The position numbers and the translations under genes are program-made. From Trypethelium eluteriae (Eukaryota), in NCBI GenBank assembly GCA_051942245.1, contig JAVECL010000028.1, forward strand, positions 1 through 64,000: a stretch of 64,000 nucleotides of DNA. The letters are read 5' to 3'. Position 1 is the stretch's first letter. Every line of letters starts with the position of its first letter. Positions 1 through 64,000 of this stretch are shown one piece after another. The notes under the pieces are model-generated. The model was given only the letters and a program-made list of their open reading frames with translations. It ran no database searches and was not told the DNA's origin.

Positions 1-1290
1 GAGCTGCTATTGTGAAGGAAGGATAATAAGAGGGGGCGTAGCAACGTACACAGCAGCTGACCGATGATCGAAATCAGTGATGTTTCGGGACCAGTCCTCT
101 TCCTCGTCCTCCTCGTCAGAATGACGACGAGAGCTGGGAACAGACCTGGACGGAAGGTTAGAAGACGTGTGGTGATGGAAGTGACGAGCCTGGTCCGCTG
201 GAGACGCCAACTGAGATCCCGCACGGCTTACGCGGGTAAGACCCGGAGGCGAACCGATAGAGGTGATGCTAGATGTCGAATACCTGTTGGAACGGGGATA
301 TGCAGCGGTAAGGCCGTTGTCCCTATACTCGGGGGGGGTAGTGGGCTCGCTCTGGCGTCCTCCTAGGCTGGCATGGCCAAGGCTATCGGAAAGACGTTGG
401 ATTTCATCTTCCCCGTTTTTCTGTTGCAAATCGAGAAGTGCCATTTCCGCTTCAAATCGCCGGCGTTGTTCTCGCAGGTACTCGTGTTCGAGCTTTTTCT
501 TCTCCAGCTGTATCGGCTGTTAGTGACGACACGTGCTGGACGGCATCACCTGAATCGCTTGAGGTCGAATATCGAGCCAATAGAATTAGAAAGGGACAAA
601 TGAAAGGTGTTTGCGTGACGTGATTTGTTCGAGGTTACAGATTGTTTAGGGTGGGATTCTCGTAATGCAGCTAAGACCTGAGCACAATAGCAAGAACCAT
701 TGCCAAGATGAACAGAATCAGTTTCTGTGAAGCATGCACTATTCATTATCTACTTCGAGCGATCTACATGGAGCACAGGAGTAAGGTGCAGCATGTGACT
801 CGAACAGCCAGTGTGGTGGAGCAAGAGATGACGAATACGTACAAGCTGCATTTTATGATACGTCTAAATGACAATAGGTCAGCAAATGTTTCATGCGTCT
901 TGAATCAATCTGCATGTGGACAGTGCGGGACCATTGTTGGACATAGCCTATTGTCATGGCAGAGTATGAAACGAAGAGAAGGTGGAAAAAAAGGAAAGCT
1001 GCACTCACTGTGTTTGTGTGGTCGTGAGGTTCCGCTGCCAATCTCCTCTGCTGGCCTATGGGCGAAAGTGTTGGGAGAGCGTTTGTCGTAAATCGGCGGT
1101 GGAGGCTAGTGCGCGCATCATTTGAGCTCTGTGTTTGATTGTGTGTCTGTGTGTGGATTTTGCCTGGGAAGGCCCCCCGACTTGGTGACAGCGGGGAGTT
1201 GTAGGGGAAAGGAGAATCGTCGCCGGGCGACTGGGGATTACGGAAACGGACTTCGTCGGCGCGATCGTTGATACCGTTGGAGAATGCCAT
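1..1290 (-). CDS. Probable Pumilio/PUF-family (Puf4/Mpt5-like) RNA-binding protein, 5' part only; continues beyond the window's left edge
   Basis: Exons 1290-1009, 863-843 (21-nt microexon) and 507-~50 are joined by GT..CTRAC..YAG introns. They give DARTSLHRRFTTNALPTLSPIGQQRR and TYHKMQL-LEKKKLEHEYLREQRRRFEAEM, N-terminal motifs I recall from filamentous-fungal PUF proteins. The Pumilio repeats themselves are not in the window. Confidence 0.65.
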
Positions 1291-3249
1291 GCTATATTTT
1301 TTTACAAAGATCTAGAAGGCGGAGGAGGTCAGCCAAGTTCCAATCCTCACACCTGGAATGTGGGGTCCAGGACGGGGTGGGGGAGGAGTCTCGCAGGCAG
1401 ATTCAGCAAGACGACAAAAGGGCGACAATTGGTTACCATTGGGAACAAGAAGGAGCATACCGGTACCAATACAAAGAGGCGAAGAAGGGGTTTCGTATTT
1501 GCACACTGATGCAACGGACAAGAATCGAGAAGTCGGTGGGGAGTTGCAAGGGAATTAATCCGTCGACGAGTGGCTCGATGTTGTACAGAAGCGCCTTCCC
1601 CACCGAGCACCCGCTCAAACCAAAGAGCTCCGGTGCTCCAGATGTCCGTCGTCGTTGTCGCACCTCCAGATACACGCGAATACAAAAGGAAGCAGAGAAG
1701 GCTCGAGATGGAGGAGGGAGTGACTGGGCGGAGGAGCGAGAAGCGAGTTCACACACACTGTATAGGCCCGGAGCGAGCAATTCACGGTTAGTCAGAACAT
1801 GGGGCACCGTACCGGGGCAGCTAAATCCCGCCGCGGTACGACTCCCAATTGGAGCTTTGCCATTTCTCAGTCTCTACAGTATCGGTGGGAATAACTTCAA
1901 GACGCTGACTTTTGCAGCAATTGTTGTTGGCGGCGTGGTGGATGCAGGTCTGGTTGACAGAAGTCATGCCCGAATTACTGAATTGGAATGTTGCGTCTTT
2001 GCTATCCTATCCTTTTACCTTACGCTCGAGCAACCTGTGGGTACATCACGGCGAGGGACTAAGCCACGGCAGAGCGTCTAGCCTGAGATCATCGTCGCTA
2101 CCCTCTGGAAATTATTTTCACGACTTCGTCTGTCTCTCAAGGCGTGGGCCGCCGTTCACCAACCCCGGCCTGACACGCAGCGTGCGGGATCAGTGCACTG
2201 GCATCCACAATGTTGCAAGGCATCTGATTGCTGCTGTAGCGTCGACGACAAGATGTCGGTCCGGAGCGATCAGGTCACTACCGTTACCTCAACAGCGCCG
2301 TCGCTCCTACATCGGGGCCGCAGGGCGGCAGAGTCTGGAAGGCGTGGTGGTCGAACACTAGCGTGCATTTTGGTCAGGGTCTTGCTGCGTGACGGACGGC
2401 TGCAGCTCGAAGGGTCTGATAGGCCTGGGAGGGTCTGGCAGGGTCTCCACTGAGAAGAGTGGAGGTGGTAGACACCGCAGAGATGAGAGGCGGCAGCGCG
2501 ATCGGACGCACAGGCTTCGATCTTCTCGCTGCTCGCTGTTCGCTGCTCGCTGCTCGCCGCTCTTGATCACCCCGCCTCAAACTTCCATCAGGATACTAGG
2601 AGGAAATCGGGGTGAATGTTGGGAGCTTCACCGCTTCTCGCTCTGCCGCCGTTGACGATCTGCGACGCCACCGACAGGAACCGTGAGCTAGTCGACCAGC
2701 ACTAGGACCGGCTGTGGATTGTGTGTAGCGGGTTTCTCGGACGCTGCCGAGGAGGATGGCCGTCTTGAAGAAGAGAGGGCAGGTTGGCAGGGTAGCGATG
2801 GTGGGGCATTCTAGTAGTCGCCGTGCAAGATACATACTCTAGGGGTGCTAGGATTAACTAAGTAGGTACCTACGGAGTAGGTAGGTTAGGTAGGTAGACA
2901 GGTATCAGACTTCAGACTCATCATCTCATCTTTAGCACCGGGTTGTCTCAGCGTCTTTGCAACCCTACCTAAGAGTGCTAAGAAACTCCGTACCAGGTAC
3001 TAAGGCACGGCAGACTCCAGTGGTCCCGCAGAATACTCAGCGATGCGTACATGCCAGCACAGGAGGGGCAGGATCCTGGCCATGAGTGGGAATGGTGGGG
3101 TGGGGACCCACTGGACCATCCACGCCATCGCACGAATTGTCGTGAATGCAAGAGCTGGTCCGTGCAAGGATTTTTACGGAACGAGCTCGCCGTACTAAAC
3201 CGGCGATCGTAACTTCACCCAAACTCAGTGCACGTAGAGGAGCATACAA

Positions 3250-6200
3250 ATGGCTCCAAAGAGGAAAAAGCAGGGTCCGACTGAGGTGGCTCTGACAGCA
3301 ACGGAAACTCCACAAGTGCGAATATCGTCAACACTCTCTTTTCGTACTTTGACTTAACCATAGCGTGGACAGGTCACTTCTAGGATTCCGAGCAAAAAAG
3401 CAGTAACACGAGGCAAAGACCCAACTGAATCAAGGTCGACCGACCAGACCCAAGGCTCGCATGCCATTCATGCAACGCGAAAGGCTGCTTCCAGACAGAA
3501 AACCTCACAGACTGAAGATGATGTAGGATATCCTCTACCCGCCCATTGTACGACAGCTTATTGCAAAGTAGGAGGACGCTTGGCTTAAGCCGTTTTACTA
3601 TGGCAAATCTGTCAACGACCCGATCAACACTGCAACAGTAGGTCGATGAAGTGTGAGAGTGGCAACGGAAGACTAAGGGATATAGGACAAATGGAACTTG
3701 CTCCCCGCCTTTTTGAAGGTGAAAGGTCTCGTCAAGCAGCACATCGAGTCTTTCAACTATTTTGTTGAGACCGAACTGCAAAAGATCATCGACGTTAATC
3801 GTGAGATACGGAGTGACGTCGACCACAAGTTCTTCCTGAGGTAAGTGTCATTAGGAAAAGGGTGCCAAAAGAGTCACTACTGATAGATCTCTTCTCAGAT
3901 ATGAAGCTATTCGCGTGCTGAACCCATGCCGGACCGAGGACGATCATGAATACGTACTCAACGTTAATACCTTCCAGAGCCATCCACCTTTTACACCCAA
4001 CGAGTGTCGCCTCCGAGACATGACCTACGCTGCTCCGATCGTGGTCGATATTCTGTATAAACGCGGGCGTGATACCATTCGCAAGAGGGATGTATGCATT
4101 GGTAGAATCCCAATTATGCTTCGAAGCTCGAAATGCGTTCTTGCTGGCAGGCCTGCTCGCGAAATGGGAGCACTGGGGGAATGCTCAATCGATCCTGGAG
4201 GGTATTTCGTAGTTAGAGGTCAAGAGAAGGTCATCCTCGTGCAAGAACAATTAAGCAAGAATCGCATCCTTGTCGAGTCTGTCAAGGGGATCGTGCAAGC
4301 ATCAGTGACAAGTTCTACTCATGAGCGCAAGTCCAAGAGCTACGTACTACTCAAGAAAGGACGGATATATCTACGGCACAACACTTTCAACGAAGACATT
4401 CCGATTGTTATCATTCTGAGGGCCATGGGAGTTCAATCTGATCGTGAAATGCAAACCCTCATTGCCGGAGATGTCATGGCCTACCAAGATGCATTTGCCA
4501 TCAATTTCGAAGAATCTGTAAAGTCAGGCGTCCTGACTCAGCAGCAAGCACTCGACTTCATCGGCAGTCGTCTTAAAATCGTGCGGAAGCCTGGCCAGCC
4601 TTACCGGAGAAATTATCAACAGGAAGCTCTGGAGTCACTTTCCTCCGTGATTGTTACACACGTCCCGGTCCATGACCTGAACTTCCGTCCAAAAGCTATA
4701 TACATTGCATTCATGGTTCGCCGGGTTGTCATGGCGATGCAAGATCCCAGTCTTATAGACGACAGAGACTATGTTGGGAACAAAAGACTGGAGTTGGCTG
4801 GGCAAATGTTGGCACTACTCTTCGAAGATCTCTTCAAGAGGTTCAACAATGATTTCAAATCGACGATTGACAAAGTCTTGCGAAAACCAAATAGAACATC
4901 CGAATTTGACGCTTTGCAACACATACATGTACATCTCTCAACTATTACAGGTGGTATGGAGCGTGCAATTGCAACTGGAAACTGGAATGTGACGCGCTTC
5001 AAGATGCATAGAGCCGGTGTATCTCATCTTCTCAGCCGCTTTAGCTATATCGCTGCACTCGGAATGATGACTCGCATCCAAAGCCAGTTCGAGAAGACGA
5101 GGAAAGTAAGCGGACCACGAGCGCTGCAACCTTCGCAGTTTGGTATGCTTTGCCCTTCTGATACTCCGGAAGGAGAGTCTTGTGGTCTGGTGAAGAATCT
5201 GGCCCTAATGACTCACATCACAACTGAGAATGATGAAGCTCCCGTGAAGGAGCTAGTCTTCATGCTAGGAGCAGAAGAAATTACGTCCATTACCGGCACC
5301 GAGATCTACAACGAAGGAGCGTACATCATCTTCATCAATGGCACCCCAGTTGCCATCACCCGGCACCCCAAAAAATTCCTTGACGGGTTTCGGAGGTTCC
5401 GACGAATGGGTCGCGTGTCGGAATTCATTAGCATCTACATCAATCATCACTATCATAGTGTCCACATTTCGACCGATGAGGGCCGAGTCTGTCGTCCTCT
5501 TATCGTGGTTGAGAAGGCAAGATCCAAAGTCAATACACGATTTCTACAATACCTACAGCGAGGATCCCTGGACTTTGACGACTTCCTGAACAAAGGCCTT
5601 GTGGAATACCTTGATGTCAACGAAGAAAATGACTCCAATATTGCCATTCATGAAAATGGCGAATATGGCATTAATGAAGCAACCACACATCTGGAGATTG
5701 AGCCTTTTACCATTCTCGGAGCCGTTGCTGGGCTTATCCCCTATCCTCATCACAACCAGTCCCCTCGAAACACGTACCAATGCGCCATGGGCAAACAAGC
5801 CATGGGAGCTGTTGCATACAATCAATTCACCCGTATTGACACCTTACTCTATCTTATGGTTTACCCGCAGAAGCCAATGGTGAAGACACGATCCATCGAG
5901 CTTGTCAAGTACGACAAGTTACCGGCAGGCCAGAACAGCGTGGTCGCGGTCATGTCCTACTCTGGCTACGACATCGAAGACGCACTGGTCCTCAACAAAG
6001 CAAGCTGCGACCGTGGTTTCGGCCGCTGCCAGGTCATGCGCAAAGTAAGTGTGCCGCTGAAAAAGTATGCCAATGGTGGCCGTGACCGTATCGGCGACCG
6101 TGACCCGGAGGATCCCAAGCACAAAAAACTTGGCATTGATGGCCTCGTCGAGGTCGGTATGAAGGTCGAAGACCGCGACGTCATGATCCTCAAACAGCAG

Positions 6201-7124
6201 CCTAACAACACCAGCGGTACAGGCGTAGGCTCTGATGCGGGACGCGACGAAGGCTGGAAATCAGCGCCCATCTCATACCGCCTTCCAGATCCGTGCTACG
6301 TCGACAAAGTCGTCGCCACCGCCAACGAGGGCGAGACGGATATCCTCAAAATCCTCACCCGTCAGACCCGCCGTCCGGAGGTCGGGGACAAGTTCAGCTC
6401 TCGTCATGGACAGAAGGGGGTGGTGGGCATCATCGCTGAGGAAGCCGACATGCCTTTTGACGATAAAGGCATTCGACCTGACATCATTATGAACCCACAC
6501 GGCTTTCCAAGCCGCATGACGGTGGGAAAGATGTTGGAATTGCTTTCCGGGAAAGCCGGCGTCCTCAATGGCAGCTTCGAGTACGGGACCGCGTTTGGAG
6601 GATCCGATGCCATGGATATGGGTAACCTGCTTCTTAAGTACGGGTACAGCTATTCTGGGAAAGACTTTCTGACAAGCGGTATCACGGGCGAGGCTCTGGA
6701 ATGCTATGTCTTCATGGGTCCTACGTACTATCAAAAACTGAAGCATATGGTGCAGGATAAGATGCATGCGCGACCTAAGGGCCCTCGCGCGATATTGACG
6801 AGACAGCCGACCGAGGGAAGGAGCCGGGACGGAGGGCTGAGGCTGGGAGAGATGGAAAGGGATTGCCTAATTGCGTACGGTGCAAGCCAGTTGCTGTTGG
6901 AGCGACTGATGCTGAGCAGTGACGTGCACGTGGTAGACATCTGCGAGGCTTGTGGCATGATGGGTTATGGAGGTTGGTGTCAGATGTGTAGGAAAAGCGA
7001 CAATGTGGTGAAGGTCAGGATGCCATATGCAGCTAAGTTGCTCTTACAAGAACTGCTCAGCATGAACGTGAAGGCGGCTTTACAATTAGAAGATGAGTTT
7101 CCAGCCGATACTGGATTGACATGA
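3250..7124 (+). CDS. RPC2: DNA-directed RNA polymerase III second-largest subunit
   Basis: Motifs DKWNLLPAFLKVKGLVKQHIESFNYF, QFEKTRKVSGPRALQPSQFG, GDKFSSRHGQKG, RQPTEGRSRDGGLRLGEMERD and a C-terminal CxxC...CxxC zinc site. ATG at 3250, with four short 5' introns (~3316-3363, ~3523-3571, ~3638-3685, ~3841-3898). Confidence 0.97.
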
Positions 7125-7289
7125 TACGGCATCACATGGATCTGCATATAGGTAGTGGGGAAATGTCATTAAAGATGCATCAATCGTTGTAGTGGACCCG
7201 CTAGCTTGAGGATAGGTCCTATAATGTAAAAGAAACCATTCACAGGCATTATCGTGCGCCCGTTACTTCGTTCTCCTCACATCGCTGAG

Positions 7290-7803
7290 AACCTCGTCAG
7301 TGAATAAACCCTCCCTCAATAGAAAGCCTCTTTCATGAATGAAGGCTCCCTCCATAATTGAAACACTCCCCATTAGTAGAAAACCCGTCCATCAGTGGTA
7401 AAACTATCCGCCGGTTAAAAATAACCATCCGTCAGTGGAATTCCTCCGTCAATGAAAAGCCCCTTCCATGAATGAAGGCTCCCTCCATAATTGAAAACAC
7501 CACCCATCAGTAGAAACCCGTCCATCAGTAGTAAAACTATCCGCCGGTTAAAAATACCATCCGTCAGTGAAATTCCTCAGTCAATGAAAAGCCCCTTCCA
7601 TGAATGAATGCTCCATCCATAATTGAAAACGCCGCCCATCAGTAGAAACCCCGTCCGTCAATAGAATGCCCGTCCACCAGTCGAAAACCCATCCGTCATT
7701 GAAATACCCATTCGTCGGTGAAAAATTCTCCATCAATGAAAAGACTCCCTTCTTCACCGGAAAACTGCTCCGTCAATGAACCCCCCTCCCCATCCGTGGA
7801 AAA
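7290..7803. repeat. Minisatellite of ~27 degenerate ~17-21-bp monomers with a ~132-bp (7-monomer) higher-order repeat
   Basis: Monomer consensus is about CCNTCCRTCARTGRAAA. The landmark CATGAATGAA recurs at 7334, 7467 and 7599 (spacing 133 and 132 bp). Confidence 0.9.
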
Positions 7804-7847
7804 TGGTCCCCCAAGGATTTACATTCCTTTTTGAATAGCTGTGGCGC

Positions 7848-8924
7848 TCACGGCAGGACGGTTGCGTTGGCTGGCCGTTTGTGATTGCGAGCCTCATCTT
7901 CGACTTCAAACGGGTACATGCGCAAATACCGACTGACGTTGTTAATCGTGCATAAGATCTCGAGATACTTCTTCACATTTTGCAGCACGTCCTTGTCCCT
8001 TTCTTGCTCTGGTAGACCGGATCGGAATGCAGGAATCGCAATGGCGTTATACGGCTCACTCTTCGCACTCTGGAGTGAGGTATCAATAAGTACCGTGTTC
8101 GACTGATTCCACTGTCCCGGATCTGTGATTGCAGGGAAGGAACCGCTCCAGATGTCCTTGAGTCGCTTGAAAGCCTGTACATCATCATTCAAGTCATTGT
8201 CTCGTCCCACTTTCGCGACAAGTCTTTCTTGCTGTTCGGCAGTGAGCAAATTCCTGCACATGGCGTCCGCGTTTATCTGCTTCGCGCTTGACCACACCAT
8301 GACTGCAAAGTTATCGAACAGATACTTGATGAAATCCTTGACTTGAGGACGTTTTTTGAAGCAGTCGGGGTTCTTGTAAGTCGGTCGGTAGAGGACAGTA
8401 CCATTTAGATCGATAACGATAAGTAGACGCCGGGGCTCTGTGGTACGAATGTCGGTGAGATTGGCTTCCTGTATGTACTGTGGATCTAGAACAGGGTCTG
8501 GGACAGGTTCTGGGACAGGTTCTGAAATAGGTGCTGGATGTGGACCGATCTGCCCAAAACCTGCAGTGGAAGATTAGCTTGACATGTGAGTATCTCGTCT
8601 ATTTTTCATCGTTGTCTCACGACGTTTCTTGTTTGGGGCATAGGGTTGAAGGTGTTGATCTCTAACAGGATACTGAGGGGCATGGCAAGAGAAATGCTGT
8701 AGGGCCCAATCTGTAGATACGGGAGAGGGTACATTGTATCTTATTGGCGGAGCGGCATACACAGTCTGCGTAGTCGCTGCAGCCTCGAGGTAGGGTCCTG
8801 GCAAAGCGTCTTTCACATACCTTTGCTGCCCGGGCATATCTTTGGGCACACCATGGGGAGGGTATGCTTGCGGCCCATAGGCAACAGCGTTGTGAGAATG
8901 CTCAGATTTCTGATTGCTCTGCAT
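7848..8924 (-). CDS. FCP1/NLI-interacting-factor (NIF)-like HAD-superfamily protein
   Basis: An intron at ~8561-8620 (GTGAGA..CTAAT..CAG) joins a Pro/Gln-rich exon to RRLLIVIDLNGTVLYR...FKKRPQVKDFIKYLFDNFAVMVWSSA...WNQSNTVLIDTS...EPYNAIAIPAF. The start ATG is tentative. Confidence 0.8.
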
Positions 8925-9481
8925 CCTAGTAATCTGTGGGTAGTTCAAAGAGCGACCTGCGGAGGCTCAGTTGGAGAAGCGTCAACGAATGAAAGGAAGT
9001 TGAAAAGGCAGAGAAGGCCACGGTAAAATAAGTTAGGCGTGGCGTGGTGTGTTGTGAGTGAAAACAACTTGGAAGCTTAGTTCGAATAGTGAAGACGCGA
9101 CGCTACGCGGGGCGGGGCATGCATATTGGCAATGACGCCATTGATGGCATTCACCGCATTCACCGCATTGACGAATTGGTGGTCGGCCCGTGCGATGACT
9201 TTGCTGACTCATCATGCCCTCACTCGTGGTGCGTCGACAGTGCAAGTGCTCGCACGGAGGAAGTGGTTCGGGACGGCTTCAAGTCTGGTTGCAGCCTTCA
9301 TGAGCTGTCCGGAATGGAAATTCAGGTAGCAGCCCGTACGATCATCTATTGTCTTCTCGCGCTTGTTCTCTCTCAAACTTCGAAGGTAACTTAAGATATT
9401 CCTGGGGATTCTCTTTGACGTGGAGAGGCCAAATTGTCGAAAAATTTACCACGCCCTCGATCTCAAAGCAGCCTCGGCAAG

Positions 9482-10615
9482 ATGCTACTTTCGTCTAAAC
9501 TGAACAAGCCATTGATGGCTCAGCTGCACGACTCCGGTGACGATGCGCACCCGGAAGAACCAAGATTAGGTAGCCGACACGCCTTGGCCTCCAGCGACCA
9601 TCACCGTATTGATCCCAATTTTGAGGAGTATAGATACGATGAAGGTGCAGAAGATGAATTTAAACCAACCTATCCAGCAGCCAACGAAGAGAACTGGTCG
9701 GACAATGATTCTGGACTGGATAGGACTGTCCAGCACCAGTTGGATGGCATAACTTTCGGCGCCTTGGCTCGCGCTCATCAAACTTTACAAGGAAGCCCAG
9801 CTCGCAAACGCAAAAGGGAGTGGGAGCTGGAGGATGATCACGAGGAGAAGATGAAGGCTTTGCGCGATCGATTACAGGATATGAAGAATTCCAAGTCCAA
9901 GAAACCGTCATCCGTTCTAACAGAAAATGTTGGAAGATTGAATCCCCGACCAAAGGGTTCCGACCACATCGAGAGATCCGACAAAAAGTCCACATCGCCC
10001 TCATTTGTCGATGAAGCAGCAGACCTGGCAGTCTCTCGATCATCCAAGCACGCCCCAGCTGTTCAATCATCCAAGCGGCCTGTTCCTCGCAGCCGCAACG
10101 TCGTCACCGTCTCAAGTTCAAAGGGGAAGGCTCTCGATCCACGCTTCTCCACCCTCAGTGGGCCAGCGTCCGACTTGACCAAGCTCAGGTGGCGTTACGC
10201 GTTCCTCGATGACTACCGACGCACCGAGATGGAGGAGCTCCGGGATGCGATAGGCTCAGATAAGAAGGAATCGGATGGACAGCGACAGAGGAAGAAGGGG
10301 CTCGCACAGGTGGATGAGGAAACCAGGGGGCGCCTCAAGACCGAGCTAGGGCGGATGGAAAATCGAGCGCGAGCAGAGATCGAGAAGGAAAGGCAGGAGC
10401 GGGTAACGCGTGAGTGGAAGCGAAAGGAACGAGAGAAGGTTCAGCACGGCAAAAAACCGTATTACTTGAAGAACAGCGAGAAGAGAAAGTTAGCACTGGC
10501 AGATAGGTTCGAGAATTTGAAGGGGAAGGAGCGGGAGAAGGCAATGCGGAAGAAGAGCAAGAAGCAAGGAGAGAGGGAGAAGAGGAACATGCCAATGGCG
10601 AGAAGAGTGGCGTGA
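9482..10615 (+). CDS. RRP36: rRNA biogenesis protein Rrp36 (DUF947)
   Basis: Motifs RSSKHAPAVQSSKRPV, DPRF, YAFLDDYR..E and GKKPYYLKNSEKRK, plus a basic C-terminus; intronless. Confidence 0.9.
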   Translation: MLLSSKLNKPLMAQLHDSGDDAHPEEPRLGSRHALASSDHHRIDPNFEEYRYDEGAEDEFKPTYPAANEENWSDNDSGLDRTVQHQLDGITFGALARAHQTLQGSPARKRKREWELEDDHEEKMKALRDRLQDMKNSKSKKPSSVLTENVGRLNPRPKGSDHIERSDKKSTSPSFVDEAADLAVSRSSKHAPAVQSSKRPVPRSRNVVTVSSSKGKALDPRFSTLSGPASDLTKLRWRYAFLDDYRRTEMEELRDAIGSDKKESDGQRQRKKGLAQVDEETRGRLKTELGRMENRARAEIEKERQERVTREWKRKEREKVQHGKKPYYLKNSEKRKLALADRFENLKGKEREKAMRKKSKKQGEREKRNMPMARRVA

Positions 10616-11150
10616 TCAGACCTGTAAACCATCCAGATAAGGGGGAGGGGGGGACCATTTCGGAGGTTTCGCCAGTTTCATTGCAGAAGATCGTCTTCAC
10701 ACAGTGTAAAAATGGGTGGCTTCAGTCGCTGTTCGTCCGACATTTCAGTGACTGCACTATATTCAGCGGTATAATCGACAAATGCCAACAATACTTATGC
10801 ATCGTCACATCATTCGCAAATGTTTTCATCCCCTATTTAAGAGTTTAGAAATTAAGACAGACACATCGTAAAACGCCCAATAATCTTTAGCCCAGTTGGA
10901 AAGCTTCCTGCCTTGCCTGAAAGATCATCCTCCAAAGTGTCGGAGCAGGTCCGACCACGTCGAGATTGCTCAAATACCGTAATCCTTGCTCCGCAAAAGG
11001 TGGTATATTGATATAGTGAGTGAGAGAATGGAAAAGGTAAGTGAGTGGGAGAAGAGAATGACATATCTCTCATGTCTTTCGTAGAAGTATTCGCCTAAGA
11101 GTGCGGAATATCGTGGGAGGGAGAGGGAGAAAAAGCCAAGCAAGCAGATA

Positions 11151-12658
11151 TCACGAATGGAACAAATCCCAAGCCTGAGCACAGAGCGACATGAATTCCT
11201 CCTTTTTCCTTCTTTGGGTGTCCGGGCTATCACGTCCTTCACCAAACGGGCCTACCCTTCTCTCCTGTCTGCCAAGGGGTGGACTACCATTATCTCTTTC
11301 ATACTCATCCCGAGTACGCCTTCGGGCACTCTCGCCAACTTTAGATCGGCCTTCGATTTGAGAATGACTATATCTGTCGTGGTCACGGTGCGTCTCGACG
11401 ATACGAGCGTGCGGTTTCGGTAGGTTGGCATCTCGAGATGCAGATGGCAAGGGCGAAGGCGGCGTTGGGGGTTGATGCCCACCATAGTGGACAATCCTTG
11501 GCAGAAGGTCTTCTCGCCCGCCAGTCATGCTCTGGACTGCTTCTTCGGCTGATTTGTATTCTCGCGGCCGTGATGTTGGAGGCTGCTGTGTTTGCTGACC
11601 AGGCGCTTGAGGTGGGAAGCCCGGTGAAGAGACGAGTGCAGGGCCTTGATTGGAGTGAGAAGAATGGCCAGGTGATGAGGTGGTGTGTGGATGTGCAGTG
11701 CGAGGCGCTGCGAGATTATCTCCGGCGAAGACGTCTGCAATTGGGGGGAGGCGATTATTTGTTTGATTGGCGGGAACGTGATGGATGTGTGAGGATGATG
11801 CAAGCGTGGAGTTCGGATTCGCTACATGACGGGAGTGAAGAGGATGGCCAGGTTTGCGCAGGCCGGTGAACGATTGATTGAGTGGTGCTGATTGAATGAC
11901 GCGCTCGTTCGCAAAGGCTGCATGGTGTGGAGCGTTGATCGAGAGCCCAGGCGGTGGACCTTTCCGTCGAGAAGTACCGGGCCCTTTGGAGTTGCTGAAT
12001 GACGGGTTCTTTCCCGAGGATGTCTCACCGTTGCTTTCTGGAGGAACCTTGCCGCCTTTCTGTCTGGCCTCGATAATCTGCCTCTGTTGTTCACGCACGT
12101 CGAGGCTGCGCTGCAACTGCTCGCGCATCGCTGGGTCCTGAGTTTGAAATCCCGGAGAAAGGCAGGCGATGCCGAGTTCATGTGTTCCGAGCCCTGCGCT
12201 CTCCTTTGACGAAGTCAACGGCGCCGATGGCCGTCCAGCGCGTGAAGCGTGAGGGTCGGCCATCCCCTTGGAGAGATCGAGGTTTTGCGGTCGACGACGA
12301 GGTGTTGCCAGCTCCGGTGAGGGCTCCTTCTTTACCTTGATGATTGGCGCCCCATTGCGGACACTGCAGCAATTTGTGTAAGTATGCGACATGCGTGCGA
12401 CCGCGGGTTCAATGGAGGGACGGCTTACTTTGTGGGCGAGAGCATCTCTTCGCGGGGGCTATTTCGTCTGGATTTCTCCGCGCTGGGTGGTGATGGTTGT
12501 GAGGCCATGCCTTGGGTCAGCCTCTCAGCCGAGCGGACACTCGACGGGGCGGAGGCGGCACTGGACGAAGAGGGTGCGATCGCAGTGTAGGACCGCGACG
12601 CTGGCATCGAAGAAGGTTCGAGCGAAGTGGCCGGTGCAGGGGCGACAGCAGTCGTCAT
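11151..12658 (-). CDS. Low-complexity protein of unknown function with conserved-looking short motifs
   Basis: Two exons separated by an intron at ~12365-12428 (GTAAGC..CAG). Motifs IACLSPGF, IQSAPLNQSFTG, REDLLPRIVHYGGHQPPTPPSP and a C-terminal helix KEEFMSLCAQAWDLFHS. Confidence 0.8.
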
Positions 12659-12983
12659 GATCTCCCCTTCGTCTTCTCCCTCGGCGGTTAGGCGGTCGCT
12701 TCAGCGTGCTGAGGAGAGGGTCCAGGTGCACGGCAGAATCGTTCGCCTGCGGCTCAATAAAGAGTCGCAGGAGTGCGGCGCTCGGCGCTACCGCGAAAAT
12801 AAATACACAGCGCAAGGGCCTGTTGTACCAAGGACTGGTTCGGTGGCACGCGACGAGGACGAGCAGCAAGCAAGAGGCACGAACAAGCCGGACTGGATGA
12901 GTGCAGATGGACGCAATGCAACGCCGTGGATGAAAGGGAGAGGGAGAGCGAGAGGGAGAGGAGGGACAGCCGGCGGCAAGTGG

Positions 12984-13026
12984 ACAGCAGCACCAGCACC
13001 AGCAACAGCAACAGCACCAGACAGCA
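12984..13026. repeat. CAG/CAC-rich microsatellite upstream of the unknown-function gene
   Basis: Imperfect (CAGCAC/CAGCAA)n run: cagcagcaccagcaccagcaacagcaacagcaccag. Confidence 0.6.
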
Positions 13027-15486
13027 AGGCAGGACAGTCGTGTGTGGCTCGCCGGGAGGGGGGCAGTTTTGAGGGCGGCGGCTGCGTGGCAGGAGAGAGT
13101 GAAGGGGTACGAGTGCAGGATGGGACACGGTAGTTATTTCTGGCAGGCCCGCAGAGGATGAGACAGCACAAAAGCGTCGGTGTGTACGGAACTATTGAAG
13201 CTGTCGACAACTGAACGGGACGGCCAGCTTCAGACGCAAACCATCAACCACGCCTCCCGCCCGCCTGGTCCATGGATAAGCTCGAAGGGGCAACTCGACC
13301 ATGCTGCATCCCTACCACCGCCTCCGACCCCTGCTGCTGGGGGGTGGAGCGCATGGATCATGGCCGATAGATACGGCAGCCCTGTGCAACTCACCCGCCC
13401 AGCAGCGAGCAGGACAGGGACGAGTCTGCGAGCATCACGGAGCACGCAGCCTACGCGCGAGACCCTGCCGTCGCCTTGATCGTTATGGGAGAGCGTGGCA
13501 GCGACCGTGTGCACGCGAATGAGACGGCCACAGGATGGTGGTGGTGATGGCGACGATGTTCAGCGCTGCCGGGCAAAGCAGCCAATGCATGGGCTCTGCG
13601 GTTTTGCTGTCGAATGGCGCGTTTCGCAGGCGCCCACCAATGGATGATGAATGGGTCCAGATCTGAGCACCAGCCGGCCCAGCATTGGTGCGTCATCTAC
13701 TATTGGCACTCAGCACGCTCGCCTGCACCAACATCATCCAACAGATTCCTTATTCTCCATTCCCCCTCTTTTCTCGAAGCCTGTCCAGGACACTGCTCCG
13801 AGACAACGCGCTTCTCCAACAGCAGCGGCAGCCTATCACCGCCCCGGCCACTTGGCAGCTCCGCCCTGCCAAGGGCTGATAAATCTGACACGCGCCGGTC
13901 GGCGGAAGGATGAGAAGAGGGGGGAAAAAAAAAAAGAGGGACCCAAGATTCAAAGACCCACGAACGACCTAAGAGGAGCGGGCACAAGGCGGGCCCGCAG
14001 TTTGAAACGCCCATTAAGCGAATCCACTGACACGCCAACCTAAAATCGCCCAGAGCCCAAGACCTCCTGCCCTTCGAACCACGACCGTCGCATCAGCATG
14101 CTTGACGACACAATTGCCGTTTGACCACAGGTAAGAGGGACGAATCAGCACAAGTCACGGGTCCGAGGCTTAATCAGCCTCAGCCGCCTACACGACCTTC
14201 ACCATTATATTCCTGACCGAGTGCGTTTCTCCAAATGGGCAAAGATGCAGGTCAGATGCCGGTCGAAGCAAGTCCAATCAACCTCTAACTATGTAGCAAA
14301 CGATGGCTTCGGAAGATCTATACGTACAGTACATCGCCAACTATTAGGGGTCCATCAATTGGTATAGACGACCGTAGCCCCGACCAGGTGGAATCCAGAT
14401 CATTACGTGGCGCAGAGTCGCCATCAGTGCTCCCGTCTGTTTCAAACGGACAGTCAGCAAGTGGCCCTTGATAACGGTAATAACCACCGGACCGCAGAGC
14501 TGATTTGTCCCTGCGTACTCCGTACAGTCCATTATCTACCCCAGCAAAAGACCGACCGTAGCTACATATTACCCTTCCTCCCTCATCCCACTTCATGCGT
14601 TGCTTCCGTGATTGAAAAACTATATCCTCTCACAGGACAACTCCTCTCCACGGTTCTTTACATTCGAGAGAAATCAAATACTGAAGTCAATCAAATCTCG
14701 CCAGAGGTTCAAGAACTTATTGCCTTTTGTACTGCTCACAAGTACCTTCCTGTGACTGCGCGAAGAGCGATTGGGAGAGGGGTCTTGTCGTTGAAACGAT
14801 GTTTCACCATAGCAATTGATTGATCCTCACTATTGCCCCTCCGCAATTCTGTGCATGAACCTTCAATCCCTAGAGCATGGATTGTAAATTTATTACATAC
14901 AGTACAATATGTATAAGCTTGTTCTTCCGAGTCAAGACAATCCGACGACACACTAGACATCGCACTAAAGATAAGTATTTCCCAATAGATGCGTGCGGAA
15001 AATCTATTCGGTGTTGCCCCTCGTAATCAATTTCCTTTTGTCTTGTGGCAGGCCTGGGAGCAAACCTTGAAACGCACATTTTCGTGTCAAGGGGCTTCGG
15101 GCATAGCTGGCTTGAGCTTACGAACCAGGTCCTGACACCTTATTCGATAAACTATGCTCGATGCCGGGGGTTCGCTTCAGTAAGCTTGCAAATCACTTCC
15201 CCTTGAACAGAATGCCAATCTTCCATCCCGGAGCAAATCAATTACTAGATTTAGTCGGCTACCTCAGTAACTTCCTTGGGTGGACACCATGGGCGCCCAG
15301 GCAGAAATCACACGCGAACTACCTCATCATGTTTTCAAGTCGTCCATAATCGAAATTCTCTACCTGTTTTCACGGAAGTCATGTTCGGGATATTATTGAG
15401 AGTCAGACGATTGAATTGCTTAGTTAAAAGGAAAAGAAAACCCCTCCAAAGATAGAACATCGCTGGTGCATTAGGTATGTAAATTG

Positions 15487-17112
15487 TCACGAGCTCGAAT
15501 AGCCAGCAAAACCCGTCCTCGAAAATCTTAGCATGTTCGAAAAGTAAACATAAGATGGTCTTTCCGAGCTTCTAGGATCCGTCACTCTTCCCTCCAAGTA
15601 ATTGTAAGTGGGACCAAGAGAATGTCGCTCTCGCTGCGAGTGTGCTGTACTAGAAAAGTTTGGTCTCCGCAAGTTTGGCATGGACTCCCTGTCCCTTCTC
15701 CCCCCAGAAGGAATCTGAAAGTCGTCATCTTCCTCTGCGTCCTTTTCTTGGTATCCCTCTAATCTGGGTATAGTAGTGCCCGTCTTCTCGTTCGTAACAT
15801 TATTTGACGGACTTTTACTTCCACCAAGATCGCTCTGTGGGCTGGTGGTGCTTACATCACTGGACGGTACGGCGTTTCCTTCATCAACAAATATGTCGGA
15901 TAATGGCTCCTCTTTGATGACACCATCATCTTCGGAACGCTGTTCTTCCTCCGTAGGTCCAAGTTTAGTAAGTGCGTCTTTGGATGTATTCGCCCGTTGG
16001 GTACATTCGTCTTCGCCAATGAAGTCACCTCCTCGCCTTTCGATGCACTCGTCGAGCGGTTTGTTCGTTCTGGTATCCTCTGTTTTCGCCGGAGTGACCG
16101 TAGCTTTCGTTTCATCCACTCCGCATTTGACGACATCGTTCCTGAAAACGGGAGTCTCACCGTTCGTTTCGTTGGAAGATGCTTCGGTGAGTTCGTCCTG
16201 GAAATACTCCTGTTGTGAGAAGGCCACAGTTCCATGTGCAAATAAGGGATCTCGCGATTCTGCCTCTTCCGCCGGAAGCTTTCCATTAACCACTGATCCA
16301 TCACTTTGATCCTTCGCAGCATTGGTTCTGGGAACGCGTGGAGCTGTTTCTGAGTTTTCCCCACGGGCATTTTCATGGACAGCGGCATTGTTGACAACCA
16401 TGTCCTTCACTACAATACTAGGAACGTCATGCGAAGTAGCTTTGTACGTGTGGTCCCTCACAAATTTCTCCGAAAGCGGCGGAAGTGCTTGCGGAATCGC
16501 CTTTCGTGGCATTAAAACCTCGCCATCCTCTGTCGACTTGAGGCCATCGTCCCTGGAATCAAGTCGTCCAATGTCGCTGTCCTGGAAATTTTCACTTTCC
16601 AAAGCATCTTCCCTCGACATATCCTCCGCCTGCGATATGTCGGGTTCCTCGGACAAACAACTCGCATGTTCTCCATTGACGTCGCGACCACTCAAGTCCG
16701 GAGCCTGGGATGACAGATGATCTGACTGTTCAAAGGAAGAGTGATGGGGAGACTTGGGATGGCTAGATCTTCCAAGGTCTGTGCCACCATCCATGACAGG
16801 TAGTGTTTGGACAACAGAGGGTGGCTGAAACATTTCCCTCCTTGGAAACAAAATTTGTGGACTTGTCGAATGTGGCTGCTCGGTTGGCGTCTCCGCTATT
16901 TTGTCGCACAACTCGCCATGTGATACGTCTTCACTGGCTTGCCCCGGTTGAAAGGCACACTTTTCCCCGCGGTCCGGTGTGGTGCATGCTCCAAGCTCGG
17001 TGGGCTGCTTTGATCGGCCCAACTCCAAACTTTGGTCGAATATGTCGACTCCTTTCCCCATGGGCTCATCCCCTTCAAGTACCTCCCCAGACGCGATGCC
17101 TTTGCAGAACCG
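15487..17112 (-). CDS. 541-codon acidic, disordered reading frame in frame with the upstream BTB gene (C-terminal extension or a separate gene from ATG 17061)
   Basis: The frame is open from the codon immediately after the BTB TGA (17115-17113) to the TGA at 15489-15487. It is rich in E/D/S/P/T and has no recognisable domain. Confidence 0.65.
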   Translation of the reverse strand, partial: RFCKGIASGEVLEGDEPMGKGVDIFDQSLELGRSKQPTELGACTTPDRGEKCAFQPGQASEDVSHGELCDKIAETPTEQPHSTSPQILFPRREMFQPPSVVQTLPVMDGGTDLGRSSHPKSPHHSSFEQSDHLSSQAPDLSGRDVNGEHASCLSEEPDISQAEDMSREDALESENFQDSDIGRLDSRDDGLKSTEDGEVLMPRKAIPQALPPLSEKFVRDHTYKATSHDVPSIVVKDMVVNNAAVHENARGENSETAPRVPRTNAAKDQSDGSVVNGKLPAEEAESRDPLFAHGTVAFSQQEYFQDELTEASSNETNGETPVFRNDVVKCGVDETKATVTPAKTEDTRTNKPLDECIERRGGDFIGEDECTQRANTSKDALTKLGPTEEEQRSEDDGVIKEEPLSDIFVDEGNAVPSSDVSTTSPQSDLGGSKSPSNNVTNEKTGTTIPRLEGYQEKDAEEDDDFQIPSGGRRDRESMPNLRRPNFSSTAHSQRERHSLGPTYNYLEGRVTDPRSSERPSYVYFSNMLRFSRTGFAGYSSS

Positions 17113-18038
17113 TCAATCCTCGTCTTCTGTCTTCACACCATTAGGTAATAGCCCTTGTTCGCCCTGAATATCCTCACTGTTCGCAACCTCTTCCTCCGAA
17201 TCCTCGTCGTCCCCATTCACCAATGTGTCATCGATTTCGCCCTTCTTCATCGCTTCTTCGACCTCTCCATCAACTTTCGCTTCGATAGCATCACCCAAAC
17301 CCTGTTTCTTCACGTCTCCCACCACGTCGCCTCTCCTGGCATCGGGGACCTTGGTCTCTTCGATCCTCCATTCCTGCACCATTCTTATGAGATCCACCGC
17401 GAGTTGTCCATTCTTCCGAAGGGCTTTGTCCCAATGCATTGGAATTGGTTGTTCCGCGTCAGGGTCCTTGGTGACCAGCATCCTGGCAGTAGCGCTGACC
17501 AGCATCCTGCGCATGGGCGACTCGGGAGATGTGTTGGCATAAATGTATTGCACGCGACGTAGGCCAGGATATGTGTCGCTCTCCCGATACCAATCTCGAA
17601 CGCGCTCCAGAGTCTCGCCACACAAGGCTTTGACTGCCCACTTCTCCCCCATGAGATACAGCTCGAACAAGCCGCCCAAGTCGGCTTCAGACCTCGGTGT
17701 CGAGATTGAGCCGCCATAAAGCCAGCCTACGAAGGCGGTAAAGGCATCGGCATCATCGTCAGGGAGAGCGAAGGATTTGGATTTGGACGGCGATTTCGAG
17801 GTGGACCGAGGCGTTGAGAATGGTGACGATGACGAATGAAAGATCTTCTGAAAGAATGGACTTCTAGCACAGAGGAGTTTCTCATGGAGAGGAAAGCGAA
17901 TGGATGATGCGCCGACGTAAATGTCAACAAGGGAATGAGAGAGTAGCCTGGCGGAAATGTTAAGCGGAAATCGAAGTGAAATGGTACAGCGTCGTAACAA
18001 ACGTACTCGTGAAGAGGTCGTTCTTGTGAATCTGTCAT
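17113..18038 (-). CDS. BTB/POZ domain protein (288 aa short form)
   Basis: Exon 1 (18038-18007) and an intron at 17948-18006 (GTACGT..TTAAC..CAG) give LVDIYVG...FPLHEKLLCARSPFF...LPDDDADAFTAFVGWLY...LYLMGEKW, a typical fungal BTB fold. Confidence 0.9.
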
Positions 18039-18412
18039 TGTAACCAGACCACTAGCTTGCTTACAATGGCGTGGGACAGCTGCAGTTCCGTGTCTTTCTC
18101 TGCCTCAAGATAAGTATGCGGGCGTGTGAGTAGCGTAGTCGCGTTGAAGAGCAGTGTAGGAGCGGGTTGTAAGACCAAGTACCACAGCAATGGTGCCGTT
18201 GCGAATCGTGGTCACCGCGATTGAAAGTGATCCTCGTGATTAAAAGCGAAGATTGAAAGAGATATTTCTGTTGATGGTGGGAAAATGAGAACTCGGCAGA
18301 AGAAGAAGTTTTGATCGCGTCTTGAAAGTGGATGGCTGGCGTTATGGGGCGGCAGGAGGCTGGTGTGTGCTCGCATCATCGTGGCAGACGGCGTTGATAG
18401 GGCCAGGGCTTA

Positions 18413-18448
18413 CCTAGAGCATGGGCCTAGAGCATGGGCCTAGAGCAT
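18413..18448. repeat. 13-bp tandem repeat (CCTAGAGCATGGG) x~2.8
   Basis: cctagagcatgggcctagagcatgggcctagagcat, in the divergent intergenic region. Confidence 0.8.
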
Positions 18449-18860
18449 CCGCCTGCGTCATTGTGCAGTCGTCGCCGGGAGATCCACACGAAGGCAATCT
18501 CTGCGGTATCTGTGTGTCTACATCGAAATCATCCTCGTGGCTTCGCGTCGATCATCCTGTCAAAGAAAATTATACCGCTTGAATCGGGTTTACTCCGCTA
18601 AGATAGGTCAAGGTTTATTGAAAGCATGCCAAGATGCTCGCCCTTTTCGGCAATGTCCGCGCGGCAACATGTAATTAGCTCTGTCACCGTAGGACGGTGG
18701 TCGAGCAGCTCTGTACTAGGTTGAGCCACAAGCTATAAGGCAGCATTATTCGCCTTCAGGTTATTTCCCCCCTTCTCCAGAACTCTACCGTGATCATCTT
18801 CTCATCGTCTCCTCATCGTCTTCGGTCAACTGTCAACCCAACCGAACGTCCTTATTCATC

Positions 18861-19225
18861 ATGGCTCCAACTCAAGATGGTTCCAGTACGAAATCCCCTT
18901 CGATGTTCCCGACAATGCCCAGCTTCTAAATTACTGCTCCAGAAAACCCTTTCTCTTCCAGCTATACGGGGCCCTCCAAACCCTCATTACACGTAGCGAA
19001 TAACCCTTCAGAGCGCCTCGATACAAAGCACTCCGGGCCTGACCATCGAAAACCGGGTGAGGTAGGAGCGTTTTCTCCCAAACAAGTTTGCGAGCAGTTC
19101 TGTCTACGAGCCTAGCACTGACAATAGGAAAGGAAGACGAAGCTGGCAATAAGATCTTGCGCAAGGGATTCTTGAATAGGCTTGTGCACGGAGAACATGC
19201 TACACCCAATGCAGAGCAAAAGTGA
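18861..19225 (+). CDS. Small hydrophilic 78-aa protein, three exons, not in the ORF track
   Basis: Exons 18861-18885, 18943-19056 and 19128-19225 total 237 nt. Introns are GTACGA..CAG (57 nt) and GTGAGG..CTGAC..TAG (71 nt). A TATA-like CTATAAG lies near 18733 with a pyrimidine-rich leader. Confidence 0.65.
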
Positions 19226-19526
19226 AAGGGCGAGCGTCTAAGAAAAAAATCTGCTGGCGAGCGCAATCAAACAATGTTTCTGCTGAATAGGATTAAGAGG
19301 ACTGGGACGAAAGGATCAAGAGGAGCAATCGATATGATGTCCAGTGCGGTATATGGTCTCCTCGCCTCCGATCCGTAGAGGAGTTTAAAGGAGCAATGAA
19401 TTTGTCTCACGGGCTGGGCCTCGATAGCCGATGATAAAGAACTCCTACTGGAAACTCATGTATGTAGGGATGAAATGGTACCTGATTGCTTGAGAACCAG
19501 CAGCGCTGCTGTGATATCGTTCTCTG

Positions 19527-21662
19527 TTAAACGAGAATCTCCGGGACACCCGCTGCCCTATCTCCTTTGTTTCTTTCTCTGCAAAGCTCGTAAGTCAGTA
19601 TAGTACCATCGAGATATGTGAGCAAAACTCTCCATCTCTGTGTCGATCCCTGGATCGGTCCAACTGCCATTCCCGCTAGGGGAATCGGCGGTCTCTCTCT
19701 GCTCTGTTCTTGCTCTTCAAATGGTATTTTATGGGCAAGTCTGAAGGTGTAGATCTCATGGTTCCGAAGCTGCACAGCTGCACTTTGATCCTCTTGGATT
19801 TGACTACTTTGTCTATGGAGTTTGCGATTTTGGCCGGAGGGGGGCGAATTTCGGGCGTCTCTGCGTCCTCCTAACTTCTGGTTGGGAGAGCAATCCATTA
19901 GGAGAGACTCTTCTGACGGTTTGAATTGCTTCCGTGGCCGAATCTTTAGGCGCATGTTATCCGTTTTCGGTGAATGCCGAGGTGATTGGACGGAATGCTT
20001 AATGAGTTGAATAATTGCAGCACGCCCTTTACCACAACCAACCACCACAATGCCCAGTTCTGGTACTTCATTTACCATATTGAGACGCTCGCACTGAGGG
20101 AAGAAACTAGAAAAAGCGAACGATTCTCTCAGCGGATTGTGGAGAATCTGGATCGGGCAGAAGGGCTGTGGCAATTGTGAAGAGAAGTCAAAGCTCAAGA
20201 CAGGTCCGAGTCCAGCAGCCGTACGATTTGCGATGACTTCCGATGGTTTTTCTGAGTCGCTTTTGTATACGAACCGAGACCGACCAAAAGTAGTATACTC
20301 TGGCTGCAATAAGAACACATCGCGAGTTGAAGTACATAAGACTGGGCAATGAGGGAGCGGACTAAGTTCTCCAGCTCTGCAGTCCGATAAGACGCTCATC
20401 CAGAATTGCGATCTGTCGTTGACGGTCTCGAAGCGAGAAGGTCTATCTCTAACGAATAGACCTAGCGAAGATGAAAAATTCGATGTGACTGGTGGGTACT
20501 CATCGTCGCTCGACTGTGACGTTTCTGGTCCTTGGTACAAATCATCGTCCTCGTTTTCTGTTCCATTCATCGCGTCACCTCCTTCACTGTCGAATACCTC
20601 CGTATCCTCCGCCTCGATTCCCTGCTCTACCCAGGACTCGCGATGTCCGTCTCTTGTATTCACGTCCCAGAACAAATTTGGGATTATCCGAGTCTCTGTT
20701 TCGGCTGTACGAAAGGATCTCTTGTCAAGGAAGAGAACATTCCATCCACCGTGTCTTTCGCTAAACCGGAAATTCCATGGCTCAAAAGATCCGCCGGGTG
20801 ACCTTGTCCTCATCACAAGGTCTTCGACACTGCAGTCGTGCTCAAGATCCCAGATAGTCGTAACTCCAACGATATTAGTGCTCGCCAGATATCGTCCGCG
20901 AGGATCCTCAGGAGTGTTACAGAAGCTGATGTTTGGGATGTTAGAAGGGACTGCGTCAGTTCGGAGGATCTTGCGTCGCCCAATTTCCCGATAGTAGGGA
21001 GAATTAGGGCCTGTGGTACATCCACTCTGACTGTCAAACACAGTATTATGTCCTCCCCACTTTGGGCTTGAGTGGCCGTCTGCGCCAGTAAGAGCGAAGC
21101 TATAGATTGTAATTTCCCTCGTATTGGCGCTCACAGCTATCAATCTCGCCTCTCGATGCACAGCCAGTCCCCATGCACTCATTCCAACGTTTTCGTGCAG
21201 TATTGGTCGTAAATGGACCGGTCTGTGGTCCCATTGGCCGTCACGCTGAATTTTACGTGTACCATTGTCAATCGCGTACTGCACATCTTTGACGTAATAA
21301 GCGACGACATCTCCATCATCACAAGCCACGAGTACGACCTCGTGGTCGCCGAGTCTATCGAGCAGAAGTTGATTTACGGCATGGGGGTAATCGACGCTAT
21401 GATAGCCGGGCAAGCCAGGTGCCGAGATAGGCACTTTGATCTTCATTTTAGGTAATCCAAGTTCTTGAGAGGGGAAGCATGGTTCGAAAACTAGGATTTT
21501 GTCGATTGATGCAATGAAATACAGATTGAACCCATGCGATAACCCCGTCAGGTTGTTCTTCCATTTGAGAATACGAGGTCTGCCGAACTGACTTGGTATT
21601 TTGGATCTTTGACAGCTTTTTGGAATGAGAGACACGCGATGCGCCGGATCCTTTTCCATCAT
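19527..21662 (-). CDS. CRT10-like beta-propeller protein
   Basis: Motifs WKNNLTGLS..FNLYFIA, PHAVNQL...LGDHEVVLVACDDGDV, VGMSAWGLAVHREARLIAVSANT, NIPNISF and ERLNMVNEVPELGIVVVG match the CRT10 family as I recall it. Confidence 0.8.
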   Translation of the reverse strand: MMEKDPAHRVSLIPKSCQRSKIPSQFGRPRILKWKNNLTGLSHGFNLYFIASIDKILVFEPCFPSQELGLPKMKIKVPISAPGLPGYHSVDYPHAVNQLLLDRLGDHEVVLVACDDGDVVAYYVKDVQYAIDNGTRKIQRDGQWDHRPVHLRPILHENVGMSAWGLAVHREARLIAVSANTREITIYSFALTGADGHSSPKWGGHNTVFDSQSGCTTGPNSPYYREIGRRKILRTDAVPSNIPNISFCNTPEDPRGRYLASTNIVGVTTIWDLEHDCSVEDLVMRTRSPGGSFEPWNFRFSERHGGWNVLFLDKRSFRTAETETRIIPNLFWDVNTRDGHRESWVEQGIEAEDTEVFDSEGGDAMNGTENEDDDLYQGPETSQSSDDEYPPVTSNFSSSLGLFVRDRPSRFETVNDRSQFWMSVLSDCRAGELSPLPHCPVLCTSTRDVFLLQPEYTTFGRSRFVYKSDSEKPSEVIANRTAAGLGPVLSFDFSSQLPQPFCPIQILHNPLRESFAFSSFFPQCERLNMVNEVPELGIVVVGCGKGRAAIIQLIKHSVQSPRHSPKTDNMRLKIRPRKQFKPSEESLLMDCSPNQKLGGRRDARNSPPSGQNRKLHRQSSQIQEDQSAAVQLRNHEIYTFRLAHKIPFEEQEQSRERPPIPLAGMAVGPIQGSTQRWRVLLTYLDGTILTYELCRERNKGDRAAGVPEILV

Positions 21663-24276
21663 AGAACTCAAATGTATGTCGGTTTGTGGTGCAGCTTGTC
21701 TGTCAAAGAACCTTGGTCTTGGTTGTCACAAAAATGACGTGAGGCCGCGCGCTTTAGGAAATCATTTTGAAGCACCCCAAAACAGCACGAGCTGCCGACG
21801 ACCATGCGTTAAGTTAGAGAGAGTTTAGAAAAATAACAATGAAAAGCAGGGACAATTTTAATGCAGAGATCAGATCGAGGACGGCCTGGTCAATCGATAC
21901 CTTGCATTACGGATGGATGCCCTCAAACGAACGCAAGCCGACGCACGCCGATTAGGGTAGGTAGAGTACCTAGATACACCGCGGTCCCACGACCAGCCAC
22001 GCCAGCTCCTGTATAAAGCGCTTGGAAATGTTTCAAATCAAGAAGTCACCCACTCTGACTGTACACTTGCATTCATTTCTTACTCTCTTTTGCCTTCCTC
22101 CCACTTGTTTTGGGCATTGTGAACAAGGCTGGTCCTTGACTGACTATAATTGATACCCTACACGATCCCAACGATGTCTGGAGAGTGATTGTCACTAAGT
22201 CTCTGTGCCTTTAGTAAGGTAAGTTTTTCGACTGTCATGTGGTCTCTTCGTGAAATTAGGTGTGTCTAGAATGTACTGAAGATTTTATAAATACAATAGA
22301 CGGATAGGTTGCTCATGCATGCACATCGTTGCATTCTCGACCTTTCACGGGTACTTATGCTAGTGCCGAAGTTTTTTGGGCATTACTATGTAGATAGGAC
22401 TAGACAAAGATTCGCATTTTCCTCTTCAATTTGCTTTGTTCTTCGATTCAGAAGGGTTGTAGACATTACGATTCGTCGTAGAAAATGCCTGTCGTAGGAA
22501 TACTGCCTCAGCAGCACTGTTGTGATCCATTCCCGTCGAAAGAATACATTAGGGGGAAAAGCTTCACCCAATGAGGCGTAGCCTTGTGAGACCGCGATAG
22601 GCTTCATCGAGACCGACCCAAATCACGAGATTGCTTTCATAGAGGAACCTTAAATATGATTGAACTACTGTTATTCATGTGCGACTGCTGGGAGGCTTGC
22701 GTGGCGTGCTGCAGCTTCGTAAAGTCCCGCATTCTGGCGGGTGTGACAAACCCTATCATCGGCGTTCAGTTGCAACCATGGAGGTAGATAGCCTTCGATT
22801 ATCCTTGGAAATCTGCGTATCTCTACTTGATATATTTGATAAGACCTGGGGCTCTCTGCTTTCATGAAAATGAGGTAATCGGATTAAACGAGAGAATGGT
22901 GTAGCATTTACTTCTGAAGTTTATGGGTGCACCTGGAACGTAAGGTGGCTGCGAGATGGTAGCACTGCGTCGAGACGGTCTTACCAAGGATGTAGCGCGG
23001 GAAATTCAGTCACAGTGCATTCGTTCAGGCGCACTGCTGACTCTCGGATGAACTGTCTAGAGACAGGTAGACAGTGAACGCAATCAGCGAATCAAAGTGG
23101 CGGAGATAGGCCAAAAAGGGTCAACTTTGCGACACCGCAAACCCTTGATGGCGTATGTGGATGTGTCTTCTTCTGCGGTACGGTGTTGCTTCGATTAGTT
23201 GAACTGAAATGGGTCTCAAAATGACCAAGCGTCCGAGCAGGTGCGTCCCAATCGAGGAAAGCCACACGGTGATCTGAATGCCGGAGCCGTAGAAGAGCTT
23301 CGCCCCGGATTTCAACTCTGCAGAGGACTTGGCAACATTCAACGTCATATGCTGCTATAGTCTTGAGCAGCAGATTTGTAATCGCAACATCCATACCAAT
23401 GTCGCGGGTTGACAGAGAACCGGAGCCACATCTCGAGGGCTGACAGTACCTGAGCCATAAGGCTCTAAGCCCGAGGCTTGACGCTGCAGGTTGAAGCTTT
23501 GTTTGCATTCCCAGGGTTGTGTGAACTTCACACCACGCGCAAGGAGAGCAGCAGATTAGGCTATGCAAACGGCCCCTTTAGAACAGGCGGGCATTCTCAG
23601 ACGTCTGTCAGTACCTACAATGCCCTTCTCCAACAATATCGAATCCAATGTGTGCGATGCATCTGCAAGTGAGGACCGACGGGAAGGCGCGATGAGCGGG
23701 TGCAAGGAGCGTTCGTAACTGACTGATTCTGTTTTGATACATCACAAGGACACTGCGATATACCTTGCTGCCAATCCACATATGGTTGCTTCTTGCATCC
23801 CAGAAGACGTCTCCATTCAGTGTCCACTCTCCACTTTCTTTCTTTTCCTGATCTGCTTACTGCCCTCGCTCATTACCAAATTGATCCCTTTTGACGCTGC
23901 AAGCCACGCCAGAACGAGTTTATTATCCTTTGCCCTACACTCCTTTGTCTTGTTGCACGCCGTACGCCAGGTTGTACGCTGCACCGCGCCTCTCATCTCT
24001 GACGACCGATCGGTTTCACGTAAGTCGAACAATGACGCTCATTGACCTTGCACCTCCGTATCTCGAGGGCTGGACCTCCTAGACTCGATCCACATACTTT
24101 GCCATATAAGCTTCACTTCCGTTTGTCGAGATTCGATTGAATCACCCCATGCGTTCATGCAACTTCACTGACTGATGGTAGCCATCCATTCTTTTCCTGT
24201 AAAAGATCTACGATCCCACTTACAAAAAAGCCATATTGCTGTCACTGCTCATCGACCGGCCTGAGCATAAAGAAAC

Positions 24277-25263
24277 ATGCTCCGCTCCACTATTCTCGCT
24301 ACTGCCTTCGCGGTCGTTGCCGTCACATCCCCCGTCAGCATCAACAAGCGCGACCTCGTCGTTGTTACTGATATTGTCACGGACATTGTTGTTGTAACTG
24401 AGACTGCTGGCGTGGTCGGCATTTTTTCTCTCGCAGCGCCAAACTATGCCCCGTACCAACCCAGTGCATACAACATCGCCACTTCAATTTCAGTCAGCAG
24501 TAGCCGCGTTGCTTCTCAGGTTTCCACCGGAGCACGCTTCACCTCTTCGCTCCCTGTTCTTGCCACAAGCAGCAGCGATGAAGTTCCCTTTCCAGTTTCT
24601 TCATCCATTCCTAACGGTGATGCCCAGCCGAGCACCTTTGCCAGCATGGTTGTGGACCATCACAACGCTCATCGCGCCAATCACTCTGCTCCTGACCTCG
24701 CATGGGATCAGGATCTCGCAAATACCGCAGCCAAAATTGCAGATAGTTGCTACTACGCACATAACATGTAAGTCGTTTCCCGATTTGAGCGTTTGTTCGG
24801 TGCGGAGTCCAATGCTGAAATTTCGTGTAGTGCGATGGACGGCGGTGGATACGGCCAGAACATCGCTGCTGGCGCTCCACCGAGTAACATTTCTGCTGTA
24901 ATTACCGACTCCTTCTACAATGGTGAGGTCAACTATTTTGACGGCTTGTATGGCGAGCCGAGTCCAGATATGTCAAAGTTTGAGAACTGGGGCCACTTCA
25001 GTCAGATCGTCTGGAAGGCCACGGGCTTCGTCGGGTGCGCTGTCCGTAACTGTACCATCGAGAGTCTTGGTAACGTCGGTGCCGATGTCGCGCCATTCTT
25101 CACAGTCTGCAACTACAAGGGAGCTGGTAGGTGCGGAGTTCCCTCATCTTGGAGCCTTTTGCTGACACGCAATCCAGGGAATGTTGGCGGTGAATACGCA
25201 GAAAACATCGGTCAGCCCCTAGGCCACCCGACAATCAATTACGATACATTCGGTCTGCTCTAG
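24277..25263 (+). CDS. Secreted CAP/SCP (PR-1/Pry-like) protein
   Basis: Signal peptide, KR (Kex2-like) site and Ser/Thr linker, followed by HNAHRANHSAPDLAWD, GYGQNIA, WGHFSQIVWK and FTVCNY..GNV. Introns at 24768-24830 and 25127-25177. Confidence 0.95.
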
Positions 25264-26224
25264 CGGAGCGTGAAAATGTTGTCCCATGGTGCAAGCGGCG
25301 TGGGATGACCACTCTCTATACTCTGTCGAGCTGGTCAGCCTTCTTTTCTTTTCTGTACCAGTGGCATTAGGCTGTCACATACCGTGCTGACGCACTCTCG
25401 AGGGAGGCTGTCCTCAGAAGTCCTCCGCATGACTCATTCAAATGGGATCTCTCTCTACTTGTCTTTCCCGTATTGCATGTGAGTGCCGATTGCATGGCCA
25501 GCATGAGTTGATTATCCAGCGGATACGGGGTAGCGTGGAAAACATCTGCCGAAAAGTCTTTCGATCCTGAGCTGATTGGCATGGAAAACCAAACTTCATT
25601 TCTTTGTACATATTGAGAGCCTGTCAAGGCCACATGATTCTTTATTGATCTCCGGCAGATCTTGTCTCGAAATGAATCTGTTCATGACTGGGCAGCTTCC
25701 CCATAAGCGGTCAGCGCGTGGTTGATGGCACTTGTCCCAATGTAAGAAGTTAGTAGAGAGAGCATAATATCATTGCAAGTTCTTGGTGCAATAGATCGAA
25801 GTTCAGATCGCTAAGAAAGATGGGGGAGAATAGAATGATGCCTAGGTCTTGTCTTGACCAGACGTCGGATTAAGCAAGGCGGCCTACCAACTGGGGTTCG
25901 CTGTCGATTCAAACCGCGTCTCCAATCACAAAGTGGTTCATCTAATCTGTTCCAGCAAGGTGCGGGGCTTGCAGATCGTTCGGACACTGCCGAGCGCGTC
26001 TGAAGTACAGAGTACATGCATCAACCCATAGCCTCGGGCATGGTAATTTGATATCGAATTCAATGCAAATCGCATGGTTGTCGCGACCACGTTGAGAGGC
26101 AGATTCTCCGGCATATTCCTTCCATGGGCTGCTGTTCTCACTGTGCAGCCACTCGACCGAACTCTCCAATCAACGCTCGACACTTCACCCTCGAGCTGTC
26201 TTATCCTCATGTGGTAGAGGCAGC

Positions 26225-28812
26225 ATGTCAGCCGTGGCACAATCTTCCGATGGCGCTTCGGAGGAGGGGAATTTGAAGCTGGTTAACCGTCTCAGCGAGA
26301 GCCGAAGCCCATATGTAAGCTCGCTCTCATGTATATGATCGGTTCAGAAGTAGCGAGATTCAATACTGATCCGACATTGCCCATGTAGGTTCGAGAGCAC
26401 ATGGACAATCCAGTAGCATGGCAGATGTGGAATTTAGAGTCGTTGGCTCTTGCCAAGAAATCTAATCGCCTCCTTTTTGTCAGCATAGGGTACTCGGCCT
26501 GTCATTGTACGTCACGTCCGTCGTTGTATGATTCCTTCTGATCATGACCATTGCGATACAGAGTCAAAGCACTAATTCCAGCAAGGGTGTCATGTAATGG
26601 AGCGCGAGTCTTTTTCAAATCCGCTGATTGCCTCCCTACTCAACAAGCATTTCATCCCCTTGAAATTGGATCGCGAAGAACGCCCAGACGTTGATAGGAT
26701 ATACATGAATTACGTGCAAGCCATAAATGGTTCTGGTGGGTGGCCGCTCAATGTGTTTCTCACACCTGATCTGGAGCCACTTTTCGGTGGAACATACTTT
26801 CCAGGACCAGACTCTACAACCCCCGACGTAGGTCGCACAAGCTTTGAGGGTATTCTGAAGAAAATGCAAGAAGTGTGGACCACTCAACAAACGCGATGCA
26901 GACAATCAGCAGGAGAGATAACCCAACAGCTGAAAGCTTTTGCGCAGGAGGGGACACTGGCGCCAAGGCAGAGAGGAGGGGTCCAAGAAGATGGGGACGA
27001 ACCAGACGCCCTAGAGTTGGACTTACTGGAAGAGGCGTACGAACATTTTGAACATCGATTTGACAACCAATTCTCGGGATTTGGGAGAGCACCAAAATTC
27101 CCAACACCAGTTAACCTAAGATTTCTATTACGGTTAGGCGCACAGTTAAAACAAAAGGTAGAAGTCTCAGCATTCGAGAAACCTATGGGTATCCCCGAAA
27201 TACGGGATATTGTCGGCGAAGAGGAATGCAAAAAAGCTGGGAGCATGGCTATAAGAACACTTGAGGCAATGGCTAAGGGAGGCATTAAAGATCAAATTGG
27301 GGAAGGGTTTGCAAGATACAGTGTCACCCGTGACTGGAGCCTTCCGCACTTCGAGAAAATGTCGGTGTTCTTCCGGGAAACTTAAACGGAAAAGGTTTAA
27401 TGAAAGTGCTAATGAATGGGAATAGGCTCTACGATAATGCGCAGCTTCTGCCGACGTATCTTGACGCTTACCTTCTGTCCCCCTCTCCTCTGCTACTCGA
27501 AACAGTTCACGATCTGGCCACATATCTCACCTCTCCTCCATTACATTCCACCGCCGGCGGCTTTTTTTCCGCCGAAGATGCTGACAGTCCGTCAACTGCA
27601 GACGACTCAGAGAAGCGTGAAGGCGCATTCTATGTTTGGACCCTGAAGGAGCTTCAATCGGTCATTGGGAACGATAGAGATGCCGATGTGCTTGCTCGTT
27701 ATTATGGTGTTCGGGAGAATGGCAACGTGGCACCTGAACACGATGCGCATGACGAACTCATTAACCAAAATGTTTTGTTCATATCTCAGCGGGCCAGCAT
27801 TATTGCTAAAGAACTTGGGATGAGCAAGAGCCAGGTCCAGAGCATTATCAAGGAAGGACGAGTGAGATTAAGAACACACCGAGAAAAGACGAGGCCGAGA
27901 CCCGTTCTGGATGACAAAATTGTGACGGCTTGGAATGGACTGGCTATTGGAGGTCTCGCGCGAAGTGCCGCTGTACTTGAGAGCTTGAATGAGGCTACAG
28001 ACGAGGACAAATCGAGAGCGAAGCGATACAGAGAGGCTGCAGAGAAAGCGGCTACATTTATCAAAAAAGAGTTGTACGACGAAATGGATGGGCTTCTATG
28101 GCGTGTCTATCGTGAAGGAAGAGGTGACACACCAGCATTTGCAGACGACTACGCGTTCCTAATCAGTGGCTTGATCGACTTGTATGAAGCCACTTTTGAT
28201 GACAAGTATCTCGCATTTGCCGATCGCTTACAACGTGGGTCTAACAATTATGGGATCGGAATTGGCAGATTGCTGATGCTGTCTACAGAGTCCCAAATCT
28301 CCCTTTTCTACGATAGTCTCCACTCGGGTTTCTTCTCCACTACCGCCGACGCTCCAGATCTTATCCTACGCCTCAAAGACGGCATGGATAGCGCTGAACC
28401 GTCTGCCAATGGCGTCGCAGCCTTGAATCTATATCGATTATCTTCTTTACTGAATGATCCGGAGTTTAACGGGATAAGGTACTCGGCTTATGCGAAGGGC
28501 ACCTTGGAGGCCTTTAGCGCGGAGATGATTCAGCATCCGTACCTATTTGCAGGAATGCTAGAGAGCGTCGTCGCGAACAATGTGGGGATCAGGAGCGTGG
28601 TAATAAGTGGGTCACATGAGAAGTTAGAACAACAGATAAATCAGATAAGAACGAGGCCATCAGGGCTGACAGAAACAGTTGCTAGGATTGGTGGTAGCTC
28701 AAAGTCTAGTTGGCTTAAAGATAGGAATGAGTTGGTTGCGAACATAGATGAGACGAAGGCAGCCGTCTCGTTTTGTGAAGCGGGAACATGCAAGGCCGAG
28801 CTCATCTTTTGA
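26225..28812 (+). CDS. SPATA20/YyaL-like protein (DUF255 thioredoxin domain plus alpha/alpha-toroid domain)
   Basis: Motifs NRLSESRSPYV..H..NPVAWQ, SIGYSACHWCHVMERESF, DREERPDVD, GGWPLNVFLTP, GRAPKFP, PHFEKMLYDNAQL, DDKIVTAWNGL and FADDYAFLI; four introns. Confidence 0.95.
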
Positions 28813-29218
28813 CCAGGCAAAGGCCAGGCTGCGCTTTGGACTACATCTGATCGAATTTCTGGATCGGAGGAAGATCGTGATGATGAACATGATGCATTTC
28901 CACGGGTAATGAGCACAATCACGAGTCAAATCAATTTCTGATATCCGAGCGAAGCGATTGTGGCGCAACAAGGTGTCTTCGTCATCGTAATTTATTATTG
29001 CTTTGACTTTATCAGTCCTCGCTGAGGAAACGCCTTGTATGATACTTATCTGGGTAGTTATTTTGAATGAAGAATATAGCTCGTTAGACTAATCTTCGGC
29101 GCCTAGCTTTTACGCTCAAAGAAATCATCCATATCACATCAAGATCGTCCGGGCGACCCCGAGAAGACGTCAGGCTCTCTTCCACAGCATTTAGTCCCCT
29201 TTTTGACGCGCCTCTCCC

Positions 29219-29939
29219 CTATGACCTATGACGGACCTCCTGGCCTGCAACGTGCCGAGCCGTCTCCTCTCTTTTGCTTGATCCGACAAAAGTTGCTGCA
29301 TTTTCAGCAAGAGTTGTCAAACCCACCTCATCGCTGCAATCATCTGTCTCGTCGATCGCCCCGGGTGTGCTTTTTTCCTGTTCTTCTCGCAGCAACCTAT
29401 ACTTCCTCCGTTTTTTCTTGTCCGCACTTGCCTTCTTCTTCTTCGCTAGCTGTGCCTTGAGGGCCTTTCGACTTTGGTCGCCGAGCTTGATTTCTTCGAG
29501 TCTTTCAGCGAGGATGCGACGGGCGATCTTTCGGTTTTGAGACCGGGACCGAGTCTCCTGGGACTTGACGACTATACCGGTAGCAAGATGTTTTAACTGA
29601 ACTGCGCATGAGGTTTTGTTCTTCACAAGGATGTCAGACTCGCTCAGGTAGCTATCAAGGAGAGCTTGCAGATGATTCATTCCCTTAAGCAGCGACGTGG
29701 GTGAAGTGATAACAAGGTCTACCAACAATTTTTTGTCCTCCAGGACCGGTACCCTTTAAGAAGGCTTCTTGAATTTCGTTCTCATCAACCGTAGGCCGAG
29801 GTGGCATTGGCTTAGCACAGGCACATAACGCCGTGCTAAAGCCATGTTTGGTGATCCTCGGTCTGGGCAAGGTATAGAGAACAGCGGGAGACTCAGTCAG
29901 AGTTCTAATAAGCCGCTGAAGCATGAAAGCTTTCCCCAT
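29219..29939 (-). CDS. Mitochondrial class-1 release-factor-like rescue protein (C12orf65/MTRFR-like)
   Basis: Arg/Leu-rich presequence, then FLKGTGPGGQKI|NKTSCAVQLKHLATGIVVKSQETRSRSQNRKIAR (GGQ motif split by an intron) and a basic C-terminal tail. Confidence 0.9.
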
Positions 29940-30071
29940 CGCTCTGCAACATATTACTAGGAGTTGAGCTATGCAGCCGGTGGCTTGTGGAGGGACGCAA
30001 GAATTTGCGGCAAGGGTACGGAGTAGAGAACTGAGAGGTTATCGTAAATCATTGGCCATAGCGTTGGCGAA

Positions 30072-30105
30072 ACGCGCGAACGACACGGCTTAACGCGAGA
30101 CGCGT
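30072..30105. promoter_or_regulatory. Cluster of MCB-like (MBF) elements upstream of MCM7
   Basis: ACGCGCGAA (30072), ACGCGA (30093) and a perfect ACGCGT (30100-30105), ~150-190 bp upstream of the MCM7 ATG. Confidence 0.6.
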
Positions 30106-30257
30106 TCTCTTAGGTACAGAAACATACATCCCGCTTTTCGATTTCCTCGAGACTACACATATCTGATTCCACCGTAATGACGAATCGCTTATCCAATTGA
30201 CGTACACTTTAATCCTTTGACTCCGATCGCTTCTGAGGTGTAATATCACATTTAGCA

Positions 30258-32915
30258 ATGGCCCTTCTAATTGCGCGTGCGCCTGTGGACTATCTCGAGC
30301 AGCAAGGTTCGTTCAGTATTCTGGACATATCATTGTACTACGCTTACATGTCTCCAAAGCTGCTTTTGAAGATTTCCTGACATCCTACAAGGGAAATAGC
30401 TCATCTGACACTGCCAATGCCTTGGACGACTTACATATCGATGAGGACGGTCTCAGTGATGAATACGACTTCATGGACGATGCAGACGGAGGCGACATTT
30501 CGCGGAGGCAGGGTGTGACAAATGGTGGTCCCAAGAAAAAATACATGAAGATGCTGCAAGATGTAGCCGACCGCAACGCAAGCCAAGTCCTAATAGAGCT
30601 GGACGATGTAGACGAAGTGCGCCACTCGCAATATCTTTCACACAATCGCTAATCCACCCGTGAGCGCAGTACGAAAAGTCCCTGGAAGGCCAGTCTTCTG
30701 GATTGAAGCTCGTAGAGTCAATCGAGAAGAATGCGAATTCATACATCGAGCTTTTATCAAGAGCGGTTGATAAAGTTATGCCACAGCCTTCGAAAGAGCC
30801 GACGTGTGACTGTCCTCTCTCTTATGCCTCAGGATTGACTAGGCTGACACACTCTAGGTTCAAGGACGACGTTCTGGATATCGTCATGACACAGCGCTCA
30901 AAACGGAATGAGAGGATACAAGAGGCTATGGATTCAGATATCGCTGCCGACTCTCCCGAATCGATTTTCCCACCTGAGCTCACCCGGAGATACAATCTTA
31001 ATTTCAAACCAATGACCCCAGCTGGATCGAGCAGTGAGCGCAATTCAAAGGCGATGGCAGTCCGGCACGTGAAAGGCGAACATTTAGGCCACCTCATTAC
31101 GGTCCGGGGCATCACAACCAGAGTCTCGGATATTAAGCCTTCAGTGCAGGTCAACGCATACTCTTGCGACATCTGCGGTTCTGAGGTGTTCCAGCCGGTC
31201 ACTACCAAGCAATTCACACCCTTGGTGGATTGTCCCTCGGCTGAATGCCAAACAAACAATTCCAAAGGCCAACTCTTCCTCTTAACTCGCGCTTCCAAAT
31301 TTCTTCCTTTCCAAGAGGTCAAAATCCAGGAGATGGCGGACCAAGTCCCAGTTGGGCATATACCTCGTCAACTGACAATCCACTGTCATGGAACACTCAC
31401 TCGGCAGATTACTCCCGGAGATGTAATTGATGTTGGAGGCATCTTCCTTCCCACACCTTATACCGGCTTCAAGGCCATCAAAGCAGGCCTTCTCACAGAC
31501 ACCTACCTAGAGGCACAGTATGTCAGGCAGCACAAAAAAGCTTATGACGATATCATCCTTGCGCAACCTACGATCCGACGTATGGATGAATTGGAGCGTT
31601 CTGGACAGCTCTATGAGTTTCTCTCCCGCAGTATCGCTCCTGAAATTTTTGGTCATGCAGACGTGAAGAAAGCTCTTCTGCTACAATTGATTGGCGGAGT
31701 GACCAAAAGTATGGGCGATGGGATGCGAATCCGTGGCGACATCAACATCTGCCTCATGGGCGATCCTGGTGTCGCCAAATCCCAACTCCTCAAATATATC
31801 ACCAAAGTCGCTCCACGCGGCGTCTACACCACTGGTCGAGGTAGCAGTGGCGTGGGTCTTACCGCGGCTGTGATGCGAGACCCTGTCACCGACGAGATGG
31901 TCCTCGAAGGCGGCGCTCTCGTCCTTGCTGACAATGGCATGTGCTGCATCGACGAATTCGATAAGATGGACGATGGCGACCGGACCGCCATCCACGAAGT
32001 CATGGAGCAGCAGACTATCTCCATCTCCAAAGCCGGCATCACCACTACTCTCAATGCCCGTACTTCTATCCTCGCGGCAGCAAATCCCCTCTACGGCCGC
32101 TACAATCCGCGTATCTCCCCCGTCGATAATATCAACCTCCCCGCCGCCCTCCTTTCCCGTTTCGACATCCTCTTCCTCATCCTGGATACGCCATCTCGCG
32201 ACGCCGATGAGGAGCTGGCCCGCCATGTCACCCATGTCCACATCCACAGCAAGCATCCCGAAGACGCCTCCGGCGTCGTATTCTCCCCACATGAGGTCCG
32301 GCAGTGGGTTGCACGCGCGCGGAGCTACCGTCCCGTTGTGTCCAAGGGTGTCAGCGACTACTGCGTTGGCGCGTACGTGCGCATGCGCCAGCAGCAGAAG
32401 CGGGACGAGGGCGGGAAGAAGCAATTCACGCATACGTCGCCACGGACGCTGCTGGGCGTTCTACGGCTCTCGCAGGCTTTGGCACGGTTGCGATTCGCGG
32501 AGGAGGTCATCACGGAAGATGTGGATGAGGCGCTGAGGCTCGTAGAAGTGAGTAAGGCAAGTCTCTATGAAAGTGGGAGGGAGAGAGGCGACCAAACGAG
32601 CAGTAGTAAAATTTATAATTTGGTGCGAGGAATGAGGGCGAGTGGGGCTGCGGCTGTTGGGGACGGTTCGAGTGGAGAGTTGGATCTGAGGAGAGTCCGG
32701 GAAAGGGTACTGGCGAAGGGATTTACAGTGGACCAATTTGAGCAAGCGATTGATGAGTACGCATTGCTAGACGTGAGTAACCACCTTGCCATGCCGATAT
32801 GAAATGAGAAACTGACTAACGTGGTTGATAGGTGTGGCAAACGGCAGCAGAAGGCACTCGCTTGGTTTTTATTGAGGCTGGAGATGACATAGATATGGAT
32901 GACGAATACGCATAG
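30258..32915 (+). CDS. MCM7: DNA replication licensing factor MCM7
   Basis: Motifs [28 protein letters not shown], Walker [20 protein letters not shown] and [11 protein letters not shown]; four introns. Confidence 0.97.
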
Positions 32916-33340
32916 GATTATCTGGACTGGAGTCTGGATTTTGGCGCATGGTCAGCGTCCGTTTTACACAGTATGTCTCGTAGGTTAAGCCTTGCTCAAT
33001 CGGCAAGAAAGTAGCTTTTTGCAATCATTGAAGGGCAGGATTAACTTACAGAGGCCCCGTCTGTTCTGGTCACACCTGAGGATCAGCAAGATACGATGGT
33101 GCCACAGAACTGAGACCCTCTTAGTAACTAGGTATGATAGCAAGTTACATTCTAAACAACTTTCGAGTATGGTAAAACTCGAGAGCACATGCCCAATTTA
33201 CATAGTACCTAGGTAGGCATGTTATACTTATGGCCATACTAGTCCAGTGCTATTTCGCTGATCCTTTTTCGCCACCATTCTCGCAATTCTTTCTCTCGTT
33301 CTGCTCTTCAGAAGAGAACTAAGTTCCCCCATCGCCTTGT

Positions 33341-33962
33341 CTACTTCTCCCTCAAAACCTCTTTTATCCCTTCACTTACCGCGCCCTCGGCCTTTCTCAC
33401 CCCCTGCCTTGCCTTCTCTTCCAAAACCTTCTCTCTACCACCAAAATTCCAATAATTTAGATACCGATATCCTTGAGTACATTGCGCGGAGAAATTGACA
33501 ATGTGGCAGCCGAAAAGGAGGTAGTTCCTAGGCGTGACGGCCATAGCATAGCGCATAAAGACAGCGGAGTAGCCGACGAGGGCCATGGTCATTGTGCCAG
33601 AGATACTATGATGAAGTATTAGCGAGAGTTAGTGAGAGTGGGAATCGACCAGGTTGCGACTATTCTGGAAGCTTGGGAAGATTGGTGGCAGAAAGTAGAG
33701 ACGAACGCATGTGTAAGAGACGATTTACATTTCGGGGTCTTTCTGAGTGTCTAATACTGCTGCGATGGGAATACCAAAGTTTGAGGCTGGCCCCCAGAAA
33801 TCTGAAACTCGATTAGTTGTGCAGTCACTGCGTTCGACTCATTCAATCGTCGTATGCCTGTGAACGATGTGGATTGGAGGAAGACTCACGCGTTGAGCAG
33901 AGGTAATCGGTTACTGGGTTGGCTCGTATCCGCGTATTGAGCGCTTTGATTGCAGCGGCCAT
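33341..33962 (-). CDS. MPC1: Mitochondrial pyruvate carrier subunit 1
   Basis: Spliced translation [83 protein letters not shown]. Confidence 0.93.
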
Positions 33963-34365
33963 ACTGAAGGAAATGGATTGCGCGCACAGAATGGAGAGGA
34001 TGTACGAGGAGCGTAGAGGAAAAGGCGTCGTTTAGCAGAAGGCCGCTGAGGTTGCGGTTGAGGTGTGCAGGCCCCGGATTTCGGAGCTTGGAGGGCGCAA
34101 AGTTAGCCCAGCATACGACGCCGCGGACGCGAGGTCGGCGAACAGGGCGGCGGTCTACCGGGGCAAATATAATACGTATTAGAAACGCATATATATCACG
34201 CATGAACATGGAGGATTCTATGTTCTAAGCCTCGTGTATTTACGTTGACTTAAGACAGTTCAGTCAGGCATCTCTGAGTTCTGATTGCCAAAATGGTACA
34301 TGGATTTCTGCTGTTTACAGTCTACTGCCTCGTACTCGAGAAGTTGAATTTATTGCTTCATAATT

Positions 34366-34742
34366 CTACAGTTTTCGAGCGCGATCTAAGGTGCCAACAG
34401 CATCACAGAACCACTCGCCTTCGGTCATCTGCAAGCCCCTAGTGGAGAGGTACTCTGCTGAAGCGATGATTCCAATGAACGGGGTTACGAGCTCAAGGAA
34501 TTTAGACAGGTCGGCGTTATCTTTACCCTGCTGATCGCGAATCTTGGAGTAGACTTTGGCAAGGACGGTCCATCTGGCTTGGAAGTGGTTCCCCTGCCAC
34601 AGTACGGTGAGGAGAAGTGAGATAGCTTTCTGTCGAAAGTCCAAGAAGATGGGGGACTAGTAGACTTGAAGAAAATTAGTATCACTGGTGCCTGAATTGC
34701 AAAGGACAAACATACCGTGAAACGCTATGTAGGTTGTCAGTA
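34366..34742 (-). pseudogene. MAT1-1-1: Truncated MAT1-1-1 (alpha-box) relic
   Basis: Spliced over a 51-nt phase-1 intron (34665-34715, GTATGT..CTAAT..AAG) it reads LTTYIAFHVY*SPIFLDFRQKAISLLLTVLWQGNHFQARWTVLAKVYSKIRDQQGKDNADLSKFLELVTPFIGII. This matches the alpha-box pattern LNSFIAFRSYYSPIF..QK..S..L..LW..F.AKW.ILAKAYS.IRD. There is an in-frame TAG at 34657-34659 and no start or N-terminal region. Confidence 0.85.
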
Positions 34743-34754
34743 TGGCTAGACATG

Positions 34755-35705
34755 CTATCTGTTGCCACCAAAACCTCCTGGAGGAAAACCACGCCCTTGA
34801 CCAGGTGGCTGGAATCCGGCAGGTTGGAAGCCTGCTAGTATTGGATTAGTACCAAGGTCGAATGGTTAGAGTTCCGGAACTTACTTGCTCCCGGAGGTGG
34901 CGGTCCTCCTGGAAAACCTTGGGTTGGTGGAGGAAATCCAGCTACACACAGTATCAGTGTCATGTTATACTGCTCGTAGGCATATGGGGATACTGACGAG
35001 CTCCACCTGGTGGCCCACCTCTTCCTAAGCCACCTGCTCCAGGGAAATTTCCACCTGGAGGGAATTGACCTGGAAATCCAGGCCCACCGACGCCGGCAGC
35101 TGGACCAGTCAAACCGCCAGGCAAGCCTCTACCTGCTGGTCTACTGATCCCGGTTCCAGCCGCCATCGTTACTGGTGCTCCTGTGGCCCCACCTGGGGCG
35201 CTGGTGCCTAATCTCGCTGAGGGATCACTTGGAGGTGGACCATCGACTGAGCAAGAGACAATGTGGGTACCGCGAACGATGGTGAGACCCAGCGTACGCT
35301 TCTCTTCACTTTCAACTAGAGTAGGTGGCGCCTGCCCGGGTGCTTGTTGTGCTTTGGTCGGCTTGCGTTTGACACGTCTGAATTCTTCCGTATCTGCTAG
35401 GACAAGGTTCATGTGCTTGTGAGATGTCAGTGCTATATGGAGAGATTCTACGACTGGGTTACGATGACTATACCTTATCAAACGCAAGCATCTGGCCGGT
35501 CATCTGGCGTCCGTCTGTAAGAGTGATGCGCATGCGATAATTGATCTGAAGTGAGGTTAGAGTAAATCATGCATGCAGAACAAAACGATTACTCACTAGG
35601 TTTGTCTAAAATGAGCGAAGTCAGCTGGGCCTGTCAACGCAAAGCTTTCCTCGTGAAAAAGAATGCGGTGTCGCCTACCATCTTGCCAGTTTTATTTTGC
35701 GCCAT
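34755..35705 (-). CDS. SMB1: Small nuclear ribonucleoprotein SmB
   Basis: MAQNKTGKM-TNL-INYRMRITLTDGRQMTGQMLAFDK-HMNLVLADTEEFRRVK...EEKRTLGLTIVRG, followed by a Gly/Pro-rich tail ending GFGGNR*. Six exons, including a 9-nt microexon at 35597-35605. Confidence 0.95.
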
Positions 35706-36008
35706 GGCTTAAAGACCGCGCCCAAAGGCGTCTTTCCGAGTTCTAAAAGAGCAGGTTTATACTGAGGATACGTAGAAGTTTGGAAGTCCAAACGGAAGGA
35801 GATAAGTTGAAGATCAAAGTGAGTGGTGTGATATTGTGGTCGCGGTCTTTGCGAGCAATCTTCGAAGCTTTGGACTTCTGAAGTTCACAATGGTCTGTGC
35901 TCAAGCAGCTTCCGAGGTTCATCCATCTGCACACAAACCTACATTTTGACTGCGCACCGCGAACTATTGACGCACCAAGATTCCCACCCCCTTCATCAGG
36001 TATCCGAA

Positions 36009-36766
36009 ATGGTACGCAGCATTCTCATGACGTCTTCTGGCTAGACTGACGGCAATAATAAGGCAAAAGGTCAGAGCTCCACGCAACAGGCTACAGAAGA
36101 GCTGAGGGGCAGCGGCGGCAAGGACAAGAGCAGCAATCCCATGCGCGAGCTCCGCATCCAGAAACTTGTACTCAACATCTCCGTTGGTGAATCTGGCGAC
36201 AGACTCACACGAGCGGCAAAAGTGCTCGAGCAATTGAGCGGCCAAACACCTGTCTATAGTATGATTGAATCTGCACATCTATCAGTTCTCCTGTTTCCAC
36301 TTCCTCTGACAAGGTCTCCTGAATAGGCAAAGCTCGCTACACCGTCCGAACGTTCGGTATCCGTCGTAATGAGAAAATCGCAGTGCACGTCACCGTCCGT
36401 GGACCCAAGGCTGAGGAAATTCTTGAGCGTGGATTAAAAGTCAAGGAATACGAGTTGAAGCGACGCAACTTCTCCGAGACTGGTAACTTTGGGTTCGGAA
36501 TCAGTGAGCACATTGATCTGGGTATTAAATATGATCCTGCCATTGGTATCTATGGTATGGATTTCTACTGTTGCATGTGAGTAGTTTGAATGCCCCCTCA
36601 AGTGGCTGGCATCGGTGGAGGTTAACTTCGGCTTTGTAGGACCCGTCCAGGAGAGCGCGTTGCAAAGCGTAGACGTTGCAAGAGCAAGGTCGGCCACTCA
36701 CATAAGATCGACCAAAGTGAGACAATCAAATGGTACAAGAACAGGTTTGAGGGTATTGTCCGATGA
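36009..36766 (+). CDS. RPL11: 60S ribosomal protein L11 (uL5)
   Basis: [67 protein letters not shown]...GIYGMDFY. The first exon is the ATG alone; three introns. Confidence 0.97.
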
Positions 36767-37831
36767 ACGTAGGATGAGGTTATGGTAACAGCCACGAGTT
36801 CCTAGTATGCAAGATTACTGGCGTTCTATGGTAGCTCTGGAGGCATTCTTGTATCTACACCTGACCAACACAGGGCCTATCAATGGAGCATATTTCATGC
36901 CAAGCAAGATCATTACGATGGAGGTTTCACAAGGGTGATGACCGCATAACCATCGATCACTGCTTGCAGCCACCAGGTTAAGGTGCTTCGGCGTCCATTA
37001 CTGACTGAGTAGCCTTACAGATTATTCACTGCCAGAACACGGTAGGTCGTGCAGATTGTTGTCGTTGCATCTCATTTTTCCGCCCGAAATATTTGAATGC
37101 CACACTCCAGAGCAGTGATCGTAATGAATTCACATCGAGAACGAGCTCGATTCTCGGCATGCATATCTCGGCATGCGACCTTCTACGGGTCGCAGAAAAG
37201 AAGCATCCTCCAAGAAGTGAACGTCAAGCCTCAGGAGCTCCATGTGCACAGTTCAGTGTGCCGATAAGAACGCACGTACTTTTCACTCACTGGAAATCTT
37301 GTCGTATGTACTGTTCTGGTACATTATGTGAGCAGATCCTACGTCAACATCTTGGTAAAGTACATGGAGAGCATTTTGCTAGGTGCCGCCTTCGAGCCAG
37401 AAGATATTAAGTCTGGCGACTTAATTGTCAATCCGGTTTTTGTAGATGCGGGACTCCTTCAAAAAAGGGTTTAGATTCATTACCTTTTGAGTAAGTATTG
37501 AAAGGACCAGGAAGAGAAGAAAAGATACATATGATAAGAAAAGCGAGTCTATAGAAAAGGCTAGCGCCATCCTTACTCTGCCTATTCTAAGCTAGGTGAT
37601 ACCTAGCAAATAGATACCCAGGGTTCCGTCTCTTGATTGCTACCTTGTTCTTCCGTATACTCCGTACCACATTACCTAGGAGGCAGGTACTACCTAACTG
37701 TTGGTGCGAACCTCACACGCTAGCGCACGTGTTGTCGGATCACGGGTCAATTCGCCTGATATTTCGTCACAACCCTCGAGATTGCTTAGACGCGATACCT
37801 ACCTACCTAGAAACTTCTAAATTATGCTATC

Positions 37832-40540
37832 ATGGATGAACCTCATCCTACTGACGGCTACAGCAAGCTTTTAGGTGCTGATAACGAAAAGGATACAGTT
37901 GTTCAGATCGTCCTTTCCGTTGCCGTTGGCCTAGGAGCCTTTCTTACATTTTGTGTATGTTGTGCTAGGCTGGAGATGCGGAAGACCTACTAAAGTCATT
38001 CAAGGCTCTTCGCCCGAGATGGTCCGGCCTATATGCAGCTCGTAAGAATCATAAGGATGAGGCCTCGCCGCTTCCGGAGCTACCAGAAACGTTCCTTGGT
38101 TGGATACCAGTCTTATGGCGAATAACAGAGCAGCAAATACTCGCTTCCGGAGGCCTTGACGCCTTCGTGGTACGTAATCAGAGCCCTTCAGCGTTGGTAT
38201 ACGTACTGATGAAATTGAGTGTAGTTTCTCAGAACTTTCAAGTTAGCCATCAAATTTCTGACCGTTACTGCCTTTTTCGCCCTTGTTGTAATCAAGCCAG
38301 TCCATGACCACGTTTTGAAACCTGCAAAAGATGGAAAGGAGGATAACTTTGACCTGTGGCGGTTTGATTCGAGATTGATGGAACAATACAAAAATGGCAC
38401 ACTCGCGACCGCATTGAAGAAGGACATTCAGAGCAACTACCTCTGGATGTACATTGTCTTTGCGTACCTATTCACAGGCCTCGCAATGTATTTGATCGTA
38501 GCAGAGACGAGACGTATCATTGAGGTACGACAAGAATACCTAGGAAGCCAATCAACAATCACGGACCGGACAATTCGTTTATCAGGCATTCCTAAAGAGT
38601 TTAGGTCTGAAGAAAGGATCAAAGAGTTTGTTGAAGATTTAGAGATTGGCAAGGTGGAAAGTGTCACACTCTGCAAAGACTGGAAGGACCTTGATAGTGC
38701 CATGGTGGAACGGATGACCATCTTACGAAGATTAGAAGAGGCCTGGACTGTCCATTTAGGCTACCGTCGAGTAGAGAGAAATCTTGAATCTCTTCCAATT
38801 TCGCAACCATCTCCGCCTGGGCCGACAACTGATAGCGACAATCATGTCCATCACGAAAGCAGTAGGTTGATTACGAGCAACGGCGAACCCTCCCATGTGC
38901 GGCCTTACTCTAAAGCTCGCCCAAAGACAAAGATTCGCTATGGCCGCTTCAAGCTGCAAAGTATGATGGTTGATGCAATCGACTATTACGAGGAGAAGCT
39001 GGCAAAAATAGATACCAGAATTCGAGATTTGCGCCAAAAGGATTTCGAGCCAACGGCACTCGCATTTGTGACGATGGATAGCGTTGCTGCCTGCCAAATG
39101 GCTGTTCAGGCTCTCCTAGATCCTTCACCCCAAGAATTTCTTGCAAAGCCTAGTCCTCCTCCAGCAGATATCGTCTGGCCAAACACCTACTTGTCTAGGA
39201 GGAGCCGAGTGGTCAGGGCATGGGCAATTACTGCCGTGGTTGTTCTCTTAACAGTCTTTTGGTCTGCGATTCTGGTTCCTCTTGCCACTGCCCTAAATCT
39301 GGATAATATTGAGGAATTTTGGCCCCAGCTTGGTCAAGCTCTCAAGTCCAATACCATAGTACGCTCTTTCATCCGGACCCAGTTTCCAACTCTCTTGAGC
39401 TCTCTACTATTGGTACTTGTGCCTTATCTTTATGATTGTAAGTTGGCCGAGCCAGTCTACATTTCAGCAGCTAACACGGATAGGGCTGGCTAATTTTCAA
39501 GGCATGACGTCGCAAGGCGACATAGAACTATCCGTAATATCCAAGAATTTCTTCTTTACCTTCTTCAACTTCTTTATCGTCTTTACCATTTTAGGAACTC
39601 TCTCGAATTTCCTCAAGGACGGCAACTTTGATAAGCCTTTGAAGGACGTTAACAATGTCGCGGAGAATTTGGCAACATCACTCGCCAAACTGCTCAACTT
39701 CTATCTCAACTACATCATACTTCAGGGTCTCGGGATCTTCCCATTAAGATTATTGGAGTTCGGTAGCGTTGCCTTGTACCCGATTAGCCTCATTGGAGCA
39801 AAAACCCCTCGAGGTATAATCAAGACTTTGTCCATAGCGGCATTGGCTGATAAGTTGCGCAGACTATGCAGAGCTCGTGCAGCCACCCATATTCAGCTAT
39901 GGCTTCTACCTCCCTCAGACCCTTTTGATCTTCATAATATGTATTATCTACAGTGTATTACCTGGCTCTTGGCAAATCCTCCTCGCCGGTCTGGCATATT
40001 TTGCGATCGGTTACGTCGTGTACAAATATCAGCTACTCTATGCTATGGCCCATCGCCAGCACTCATCCGGTAAGAGCTGGACAATGATTTGCGATAGAGT
40101 CATTCTTGGTGTCATTCTCTTCCAACTCACAACCACCGGCGAAATTGCTCCGAAGGCACCGAAGCTGTCGCCTCTGATTCTGCCATTGCTTGCTGGTACA
40201 CTGTATTTCAGCTACGTGTACTCGAGGACCTATAAGCCCCTTATGGGCTTCATTGCCTTGCGAAGCATCAGAAGAGCCGAGCATTCGGATTTGGCTGAAG
40301 GCATTCGTGAACATGCTGGGATTGATGTGAGAACTATAAGGTATATCACTGAGAGTCTGGCTGGACGAAGTGGTGATGAGTCCGGCGAGGCCCGACATCG
40401 TTTCGTCAATCCTAGTCTGATAGCACCGTAGGTCACAGACGTACACAACTTTTCCATTGTTGCTAACTTTCGGTAGATTAGAGGATGTTTGGATCGTAGA
40501 CAAAGACGCAAGACGCGAAGATGGCCGCGGTGTTGACTAA
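37832..40540 (+). CDS. OSCA/TMEM63 (CSC1/RSN1, DUF221) calcium-permeable stress-gated channel
   Basis: Motifs LRPRWSGLYAARK, GLDAFVFL, RQEYLGSQSTITDRTIRLSGIP, AFVTMDSVAACQMAVQ, PPPADIVWPN, ELSVISKNFFFTFFN and YKYQLLYAM; multiple transmembrane segments and five introns. Confidence 0.93.
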
Positions 40541-41451
40541 AGTGGTATATTTCATGCAAAAGTCTAAACGTTCTCGTTTTGGAATAGATACCCATGGAGC
40601 ATTTTGACAGTTGAATGCATCATAATTCAATACAATAAAAGCTTGCAAAATTTCATCGGGAGGCGCAAAGCTTGCTATGGTGCTGTTACGTTGCGAGAAT
40701 CATGGATGGCGCACGCCGTGGTCACCAATGTTCAAGGCAGGTGCTTATGCGTCGTGGTGCCCATTGCAAAGGAAAGCAAGAGCCAAACTCTACTTTTCCA
40801 CGGCAAGAGGCAAGCACTAGCAGAAGCACACTCCTCACAAATGAGCTAGCGCGCCCTACGTTTCTGTTGTTTCCTTTCGTGATCACTGTCATCACTCCTG
40901 GTACTTTCACTTACGCATCCCCAATCAACTACTTTTGCTTCAACCAGTCCTAATTTATGCCCTCTCTGGAGGAGCCAGTCAGGTCTCCTCTTTGCTTGAG
41001 CTGGTCTCCTCTGTATCCCCTTCATCTATTTACCTATCCTGAAGCTCAACCTAAGTAAGGCATCAATAGCTTGATTCAAGCGACTCCTCATCTCTTACCG
41101 AGCCAGGGGACTTCTCGTCTGATCCATTGATATTCAAGTCACGCCACGAGTTTCGAGATTGTCCTTTATCCTGGGGTCGCCGGCCTACACCTTCAAGCGC
41201 GACGTGTCCTTCCTGCGGCCCCTAGGACCGTCGAAGGGTCAGATTCAGCCGAGGAGGTAGACTTGGGAGAGAGGTTGAACTGTCAAGCAATCCCCTCCCG
41301 AACAGCGTATACATATTTGTCCTTGCGCGCTGAGGGAGAGACAAGCATATCTAGAGGTAAGTCTCAGTCCAAGACTTTCCGAACCGATGTCTCTCGCTAA
41401 TTGTTTTGAACCCAAGGGTCCGCGACCTCTATAATCCGACACCTGACATCC

Positions 41452-44400
41452 ATGTCAATGGCTGGATTCGGCATAAGTGGCGGAAATGTTGGCTCTAGCC
41501 AGCATATCAATACGGCCCAAGCTGAAATGGAAAAGGTGACTAGCACTTCTTGGTGGAGAACTCGAGCTCAAGTCGAAGGCGATGACCAATTGCAGAAGCA
41601 AAGCGCGAAGTCTTTGTCCTTCAAAGCCTCGAGACTTCGTTCCAAGCTGAGGTGGATGTATACAAAATGCGGGAAAGTCTCGTTTCGACGTGTACTGGCC
41701 TCTCTCTTTCACTCATCGGATAGCACTCCAACGAGTCCCGGACCACTGAAGGTCACACCAGTACGAACAGCTTCTGAATCACTCCTTAGACCATCTACGG
41801 GCCTGACTCCGTCTATGAGCGTTGACATCCTCTTTCCGCCGGTCTTCACATTCAGTGGCCCTGTCCTACAACCTTCAAGTACCAAGGCGACTCCCTCTAC
41901 AAGCAGAGCCAGCACAAATCCCTATCCAAGGCCACAAAAGAACCATACGCACTGGGACTGCCTCACCGAAGACTTTCCAACTTTAGGGAGCCCGGATGGC
42001 TCTAACGACAAAAGCCATGAAATCATCTTCGAACCCTTTCATGATCCTCTGTCTCGTAGTCTTTCAGAAACTGCTCCGTCGTCTGAAGGATCGTTAGATA
42101 ATCATGGAGTTTTGCAATCACTTGAGCAATCTTCCGACTCAAGGTCAGAGCCACGACATTTTCTTGCACAACAAGCTGATATCTACAGATCAGCTGGACG
42201 TTCGTATAATCACACTCGCCTGGCTTCTGAGTCTTCAGAAGTATACCTCTCTCCTGAGGATAACTCTTCCAAACGATTGTCATTGCTTGAGCCCGATGAT
42301 CCTTGTCCCACAAGAGCATCGTGGCTTCCGCTCGAGCTTCTCCATCAAATATTCTACTACCTACACCCTGTGGATTTCAATGCTGCTCGACATATCTGTC
42401 AGCGTTGGATGCTCGCAAGCTTGGATTGTCGTGTCCTTTGCACGATGATCAGAAGAGCCGGTTGGTCTTCATTGGTGAGGAACCTACCCACCGACGAGGG
42501 TGATGATCTTGGTGACGTTAGTCTCGAGTTGAGACTAAGTGGTGATCTCGCGAGATCGTGTGCTCTAGGGCCAAATTGGACAGGCTCTGGCGTTCACTTC
42601 TATTATGAAGGATCGACGCAGCTAATCCAACCATATCCACCGAAATGTGCATTGATGGAGACTTGCGATGTGGATTTTACTGGACTCTCATCTGGTGCTC
42701 AAGAGACTACTCGAAACAGAGCTAGCGGTCTCATTTTCACCGTTAGCGCCTGTGGTCGCTTTCTTATGGTGGGAGAGAACAACATGATTTATGTCTATCA
42801 GCTGGGTCCCGGACACGACATTGATCTTGTGGTACGTATTGCATGCCCTCGGCGAGTCCTCGGAGTTAGTATGGACACCACTTGCGGTCGGTACGCAGTC
42901 GCTGCCTTCCTTGACGGCAGATTAGGAATGGTGTGCGATCTCCAACTATACAGATCAAGTACGTCGAACACTCCCGAAGAGATATGTGATGATTTCTCGA
43001 GACATGGTGCTCATTGTCCGATCCCCCACGATAGAGATAGCAGTGAGGAGAGTTTACGGGGCAACAATAGCCGAAGCAGCTCACCTCTGGCTCTTATCAG
43101 TGCAGAAGATTCTTCGGCTCGCAAACGGACTATCAGCGTTGCCGCTAATGAGATACCACCGACTGAGAACCAGGAGATATATCAGGTGACAGCACAGCGA
43201 AAAGGAAAGACGGAGTTTCAATCAGATACCTCTAGAAGATCATACAGATCCTCACATCAACCGGTTTGTCCTACTCTGATGCCGAACAAGCGAACAATCT
43301 ATGAAGATCTCTGTTATCCTGATGACCCTCCACGCACGGTTGCGATCTGTCCGTCTCGAAGCTGTGCAGCTTTTGGATGCAATGCTGGTATCCAGCTTCA
43401 TTGGATTGACGTTGTTACGAAGAGACAAGAAGACCGCTTTTTCCCTCTCTCAGCAACAACGGACGTCCTTTACTTTCTACCCCCACGGATCGGCGCTGAC
43501 GCTACTCCAAGTGTCACAGCTGGTGTTACTGACCTTCAATCGGACCCACAAGCTCGGAGGTTGCGTCTCATTGGTAGCGCTGTTGCGCCTCATCCGGACA
43601 CAGTGTTAGGGAGGACGGAGCTACGTAGACGTATGTTTGGTGCCACTGATATGCGCTTCGGATGTCAACCAAAGCACCGCAGAGACGGACAATGTCTATT
43701 CTCTAATCGAGAGTCATCTAGCGACAACAGTATATCTAATCAAAAGCAATTCCACGAGCGGCTACAGCAAGACTGGTCACTGGCTGAACTCGAAGGCTCT
43801 GTCAAACAAAAAATCCGCGGTGGATCTCACTCATTCCGTCATCATCACATATCTGATCATGATGTCTCGATTGCAGACTTGTGGCAAAAGTGGGCTTCAC
43901 GCCGTAGACAAGACAAAAAATCGTTTACGCCAGACTTTGATCATTATCGAGCGATATCTCTCAGTGACGGATATCATATTCTGTTCACCGACCCACCGAC
44001 TGGTTTGCTATGCCTGGGCTGTGACGCACCATTCGAAAGGCCAATGAAGCTGACAAGAAAAATGATTCTCGAGCCGCCATTTTCGCAAGGTAGAATGGCA
44101 AGTATGGAGCAGATCTGGCAGAAAAGCAAAGAATCTAAAATGGACAAAGGCAAAGGTAGAAAGAAAAGGACTTCCACCTCAGAACTGCTCACCCGTTCTG
44201 AGGACGAAGGTAGCATTGGACACAACTCCCGTGACGACAATGATGTTGTATTGTTTCCTACGGTCTATGCAGCAGGGACGAATCTTCAGAATGGTGTCTT
44301 CATTGTTGCAGGTTACGAAGAGGACCTTGTGCTCTACACCATTCCTCCTGATATTTTTGCCGTCAGCCAAAAAGAGCTACAACCTACACAAGGCAGCCAC

Positions 44401-45684
44401 AACGAAGCTGGAGGCAATTGGCTTTACGAGTCCGTTGATTCAGATTCATCTGCTTCTCAACCTGCTGCAGCCAAGAGTCCGTCGCATCTAAGAACGGGAA
44501 ATTTGTCTGAGAACGAAAATGACATGGAATGGCAGGAGTACTGGCCTGATACAGTTTCCTGGTCAATGGCCGCCACATTCGCCGGTGTGAACAGAGCTGA
44601 TCCTAGAAGTGCTCCTGATGGACCCGGCTTTTTCAACAGTCCACCCTTGACGAGGCCCACAAAACCTGGCATCTGGCCAGTAAAGATACGAGGGACATGG
44701 TTGGGTAAGGTGCCCACGCTCGTTGATATTGCTGTCCGCAATGAGAACAGTGAGCTAGCTGTTTGGGCATTTGGAGCCAACGGCCACGCATACGCCTTTG
44801 AAATTGATAGCGTTAGGGTCGAGCGGGACGGGCACGTCCGTTTGAAGCGCAAGCTAGCTTTGCGAACGGGAGAGATCAGGGAAGTAGACCGTGAAAAAAT
44901 GCCTTGGCATGTTCGCCAAAGCGACGTTGCAGATTCCGCCGGCTTTGATGGATGCTCTACTGATATTTTGACGTGGCTGCGGAAAACTGGCAGGACTACC
45001 ACGCAGAGGTCTAGCCCCACTCTAGGACGGTCCTGTGAACAGCTCGAGGACTCAGACAGTCCGGAAGATGCCTGCCTATCTCGAGGATATCGCATTGAGG
45101 CCACGGACCTTACAGGCAACACTTCGAGTAGGGCAAGATCGGCTTCAATGTCTACGCTTGTCCCCGGATCCTCAGCCTCAAACGACGTCTCAGAGCAATC
45201 TTATCCGATTCGCCCCGACCACTTTCAATGCTCTCGCTCGCCCAGAACCTCAAGGGGTGCGTCCTCTGAATTCCCTAGAATTGAAGCAGCAAGCAGCGGT
45301 TCCCATATTCTCCCCTCGCACCTCCATCAACTCCCCTTCTCACTCCACCCAGCCCACCCACAGCCACCTCCTCCTATCTCCATCGACTCACTGACCCGAA
45401 GTACTGCCCAAAATTCGCCTCTCCTCTCCAACACGCACTCTGTCCGCCGTGCCTATCCGCGTGCCTGGCGCTCGACCGACCTCGACGAAGTCCCCTACGA
45501 CTTCCTATCAAGCTATCACCATCAATACTCGCGCGGGCGCCTTGCTAGCTTCCGTCCCGATACTCCACCGGCCTGTGCCCTCAATCCCCATAATCCATTC
45601 GCGACTCCAGGGACCGTGGGAACTGGATTCAGGTCCACGTCGGTGCGTTTGAATCAGCCGGATGATGAGGAGGAGCGGAAGTAA
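41452..45684 (+). CDS. Large F-box protein with a probable beta-propeller region
   Basis: F-box LPLELLHQIFYYLHPVDFNAARHICQRW, followed by beta-rich blocks (FTVSACGRFLMV, CPRRVLGVSMDT, PPRTVAICPSRSCAAFGC, LSDGYHILFTDP..GLLCLG). The start codon is uncertain. Confidence 0.8.
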   Translation: MSMAGFGISGGNVGSSQHINTAQAEMEKVTSTSWWRTRAQVEGDDQLQKQSAKSLSFKASRLRSKLRWMYTKCGKVSFRRVLASLFHSSDSTPTSPGPLKVTPVRTASESLLRPSTGLTPSMSVDILFPPVFTFSGPVLQPSSTKATPSTSRASTNPYPRPQKNHTHWDCLTEDFPTLGSPDGSNDKSHEIIFEPFHDPLSRSLSETAPSSEGSLDNHGVLQSLEQSSDSRSEPRHFLAQQADIYRSAGRSYNHTRLASESSEVYLSPEDNSSKRLSLLEPDDPCPTRASWLPLELLHQIFYYLHPVDFNAARHICQRWMLASLDCRVLCTMIRRAGWSSLVRNLPTDEGDDLGDVSLELRLSGDLARSCALGPNWTGSGVHFYYEGSTQLIQPYPPKCALMETCDVDFTGLSSGAQETTRNRASGLIFTVSACGRFLMVGENNMIYVYQLGPGHDIDLVVRIACPRRVLGVSMDTTCGRYAVAAFLDGRLGMVCDLQLYRSSTSNTPEEICDDFSRHGAHCPIPHDRDSSEESLRGNNSRSSSPLALISAEDSSARKRTISVAANEIPPTENQEIYQVTAQRKGKTEFQSDTSRRSYRSSHQPVCPTLMPNKRTIYEDLCYPDDPPRTVAICPSRSCAAFGCNAGIQLHWIDVVTKRQEDRFFPLSATTDVLYFLPPRIGADATPSVTAGVTDLQSDPQARRLRLIGSAVAPHPDTVLGRTELRRRMFGATDMRFGCQPKHRRDGQCLFSNRESSSDNSISNQKQFHERLQQDWSLAELEGSVKQKIRGGSHSFRHHHISDHDVSIADLWQKWASRRRQDKKSFTPDFDHYRAISLSDGYHILFTDPPTGLLCLGCDAPFERPMKLTRKMILEPPFSQGRMASMEQIWQKSKESKMDKGKGRKKRTSTSELLTRSEDEGSIGHNSRDDNDVVLFPTVYAAGTNLQNGVFIVAGYEEDLVLYTIPPDIFAVSQKELQPTQGSHNEAGGNWLYESVDSDSSASQPAAAKSPSHLRTGNLSENENDMEWQEYWPDTVSWSMAATFAGVNRADPRSAPDGPGFFNSPPLTRPTKPGIWPVKIRGTWLGKVPTLVDIAVRNENSELAVWAFGANGHAYAFEIDSVRVERDGHVRLKRKLALRTGEIREVDREKMPWHVRQSDVADSAGFDGCSTDILTWLRKTGRTTTQRSSPTLGRSCEQLEDSDSPEDACLSRGYRIEATDLTGNTSSRARSASMSTLVPGSSASNDVSEQSYPIRPDHFQCSRSPRTSRGASSEFPRIEAASSGSHILPSHLHQLPFSLHPAHPQPPPPISIDSLTRSTAQNSPLLSNTHSVRRAYPRAWRSTDLDEVPYDFLSSYHHQYSRGRLASFRPDTPPACALNPHNPFATPGTVGTGFRSTSVRLNQPDDEEERK

Positions 45685-46964
45685 GAACCTGAGCTTAGGG
45701 ACGGGGCTTTTTTGACGAGTGAAGGCCCGGGATAGAGGCTCGAGGAAGCGGGCACCTGGATGGAAAGGGCTGGAATCCAGCTTAAAATGAGGCGGGCGAC
45801 ACTGGAAGGGAAGCGATGGGTGAATAGGAGTCGAGAGAGAAAATGAGGGGAGGGTACTACGGAGCAGAAAGAGAGGCGGGTCGAACGAATTGGCGTATAG
45901 TGGTGGGCCCCGAATCGCCATTTCGAGTTTAATTCAAGGACATGGCCGATCATAGGCGTCGATCGTGATGAACTTCTCAGAAAGCACCAAGCTTGGAGAA
46001 AGAACGCCTAGATACAGGACGAGCGACAAGAGTTGCATGTAGAATAGCTTCCCAGAATCCTATTTCAACTCACAAGAGCTACCTAGAACCTGATACACAG
46101 TCGAGCGTCTCTCGCACCTCAATTGTTCTTCGCTCAACTCGCCATAACTGCCTTTCTACGCACTTGCCTATCTAGAACCGACGAATTCCTTGTCAAACAT
46201 AGTCGCTATCGCCGAGGGGGAATATATGCAAGAAAAGCATCAACCCTACCAACCCACCGAACAACAGCCAAAGTAAACCAACAAACAGCTCACGCCAGAC
46301 CCCTTGCGGGAAGAATTCTGCACACTTCCAACTCGCACCGTGATCTCTTATCAATTCATTCGTCCATATGTCCGTTCATCCTAGAATAGATGAAGCTGAG
46401 AGCAAAGGAGAGCAAAGGAGAGCACGGCAAAAGGAGAGAACGGGATGCAGAGAGGAAGATGAGTGGGCATATAGATCTGATGTCAGGGGATGAATTCTTT
46501 TGGTATCTCGAATGTAGAAGAACGTAATGGCTCAAGAACGCTGCAAGAATTGCCAAGGCGTGGGAATTGCAAGATAGCAGTACAAATCTCCAAATTGAAA
46601 GCAAACAGTGGGAATAAGTGCTCGTAGCATGGTATGGTAGGAAAAGTATAGAAGATTCGTGCACTCTGTACGATTGTCTCTCTTTCTCGTGCACGTTTCG
46701 TAAATCGTTCGACAAATTTCGGCATTCTTTACAATTTTTTTTTTTTTTTTGTGAAGGTGTGTAAATTTGTTCCAAGCACGTTGAGACATGAAAGACCGGG
46801 CCAATTAGCCCGGAAAGAAAGCATATCTCCTTCGAGTACCTTTGGCAGAGTGATGCAGGCCGTTGAGTAATCGAATACGAGTAAGAGTAACGTTATCGCT
46901 GTCAAGGAGAGGGCAGAGACGTCGTGTTCTGATCATGAGGAAGTTGATCATCTTGCACACCTTC

Positions 46965-49054
46965 CTACATGACCGCACAGATCCCTTCACTAGTCGCAAC
47001 TACCTTCCTTGGCGGCTCTCGCATTCGTTGTCCTCCATAACCAGGCCCACTCGTTGCCATCAGAAACTCAAGTTCTTTTCCCCCTTTTCCCGATTTCCGA
47101 CCAGCACCTGCCATCCATGACATCATTGGCGTGACCTTTTTTTCCTTCTTGAGCCCCTTTACGGCGCCCGATTCCGGGACTACACCGGGACCCATCATCA
47201 GTCCATCAAGCGCTGATGGTCCGGCGGGACCAGGTCCCATTGGTGGCGGGGGTGGAGCCGGCGGTACAAATTTGTCCTTGCCTTTTTTGCTCTTGTTCTT
47301 TTTATGGGGTGCGGGCCCAACGTCCATAGCTAAAATGTCCGGTGGTAGCGCGCCTGGGGGCATCGCATTTGGGTCATGTTTGGGCTTTTCTTCTTCCATC
47401 GGCCATAGGTGCATCGTGATATTCCAATCGGGTTGGACGACGGTCTCCCAAACTTGCGGGAGGATAATTTCACCATTCGGGCCCATCAGATCGTAATGCC
47501 GCTCCTGCACATGATAGCCAATGATGTCGACATGTTCAAACGCTTGACAGATAAGTTCTTCCATACCCTATTCATACTATCAGCCCTTGTCCAGACGACG
47601 GTGGTTTGGCTATAATGCTATAACGACGAAAGAAGCAAACCATACCTTCCAGGTCTTGCAAAGGTGGAAAGGAAAAGAGAACTTCCTTCCCACCGCGTCC
47701 TTGAACTTAATTGGTTTTTCCTCCTTTGGTGCCGTGGCCGCTTCCAAATCCTTTTTTGCCTGCTCTGCATCTTTTGCGGCCTCCTCAGTAGCTTTTTTGG
47801 CCTCTTCCAATGCTTTATCGGCCTCCTCTTTCGTCTTCTTCGCTTCCTCTTCAGCTTTTGTCTCAGCTTCCTTTCTCGCATTCGATGCAGCTGCCTCCAA
47901 CGCTGCAGCAGCCTCTTCCGCCTTCTTCTTTGCCTCAGCTTGTGCTTGTTCCTTTGCGCGAACTTCTTCTTCGCGCTTGATGCGGTCTTCCTCCATCTTT
48001 TGGAGCAGTTCCTTCAGCTCTTTATACTCTGAATCATCTTTCTTCTCTGGAGGAGGGGGTGGTGGTGGCGGTGGTGGGGCAGCGGCAGGTGCGGGTGCAG
48101 CTGCAGTGACAGGAACTTGTGCAGCTTTAGGCGGGGAGGGTGTGTGGCGGGGAGGAGGGTATGGATGCCATTGGGGTGGCATTTGTGGAATGTATTGTGG
48201 ATATGGCACCATGTCCATATCCTGTGGGTAGACAGAGTACATGGAGTGACGATGAGGGGGATGTGGACGGCCGTAGGCACGCTCGCGTGGTGGTGGTGGT
48301 GGGGCATAGGGGGCATCATAAAACGCGCCAGGACCTGTAGATAGGGATGAGGCAACGCCAGAGAAAGGGTGATTACTTGGGGCAAAAGGATTACCTCCAT
48401 AGCCGTATGGATCTTGCGCAGAAGTTAGGAGACGTGGCTCAGGCGGGACCATGAATGGGTTCTCGAGGGGACTAGGATATCTGCCGAAAGACATGGCGCT
48501 TGCTGCAGTCGATGGGAGATGCGCAACGTTTTGCCACTCGGGCGAAGGATGATGAGATGGATACGGCGCTCGTGGGGGAGGCCCAGGTGCATAATCGTCC
48601 GGGTAACCGAAAGCCTCTGGATCCGGCGGCGAGTTATGCGGGCGAGGCGGTGGATGGGGAGCAGGCGCTGGTCGATGTGGGATGGATGTGTGGTGACGAG
48701 GGGGTGCACGTTGAGAATGTCGTCGTCGTGGCGGATGAGGGTGGTCGACGTGGGGCAAGTTTTGGCTTGAATGCCTTGGTGAGGTTCGCGGTCGCGAGGC
48801 AGAGTCCGAAGGTTCGATTTCGTCTACAAAGTCATAGTCCCCTCCGACCGAATCTGAGTCGCGGCTACCCGACGAAATGTGGATACCAGTATCCTCTGAC
48901 TCCTCCTCCTCTGATGCGGAAGCAGCGCGCTCCGAACCAGTCGTTTGACGGACGGTTATTCGCGTTCTTCTGTTGCCCGCGAGGTCAGCATGCTGAGCCT
49001 TCGTCCCATGACGTGATGGAGGGGAACAGCGACTGAGGAATGTACTTACGACAT
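46965..49054 (-). CDS. Pro-rich/coiled-coil protein with a fungal ubiquitin-like domain and C-terminal CaaX motif
   Basis: A 5-nt first exon (ATGTC|GTAAGT), with introns at 48970-49049 and ~47568-47645. Domain KPIKFKDAVGRKFSFPFHLCKTWKGMEELICQAF...HYDLMGPNGEIILPQVWETVVQPDWNITMHLWP; the protein ends GICAVM*. Confidence 0.8.
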
Positions 49055-51462
49055 CAAGGAAGCCCAAACCAAGGAATTATCCCACTAAGGCCCGTTCTGC
49101 TAAGAAGCAGGCCTAGTGAAGATAACCTCGTAGCAGTGCCAGCGTGAAGATGGCCGTGTCTTTCTCCAAAATCTGTCGCACCTCGAGTGTGGGTAATGGG
49201 TAAGGTGTGGATTGTGTTGGGCAGCGGTTGCTGCGGGAGCCGGTCGCTTAGCTGAGGAGGGGAGAACCGGATCGCTGGGTCAACACCGCAACGAAGTCTC
49301 CACGCCTGAGATCTCAATGCGAATGCAATGGAGAAATGTGCGGTCAGTGGATCGGGCTCAAAAATGAAAATCTTTAGGGAAAGACAGATGGCGCGTGGAT
49401 GAGAACAAGGTTGGAAGTTCGCTGGATCTAGCCCTGTTTCGAGCTGAGGCGGCCAGAAACAGCCGACGTCAGGCTTCCAGAAGAAAAAAAAAAACGATGC
49501 AAGGCCCGAAGTCGCAGATCAGCTAGACGCAGACGCCAGATGCGACGAGCAACAAGCAAGAAGACGTTTCCGACTCGCGCGAAGAGGCTTGCAATTGGGA
49601 GAGAAAGCGATGGCACAGGGCTTGTTTGGGTACGGTCGAATTGGAATGAGGGGCCGGCGCGGAGCAGAGGGAAACGGAGAGGGCCGCCGTCTTATGCGCT
49701 GGCACACGCCCACACTGCTGACGATAAAACCGCACGAGGAGGGGTAGGAGCCGATAGGGTAGGATTGGCGATGCAATGGATGTGGATGCCTGGAGATCCC
49801 TCCCCGACGGCTTGGCCTTTACGGATGATATCGTCCAGTAGTGACGGGACCGGGACCTAGATCGATGAGGGGGTAGATCAATCCGCGCGTTTAGCTCGAG
49901 ATGAATCAGCGGGAAACTACCTGAGCGAGCGGTCGAGATCAATAGTCAGGCCGAGATTTTTTTAGCTAACAGCAATTTGGGCTGCCATATCCGGACATTA
50001 GGCGTTGATATTACTTTTCAGGACTGGGATCCGTGGTGCAGCGAGATTTAGGCAACGCCTAAGTAATGACAGATGATGAGTTTGGAAAGCAGGAAGCAAG
50101 AGAATGGTGGTCTTGTAAGTAGCGACGCGATGGGAACAGAGTAACTTGCATTCCGGCCAAGAACGACCAGTGGCAATCGTTCTAGACACGATCATACGTG
50201 TGAGCATGCTGCAAGGCAAGACCCGCCTCTCATATTCTAGTCTATAGATCCACGAGCCTGGTAACAATCACCCCATAGGCTTCTCCTCGGCTTGCTAGCA
50301 GATGCAGGATACTCGGTCAATGGCTATCCTCTCCCGTGGCGCTCGGCACACGCGATCGAAAAGGAAAAAGAGACTACCTCTCCATCCATTCGGCGACTCC
50401 ACGTCGACGGGAAAGTGGCAAAACTGCTGTGGTACTCGAAACATGACCGATTGATGCAATCATCGTACACTAGAATGCCGCTTACAGTGGATCCTGCCTT
50501 TGACTGGTTCCAAATCTGCCAAATCACAAACGTTGAATACAAGGCAGACGCTGCAAGAGCGGATGCAGCTTCGACCGCCAATAAAACCACCGGTCCCACC
50601 TTCATTGCATCTGTTGAGCCTCAATTCTTGGCCGTGGTATTCCTGCGTGGGCAGCTTTTTCTTGAACCGGCATTGCTTGGGAGTGCGGTTGGGCCGCTGC
50701 TGGTCCCCTCGACTATTGCCGTACAAGCCCAATAGTATGGGACTGATGACTTCCAAGGAGGCGGTGAGGAAGAGCTACTGGCGCTATCCACGTGTCTTGG
50801 GATCCTGAAAACTTCCAAGTTCCTAAGGTAAGATACAACCCAACTACGCGGGAACTTCCTCTAGCGTTGGGCGTTGATGGATTACTCGTGGCCTTTGACG
50901 CATGGGTCCATAGGAAAACGAACCTGAGATCAAAAGTAGTGTTGTAGACAGTAGGAAATACTAGGCAGACTATGGTTTCTCTACGAGACGAGACCAACAG
51001 AAGTATGGTAGCATCGAAAGAAGAGCACCGCAGGATGGGAAGTCGATTTTTCTATCATGTTCCCAGTATCATTATGTTACAAGAGAATCCCCGGCTGCGC
51101 TGTGTCCCTGGTAATTCAGGGCTGAGTCGGTCAAGAGGCCATCCTAGAATGTGGAGGACAGCCAAATCCTCGCTTGCAGAATATGCCTCCCAATGACAAA
51201 GCGTGGTGAGAGGATCTTGCCTCATCACTTTTCTTCAGACGCCCACCCAATGCGATTATGCACGACACATTCGTGATCCTCCCCCTGCCGAAACCACTTG
51301 AACAAAGAAGAAATTCCTCGAGCCAAACGACTCACATGTATGATGCACGCAAGCCATCGTATAAACCGCAGGATGCACGAGCGATTATGGAAGCGCACTC
51401 CTTGCATGGAGAGAGAAGAAAACCAGGGTCATGAGAAGGGCAGCAAGACTGCAGAGTACTCG

Positions 51463-54400
51463 TCAATTGAGGAATCCCTTGCAGCCCACGGAACCACACA
51501 AGCATGGAATCCGATCATCGCTTCCAATTTCACGCTCGAACTTGTAGTCATACGTGAGCTCCTCGTCTGTGGACCATGTAAGCAAAAATCTGGGGACTAC
51601 CAGAGGGCTAGAAGAAAATTTGAAGTTGGGGGACTTACGTTTGGCTATATCCCTCAAGGCATAGATCACAATTCTCTTCCCTCCGTCCACCTTGATAATC
51701 TTGGCCGTGCAATTCGGTGTGCAGCTATGATTGATGAATCTTGCAATCCCTCCTTTCTTCGTCGCATCGACAATCGTATCCTCATCGATGCGAAATAAAT
51801 ACGAGCTGCCGATGCCCTGCTTTGTGTACCTGATCTCCCGCAGATCCGCGACCCGTTGCCGTACCTTCTCGCCCACGTACTCGATGATCATGTCGTTGGC
51901 CGTGATCGGCTCCTCGGCGTACAGGCCCCAGTTGTGGATAGCAGATCGGTCGAACTTGACAAGCTTCTTCCGCTTCTTAAGCTGATTGAAGCGCATCGCG
52001 TCGCCACCCTCGAGCGAGAGGGTCTGCTTTTGCGTGTTGATATCATTGACGAGGCGCCGGTTGTTGACCCGGTTCTGGCGGGAGGTAGTAGCGGGTGCCG
52101 TTTTGGCCGATAAGGCGAATTTGGTGCCCGATGTCACTTCGGAGGAAGGATCCTTCTTGGCTTTGGCGATACGCTCTTCTCGTTCGCGTTGGACGCGGAG
52201 ACGATGGGGGAGGTATTTGCTCTTTTCGGATTCGAGAATCTTCTTGACGGGTTCAGTGCGTGCACAGCCTGAAGGATTGGCGAGATAGTAGCCTTGGATG
52301 GCAGGCTCGGAGTGAACGATGCCATGCTTTCCACCGTTGTTGAGTGCCTTAAGATCCTTCTGTCTGTAGGCCCAAAGGTGCGCATCACCAACCCTTGATC
52401 GCGGCTCATGACCGAGGACCTTTTTGAGAAGCTGGAAATCCTCATCATCCTGAAGAACGTTTTGCCAGCCAGCCACATCAAAGATTACACCAACGTTATC
52501 TTCAACCGTCCTACGGGGCTTCCCTGTTGATAATCCCCATGCGACTTCGGCTCGTTGTTCATCTTGGACTTCGTTCAATTTTTCAATTTTCTCGATCTCT
52601 GCTTCAGCTGCCTCTGCTTGCTGGGCTTTGGCGTCGAGCTCTTCTTCACCTCCTTGTAGAAGGTTCTTGGTAGATTTTTCGGTCTCCAAGGCTTCTTTCT
52701 CCTCCAAGATTTGCTTCTTCGACTTCTTCTTGGGCTTCGCCTTAGCTTTCGTTTTGGCAGCTGGGTTTTGTTCTTCCTCTTCAAGATTCCCTTCGTCCAA
52801 GGTGATTTCCACAGTCGGCATGATTTGATCTTCCTCCTTTGGCGAGGGTGTTTCCCGTTTTATATTGAACAAGACATCATCCTTTTCAGTCCGCCTCCTG
52901 AAAACTAATTCTGTTTTGACGCTCTTGTATAGCTTCGTGCTTGCCGGTATCAGCTTGGTAACCATGTCAAGTTCCGGTATCGACATGTCCTCTGGTTCTT
53001 TGTGAAGGAGGTGCCCAAGAGCTTGTCGGTACCCTGCCTCGATAGAATCGGCCTCATCTTGATCCCAAGAATGGTCATTACTATGCGCGAGCTTACGGCG
53101 CTTGGTCGCAGGAGTGTCCACTGTGTCATCGTCGATCGTAAGTGGAGTCGATGTTCGACTGACTCGGCTAAGGGGTCGGCTGTCATCACCAGTCATTGAT
53201 GTCTTCTGTTCATCATCGGAATCTTCATCATCTCTATACATGTCTTGCAGGCGATGATGCAGTGACCGATTCTGAGTAGGCCGAGGAGCACGAACTTTCC
53301 GCCGTTCGTCTAGGAATGCGTTCTGAGGCTCTACTGGTCTTTTGATGCGCCTGGCATTGAGGTCGTAGGAGGATAGAGGTTTCCGGCCTGGACCACTGTA
53401 ACCGTGTGCAGATTTGGGCGTACTCGGCGTCTCTGTACCTGTAGGGAAGATAAATCCCGGCGGGCGTGTATTCTCGTTTTCGTTAGGATCTGAAATGCCA
53501 AGTTTGCGTCTCTTGTCAACGTGTCGAGCAGGATCCAAACAGTCGAAGAGGAAGGGAATTGCAATTCTGGTCTTGATGTCGCCCATAAGCCTCTCTTTGA
53601 TCTCAGTTTTTAGCTGCTCTATAGTTCCCTTGACTGGATCCAGATCCTCTGCTCGTCGCCTCTTCTCGATCTCGAAATCGGCTTCTTCCTCTCTCCTCTG
53701 TCGTTCCTTTTCCTCCTTTTCTTTCTTGATTGCTATTGCGCGTTCCGGCGTCGGGCTTCGCTCGTAATCAGGATTGCCATACTGATGACATTCCATATTC
53801 ATGATGTAATTGAAAAGAAGGGTCATGTTGCACTCTTCAAAGCATCGGACTGCCTCCTTCTCACCACGCGCAGAGTCGTCAAAGATCAAGTAGTAGCCAG
53901 ACTTGTCACAACGCGTTTCCCGTACGTCATAAGCCCTCATCCTCCTCTGCAAGTGTACGATTGTTGTTCCCATCACTGGCACGTAGCAATTCGCAATAAA
54001 GATATAAGGCTTCCTCTTGATTTTGTTCAACACTAAATCCGACTCAACCAGTGCGGCTTCCGGCTTGGTTGGGGGTGCTACTCGTGGGCCTAGTGGCGTC
54101 GCACTGGGCGGAATGCTGCTTGCAGGTCTTCCTGATGGGCCCCTAGGAGCATTCGCAGGAGGGGTGGAAACCTCTGAGGGGGTTGGAGGCGGTTCGGATA
54201 TCTTGCTGGGTATTGGAGGAGGGGGTGGAGCGTGCTTTTCGTGTCTTTCGCGTTCGGCTCTTTGCCTCCTGATGATACTATCCATGTGTCGCTTCGTCTT
54301 CCTACCCTCCCGATCACGCTCAACTCTGATATTGAGATAGCCGATTCTCTGGCCGCTCCCCTCTTTCTCTGCCCTTGATGCCGCTTTGTCTGCTGTGGTG

Positions 54401-55484
54401 CGTATCTTACTCATTGGACTGCTATCACGGTAACGAACCAAGCAAATGCCGAGCGGACTGCCTGTCGCGGGGTTGCTCTTGATCTGAACCTCTCCAACAT
54501 CGCCGTATTGGGCCATGAATACTTTAATTTGTGACTCTGTAACAGTGAGGGGGTCAAAGCCAGTGACGCAGACTTGAGTCGCTGGACCAGGACCGATTGA
54601 TAGAACCGGGTCAAACTTGTATTTGATGGCCACAAGTGAGTCTTTTCGATACAGGCCGTCTTTGTAACCGGCAAAGGCTTCTCTTGGATCCGGGGTTGGC
54701 ACCCGTTCCTGTCGAGTCTCAGTCAGCGCCGCATTGTGCAGTTTAGAGAGCGCTACTGTTGGATACAGGAAGAGTGAAGACATACCTCCTGCATGACAAA
54801 AGTTCTGTATTTGACCTTAGACTTCTTTCTTTGCTCTCGCGTGAGCCCATCGGCCGTTTCTGGGTCAAAGTGGATTTTGAAGCCCCTCGCTTCGCCCATG
54901 CCAGGTTGCGCGGTTCGCCTGGATTCGGGGGGGGTGTCAGCAGGAGTAATAGTGCTGGGAGCATGGTTCAGTATTTCTGCCTCCGCCGGCACGCCGGTCG
55001 GCGGGCTCTGGTCCATATGTGTTACACCATTCGGAAGCTTTGGTTGTATTGGACTGCCGATTTTCTCTGGTGGAGACGACTCTGTATTTGTTAAAGGTGT
55101 TAGGGCGTGCGCTCCCAGGGCAGCACCGTGGCCGTGGGAAGAATGGTGATGGTAGGGATTACTAAAAACTGAAGAAGTAGTGCTAGCAAGGGAGCTTGCT
55201 GATCCAACGCCGTTCAAGATGTCGCCTGATTCTGACGAACGGATTTCATCGTCTTCGCGAGCGCTATGTCCAGGGGCGGAGGCTCGTTCAATCGATCTTG
55301 CCTCAGAGACGGCGACAGCAAGCGTGGTGCCACCGGCAACCGTCGACCTCGAGGTGTTGTCCAAAGCGGGTGACTTTGAAGGCGCTTTGATGACTTCGGA
55401 AGAGCTTCTCTTTCGCTTCTTCTCCAGCACAGAGGGCGCATTGGGGAAAAAGGCTGCAAAGCTGCCCGCAGATGCGCGTGACAT
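51463..55484 (-). CDS. SET1: Histone H3K4 methyltransferase Set1 (COMPASS catalytic subunit)
   Basis: RRM region and n-SET GCARTE, then SET domain [25 protein letters not shown]...IIEYVGE...[14 protein letters not shown]...ELTYDYKF and post-[16 protein letters not shown]. Introns at 54709-54785 and ~51569-51640. Confidence 0.97.
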
Positions 55485-57881
55485 ACTACGCTCCTACCTC
55501 AATCTCTTCACCTTCCAAACTACCATCGCCGGTGTCCGGATATTTGAGGTTGTCCTCGTGAGTTGAGTTGGAAGGGGTGGGTGCTTGTAGCCGACTGTCG
55601 TAAGTGAAAAGTGTCGCAACGTCAGAAAACGCGGGTGCGGGAGGGGAATGATCCACAACGCGAACGAGGCACGTTGCGGCGATTCTGGGGAATCGTTGGG
55701 ATAAAGTCGCGCCGCGAGGCGACAACACGACGACTGAGGATTGGGCGAAGTGCAGAGATGAAGAGTCAAGTGGCGGTATGGGGTGGAGAAGTGAATTGGA
55801 AGTTGGTGGATTGTTCACATTCTTGCCGAGAGTCAGTGAGCTGGAGGCGACCAGGGCGACCCCTTGAGAACCGCTGAATGGGATTTTAGTGGATACTCCC
55901 TCCGCAACCGTTCATCGCCATCCTCCATCTAATCAACTTTTCTCCGTCTTCGCACTCCGAGACGTCAAATTCGTCCATGAAGTAATCGCGGCACGGCATA
56001 TTTTGATTGCGATTTGATTCAAATATCAACTACCTAGGTAAATTTGACTACCGCTCGCAGCTCCGTTTCTGGTCGCCGCTCCCAATCTAAGCCACCGCGA
56101 TCATTTTACAGATTTAATGTGCTCCGTACCTCAGATCGATATCCTTATAAAACTCTCACGGCTAGGCGGATTTGTCATTCAAGAATGATGTTGAAAAATT
56201 GATGAAGCAGGGCCGCTCGCGTATAAAGCTAGACTATCTTCAACCCGGTGTTTTCTCCGAACGATTTGTCGAATACCTTTGTGGCCGCCCATAAAAGTTG
56301 CTTGGATATGATTTTGCTGGCAGAGATTGTGAATATATCAAGGAGTCAAAATATCGGAACGAGGGACAGCAACTCTTGGCGCCTGGAGCCATATCCGTGG
56401 AGACTGCCATCAATACTGCACCATGCCCGAATTCGCCGTGTTTTCGACCCCGTATACGCTCGCGCTTGCCTTACTATAGCAATACGAGTGCGAAAAACTG
56501 CCACTGTCTGGAATCGTGCTGGTCTGGCAGCGACCAAGCGAGCCATACAGCGGGCAACAGCCTTTACGCTTCGTCGCTCTGTGGCGCCCTTTCTACTCTA
56601 CTGCTTCTTCGATTGCCTCTTGTTCGTTGCACTAGAGTAATGATACCAAAATTTCGGAAAACCTAGTGAGTTCAGCGCTGGCTCCTTGAGTTCTGTCCGT
56701 TTCCTCATTTCCCGCGTTCTTTCACATCGCTCAATGAGCCTTCATAACCAAGCTATCGGCATTCAATTCACGTCTTGTACCTCGAAACTGGCTGCTATGG
56801 CAGGGAGGAGTTGCATGCTACAATGGACAGATACCTACCATCTGCCCCCTAAATTCCCCTGCAACGGTCGAGCACAGATAAGAGGTCGCCAGAACGCCTA
56901 TGCAGGTACTTACTTCGGAAGATATCCATAGTAAATTTCTCCGTGATCATTGTCAGGTATACTGCAATGAATCACAGCGACACGATTGACTTACAATCAG
57001 TCTCTCCGCGCCTATCCGTATTTACGGTGACCGGAGTTTACTGGCCCAAGCTGGCGCTCCCAACTACCTCCGGAAATGTAGAAGCAACTGAAGCAATCTA
57101 AGATAAGGACCGTCCTTAGACTTCTTCTTACTCCTCACACCGCCATTGAAGGCGACTTCTTGACTTGTCTCTCCCCTTCTTCATTGCCGTTCTAGGACCA
57201 TGTTCCGATTCATCTCGCAGAGCCATGAACGCTCTTCTACTGGGACATGCTTGTACAGTCCTTCGCTTTTCTTCACAATAAATTTGCTCAGCCAGCCCCT
57301 CTTCCGGCGTTGCTCTACGGAGTGAGGGCCTTCGCGTGATATAAGCAGCTGGGTCTATTATAGAAAGACGAGAAAAGCAAACCTCTACTTCCCAAAAGCT
57401 GGTACGAATCGCGTCAGCAATGACATCTGAAACGAGCAATTCATATACCAATCCTTATAGGGGATATCTTGAAAGGAGTGGATCTCCCGGTTTCGGGTTG
57501 CCTTTGGAAACTCTGGATCTAATAACAACCAAGAGGCAAAGTCTTAATACTAGCCATATATTTTTGACATCTCTTGCCGTCGCTTTCTTCTTTTTTTCCT
57601 CCTTTCTTATGACTGATAAAAAGACTGCCTCGACTGACTGAGAAATGAGGCTCTTAGATGTCCTTGATGAATGTTGGGTGGTTGCCCTGAGCTGAATACG
57701 GAAACTGCCAACAAAGATAGCCATGATTTTACCGCAATGGGCCACGACCTTCAAATCGCATATCGATATCGTCCGGCTCAGAATTAAGCATGAAGCAGGT
57801 GGCGCATTTAGGTCTCATTATTTCCATGTAAACAGGGGGACGACTTGCCGAGCTGGCTAACGCTCTGCTGGCTTGGGAGGG

Positions 57882-57898
57882 CCGCGGACTTCCCGCGG
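57882..57898. promoter_or_regulatory. Paired CCGCGG element (candidate Zn2Cys6 site) in the MFS promoter
   Basis: CCGCGG-acttc-CCGCGG lies ~70 bp upstream of TATAAAA (~57970) and nearly matches the element at 60230. Confidence 0.6.
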
Positions 57899-58078
57899 AA
57901 CCCGTGTTCTTCGTCAGTCATTTGGCTGAGCTTTCAAGCATTGATCAAATCCCAAAAACACAATGGGCTATAAAACTTCAGGCCTCCTTCTTGATCTTTT
58001 CTATGACTTTCTGTCGCTGAGCCAGAGAGTTCATCCAACCTCATTTAGAAAACCTCTGCCAAATTTTGGAATTCTCCT

Positions 58079-59852
58079 ATGACGATGGCAACTGGGAAGG
58101 AACTCCCGTCCACAGCCTCTTCAACTTCAGTATCTACAACAGGAGAAAGTCGGCCTAATCACGATTCATCTCAATACGATGTCGAGAAACAGTCTGTCTA
58201 CGAAAATGATGCTTCGAGCGCTGCGGTTGCTACGGAACCGTGCAAGGACCCAAACATCGTGGATTGGGGTGGCCCAAATGATCCAGAGAATCCCATGAAC
58301 TGGTCCACGGTCAAGAAAGTCACAGCTATAGGCAATGTCTCACTCATCACGCTTCTATCGTATGTGTTCCTTCCAACTCAAATTTCCTCCAATTAACATC
58401 GAACAGTCCTCTCGCATCCACCATGATCTCACCTGCGACAGCCGACATTATGGCAACCTTTCACTCCACGGACGAAACTCTTGGCGCCTTTGTAACATCC
58501 GTCTATCTCCTCGGCTACGCCTTCGGGCCCTTGGTAATCGCTCCGCTCTCTGAAATCTTTGGTCGAGCAATCCTCTACAACGTCTGCAACTTCATCTTCT
58601 TGATTTTCAGCATTGCCTGTGCACTGTCCAATAATCTCAGTGCACTGATCGTTTTTCGCCTCCTGGCTGGAATTGGTGCAAGCTGTCCCATGACACTTGG
58701 GGCGGGAACGATCGCAGACATGATTCCGTTAGAGAAACGGGGGCTGGCCATGGCTGGTTATATAATGGGGCCATTGGTTGGACCTACTATTGGGCCACTG
58801 GGTGAGATTGCTTCGAGTTTTATCAACAGAACTTGACTGATAGTAAATAGCCGGTGGATACCTTGCTCAGGCCAAGGGTTGGCGATGGATTTTCTGGCTA
58901 TTATCTATACTTGTAAGTTTCTTCAAGTCTTTGAATTGGAAGGCCTGCGTAACGGCTAATAGACGTGACTGCAGGCCGGGTTTGTCTTCGTAGTAACCCT
59001 TCTGTTTGTGCGGGAGTCCTACGCATACGTGATCCTGAAACAAAAGACAGAGCGGTTGCGACGAGAAACAGGAAACCCAAACCTTCGATCGGCTCTTGAT
59101 ACTGGCAGCGGTTCCAAGGTGCTTTTTGAAACTTCTATCGTCCGACCCATCAAAATGCTCTTCCTCTCACCCATTGTTTTCCTCATTTCCCTTTATGCAG
59201 CGACGGTATACGGCTACTTGTACCTTATGTTTACAACGTTCCCCCGAGTCTTCGAAGGTCAATATGGCTTTGCAAGTGGTAGTGTCGGACTGACGTATCT
59301 GGGCGTTGGAATTGGAGCCTTCTTTGGCTTGGTGTTCTGCGGCGCAATCTCAGATCGGCTGGTGAAGTCCCTGACCAAACGCAACGGCGGGCCTCCGAAG
59401 CCAGAGTACCGACTTCCGGTCATGTTTGTTGGGGCTCTTCTCGTGCCCGTCGGCTTGTTCCTGTATGGTTGGTCAGCGGACAAGAAAGTTCACTGGGTCG
59501 TTCCGATCATTGGTACAGCATTCCTCGGTGCTGGGATGTTCATTATAACTGTAAGTTTTCTTGCATCTCGATTGTAGCTATGGCTTACCGTGAATAGATG
59601 GCGGCTTTGACCTACCTTGTTGATGCTTACACTACCTACGCTGCATCCGCATCCGCCGCAGCTACCGTGTTTCGCTCCCTTCTTGGGGCGCTGCTCCCTT
59701 TGGCGGGAGATAGCATGTACAATAGTTTTGGGCTTGGCTGGGGCACATCACTCTTAGGTTTTATTGCAGTGGCCTTCATTCCAGTCCCCCTTATCTTCTG
59801 GAAGTTCGGCGAGAGAATCCGTCAAAGCAAATTGTCAAAGGTCAAATTCTAA
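58079..59852 (+). CDS. MFS drug:H+ antiporter (DHA1 family)
   Basis: Motifs VDWGGPNDPENPMNWS..KK, GPLVIAPLSEIFGR, GAGTIADM, GPTIGPL, GWRW, RESYA and PEYRL; ~12 transmembrane segments and four introns. Confidence 0.95.
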
Positions 59853-60229
59853 CCAGATGTTAGAACGAGAGAGATCCCATAGAGGCGTAGCATAGAAGTA
59901 GACTGTACCAAGATACCGTAGAGAATATACAATCTCCACTTGTAATATTATACAAACGAAGTGCCCACTTCCACAATTAAGTCGTGAGGACATAGTGTAT
60001 CGATCTTTTCAGACACGATATGAGTTCTACTCCACATGATGTCGTGGGTACACTTAATGTCCAATTCAGCCCGACACGATCGATAGCCTTCCAAAATCAG
60101 CTCCACACAGCACTTGAATCTGGGAAAGTGATTAAAGTATGGTCGGATTGCCGCGGTGATGAATGATCAGATCTGGGCGTCCGTACTCCGTAATCCGGAA
60201 TCGGGGTCGCATGAGAGGCGGTCAAAGCG

Positions 60230-60246
60230 CCGCGGAAAGTCCGCGG
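60230..60246. promoter_or_regulatory. Paired CCGCGG element in the Zn2Cys6 transcription-factor promoter
   Basis: CCGCGG-aaagt-CCGCGG ~125 bp upstream of the ATG; a further single CCGCGG at 60151. Confidence 0.6.
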
Positions 60247-60368
60247 AGAGTCCGTGGCAACCCTTCACAGTCCCCAGACCTCGTACACAGTGATTACCTA
60301 GACAGCCGTGCATGGCTGTTGCGCTTTGCAAATGATTTTTCGATGTCCATGGAGTGTCCGTCGCAATA

Positions 60369-62640
60369 ATGCCCAAGGAGCAGCAAAAGCAGGTTACGCC
60401 TCGTCAGAGGCCGGTGTCTTGTCGTTTTTGCAGGAGCCGAAAGCTGCGGTGCAGCAGAGAAGCACCCTGCTCAAATTGCGTCTCACGTGGGGTTCACTGT
60501 CAATTGGAAGATCCGATTGGGCCCTCGGGTGGGAGTGCTAACGTCGCTGAGCCTGACATACTTCAACGCCTTGAAAAACTCGAGAAGCTCTTTGATGCTC
60601 AGAGATCGGAGCAGGAAGTGGGTTTAGAAAAGACCCCGCAAAGGCAGCGCTCGGAAAGTGTACAATCTCTACGCGAATGGGCATCGCCTTCAACTTTGTC
60701 GTCTCAAATCCAGGGGCTGGATAATGATGTGGCGTGGCTCGAGAGCATTTACACCGATCAAAATCTCTCAGTAGGTTTATAAGATTCTGTTGTCAAATAT
60801 CTTGCCACCATGCTAAGAGAACGTAGCGTCATAAAATACCATCTCCCAGGATTGTCTTTAGGATATGTCCAATTCAACAGGTCACAGGAGCGCAGCTATA
60901 TGTCTTCCAGCATGAGCTCCACTCCACTGCGAGTATTCAACCATCGCGATGTATCTGGCTTCCAAGATATGCAGAGGCTCAAATTTTGTTAGAAAAATTC
61001 ATCAGTGACGTCCATCATCTGCCCTACGTTACTCATGTCCCTTCACTACCCTCCATGTTGGAACAGGTCTATACGGACTTGAATCAGCAACACCAGATGA
61101 AGCCAGGCCAAGTGATATTACTTCTCAGTATATTCGCGAGTGCCACTTATTCTTGGTTACGTGGCGACTGCGAGCGTGGCCTTTTCTCCACCCCTTCGGA
61201 AGCCAATAAGCAAGCTTCGTGGTGGATCAAAGCGACACAGGATGTTGTCGATATTGCCCATCGAACATCGAATGTATCAATAGAAGGCGTGCAAGGGATA
61301 CTGCTTGTATCGTTTGTCTTGGCCCTTCTTGAAGGAATGTCTCGCAGATGCCGATCGTCATTTTCCACAGCTGTATTGCTAGCCCGAGATTTAGGGCTTC
61401 ATCGTATCGACCATCCCTCTAATGCAGACAGGGCAAACACAGCCCAAGCAGAAATGGGCCGGAGAGCATGGTGGTATATGTGTGCAAGTGAATGGTAAGC
61501 ATTAGATAACTTACATGATCAGACCAGACTAATCAGATTTCAAGGTCTCTTGCGGCAAGGCTCAACGGTGTGACCGAAGGCGTCTACTCATGCCACCCAC
61601 GTCAGATGATCACCAGAAAGCCTCTCCATGTCAACGACGAGGAAGTCTTCGACGGCATGACCCGCGCTGAACGGCCTTTATCTCAACCGACGAAGATGTC
61701 TTACTCACTGCACAGAATACGTCTGGCAGAGATTTCTCGCAATATTGTTGATCGCACTCCTCTCACAATGACATACCTCGGTGGCCCAAGTCGTGATGAT
61801 GTCATGGACATTGACACTGAATTACAGATGCTCATCAATGATATTCCACCCTTCTTCTCCATGTCGGAAGCCAAGCTAATAGAGACCTATGAAGTCAGTC
61901 ATACGCAGGCAGTGGATATCATGACTCAGGGCCACACACTCTATTTCCTTCTCTATGCGCAACGATGCAAGCTCCATCTTCCCTACTTGACCCGTGGTTT
62001 CGTGGATACTACGTATTCTTCGTTGCGGGAAATATGCATCAAGTCCGCACGCCTCAGCATCCAATCTCAATCATATCTATTGAACTCCGGTCTTGGTCCT
62101 TCTTCAAGACTGAATTGCGCTGGACTTCTTGGAGGTGTGTTTATGGCAAGCATTGTGCTTCTCATGGACCTGTGTGTAAACAGGTCACCTCAACGTGAAG
62201 ACCAACGAGGAGAGATCGTCGAGGCTTTTCGTATCCTTGAAGAAGCCAAACAAGAGTCTGAAACTACTTCTAAGTTTGTAGATTCGTTGATGTTTATCCT
62301 ACGAAAGCATAAGGTCACCCCACCGAAATGTACTCTAGCTCAGCAGTTCCTGGTTGAAAGTGGTAAGAGGCAGCTTGGTGCAACACCTAGCGATGGTAAT
62401 GACACTTCTACCTCACAAGCATATGGTGCAGTTACCAAAGACCTGCCCTATGGCGCATCCTCCGGAGCGTGTAAGATGGACGAAATAGGTTCTACCAATA
62501 TCTCAGTCAATGAGTTTTCGGGCGGAGATGAAATGTCGTCGTATTTTGACGAGTTGGCTCAAAGCCTCGAACACGGGGACGATCTCGGTAACTTCGACTG
62601 GAACAATATCTTTTCTGGTCTAGACTCCTCTCTCATCTAG
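60369..62640 (+). CDS. Zn(II)2Cys6 transcription factor with a fungal middle homology region
   Basis: SCRFCRSRKLRCSREAPCSNCVSRGVHC plus a coiled-coil QRLEKLEKL; middle-region motif ARDLGLHRID...EMGRRAWW; acidic aromatic C-terminus. Two introns. Confidence 0.95.
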
Positions 62641-63378
62641 TACAAGATCACAAATTCGATTCAAATCTGACCTTACGCTAAGTTGATATTTTACATGGAA
62701 GTGAGACAAGCAAGTAAATGTTCAGATTCAACCAAGTCCTATACATTTTTGAGCCATTGCGGGACCCCTCAGATATTCCCTATTGAGCAACACGCACGTC
62801 TTAGGCCCCAATCATCATAATTCAAGGGCATAGGAAAGAGGGATACAGGATATAAAGAAGAAAAGTAAAAGCAAAGATGAAGAATACAGAAGTTGAGCAT
62901 ACCTCCGAGATCTTGGATAAGTTGCTCCACGTTTGAACAAGAGGTACGAAAGAGGCAGTCGTTCTGACGGTCATCTGGGCATCTTATGAATAAGTAAAGA
63001 TACCAAATATTGCATTAAGTCCCTGCGGCCCATTGATAACATGATACGGCCTAGAAACAATAGCGTATTCAGCAATTTACTAATCACTTTAAGTACCGAA
63101 GAATAAGGTATTCAAGAGTATAGATCCCTTATTCGGGAAAAAGGAGAGATCAAATCTTATTTCATGACAGAGTCAACTGAACTTTGATAGGGCATTTAGA
63201 TTGATTGGTAGAACCCTGGCAAAAGTTTGGGCAAACTATCAACAAGGTATGTGCGTGATACTCGATCTAGCCATAGCTGAGGAACATGTTCGACTAGGAT
63301 ATAGCAGATATAGGAAGATAATGAAGATGAGAAATGCTATTGCATACACATTATTTGTCCTAAGCTATAGTCCCCAGT

Positions 63379-64000
63379 CTAATACAGCGCGCGACACTCC
63401 CAACTTTCTGCATCATCTTCGTTCCCGAGTCCAACGTATCGCGCCTGAGTGGGAAATGGACATAATGGTCTCTGTCTAATGACAGGAGCCTCAACACTAT
63501 CATTAGCAAACTTCGTTGCAATAATACTGTCCGGTGCTCTGTCTTCTTCTGTCCAAGCCATCAACGCCAACAAGATATCATGCTTCGGGTCACTAAATCC
63601 AGGTACTGAATAGACGCTACTTCCAAGCTCAAAGGGCTGATTAGCTCCTGCAAAGTACCACGGCGCATCGTTAACACTGTTTGCGCAATGCTGCATCCCA
63701 GGGACAAGGAAGAAGCGATACCAATCATCGAGATTCATCCCCTTTGCAATCATGGTCTTCAGTACTTGCTTGTAAAAGTAAATGCTACTTCCAGTGGCAA
63801 TGAGGCCGTCACTCAACCCATGATAGTGCAAAAGCTTGCCCCCTCTCTTGTAAAACGGCGTCAAATCAAAGTCATCAGCATTCGCCATGCCGGGGTTGAT
63901 CTGATCGGCGAGCTGAACGGTGCTATATGAGAAATTGTTGTAGTTCCAATTGGGATCTGATAGCAAAAAGTTCGCGACCCAGCTCGTACCGAGCGAGTTT
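63379..64000 (-). CDS. Tannase/feruloyl esterase family protein, 3' part (5' end lies beyond the window)
   Basis: Motifs DLTPFYKRGGKLLHYHGLSDGLI, YRFFLVPGMQHC, HDILLALMAWTE...APD and RPLCPFPTQARY.G.G. Confidence 0.93.
   Translation of the reverse strand, partial: NSLGTSWVANFLLSDPNWNYNNFSYSTVQLADQINPGMANADDFDLTPFYKRGGKLLHYHGLSDGLIATGSSIYFYKQVLKTMIAKGMNLDDWYRFFLVPGMQHCANSVNDAPWYFAGANQPFELGSSVYSVPGFSDPKHDILLALMAWTEEDRAPDSIIATKFANDSVEAPVIRQRPLCPFPTQARYVGLGNEDDAESWECRALY

Follow-up and report, generated by a model that had tools for sequence, protein, structure and literature searches.

In the fungus Trypethelium eluteriae, part of the mating-type gene MAT1-1-1 lies immediately behind the stop codon of the gene for snRNP-associated protein B (SmB), and the question raised by this locus is how such a sequence came to be there and whether it still has a role. 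An earlier note, made from the DNA letters, described the element as an ectopic alpha-box relic and suggested that it might mark a relocated or broken ancestral MAT locus, a heterothallism/homothallism transition or a silent second MAT copy. Analysis of the whole 64-kb stretch of DNA to which the locus belongs (hereafter the window) confirmed this observation and supported its interpretation in part: with a probability of roughly three in four, the element is a real, old, ectopic and unprocessed pseudogene fragment of MAT1-1-1.

The locus is made up of the following features, listed from SmB to the next gene on the same strand with the SmB intron and the candidate poly(A) signal in place:

34755..35681, minus strand: SmB gene (snRNP-associated protein B), with its ATG at 35681-35679 and its TAG stop codon at 34757-34755; LSM domain PF01423, tblastn of P0002
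34884-34835, minus strand: last intron of SmB, phase 1
34716..34740, minus strand: relic, tail of MAT1-1-1 exon 1; 8 codons (LTTYIAFH) and the first base of a split codon
34665..34715, minus strand: relic intron; 51 nt, phase 1, with a GTATGT donor, a TACTAAT branch-like site and an AAG acceptor
34414..34664, minus strand: relic, first 83 codons of MAT1-1-1 exon 2 (alpha-box core); PF04769 match, tblastn of P0003
34366..34413, minus strand: non-MAT tail of the relic open frame, WFCDAVGTLDRARKL followed by a stop codon; can be aligned to the T. subeluteriae model
34349..34354, minus strand: weak candidate poly(A) signal of SmB (AATAAA), the first after the SmB stop and 3' of the whole relic
33341..33962, minus strand: MPC1 (mitochondrial pyruvate carrier), the next same-strand gene; PF03650, start and stop checked

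On the minus strand, 14 nt separate the SmB stop codon from the beginning of the relic, in agreement with the distance of about 15 bp first given. The stretch derived from MAT1-1-1 measures 327 nt with its intron (34740-34414) and thus occupies 327 of the 792 nt that separate the SmB stop from the MPC1 ATG. Both of its breakpoints are located inside exons, the 3' one at 34414/34413 and the 5' one somewhere in 34741-34754. AATAAA is no commoner in the window than chance predicts (17 copies against 23.8 expected), and a search of Rfam with 33000-36800 returned no match. The last intron of SmB is closed by a tandem TAG/CAG acceptor (NAGNAG; 34831-34840, minus strand), through which two SmB isoforms differing by one residue are possible.

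The identity of the relic is established by its match to the MAT alpha1 profile: PF04769 (MATalpha_HMGbox) recognizes the exon-2 open reading frame with 72.2 bits (E 4.6e-20), far above the cut-off of 28.1. Only profile positions 58-136 of 194 are covered, however, and the whole domain in an intact frame with a start codon is not present. The relic lacks about 85 N-terminal residues, among them most of helix 1 and with it the initial third of the alpha-box, as well as about 170 C-terminal residues, i.e. the whole C-terminal half; the absence of the N-terminus and of a start codon, noticed at the outset, is thus real, with no in-frame ATG before residue 79 of the relic frame. Exon 2 opens with tc-TAC-TAG-TCC, whose TAG (34659-34657) stands, as had been reported, where the parental gene encodes Tyr. 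The frame beyond this codon is indeed open, for 96 codons rather than the 97 originally counted, up to a stop at 34368-34366. Upstream of the intron, LTTYIAFH aligns with LNSYMAFR of the MAT1-1-1 of the same genome with a BLOSUM62 score of 23, a value that only 3 of the 96,296 8-mers without stops reach when all six frames of the window are read, one of them being the relic site itself; because such a score is so rare, the exon-1 codons can also be regarded as homologous to MAT1-1-1.

Related proteins were collected first by means of a word index covering about 5.8 billion proteins; this search was limited to longer ones and yielded five hits from 141 candidates. Two of these combine PF04769 with an LSM domain: P0001, a T. 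eluteriae model of 244 aa that is 100% identical to the relic and located on a 91-kb contig, and P0002, a T. subeluteriae model of 282 aa that is 89% identical to it. The other three are P0003, the intact MAT1-1-1 of T. eluteriae (345 aa, PF04769 only, 83% identical), which is encoded on a separate 17-kb contig; P0004, a full-length MAT1-1-1 from an ENA record; and P0005, a protein of Bathelium mastoideum. A near-length search added P0006, a partial MAT alpha 1 of Viridothelium virens (138 aa), and P0007, an alpha-box fragment of 69 aa from an ENA record. MAT1-1-1 is carried by both T. eluteriae data sets, the assembly and the DNA run X1 described below; no full-length MAT1-1-1 from T. subeluteriae is found among the five hits listed, which is only a hint that the fragment may occur in both mating types. 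Over its 83 exon-2 codons, the relic shares 81.9% amino acid and 93% DNA identity with P0003. A phmmer search of 1.84 billion representatives gave 446 hits at E ≤1e-3 and, since none of those outside the group just described exceeds 55% identity, the relic is best regarded as a copy of a Trypetheliaceae MAT1-1-1. No relatives were found in JGI metagenome contigs using the relic and an alignment as queries. P0006 is an exact substring of P0003 (138/138 residues) despite their different species labels, Viridothelium virens and Trypethelium eluteriae, suggesting that either the taxa are very close or one label is off.

When P0003, P0004, P0005 and P0002 were compared with the window by tblastn, a single piece of MAT1-1-1 was detected. 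Residues 89-174 of P0003 align to 34671-34414 (E 1.5e-41), and the alignment of P0004, an intron-retaining model, begins at 34740. P0004 keeps a 54-nt intron at the position of the relic intron, and in run X1 the true MAT1-1-1 has its acceptor where relic exon 2 begins; these two observations bear out the earlier proposal that the intron sits at the position typical of MAT1-1-1. Because the intron is kept in its ancestral position and phase, the fragment must have been copied as DNA. The intron itself is not alignable at 85% with the parental one, its splice signals being textbook nonetheless. A processed (retro-copied) pseudogene was considered and ruled out on account of the 51-nt intron retained at the ancestral position.

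The arrangement of the locus recurs in run X1, which holds 91% of the sampled words, differs from the window at 7 listed positions in 3.4 kb (33300-36700) and, judging from these differences, apparently represents another individual, independent of the window. Over this region the X1 contigs fall into two sets of similar depth, whose assignment to loci is the analyst's reading of the contig table. In the first set, record 1 (26,960 nt) matches 33300-34542 without differences, tying the relic to MPC1, and record 3 matches 34523-35055, tying it to SmB. In the second, the matches are confined to 34414-34542 (record 2, 7 differences) and 34523-34663 (record 4, 10 differences), beyond which both contigs are unlike the window. 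The true-gene contig departs from the relic at 34663/34664 with ...TAG/C, while a loose end of 30 letters before 34414, translated by hand, reads NGPTLHRETI as in P0003; moreover, introducing the 17 X1 differences into the relic produces a translation identical to P0003 residues 94-174. Since the two record sets carry one copy each, the relic and the true MAT1-1-1 both exist. Polymorphism between X1 and the window is uneven, with 0 differences over 33300-34542 and 7 listed over 34621-35611, which includes SmB and its 3' end.

These contigs also bear on the misassembly considered in the earlier note and, specifically, on a chimera in which an alpha-box was joined to SmB through a shared repeat. 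Such a wrong join would be mechanically possible, as the relic and the true gene share exact words and the X1 contigs break at 34523-34542; nevertheless, it is extremely improbable, for the X1 contigs with the relic variants run into MPC1 on one side and SmB on the other, both halves of the relic carry residues shared with the independent T. subeluteriae model that is joined to SmB, and the other pairing of the halves translates exactly to P0003.

The age of the copy can be read from T. subeluteriae, where the fragment is likewise attached to SmB in model P0002, collinear and gap-free over 34662-34381. The relics of the two species are 91.6% identical over the 83 MAT-derived codons. They have in common eight derived residues (P16L, position 20 to V, D25N, I33V, A37V, P68S, M75R and W77L) at positions that are ancestral in three functional MAT1-1-1 proteins. 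The T. eluteriae relic alone shows four further changes and the TAG, and that of T. subeluteriae two changes and a His at the TAG codon, which is Tyr in the parents. Because both the fragment and the eight derived residues are shared, these sequences indicate that the copy was made once, before the split of T. eluteriae and T. subeluteriae.

Phylogeny, one of the checks proposed at the beginning together with dN/dS, is in line with this picture. The tree, computed from an alignment of 29 rows by 83 columns, groups the two relics together (100/99) with a stem length of 0.13; their sister is the T. eluteriae MAT1-1-1 (92/81), whose branch measures 0.034, and all three lie inside a Trypetheliaceae clade (100/98). 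By branch length, the relics have changed about five times as much as the parent at the protein level. The 69-aa fragment P0007, which has the same 3' break (after ...EGE) as the Trypethelium relics, groups with full-length P0004 (94/92) and not with them; to judge from shared residues, P0004 may come from P0007's own lineage. AU tests of a single origin against independent origins of the three fragments do not separate the two (p 0.20 and 0.12), one clade for all three not being rejected (p 0.20). P0007 is itself degenerate: its sequence runs off register for about 16 residues after 'DH', resumes at VYSKIRD and ends right after ...EGE.

The genomic surroundings of the relic are not those of a mating-type locus. 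The canonical MAT1 locus of Pezizomycotina is flanked by APN2, SLA2, COX13 or APC5. A Pfam scan was made of 199 stop-to-stop open reading frames across the 64 kb (all 198 of at least 90 aa plus one of 85 aa). PF04769 was found in the relic frame only, and none of the 199 frames matched an HMG box, an APN2-type nuclease, SLA2, COX6A or APC5, so that the site carries no canonical MAT1 flank among the frames scanned, as the earlier note had stated for APN2, SLA2 and COX13. The flank-free span extends for about 34 kb on one side of the relic and 29 kb on the other. The genes identified by Pfam encode instead an Rpb2-type subunit, NIF phosphatase, RRP36, BTB, CRT10, CAP, DUF255, an RF-1 domain, MCM7, MPC1, SmB, RPL11, RSN1/PHM7, an F-box protein, ULD_2, SET1, MFS, a Zn-cluster factor and tannase; the neighbours SmB, RPL11, MPC1 and MCM7 had all been named correctly. 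Elsewhere in the window, three long open frames have no Pfam match or only a weak F-box (11154-12458 and 15490-17112 on the minus strand, 41410-45681 on the plus strand; 435, 541 and 1424 aa), the GC content of 12001-14000 is high (0.61), and the GC skew is strong over 48001-50000 (0.245).

These surroundings make it very unlikely that the fragment marks a former MAT locus, left by relocation or breakage, or an idiomorph-border remnant whose flanks lie just outside the window. Idiomorph-border MAT remnants are described as common in Dothideomycetes in the part of a Phyllosticta preprint that was available (bioRxiv 10.1101/2020.04.14.040725), and the contigs of the relic and of MAT1-1-1 are unplaced relative to each other. 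Against this, the element comprises only 327 nt of one gene, wedged between tightly packed housekeeping genes, with breakpoints inside exons and some 34 kb and 29 kb around it without APN2, SLA2, COX13, APC5 or an HMG gene; furthermore, its place in the tree, among the Trypetheliaceae MAT1-1-1 sequences and sister to that of T. eluteriae, suggests a late copy rather than an old locus. The suggestion of a relocated or broken ancestral MAT locus is accordingly not upheld, and neither is that of a heterothallism/homothallism transition, given so minimal a relic and an intact MAT1-1-1 of 345 aa on another contig: the fragment says nothing about where the MAT locus lies or about any switch in breeding system.

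A third suggestion, a silent second MAT copy, is at odds with the truncation of the relic, the intact gene elsewhere and the way in which the fragment has evolved. Compared with its parent in the X1 paralog contigs, the relic differs at 17 of 250 nt. A count by codon (81 codons; S 54.7, N 188.3) gives an Nd of 14.5 and an Sd of 1.5, so that dN is 0.081, dS 0.028 and their ratio 2.9, a value not significantly greater than 1 (Fisher p 0.13-0.37). These figures show no protein-level constraint on the relic and are the reverse of what purifying selection would leave; the relic has also changed at residues invariant in the functional proteins (P16L, M75R and W77L). Repeat-induced point mutation (RIP) was ruled out as the cause of the divergence, as many of the changes are A-to-G or transversions and not mainly C-to-T/G-to-A.

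Two features of this divergence sit badly with a plainly neutral relic. With a constrained parent and a neutral relic, dN/dS would be expected to fall below 1, with about four or more synonymous differences; neutral simulations gave a mean of 3.7-4.6 synonymous differences of 16, as against the 1.5 seen, and put the probability of at most one such difference at 0.03-0.09 and of at most two at 0.11-0.26. From one species to the other, the relic differs at 7 of 83 residues in its alpha-box part but at 5 of 12 in the non-MAT tail (Fisher p 0.007), although three of the five tail changes are in adjacent codons and may be a single event. In both species the relic retains about 96 open codons and has no indels. 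The synonymous deficit and the contrast between box and tail, both drawn from small samples, are unexplained, and could be hints of gene conversion or of some constraint.

Gene conversion would mean that the fragment exchanges sequence with the true MAT1-1-1 in concerted evolution, its exons staying similar while intron and flanks diverge. This is possible but doubtful, and it overlaps with the pseudogene reading rather than excluding it, for the relic would still be a non-coding remnant. It would fit an exon-2 part 93% identical to the parent next to an intron unalignable at ≥85%, the 1.5 synonymous differences and the better conservation of the box than of the tail between species, as well as the grouping of P0007, with its same ...EGE end, with P0004 rather than with the Trypethelium relics. 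However, the eight relic-specific residues common to both species have not been erased and the relics cluster together (100/99); conversion removes synonymous and non-synonymous differences alike and so cannot yield dN greater than dS; and the placement of P0007 is weak evidence, considering the AU p of 0.20 for one clade of the three fragments.

Constraint of another kind would be expected if SmB had recruited the relic, either as an alternative final exon, producing a fusion protein, or as a regulatory spliced intron in its 3' UTR, and the relic were under selection there. The donor of the last SmB intron (34885/34884) and the relic acceptor (34665/34664) are both of phase 1, so that their joining keeps the alpha-box frame; the splice signals of the relic are intact, its box is better conserved than its tail, and T. 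subeluteriae P0002 is precisely such an in-frame fusion, with 96 open codons. Yet in T. eluteriae the same join meets the TAG after two codons, and P0001 gets to the alpha-box only through wrong-frame pieces of the Gly/Pro-rich tail of SmB, using the AG of the TAG as acceptor. With, in addition, a dN/dS of 2.9 relative to the parent, substitutions at the invariant positions 16, 75 and 77, the first third of the domain missing and both fusions being computational models, such a takeover appears quite unlikely. The SmB-alpha-box fusions of P0001 and P0002 (34366-35681, minus strand) are instead likely to be prediction artefacts, which arise because the relic frame is open; in the case of P0002, a predictor could build an in-frame fusion because donor and acceptor share phase 1.

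The pseudogene reading thus accounts best for the locus. About 327 bp of genomic MAT1-1-1 DNA, running from the eighth-last codon of exon 1 through the alpha-box intron to codon 83 of exon 2, would have been copied into the interval between SmB and MPC1, 14 nt past the SmB stop, in an ancestor of T. eluteriae and T. subeluteriae. The likeliest route would be ectopic repair or non-homologous insertion, because no repeats or target-site duplication are visible, a search for them around the relic having returned only short chance-like matches. The fragment would then have drifted without selection on the encoded protein, while the true MAT1-1-1 presumably works elsewhere in the genome. Its present role is most likely none and, judging by where it lies, it is probably a passive part of the SmB 3' UTR. 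A broader alternative, in which the fragment is a conserved, spliceable 3' module of SmB kept similar to MAT1-1-1 by conversion or selection, is unlikely as well; it might take the form of an alternative terminal exon, as in the open T. subeluteriae version, or of a MAT sequence partner present in both mating types, and if this were true, a lineage of lichen fungi would have its mating-type system connected to a core spliceosome gene.

In practice, the pseudogene fragment is useful chiefly as a warning of erroneous gene models and mistaken mating-type calls. At least two public models (P0001 and P0002) fuse SmB to an alpha-box, and a naive domain search would count two MAT1-1-1 genes; such models could show a 'MAT' gene in a MAT1-2 genome and thereby mislead mating-type calls and the inference of homothallism in lichen metagenomes. 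The relic has, in addition, persisted across a species split, and can serve as a small natural marker, useful in dating and in tests of gene conversion with the MAT locus. As judged by titles and the beginnings of abstracts, no earlier report on this subject was found for Trypethelium.

Among the known systems close to the relic is functional MAT1-1-1 itself, with P0003 as its closest representative: the relic has the same intron position and phase together with the sequence identity given above, and differs by the missing ATG, the in-frame TAG and an amino acid branch about five times longer. A partial and probably non-functional MAT copy retained as DNA is also known from the MAT1-1-8 remnant in MAT1-2 strains of Phyllosticta and Botryosphaeriales (bioRxiv 10.1101/2020.04.14.040725). 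In the part of that preprint available, these remnants lie in or beside the MAT locus of the opposite mating type, on the APN2 side; truncated MAT genes are reported inside the MAT loci of Phyllosticta, and fragments sought elsewhere in the genome were not found. The relic described here lies instead in the SmB-MPC1 interval; no MAT flank was found among the frames scanned in the 64 kb, and an intact MAT1-1-1 is present in the genome besides it.

A close parallel is offered by Cercospora beticola, every isolate of which is stated, in the portion of PMC7368123 available, to carry exon fragments of MAT1-1-1 and MAT1-2-1 at ostensibly random loci; the source cited there is Bolton et al. 2014 (Fungal Genet Biol 62:43), whose title refers to homogenisation by concerted evolution. 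As far as this portion goes, in both cases a Dothideomycete has a short MAT piece at a seemingly arbitrary site outside MAT1, besides an intact MAT gene in another place, and there are hints of exchange with the parent gene. They differ in that here there is one fragment, of MAT1-1-1 only, with no HMG fragment in the window. The copy, furthermore, spans an intron and ends inside exon 2 instead of being exon-bounded, its high-identity part starting at the exon-2 boundary (34663) and the 8 exon-1 codons and the intron being also present. The relics of the two species are closer to each other than to the parent, indicating no full homogenisation, and the host is a lichen-forming fungus of the Trypetheliales. 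By analogy, then, the relic is of the dispersed-fragment kind known from Cercospora, and such fragments seem to be present in a distant, lichenised order of Dothideomycetes.
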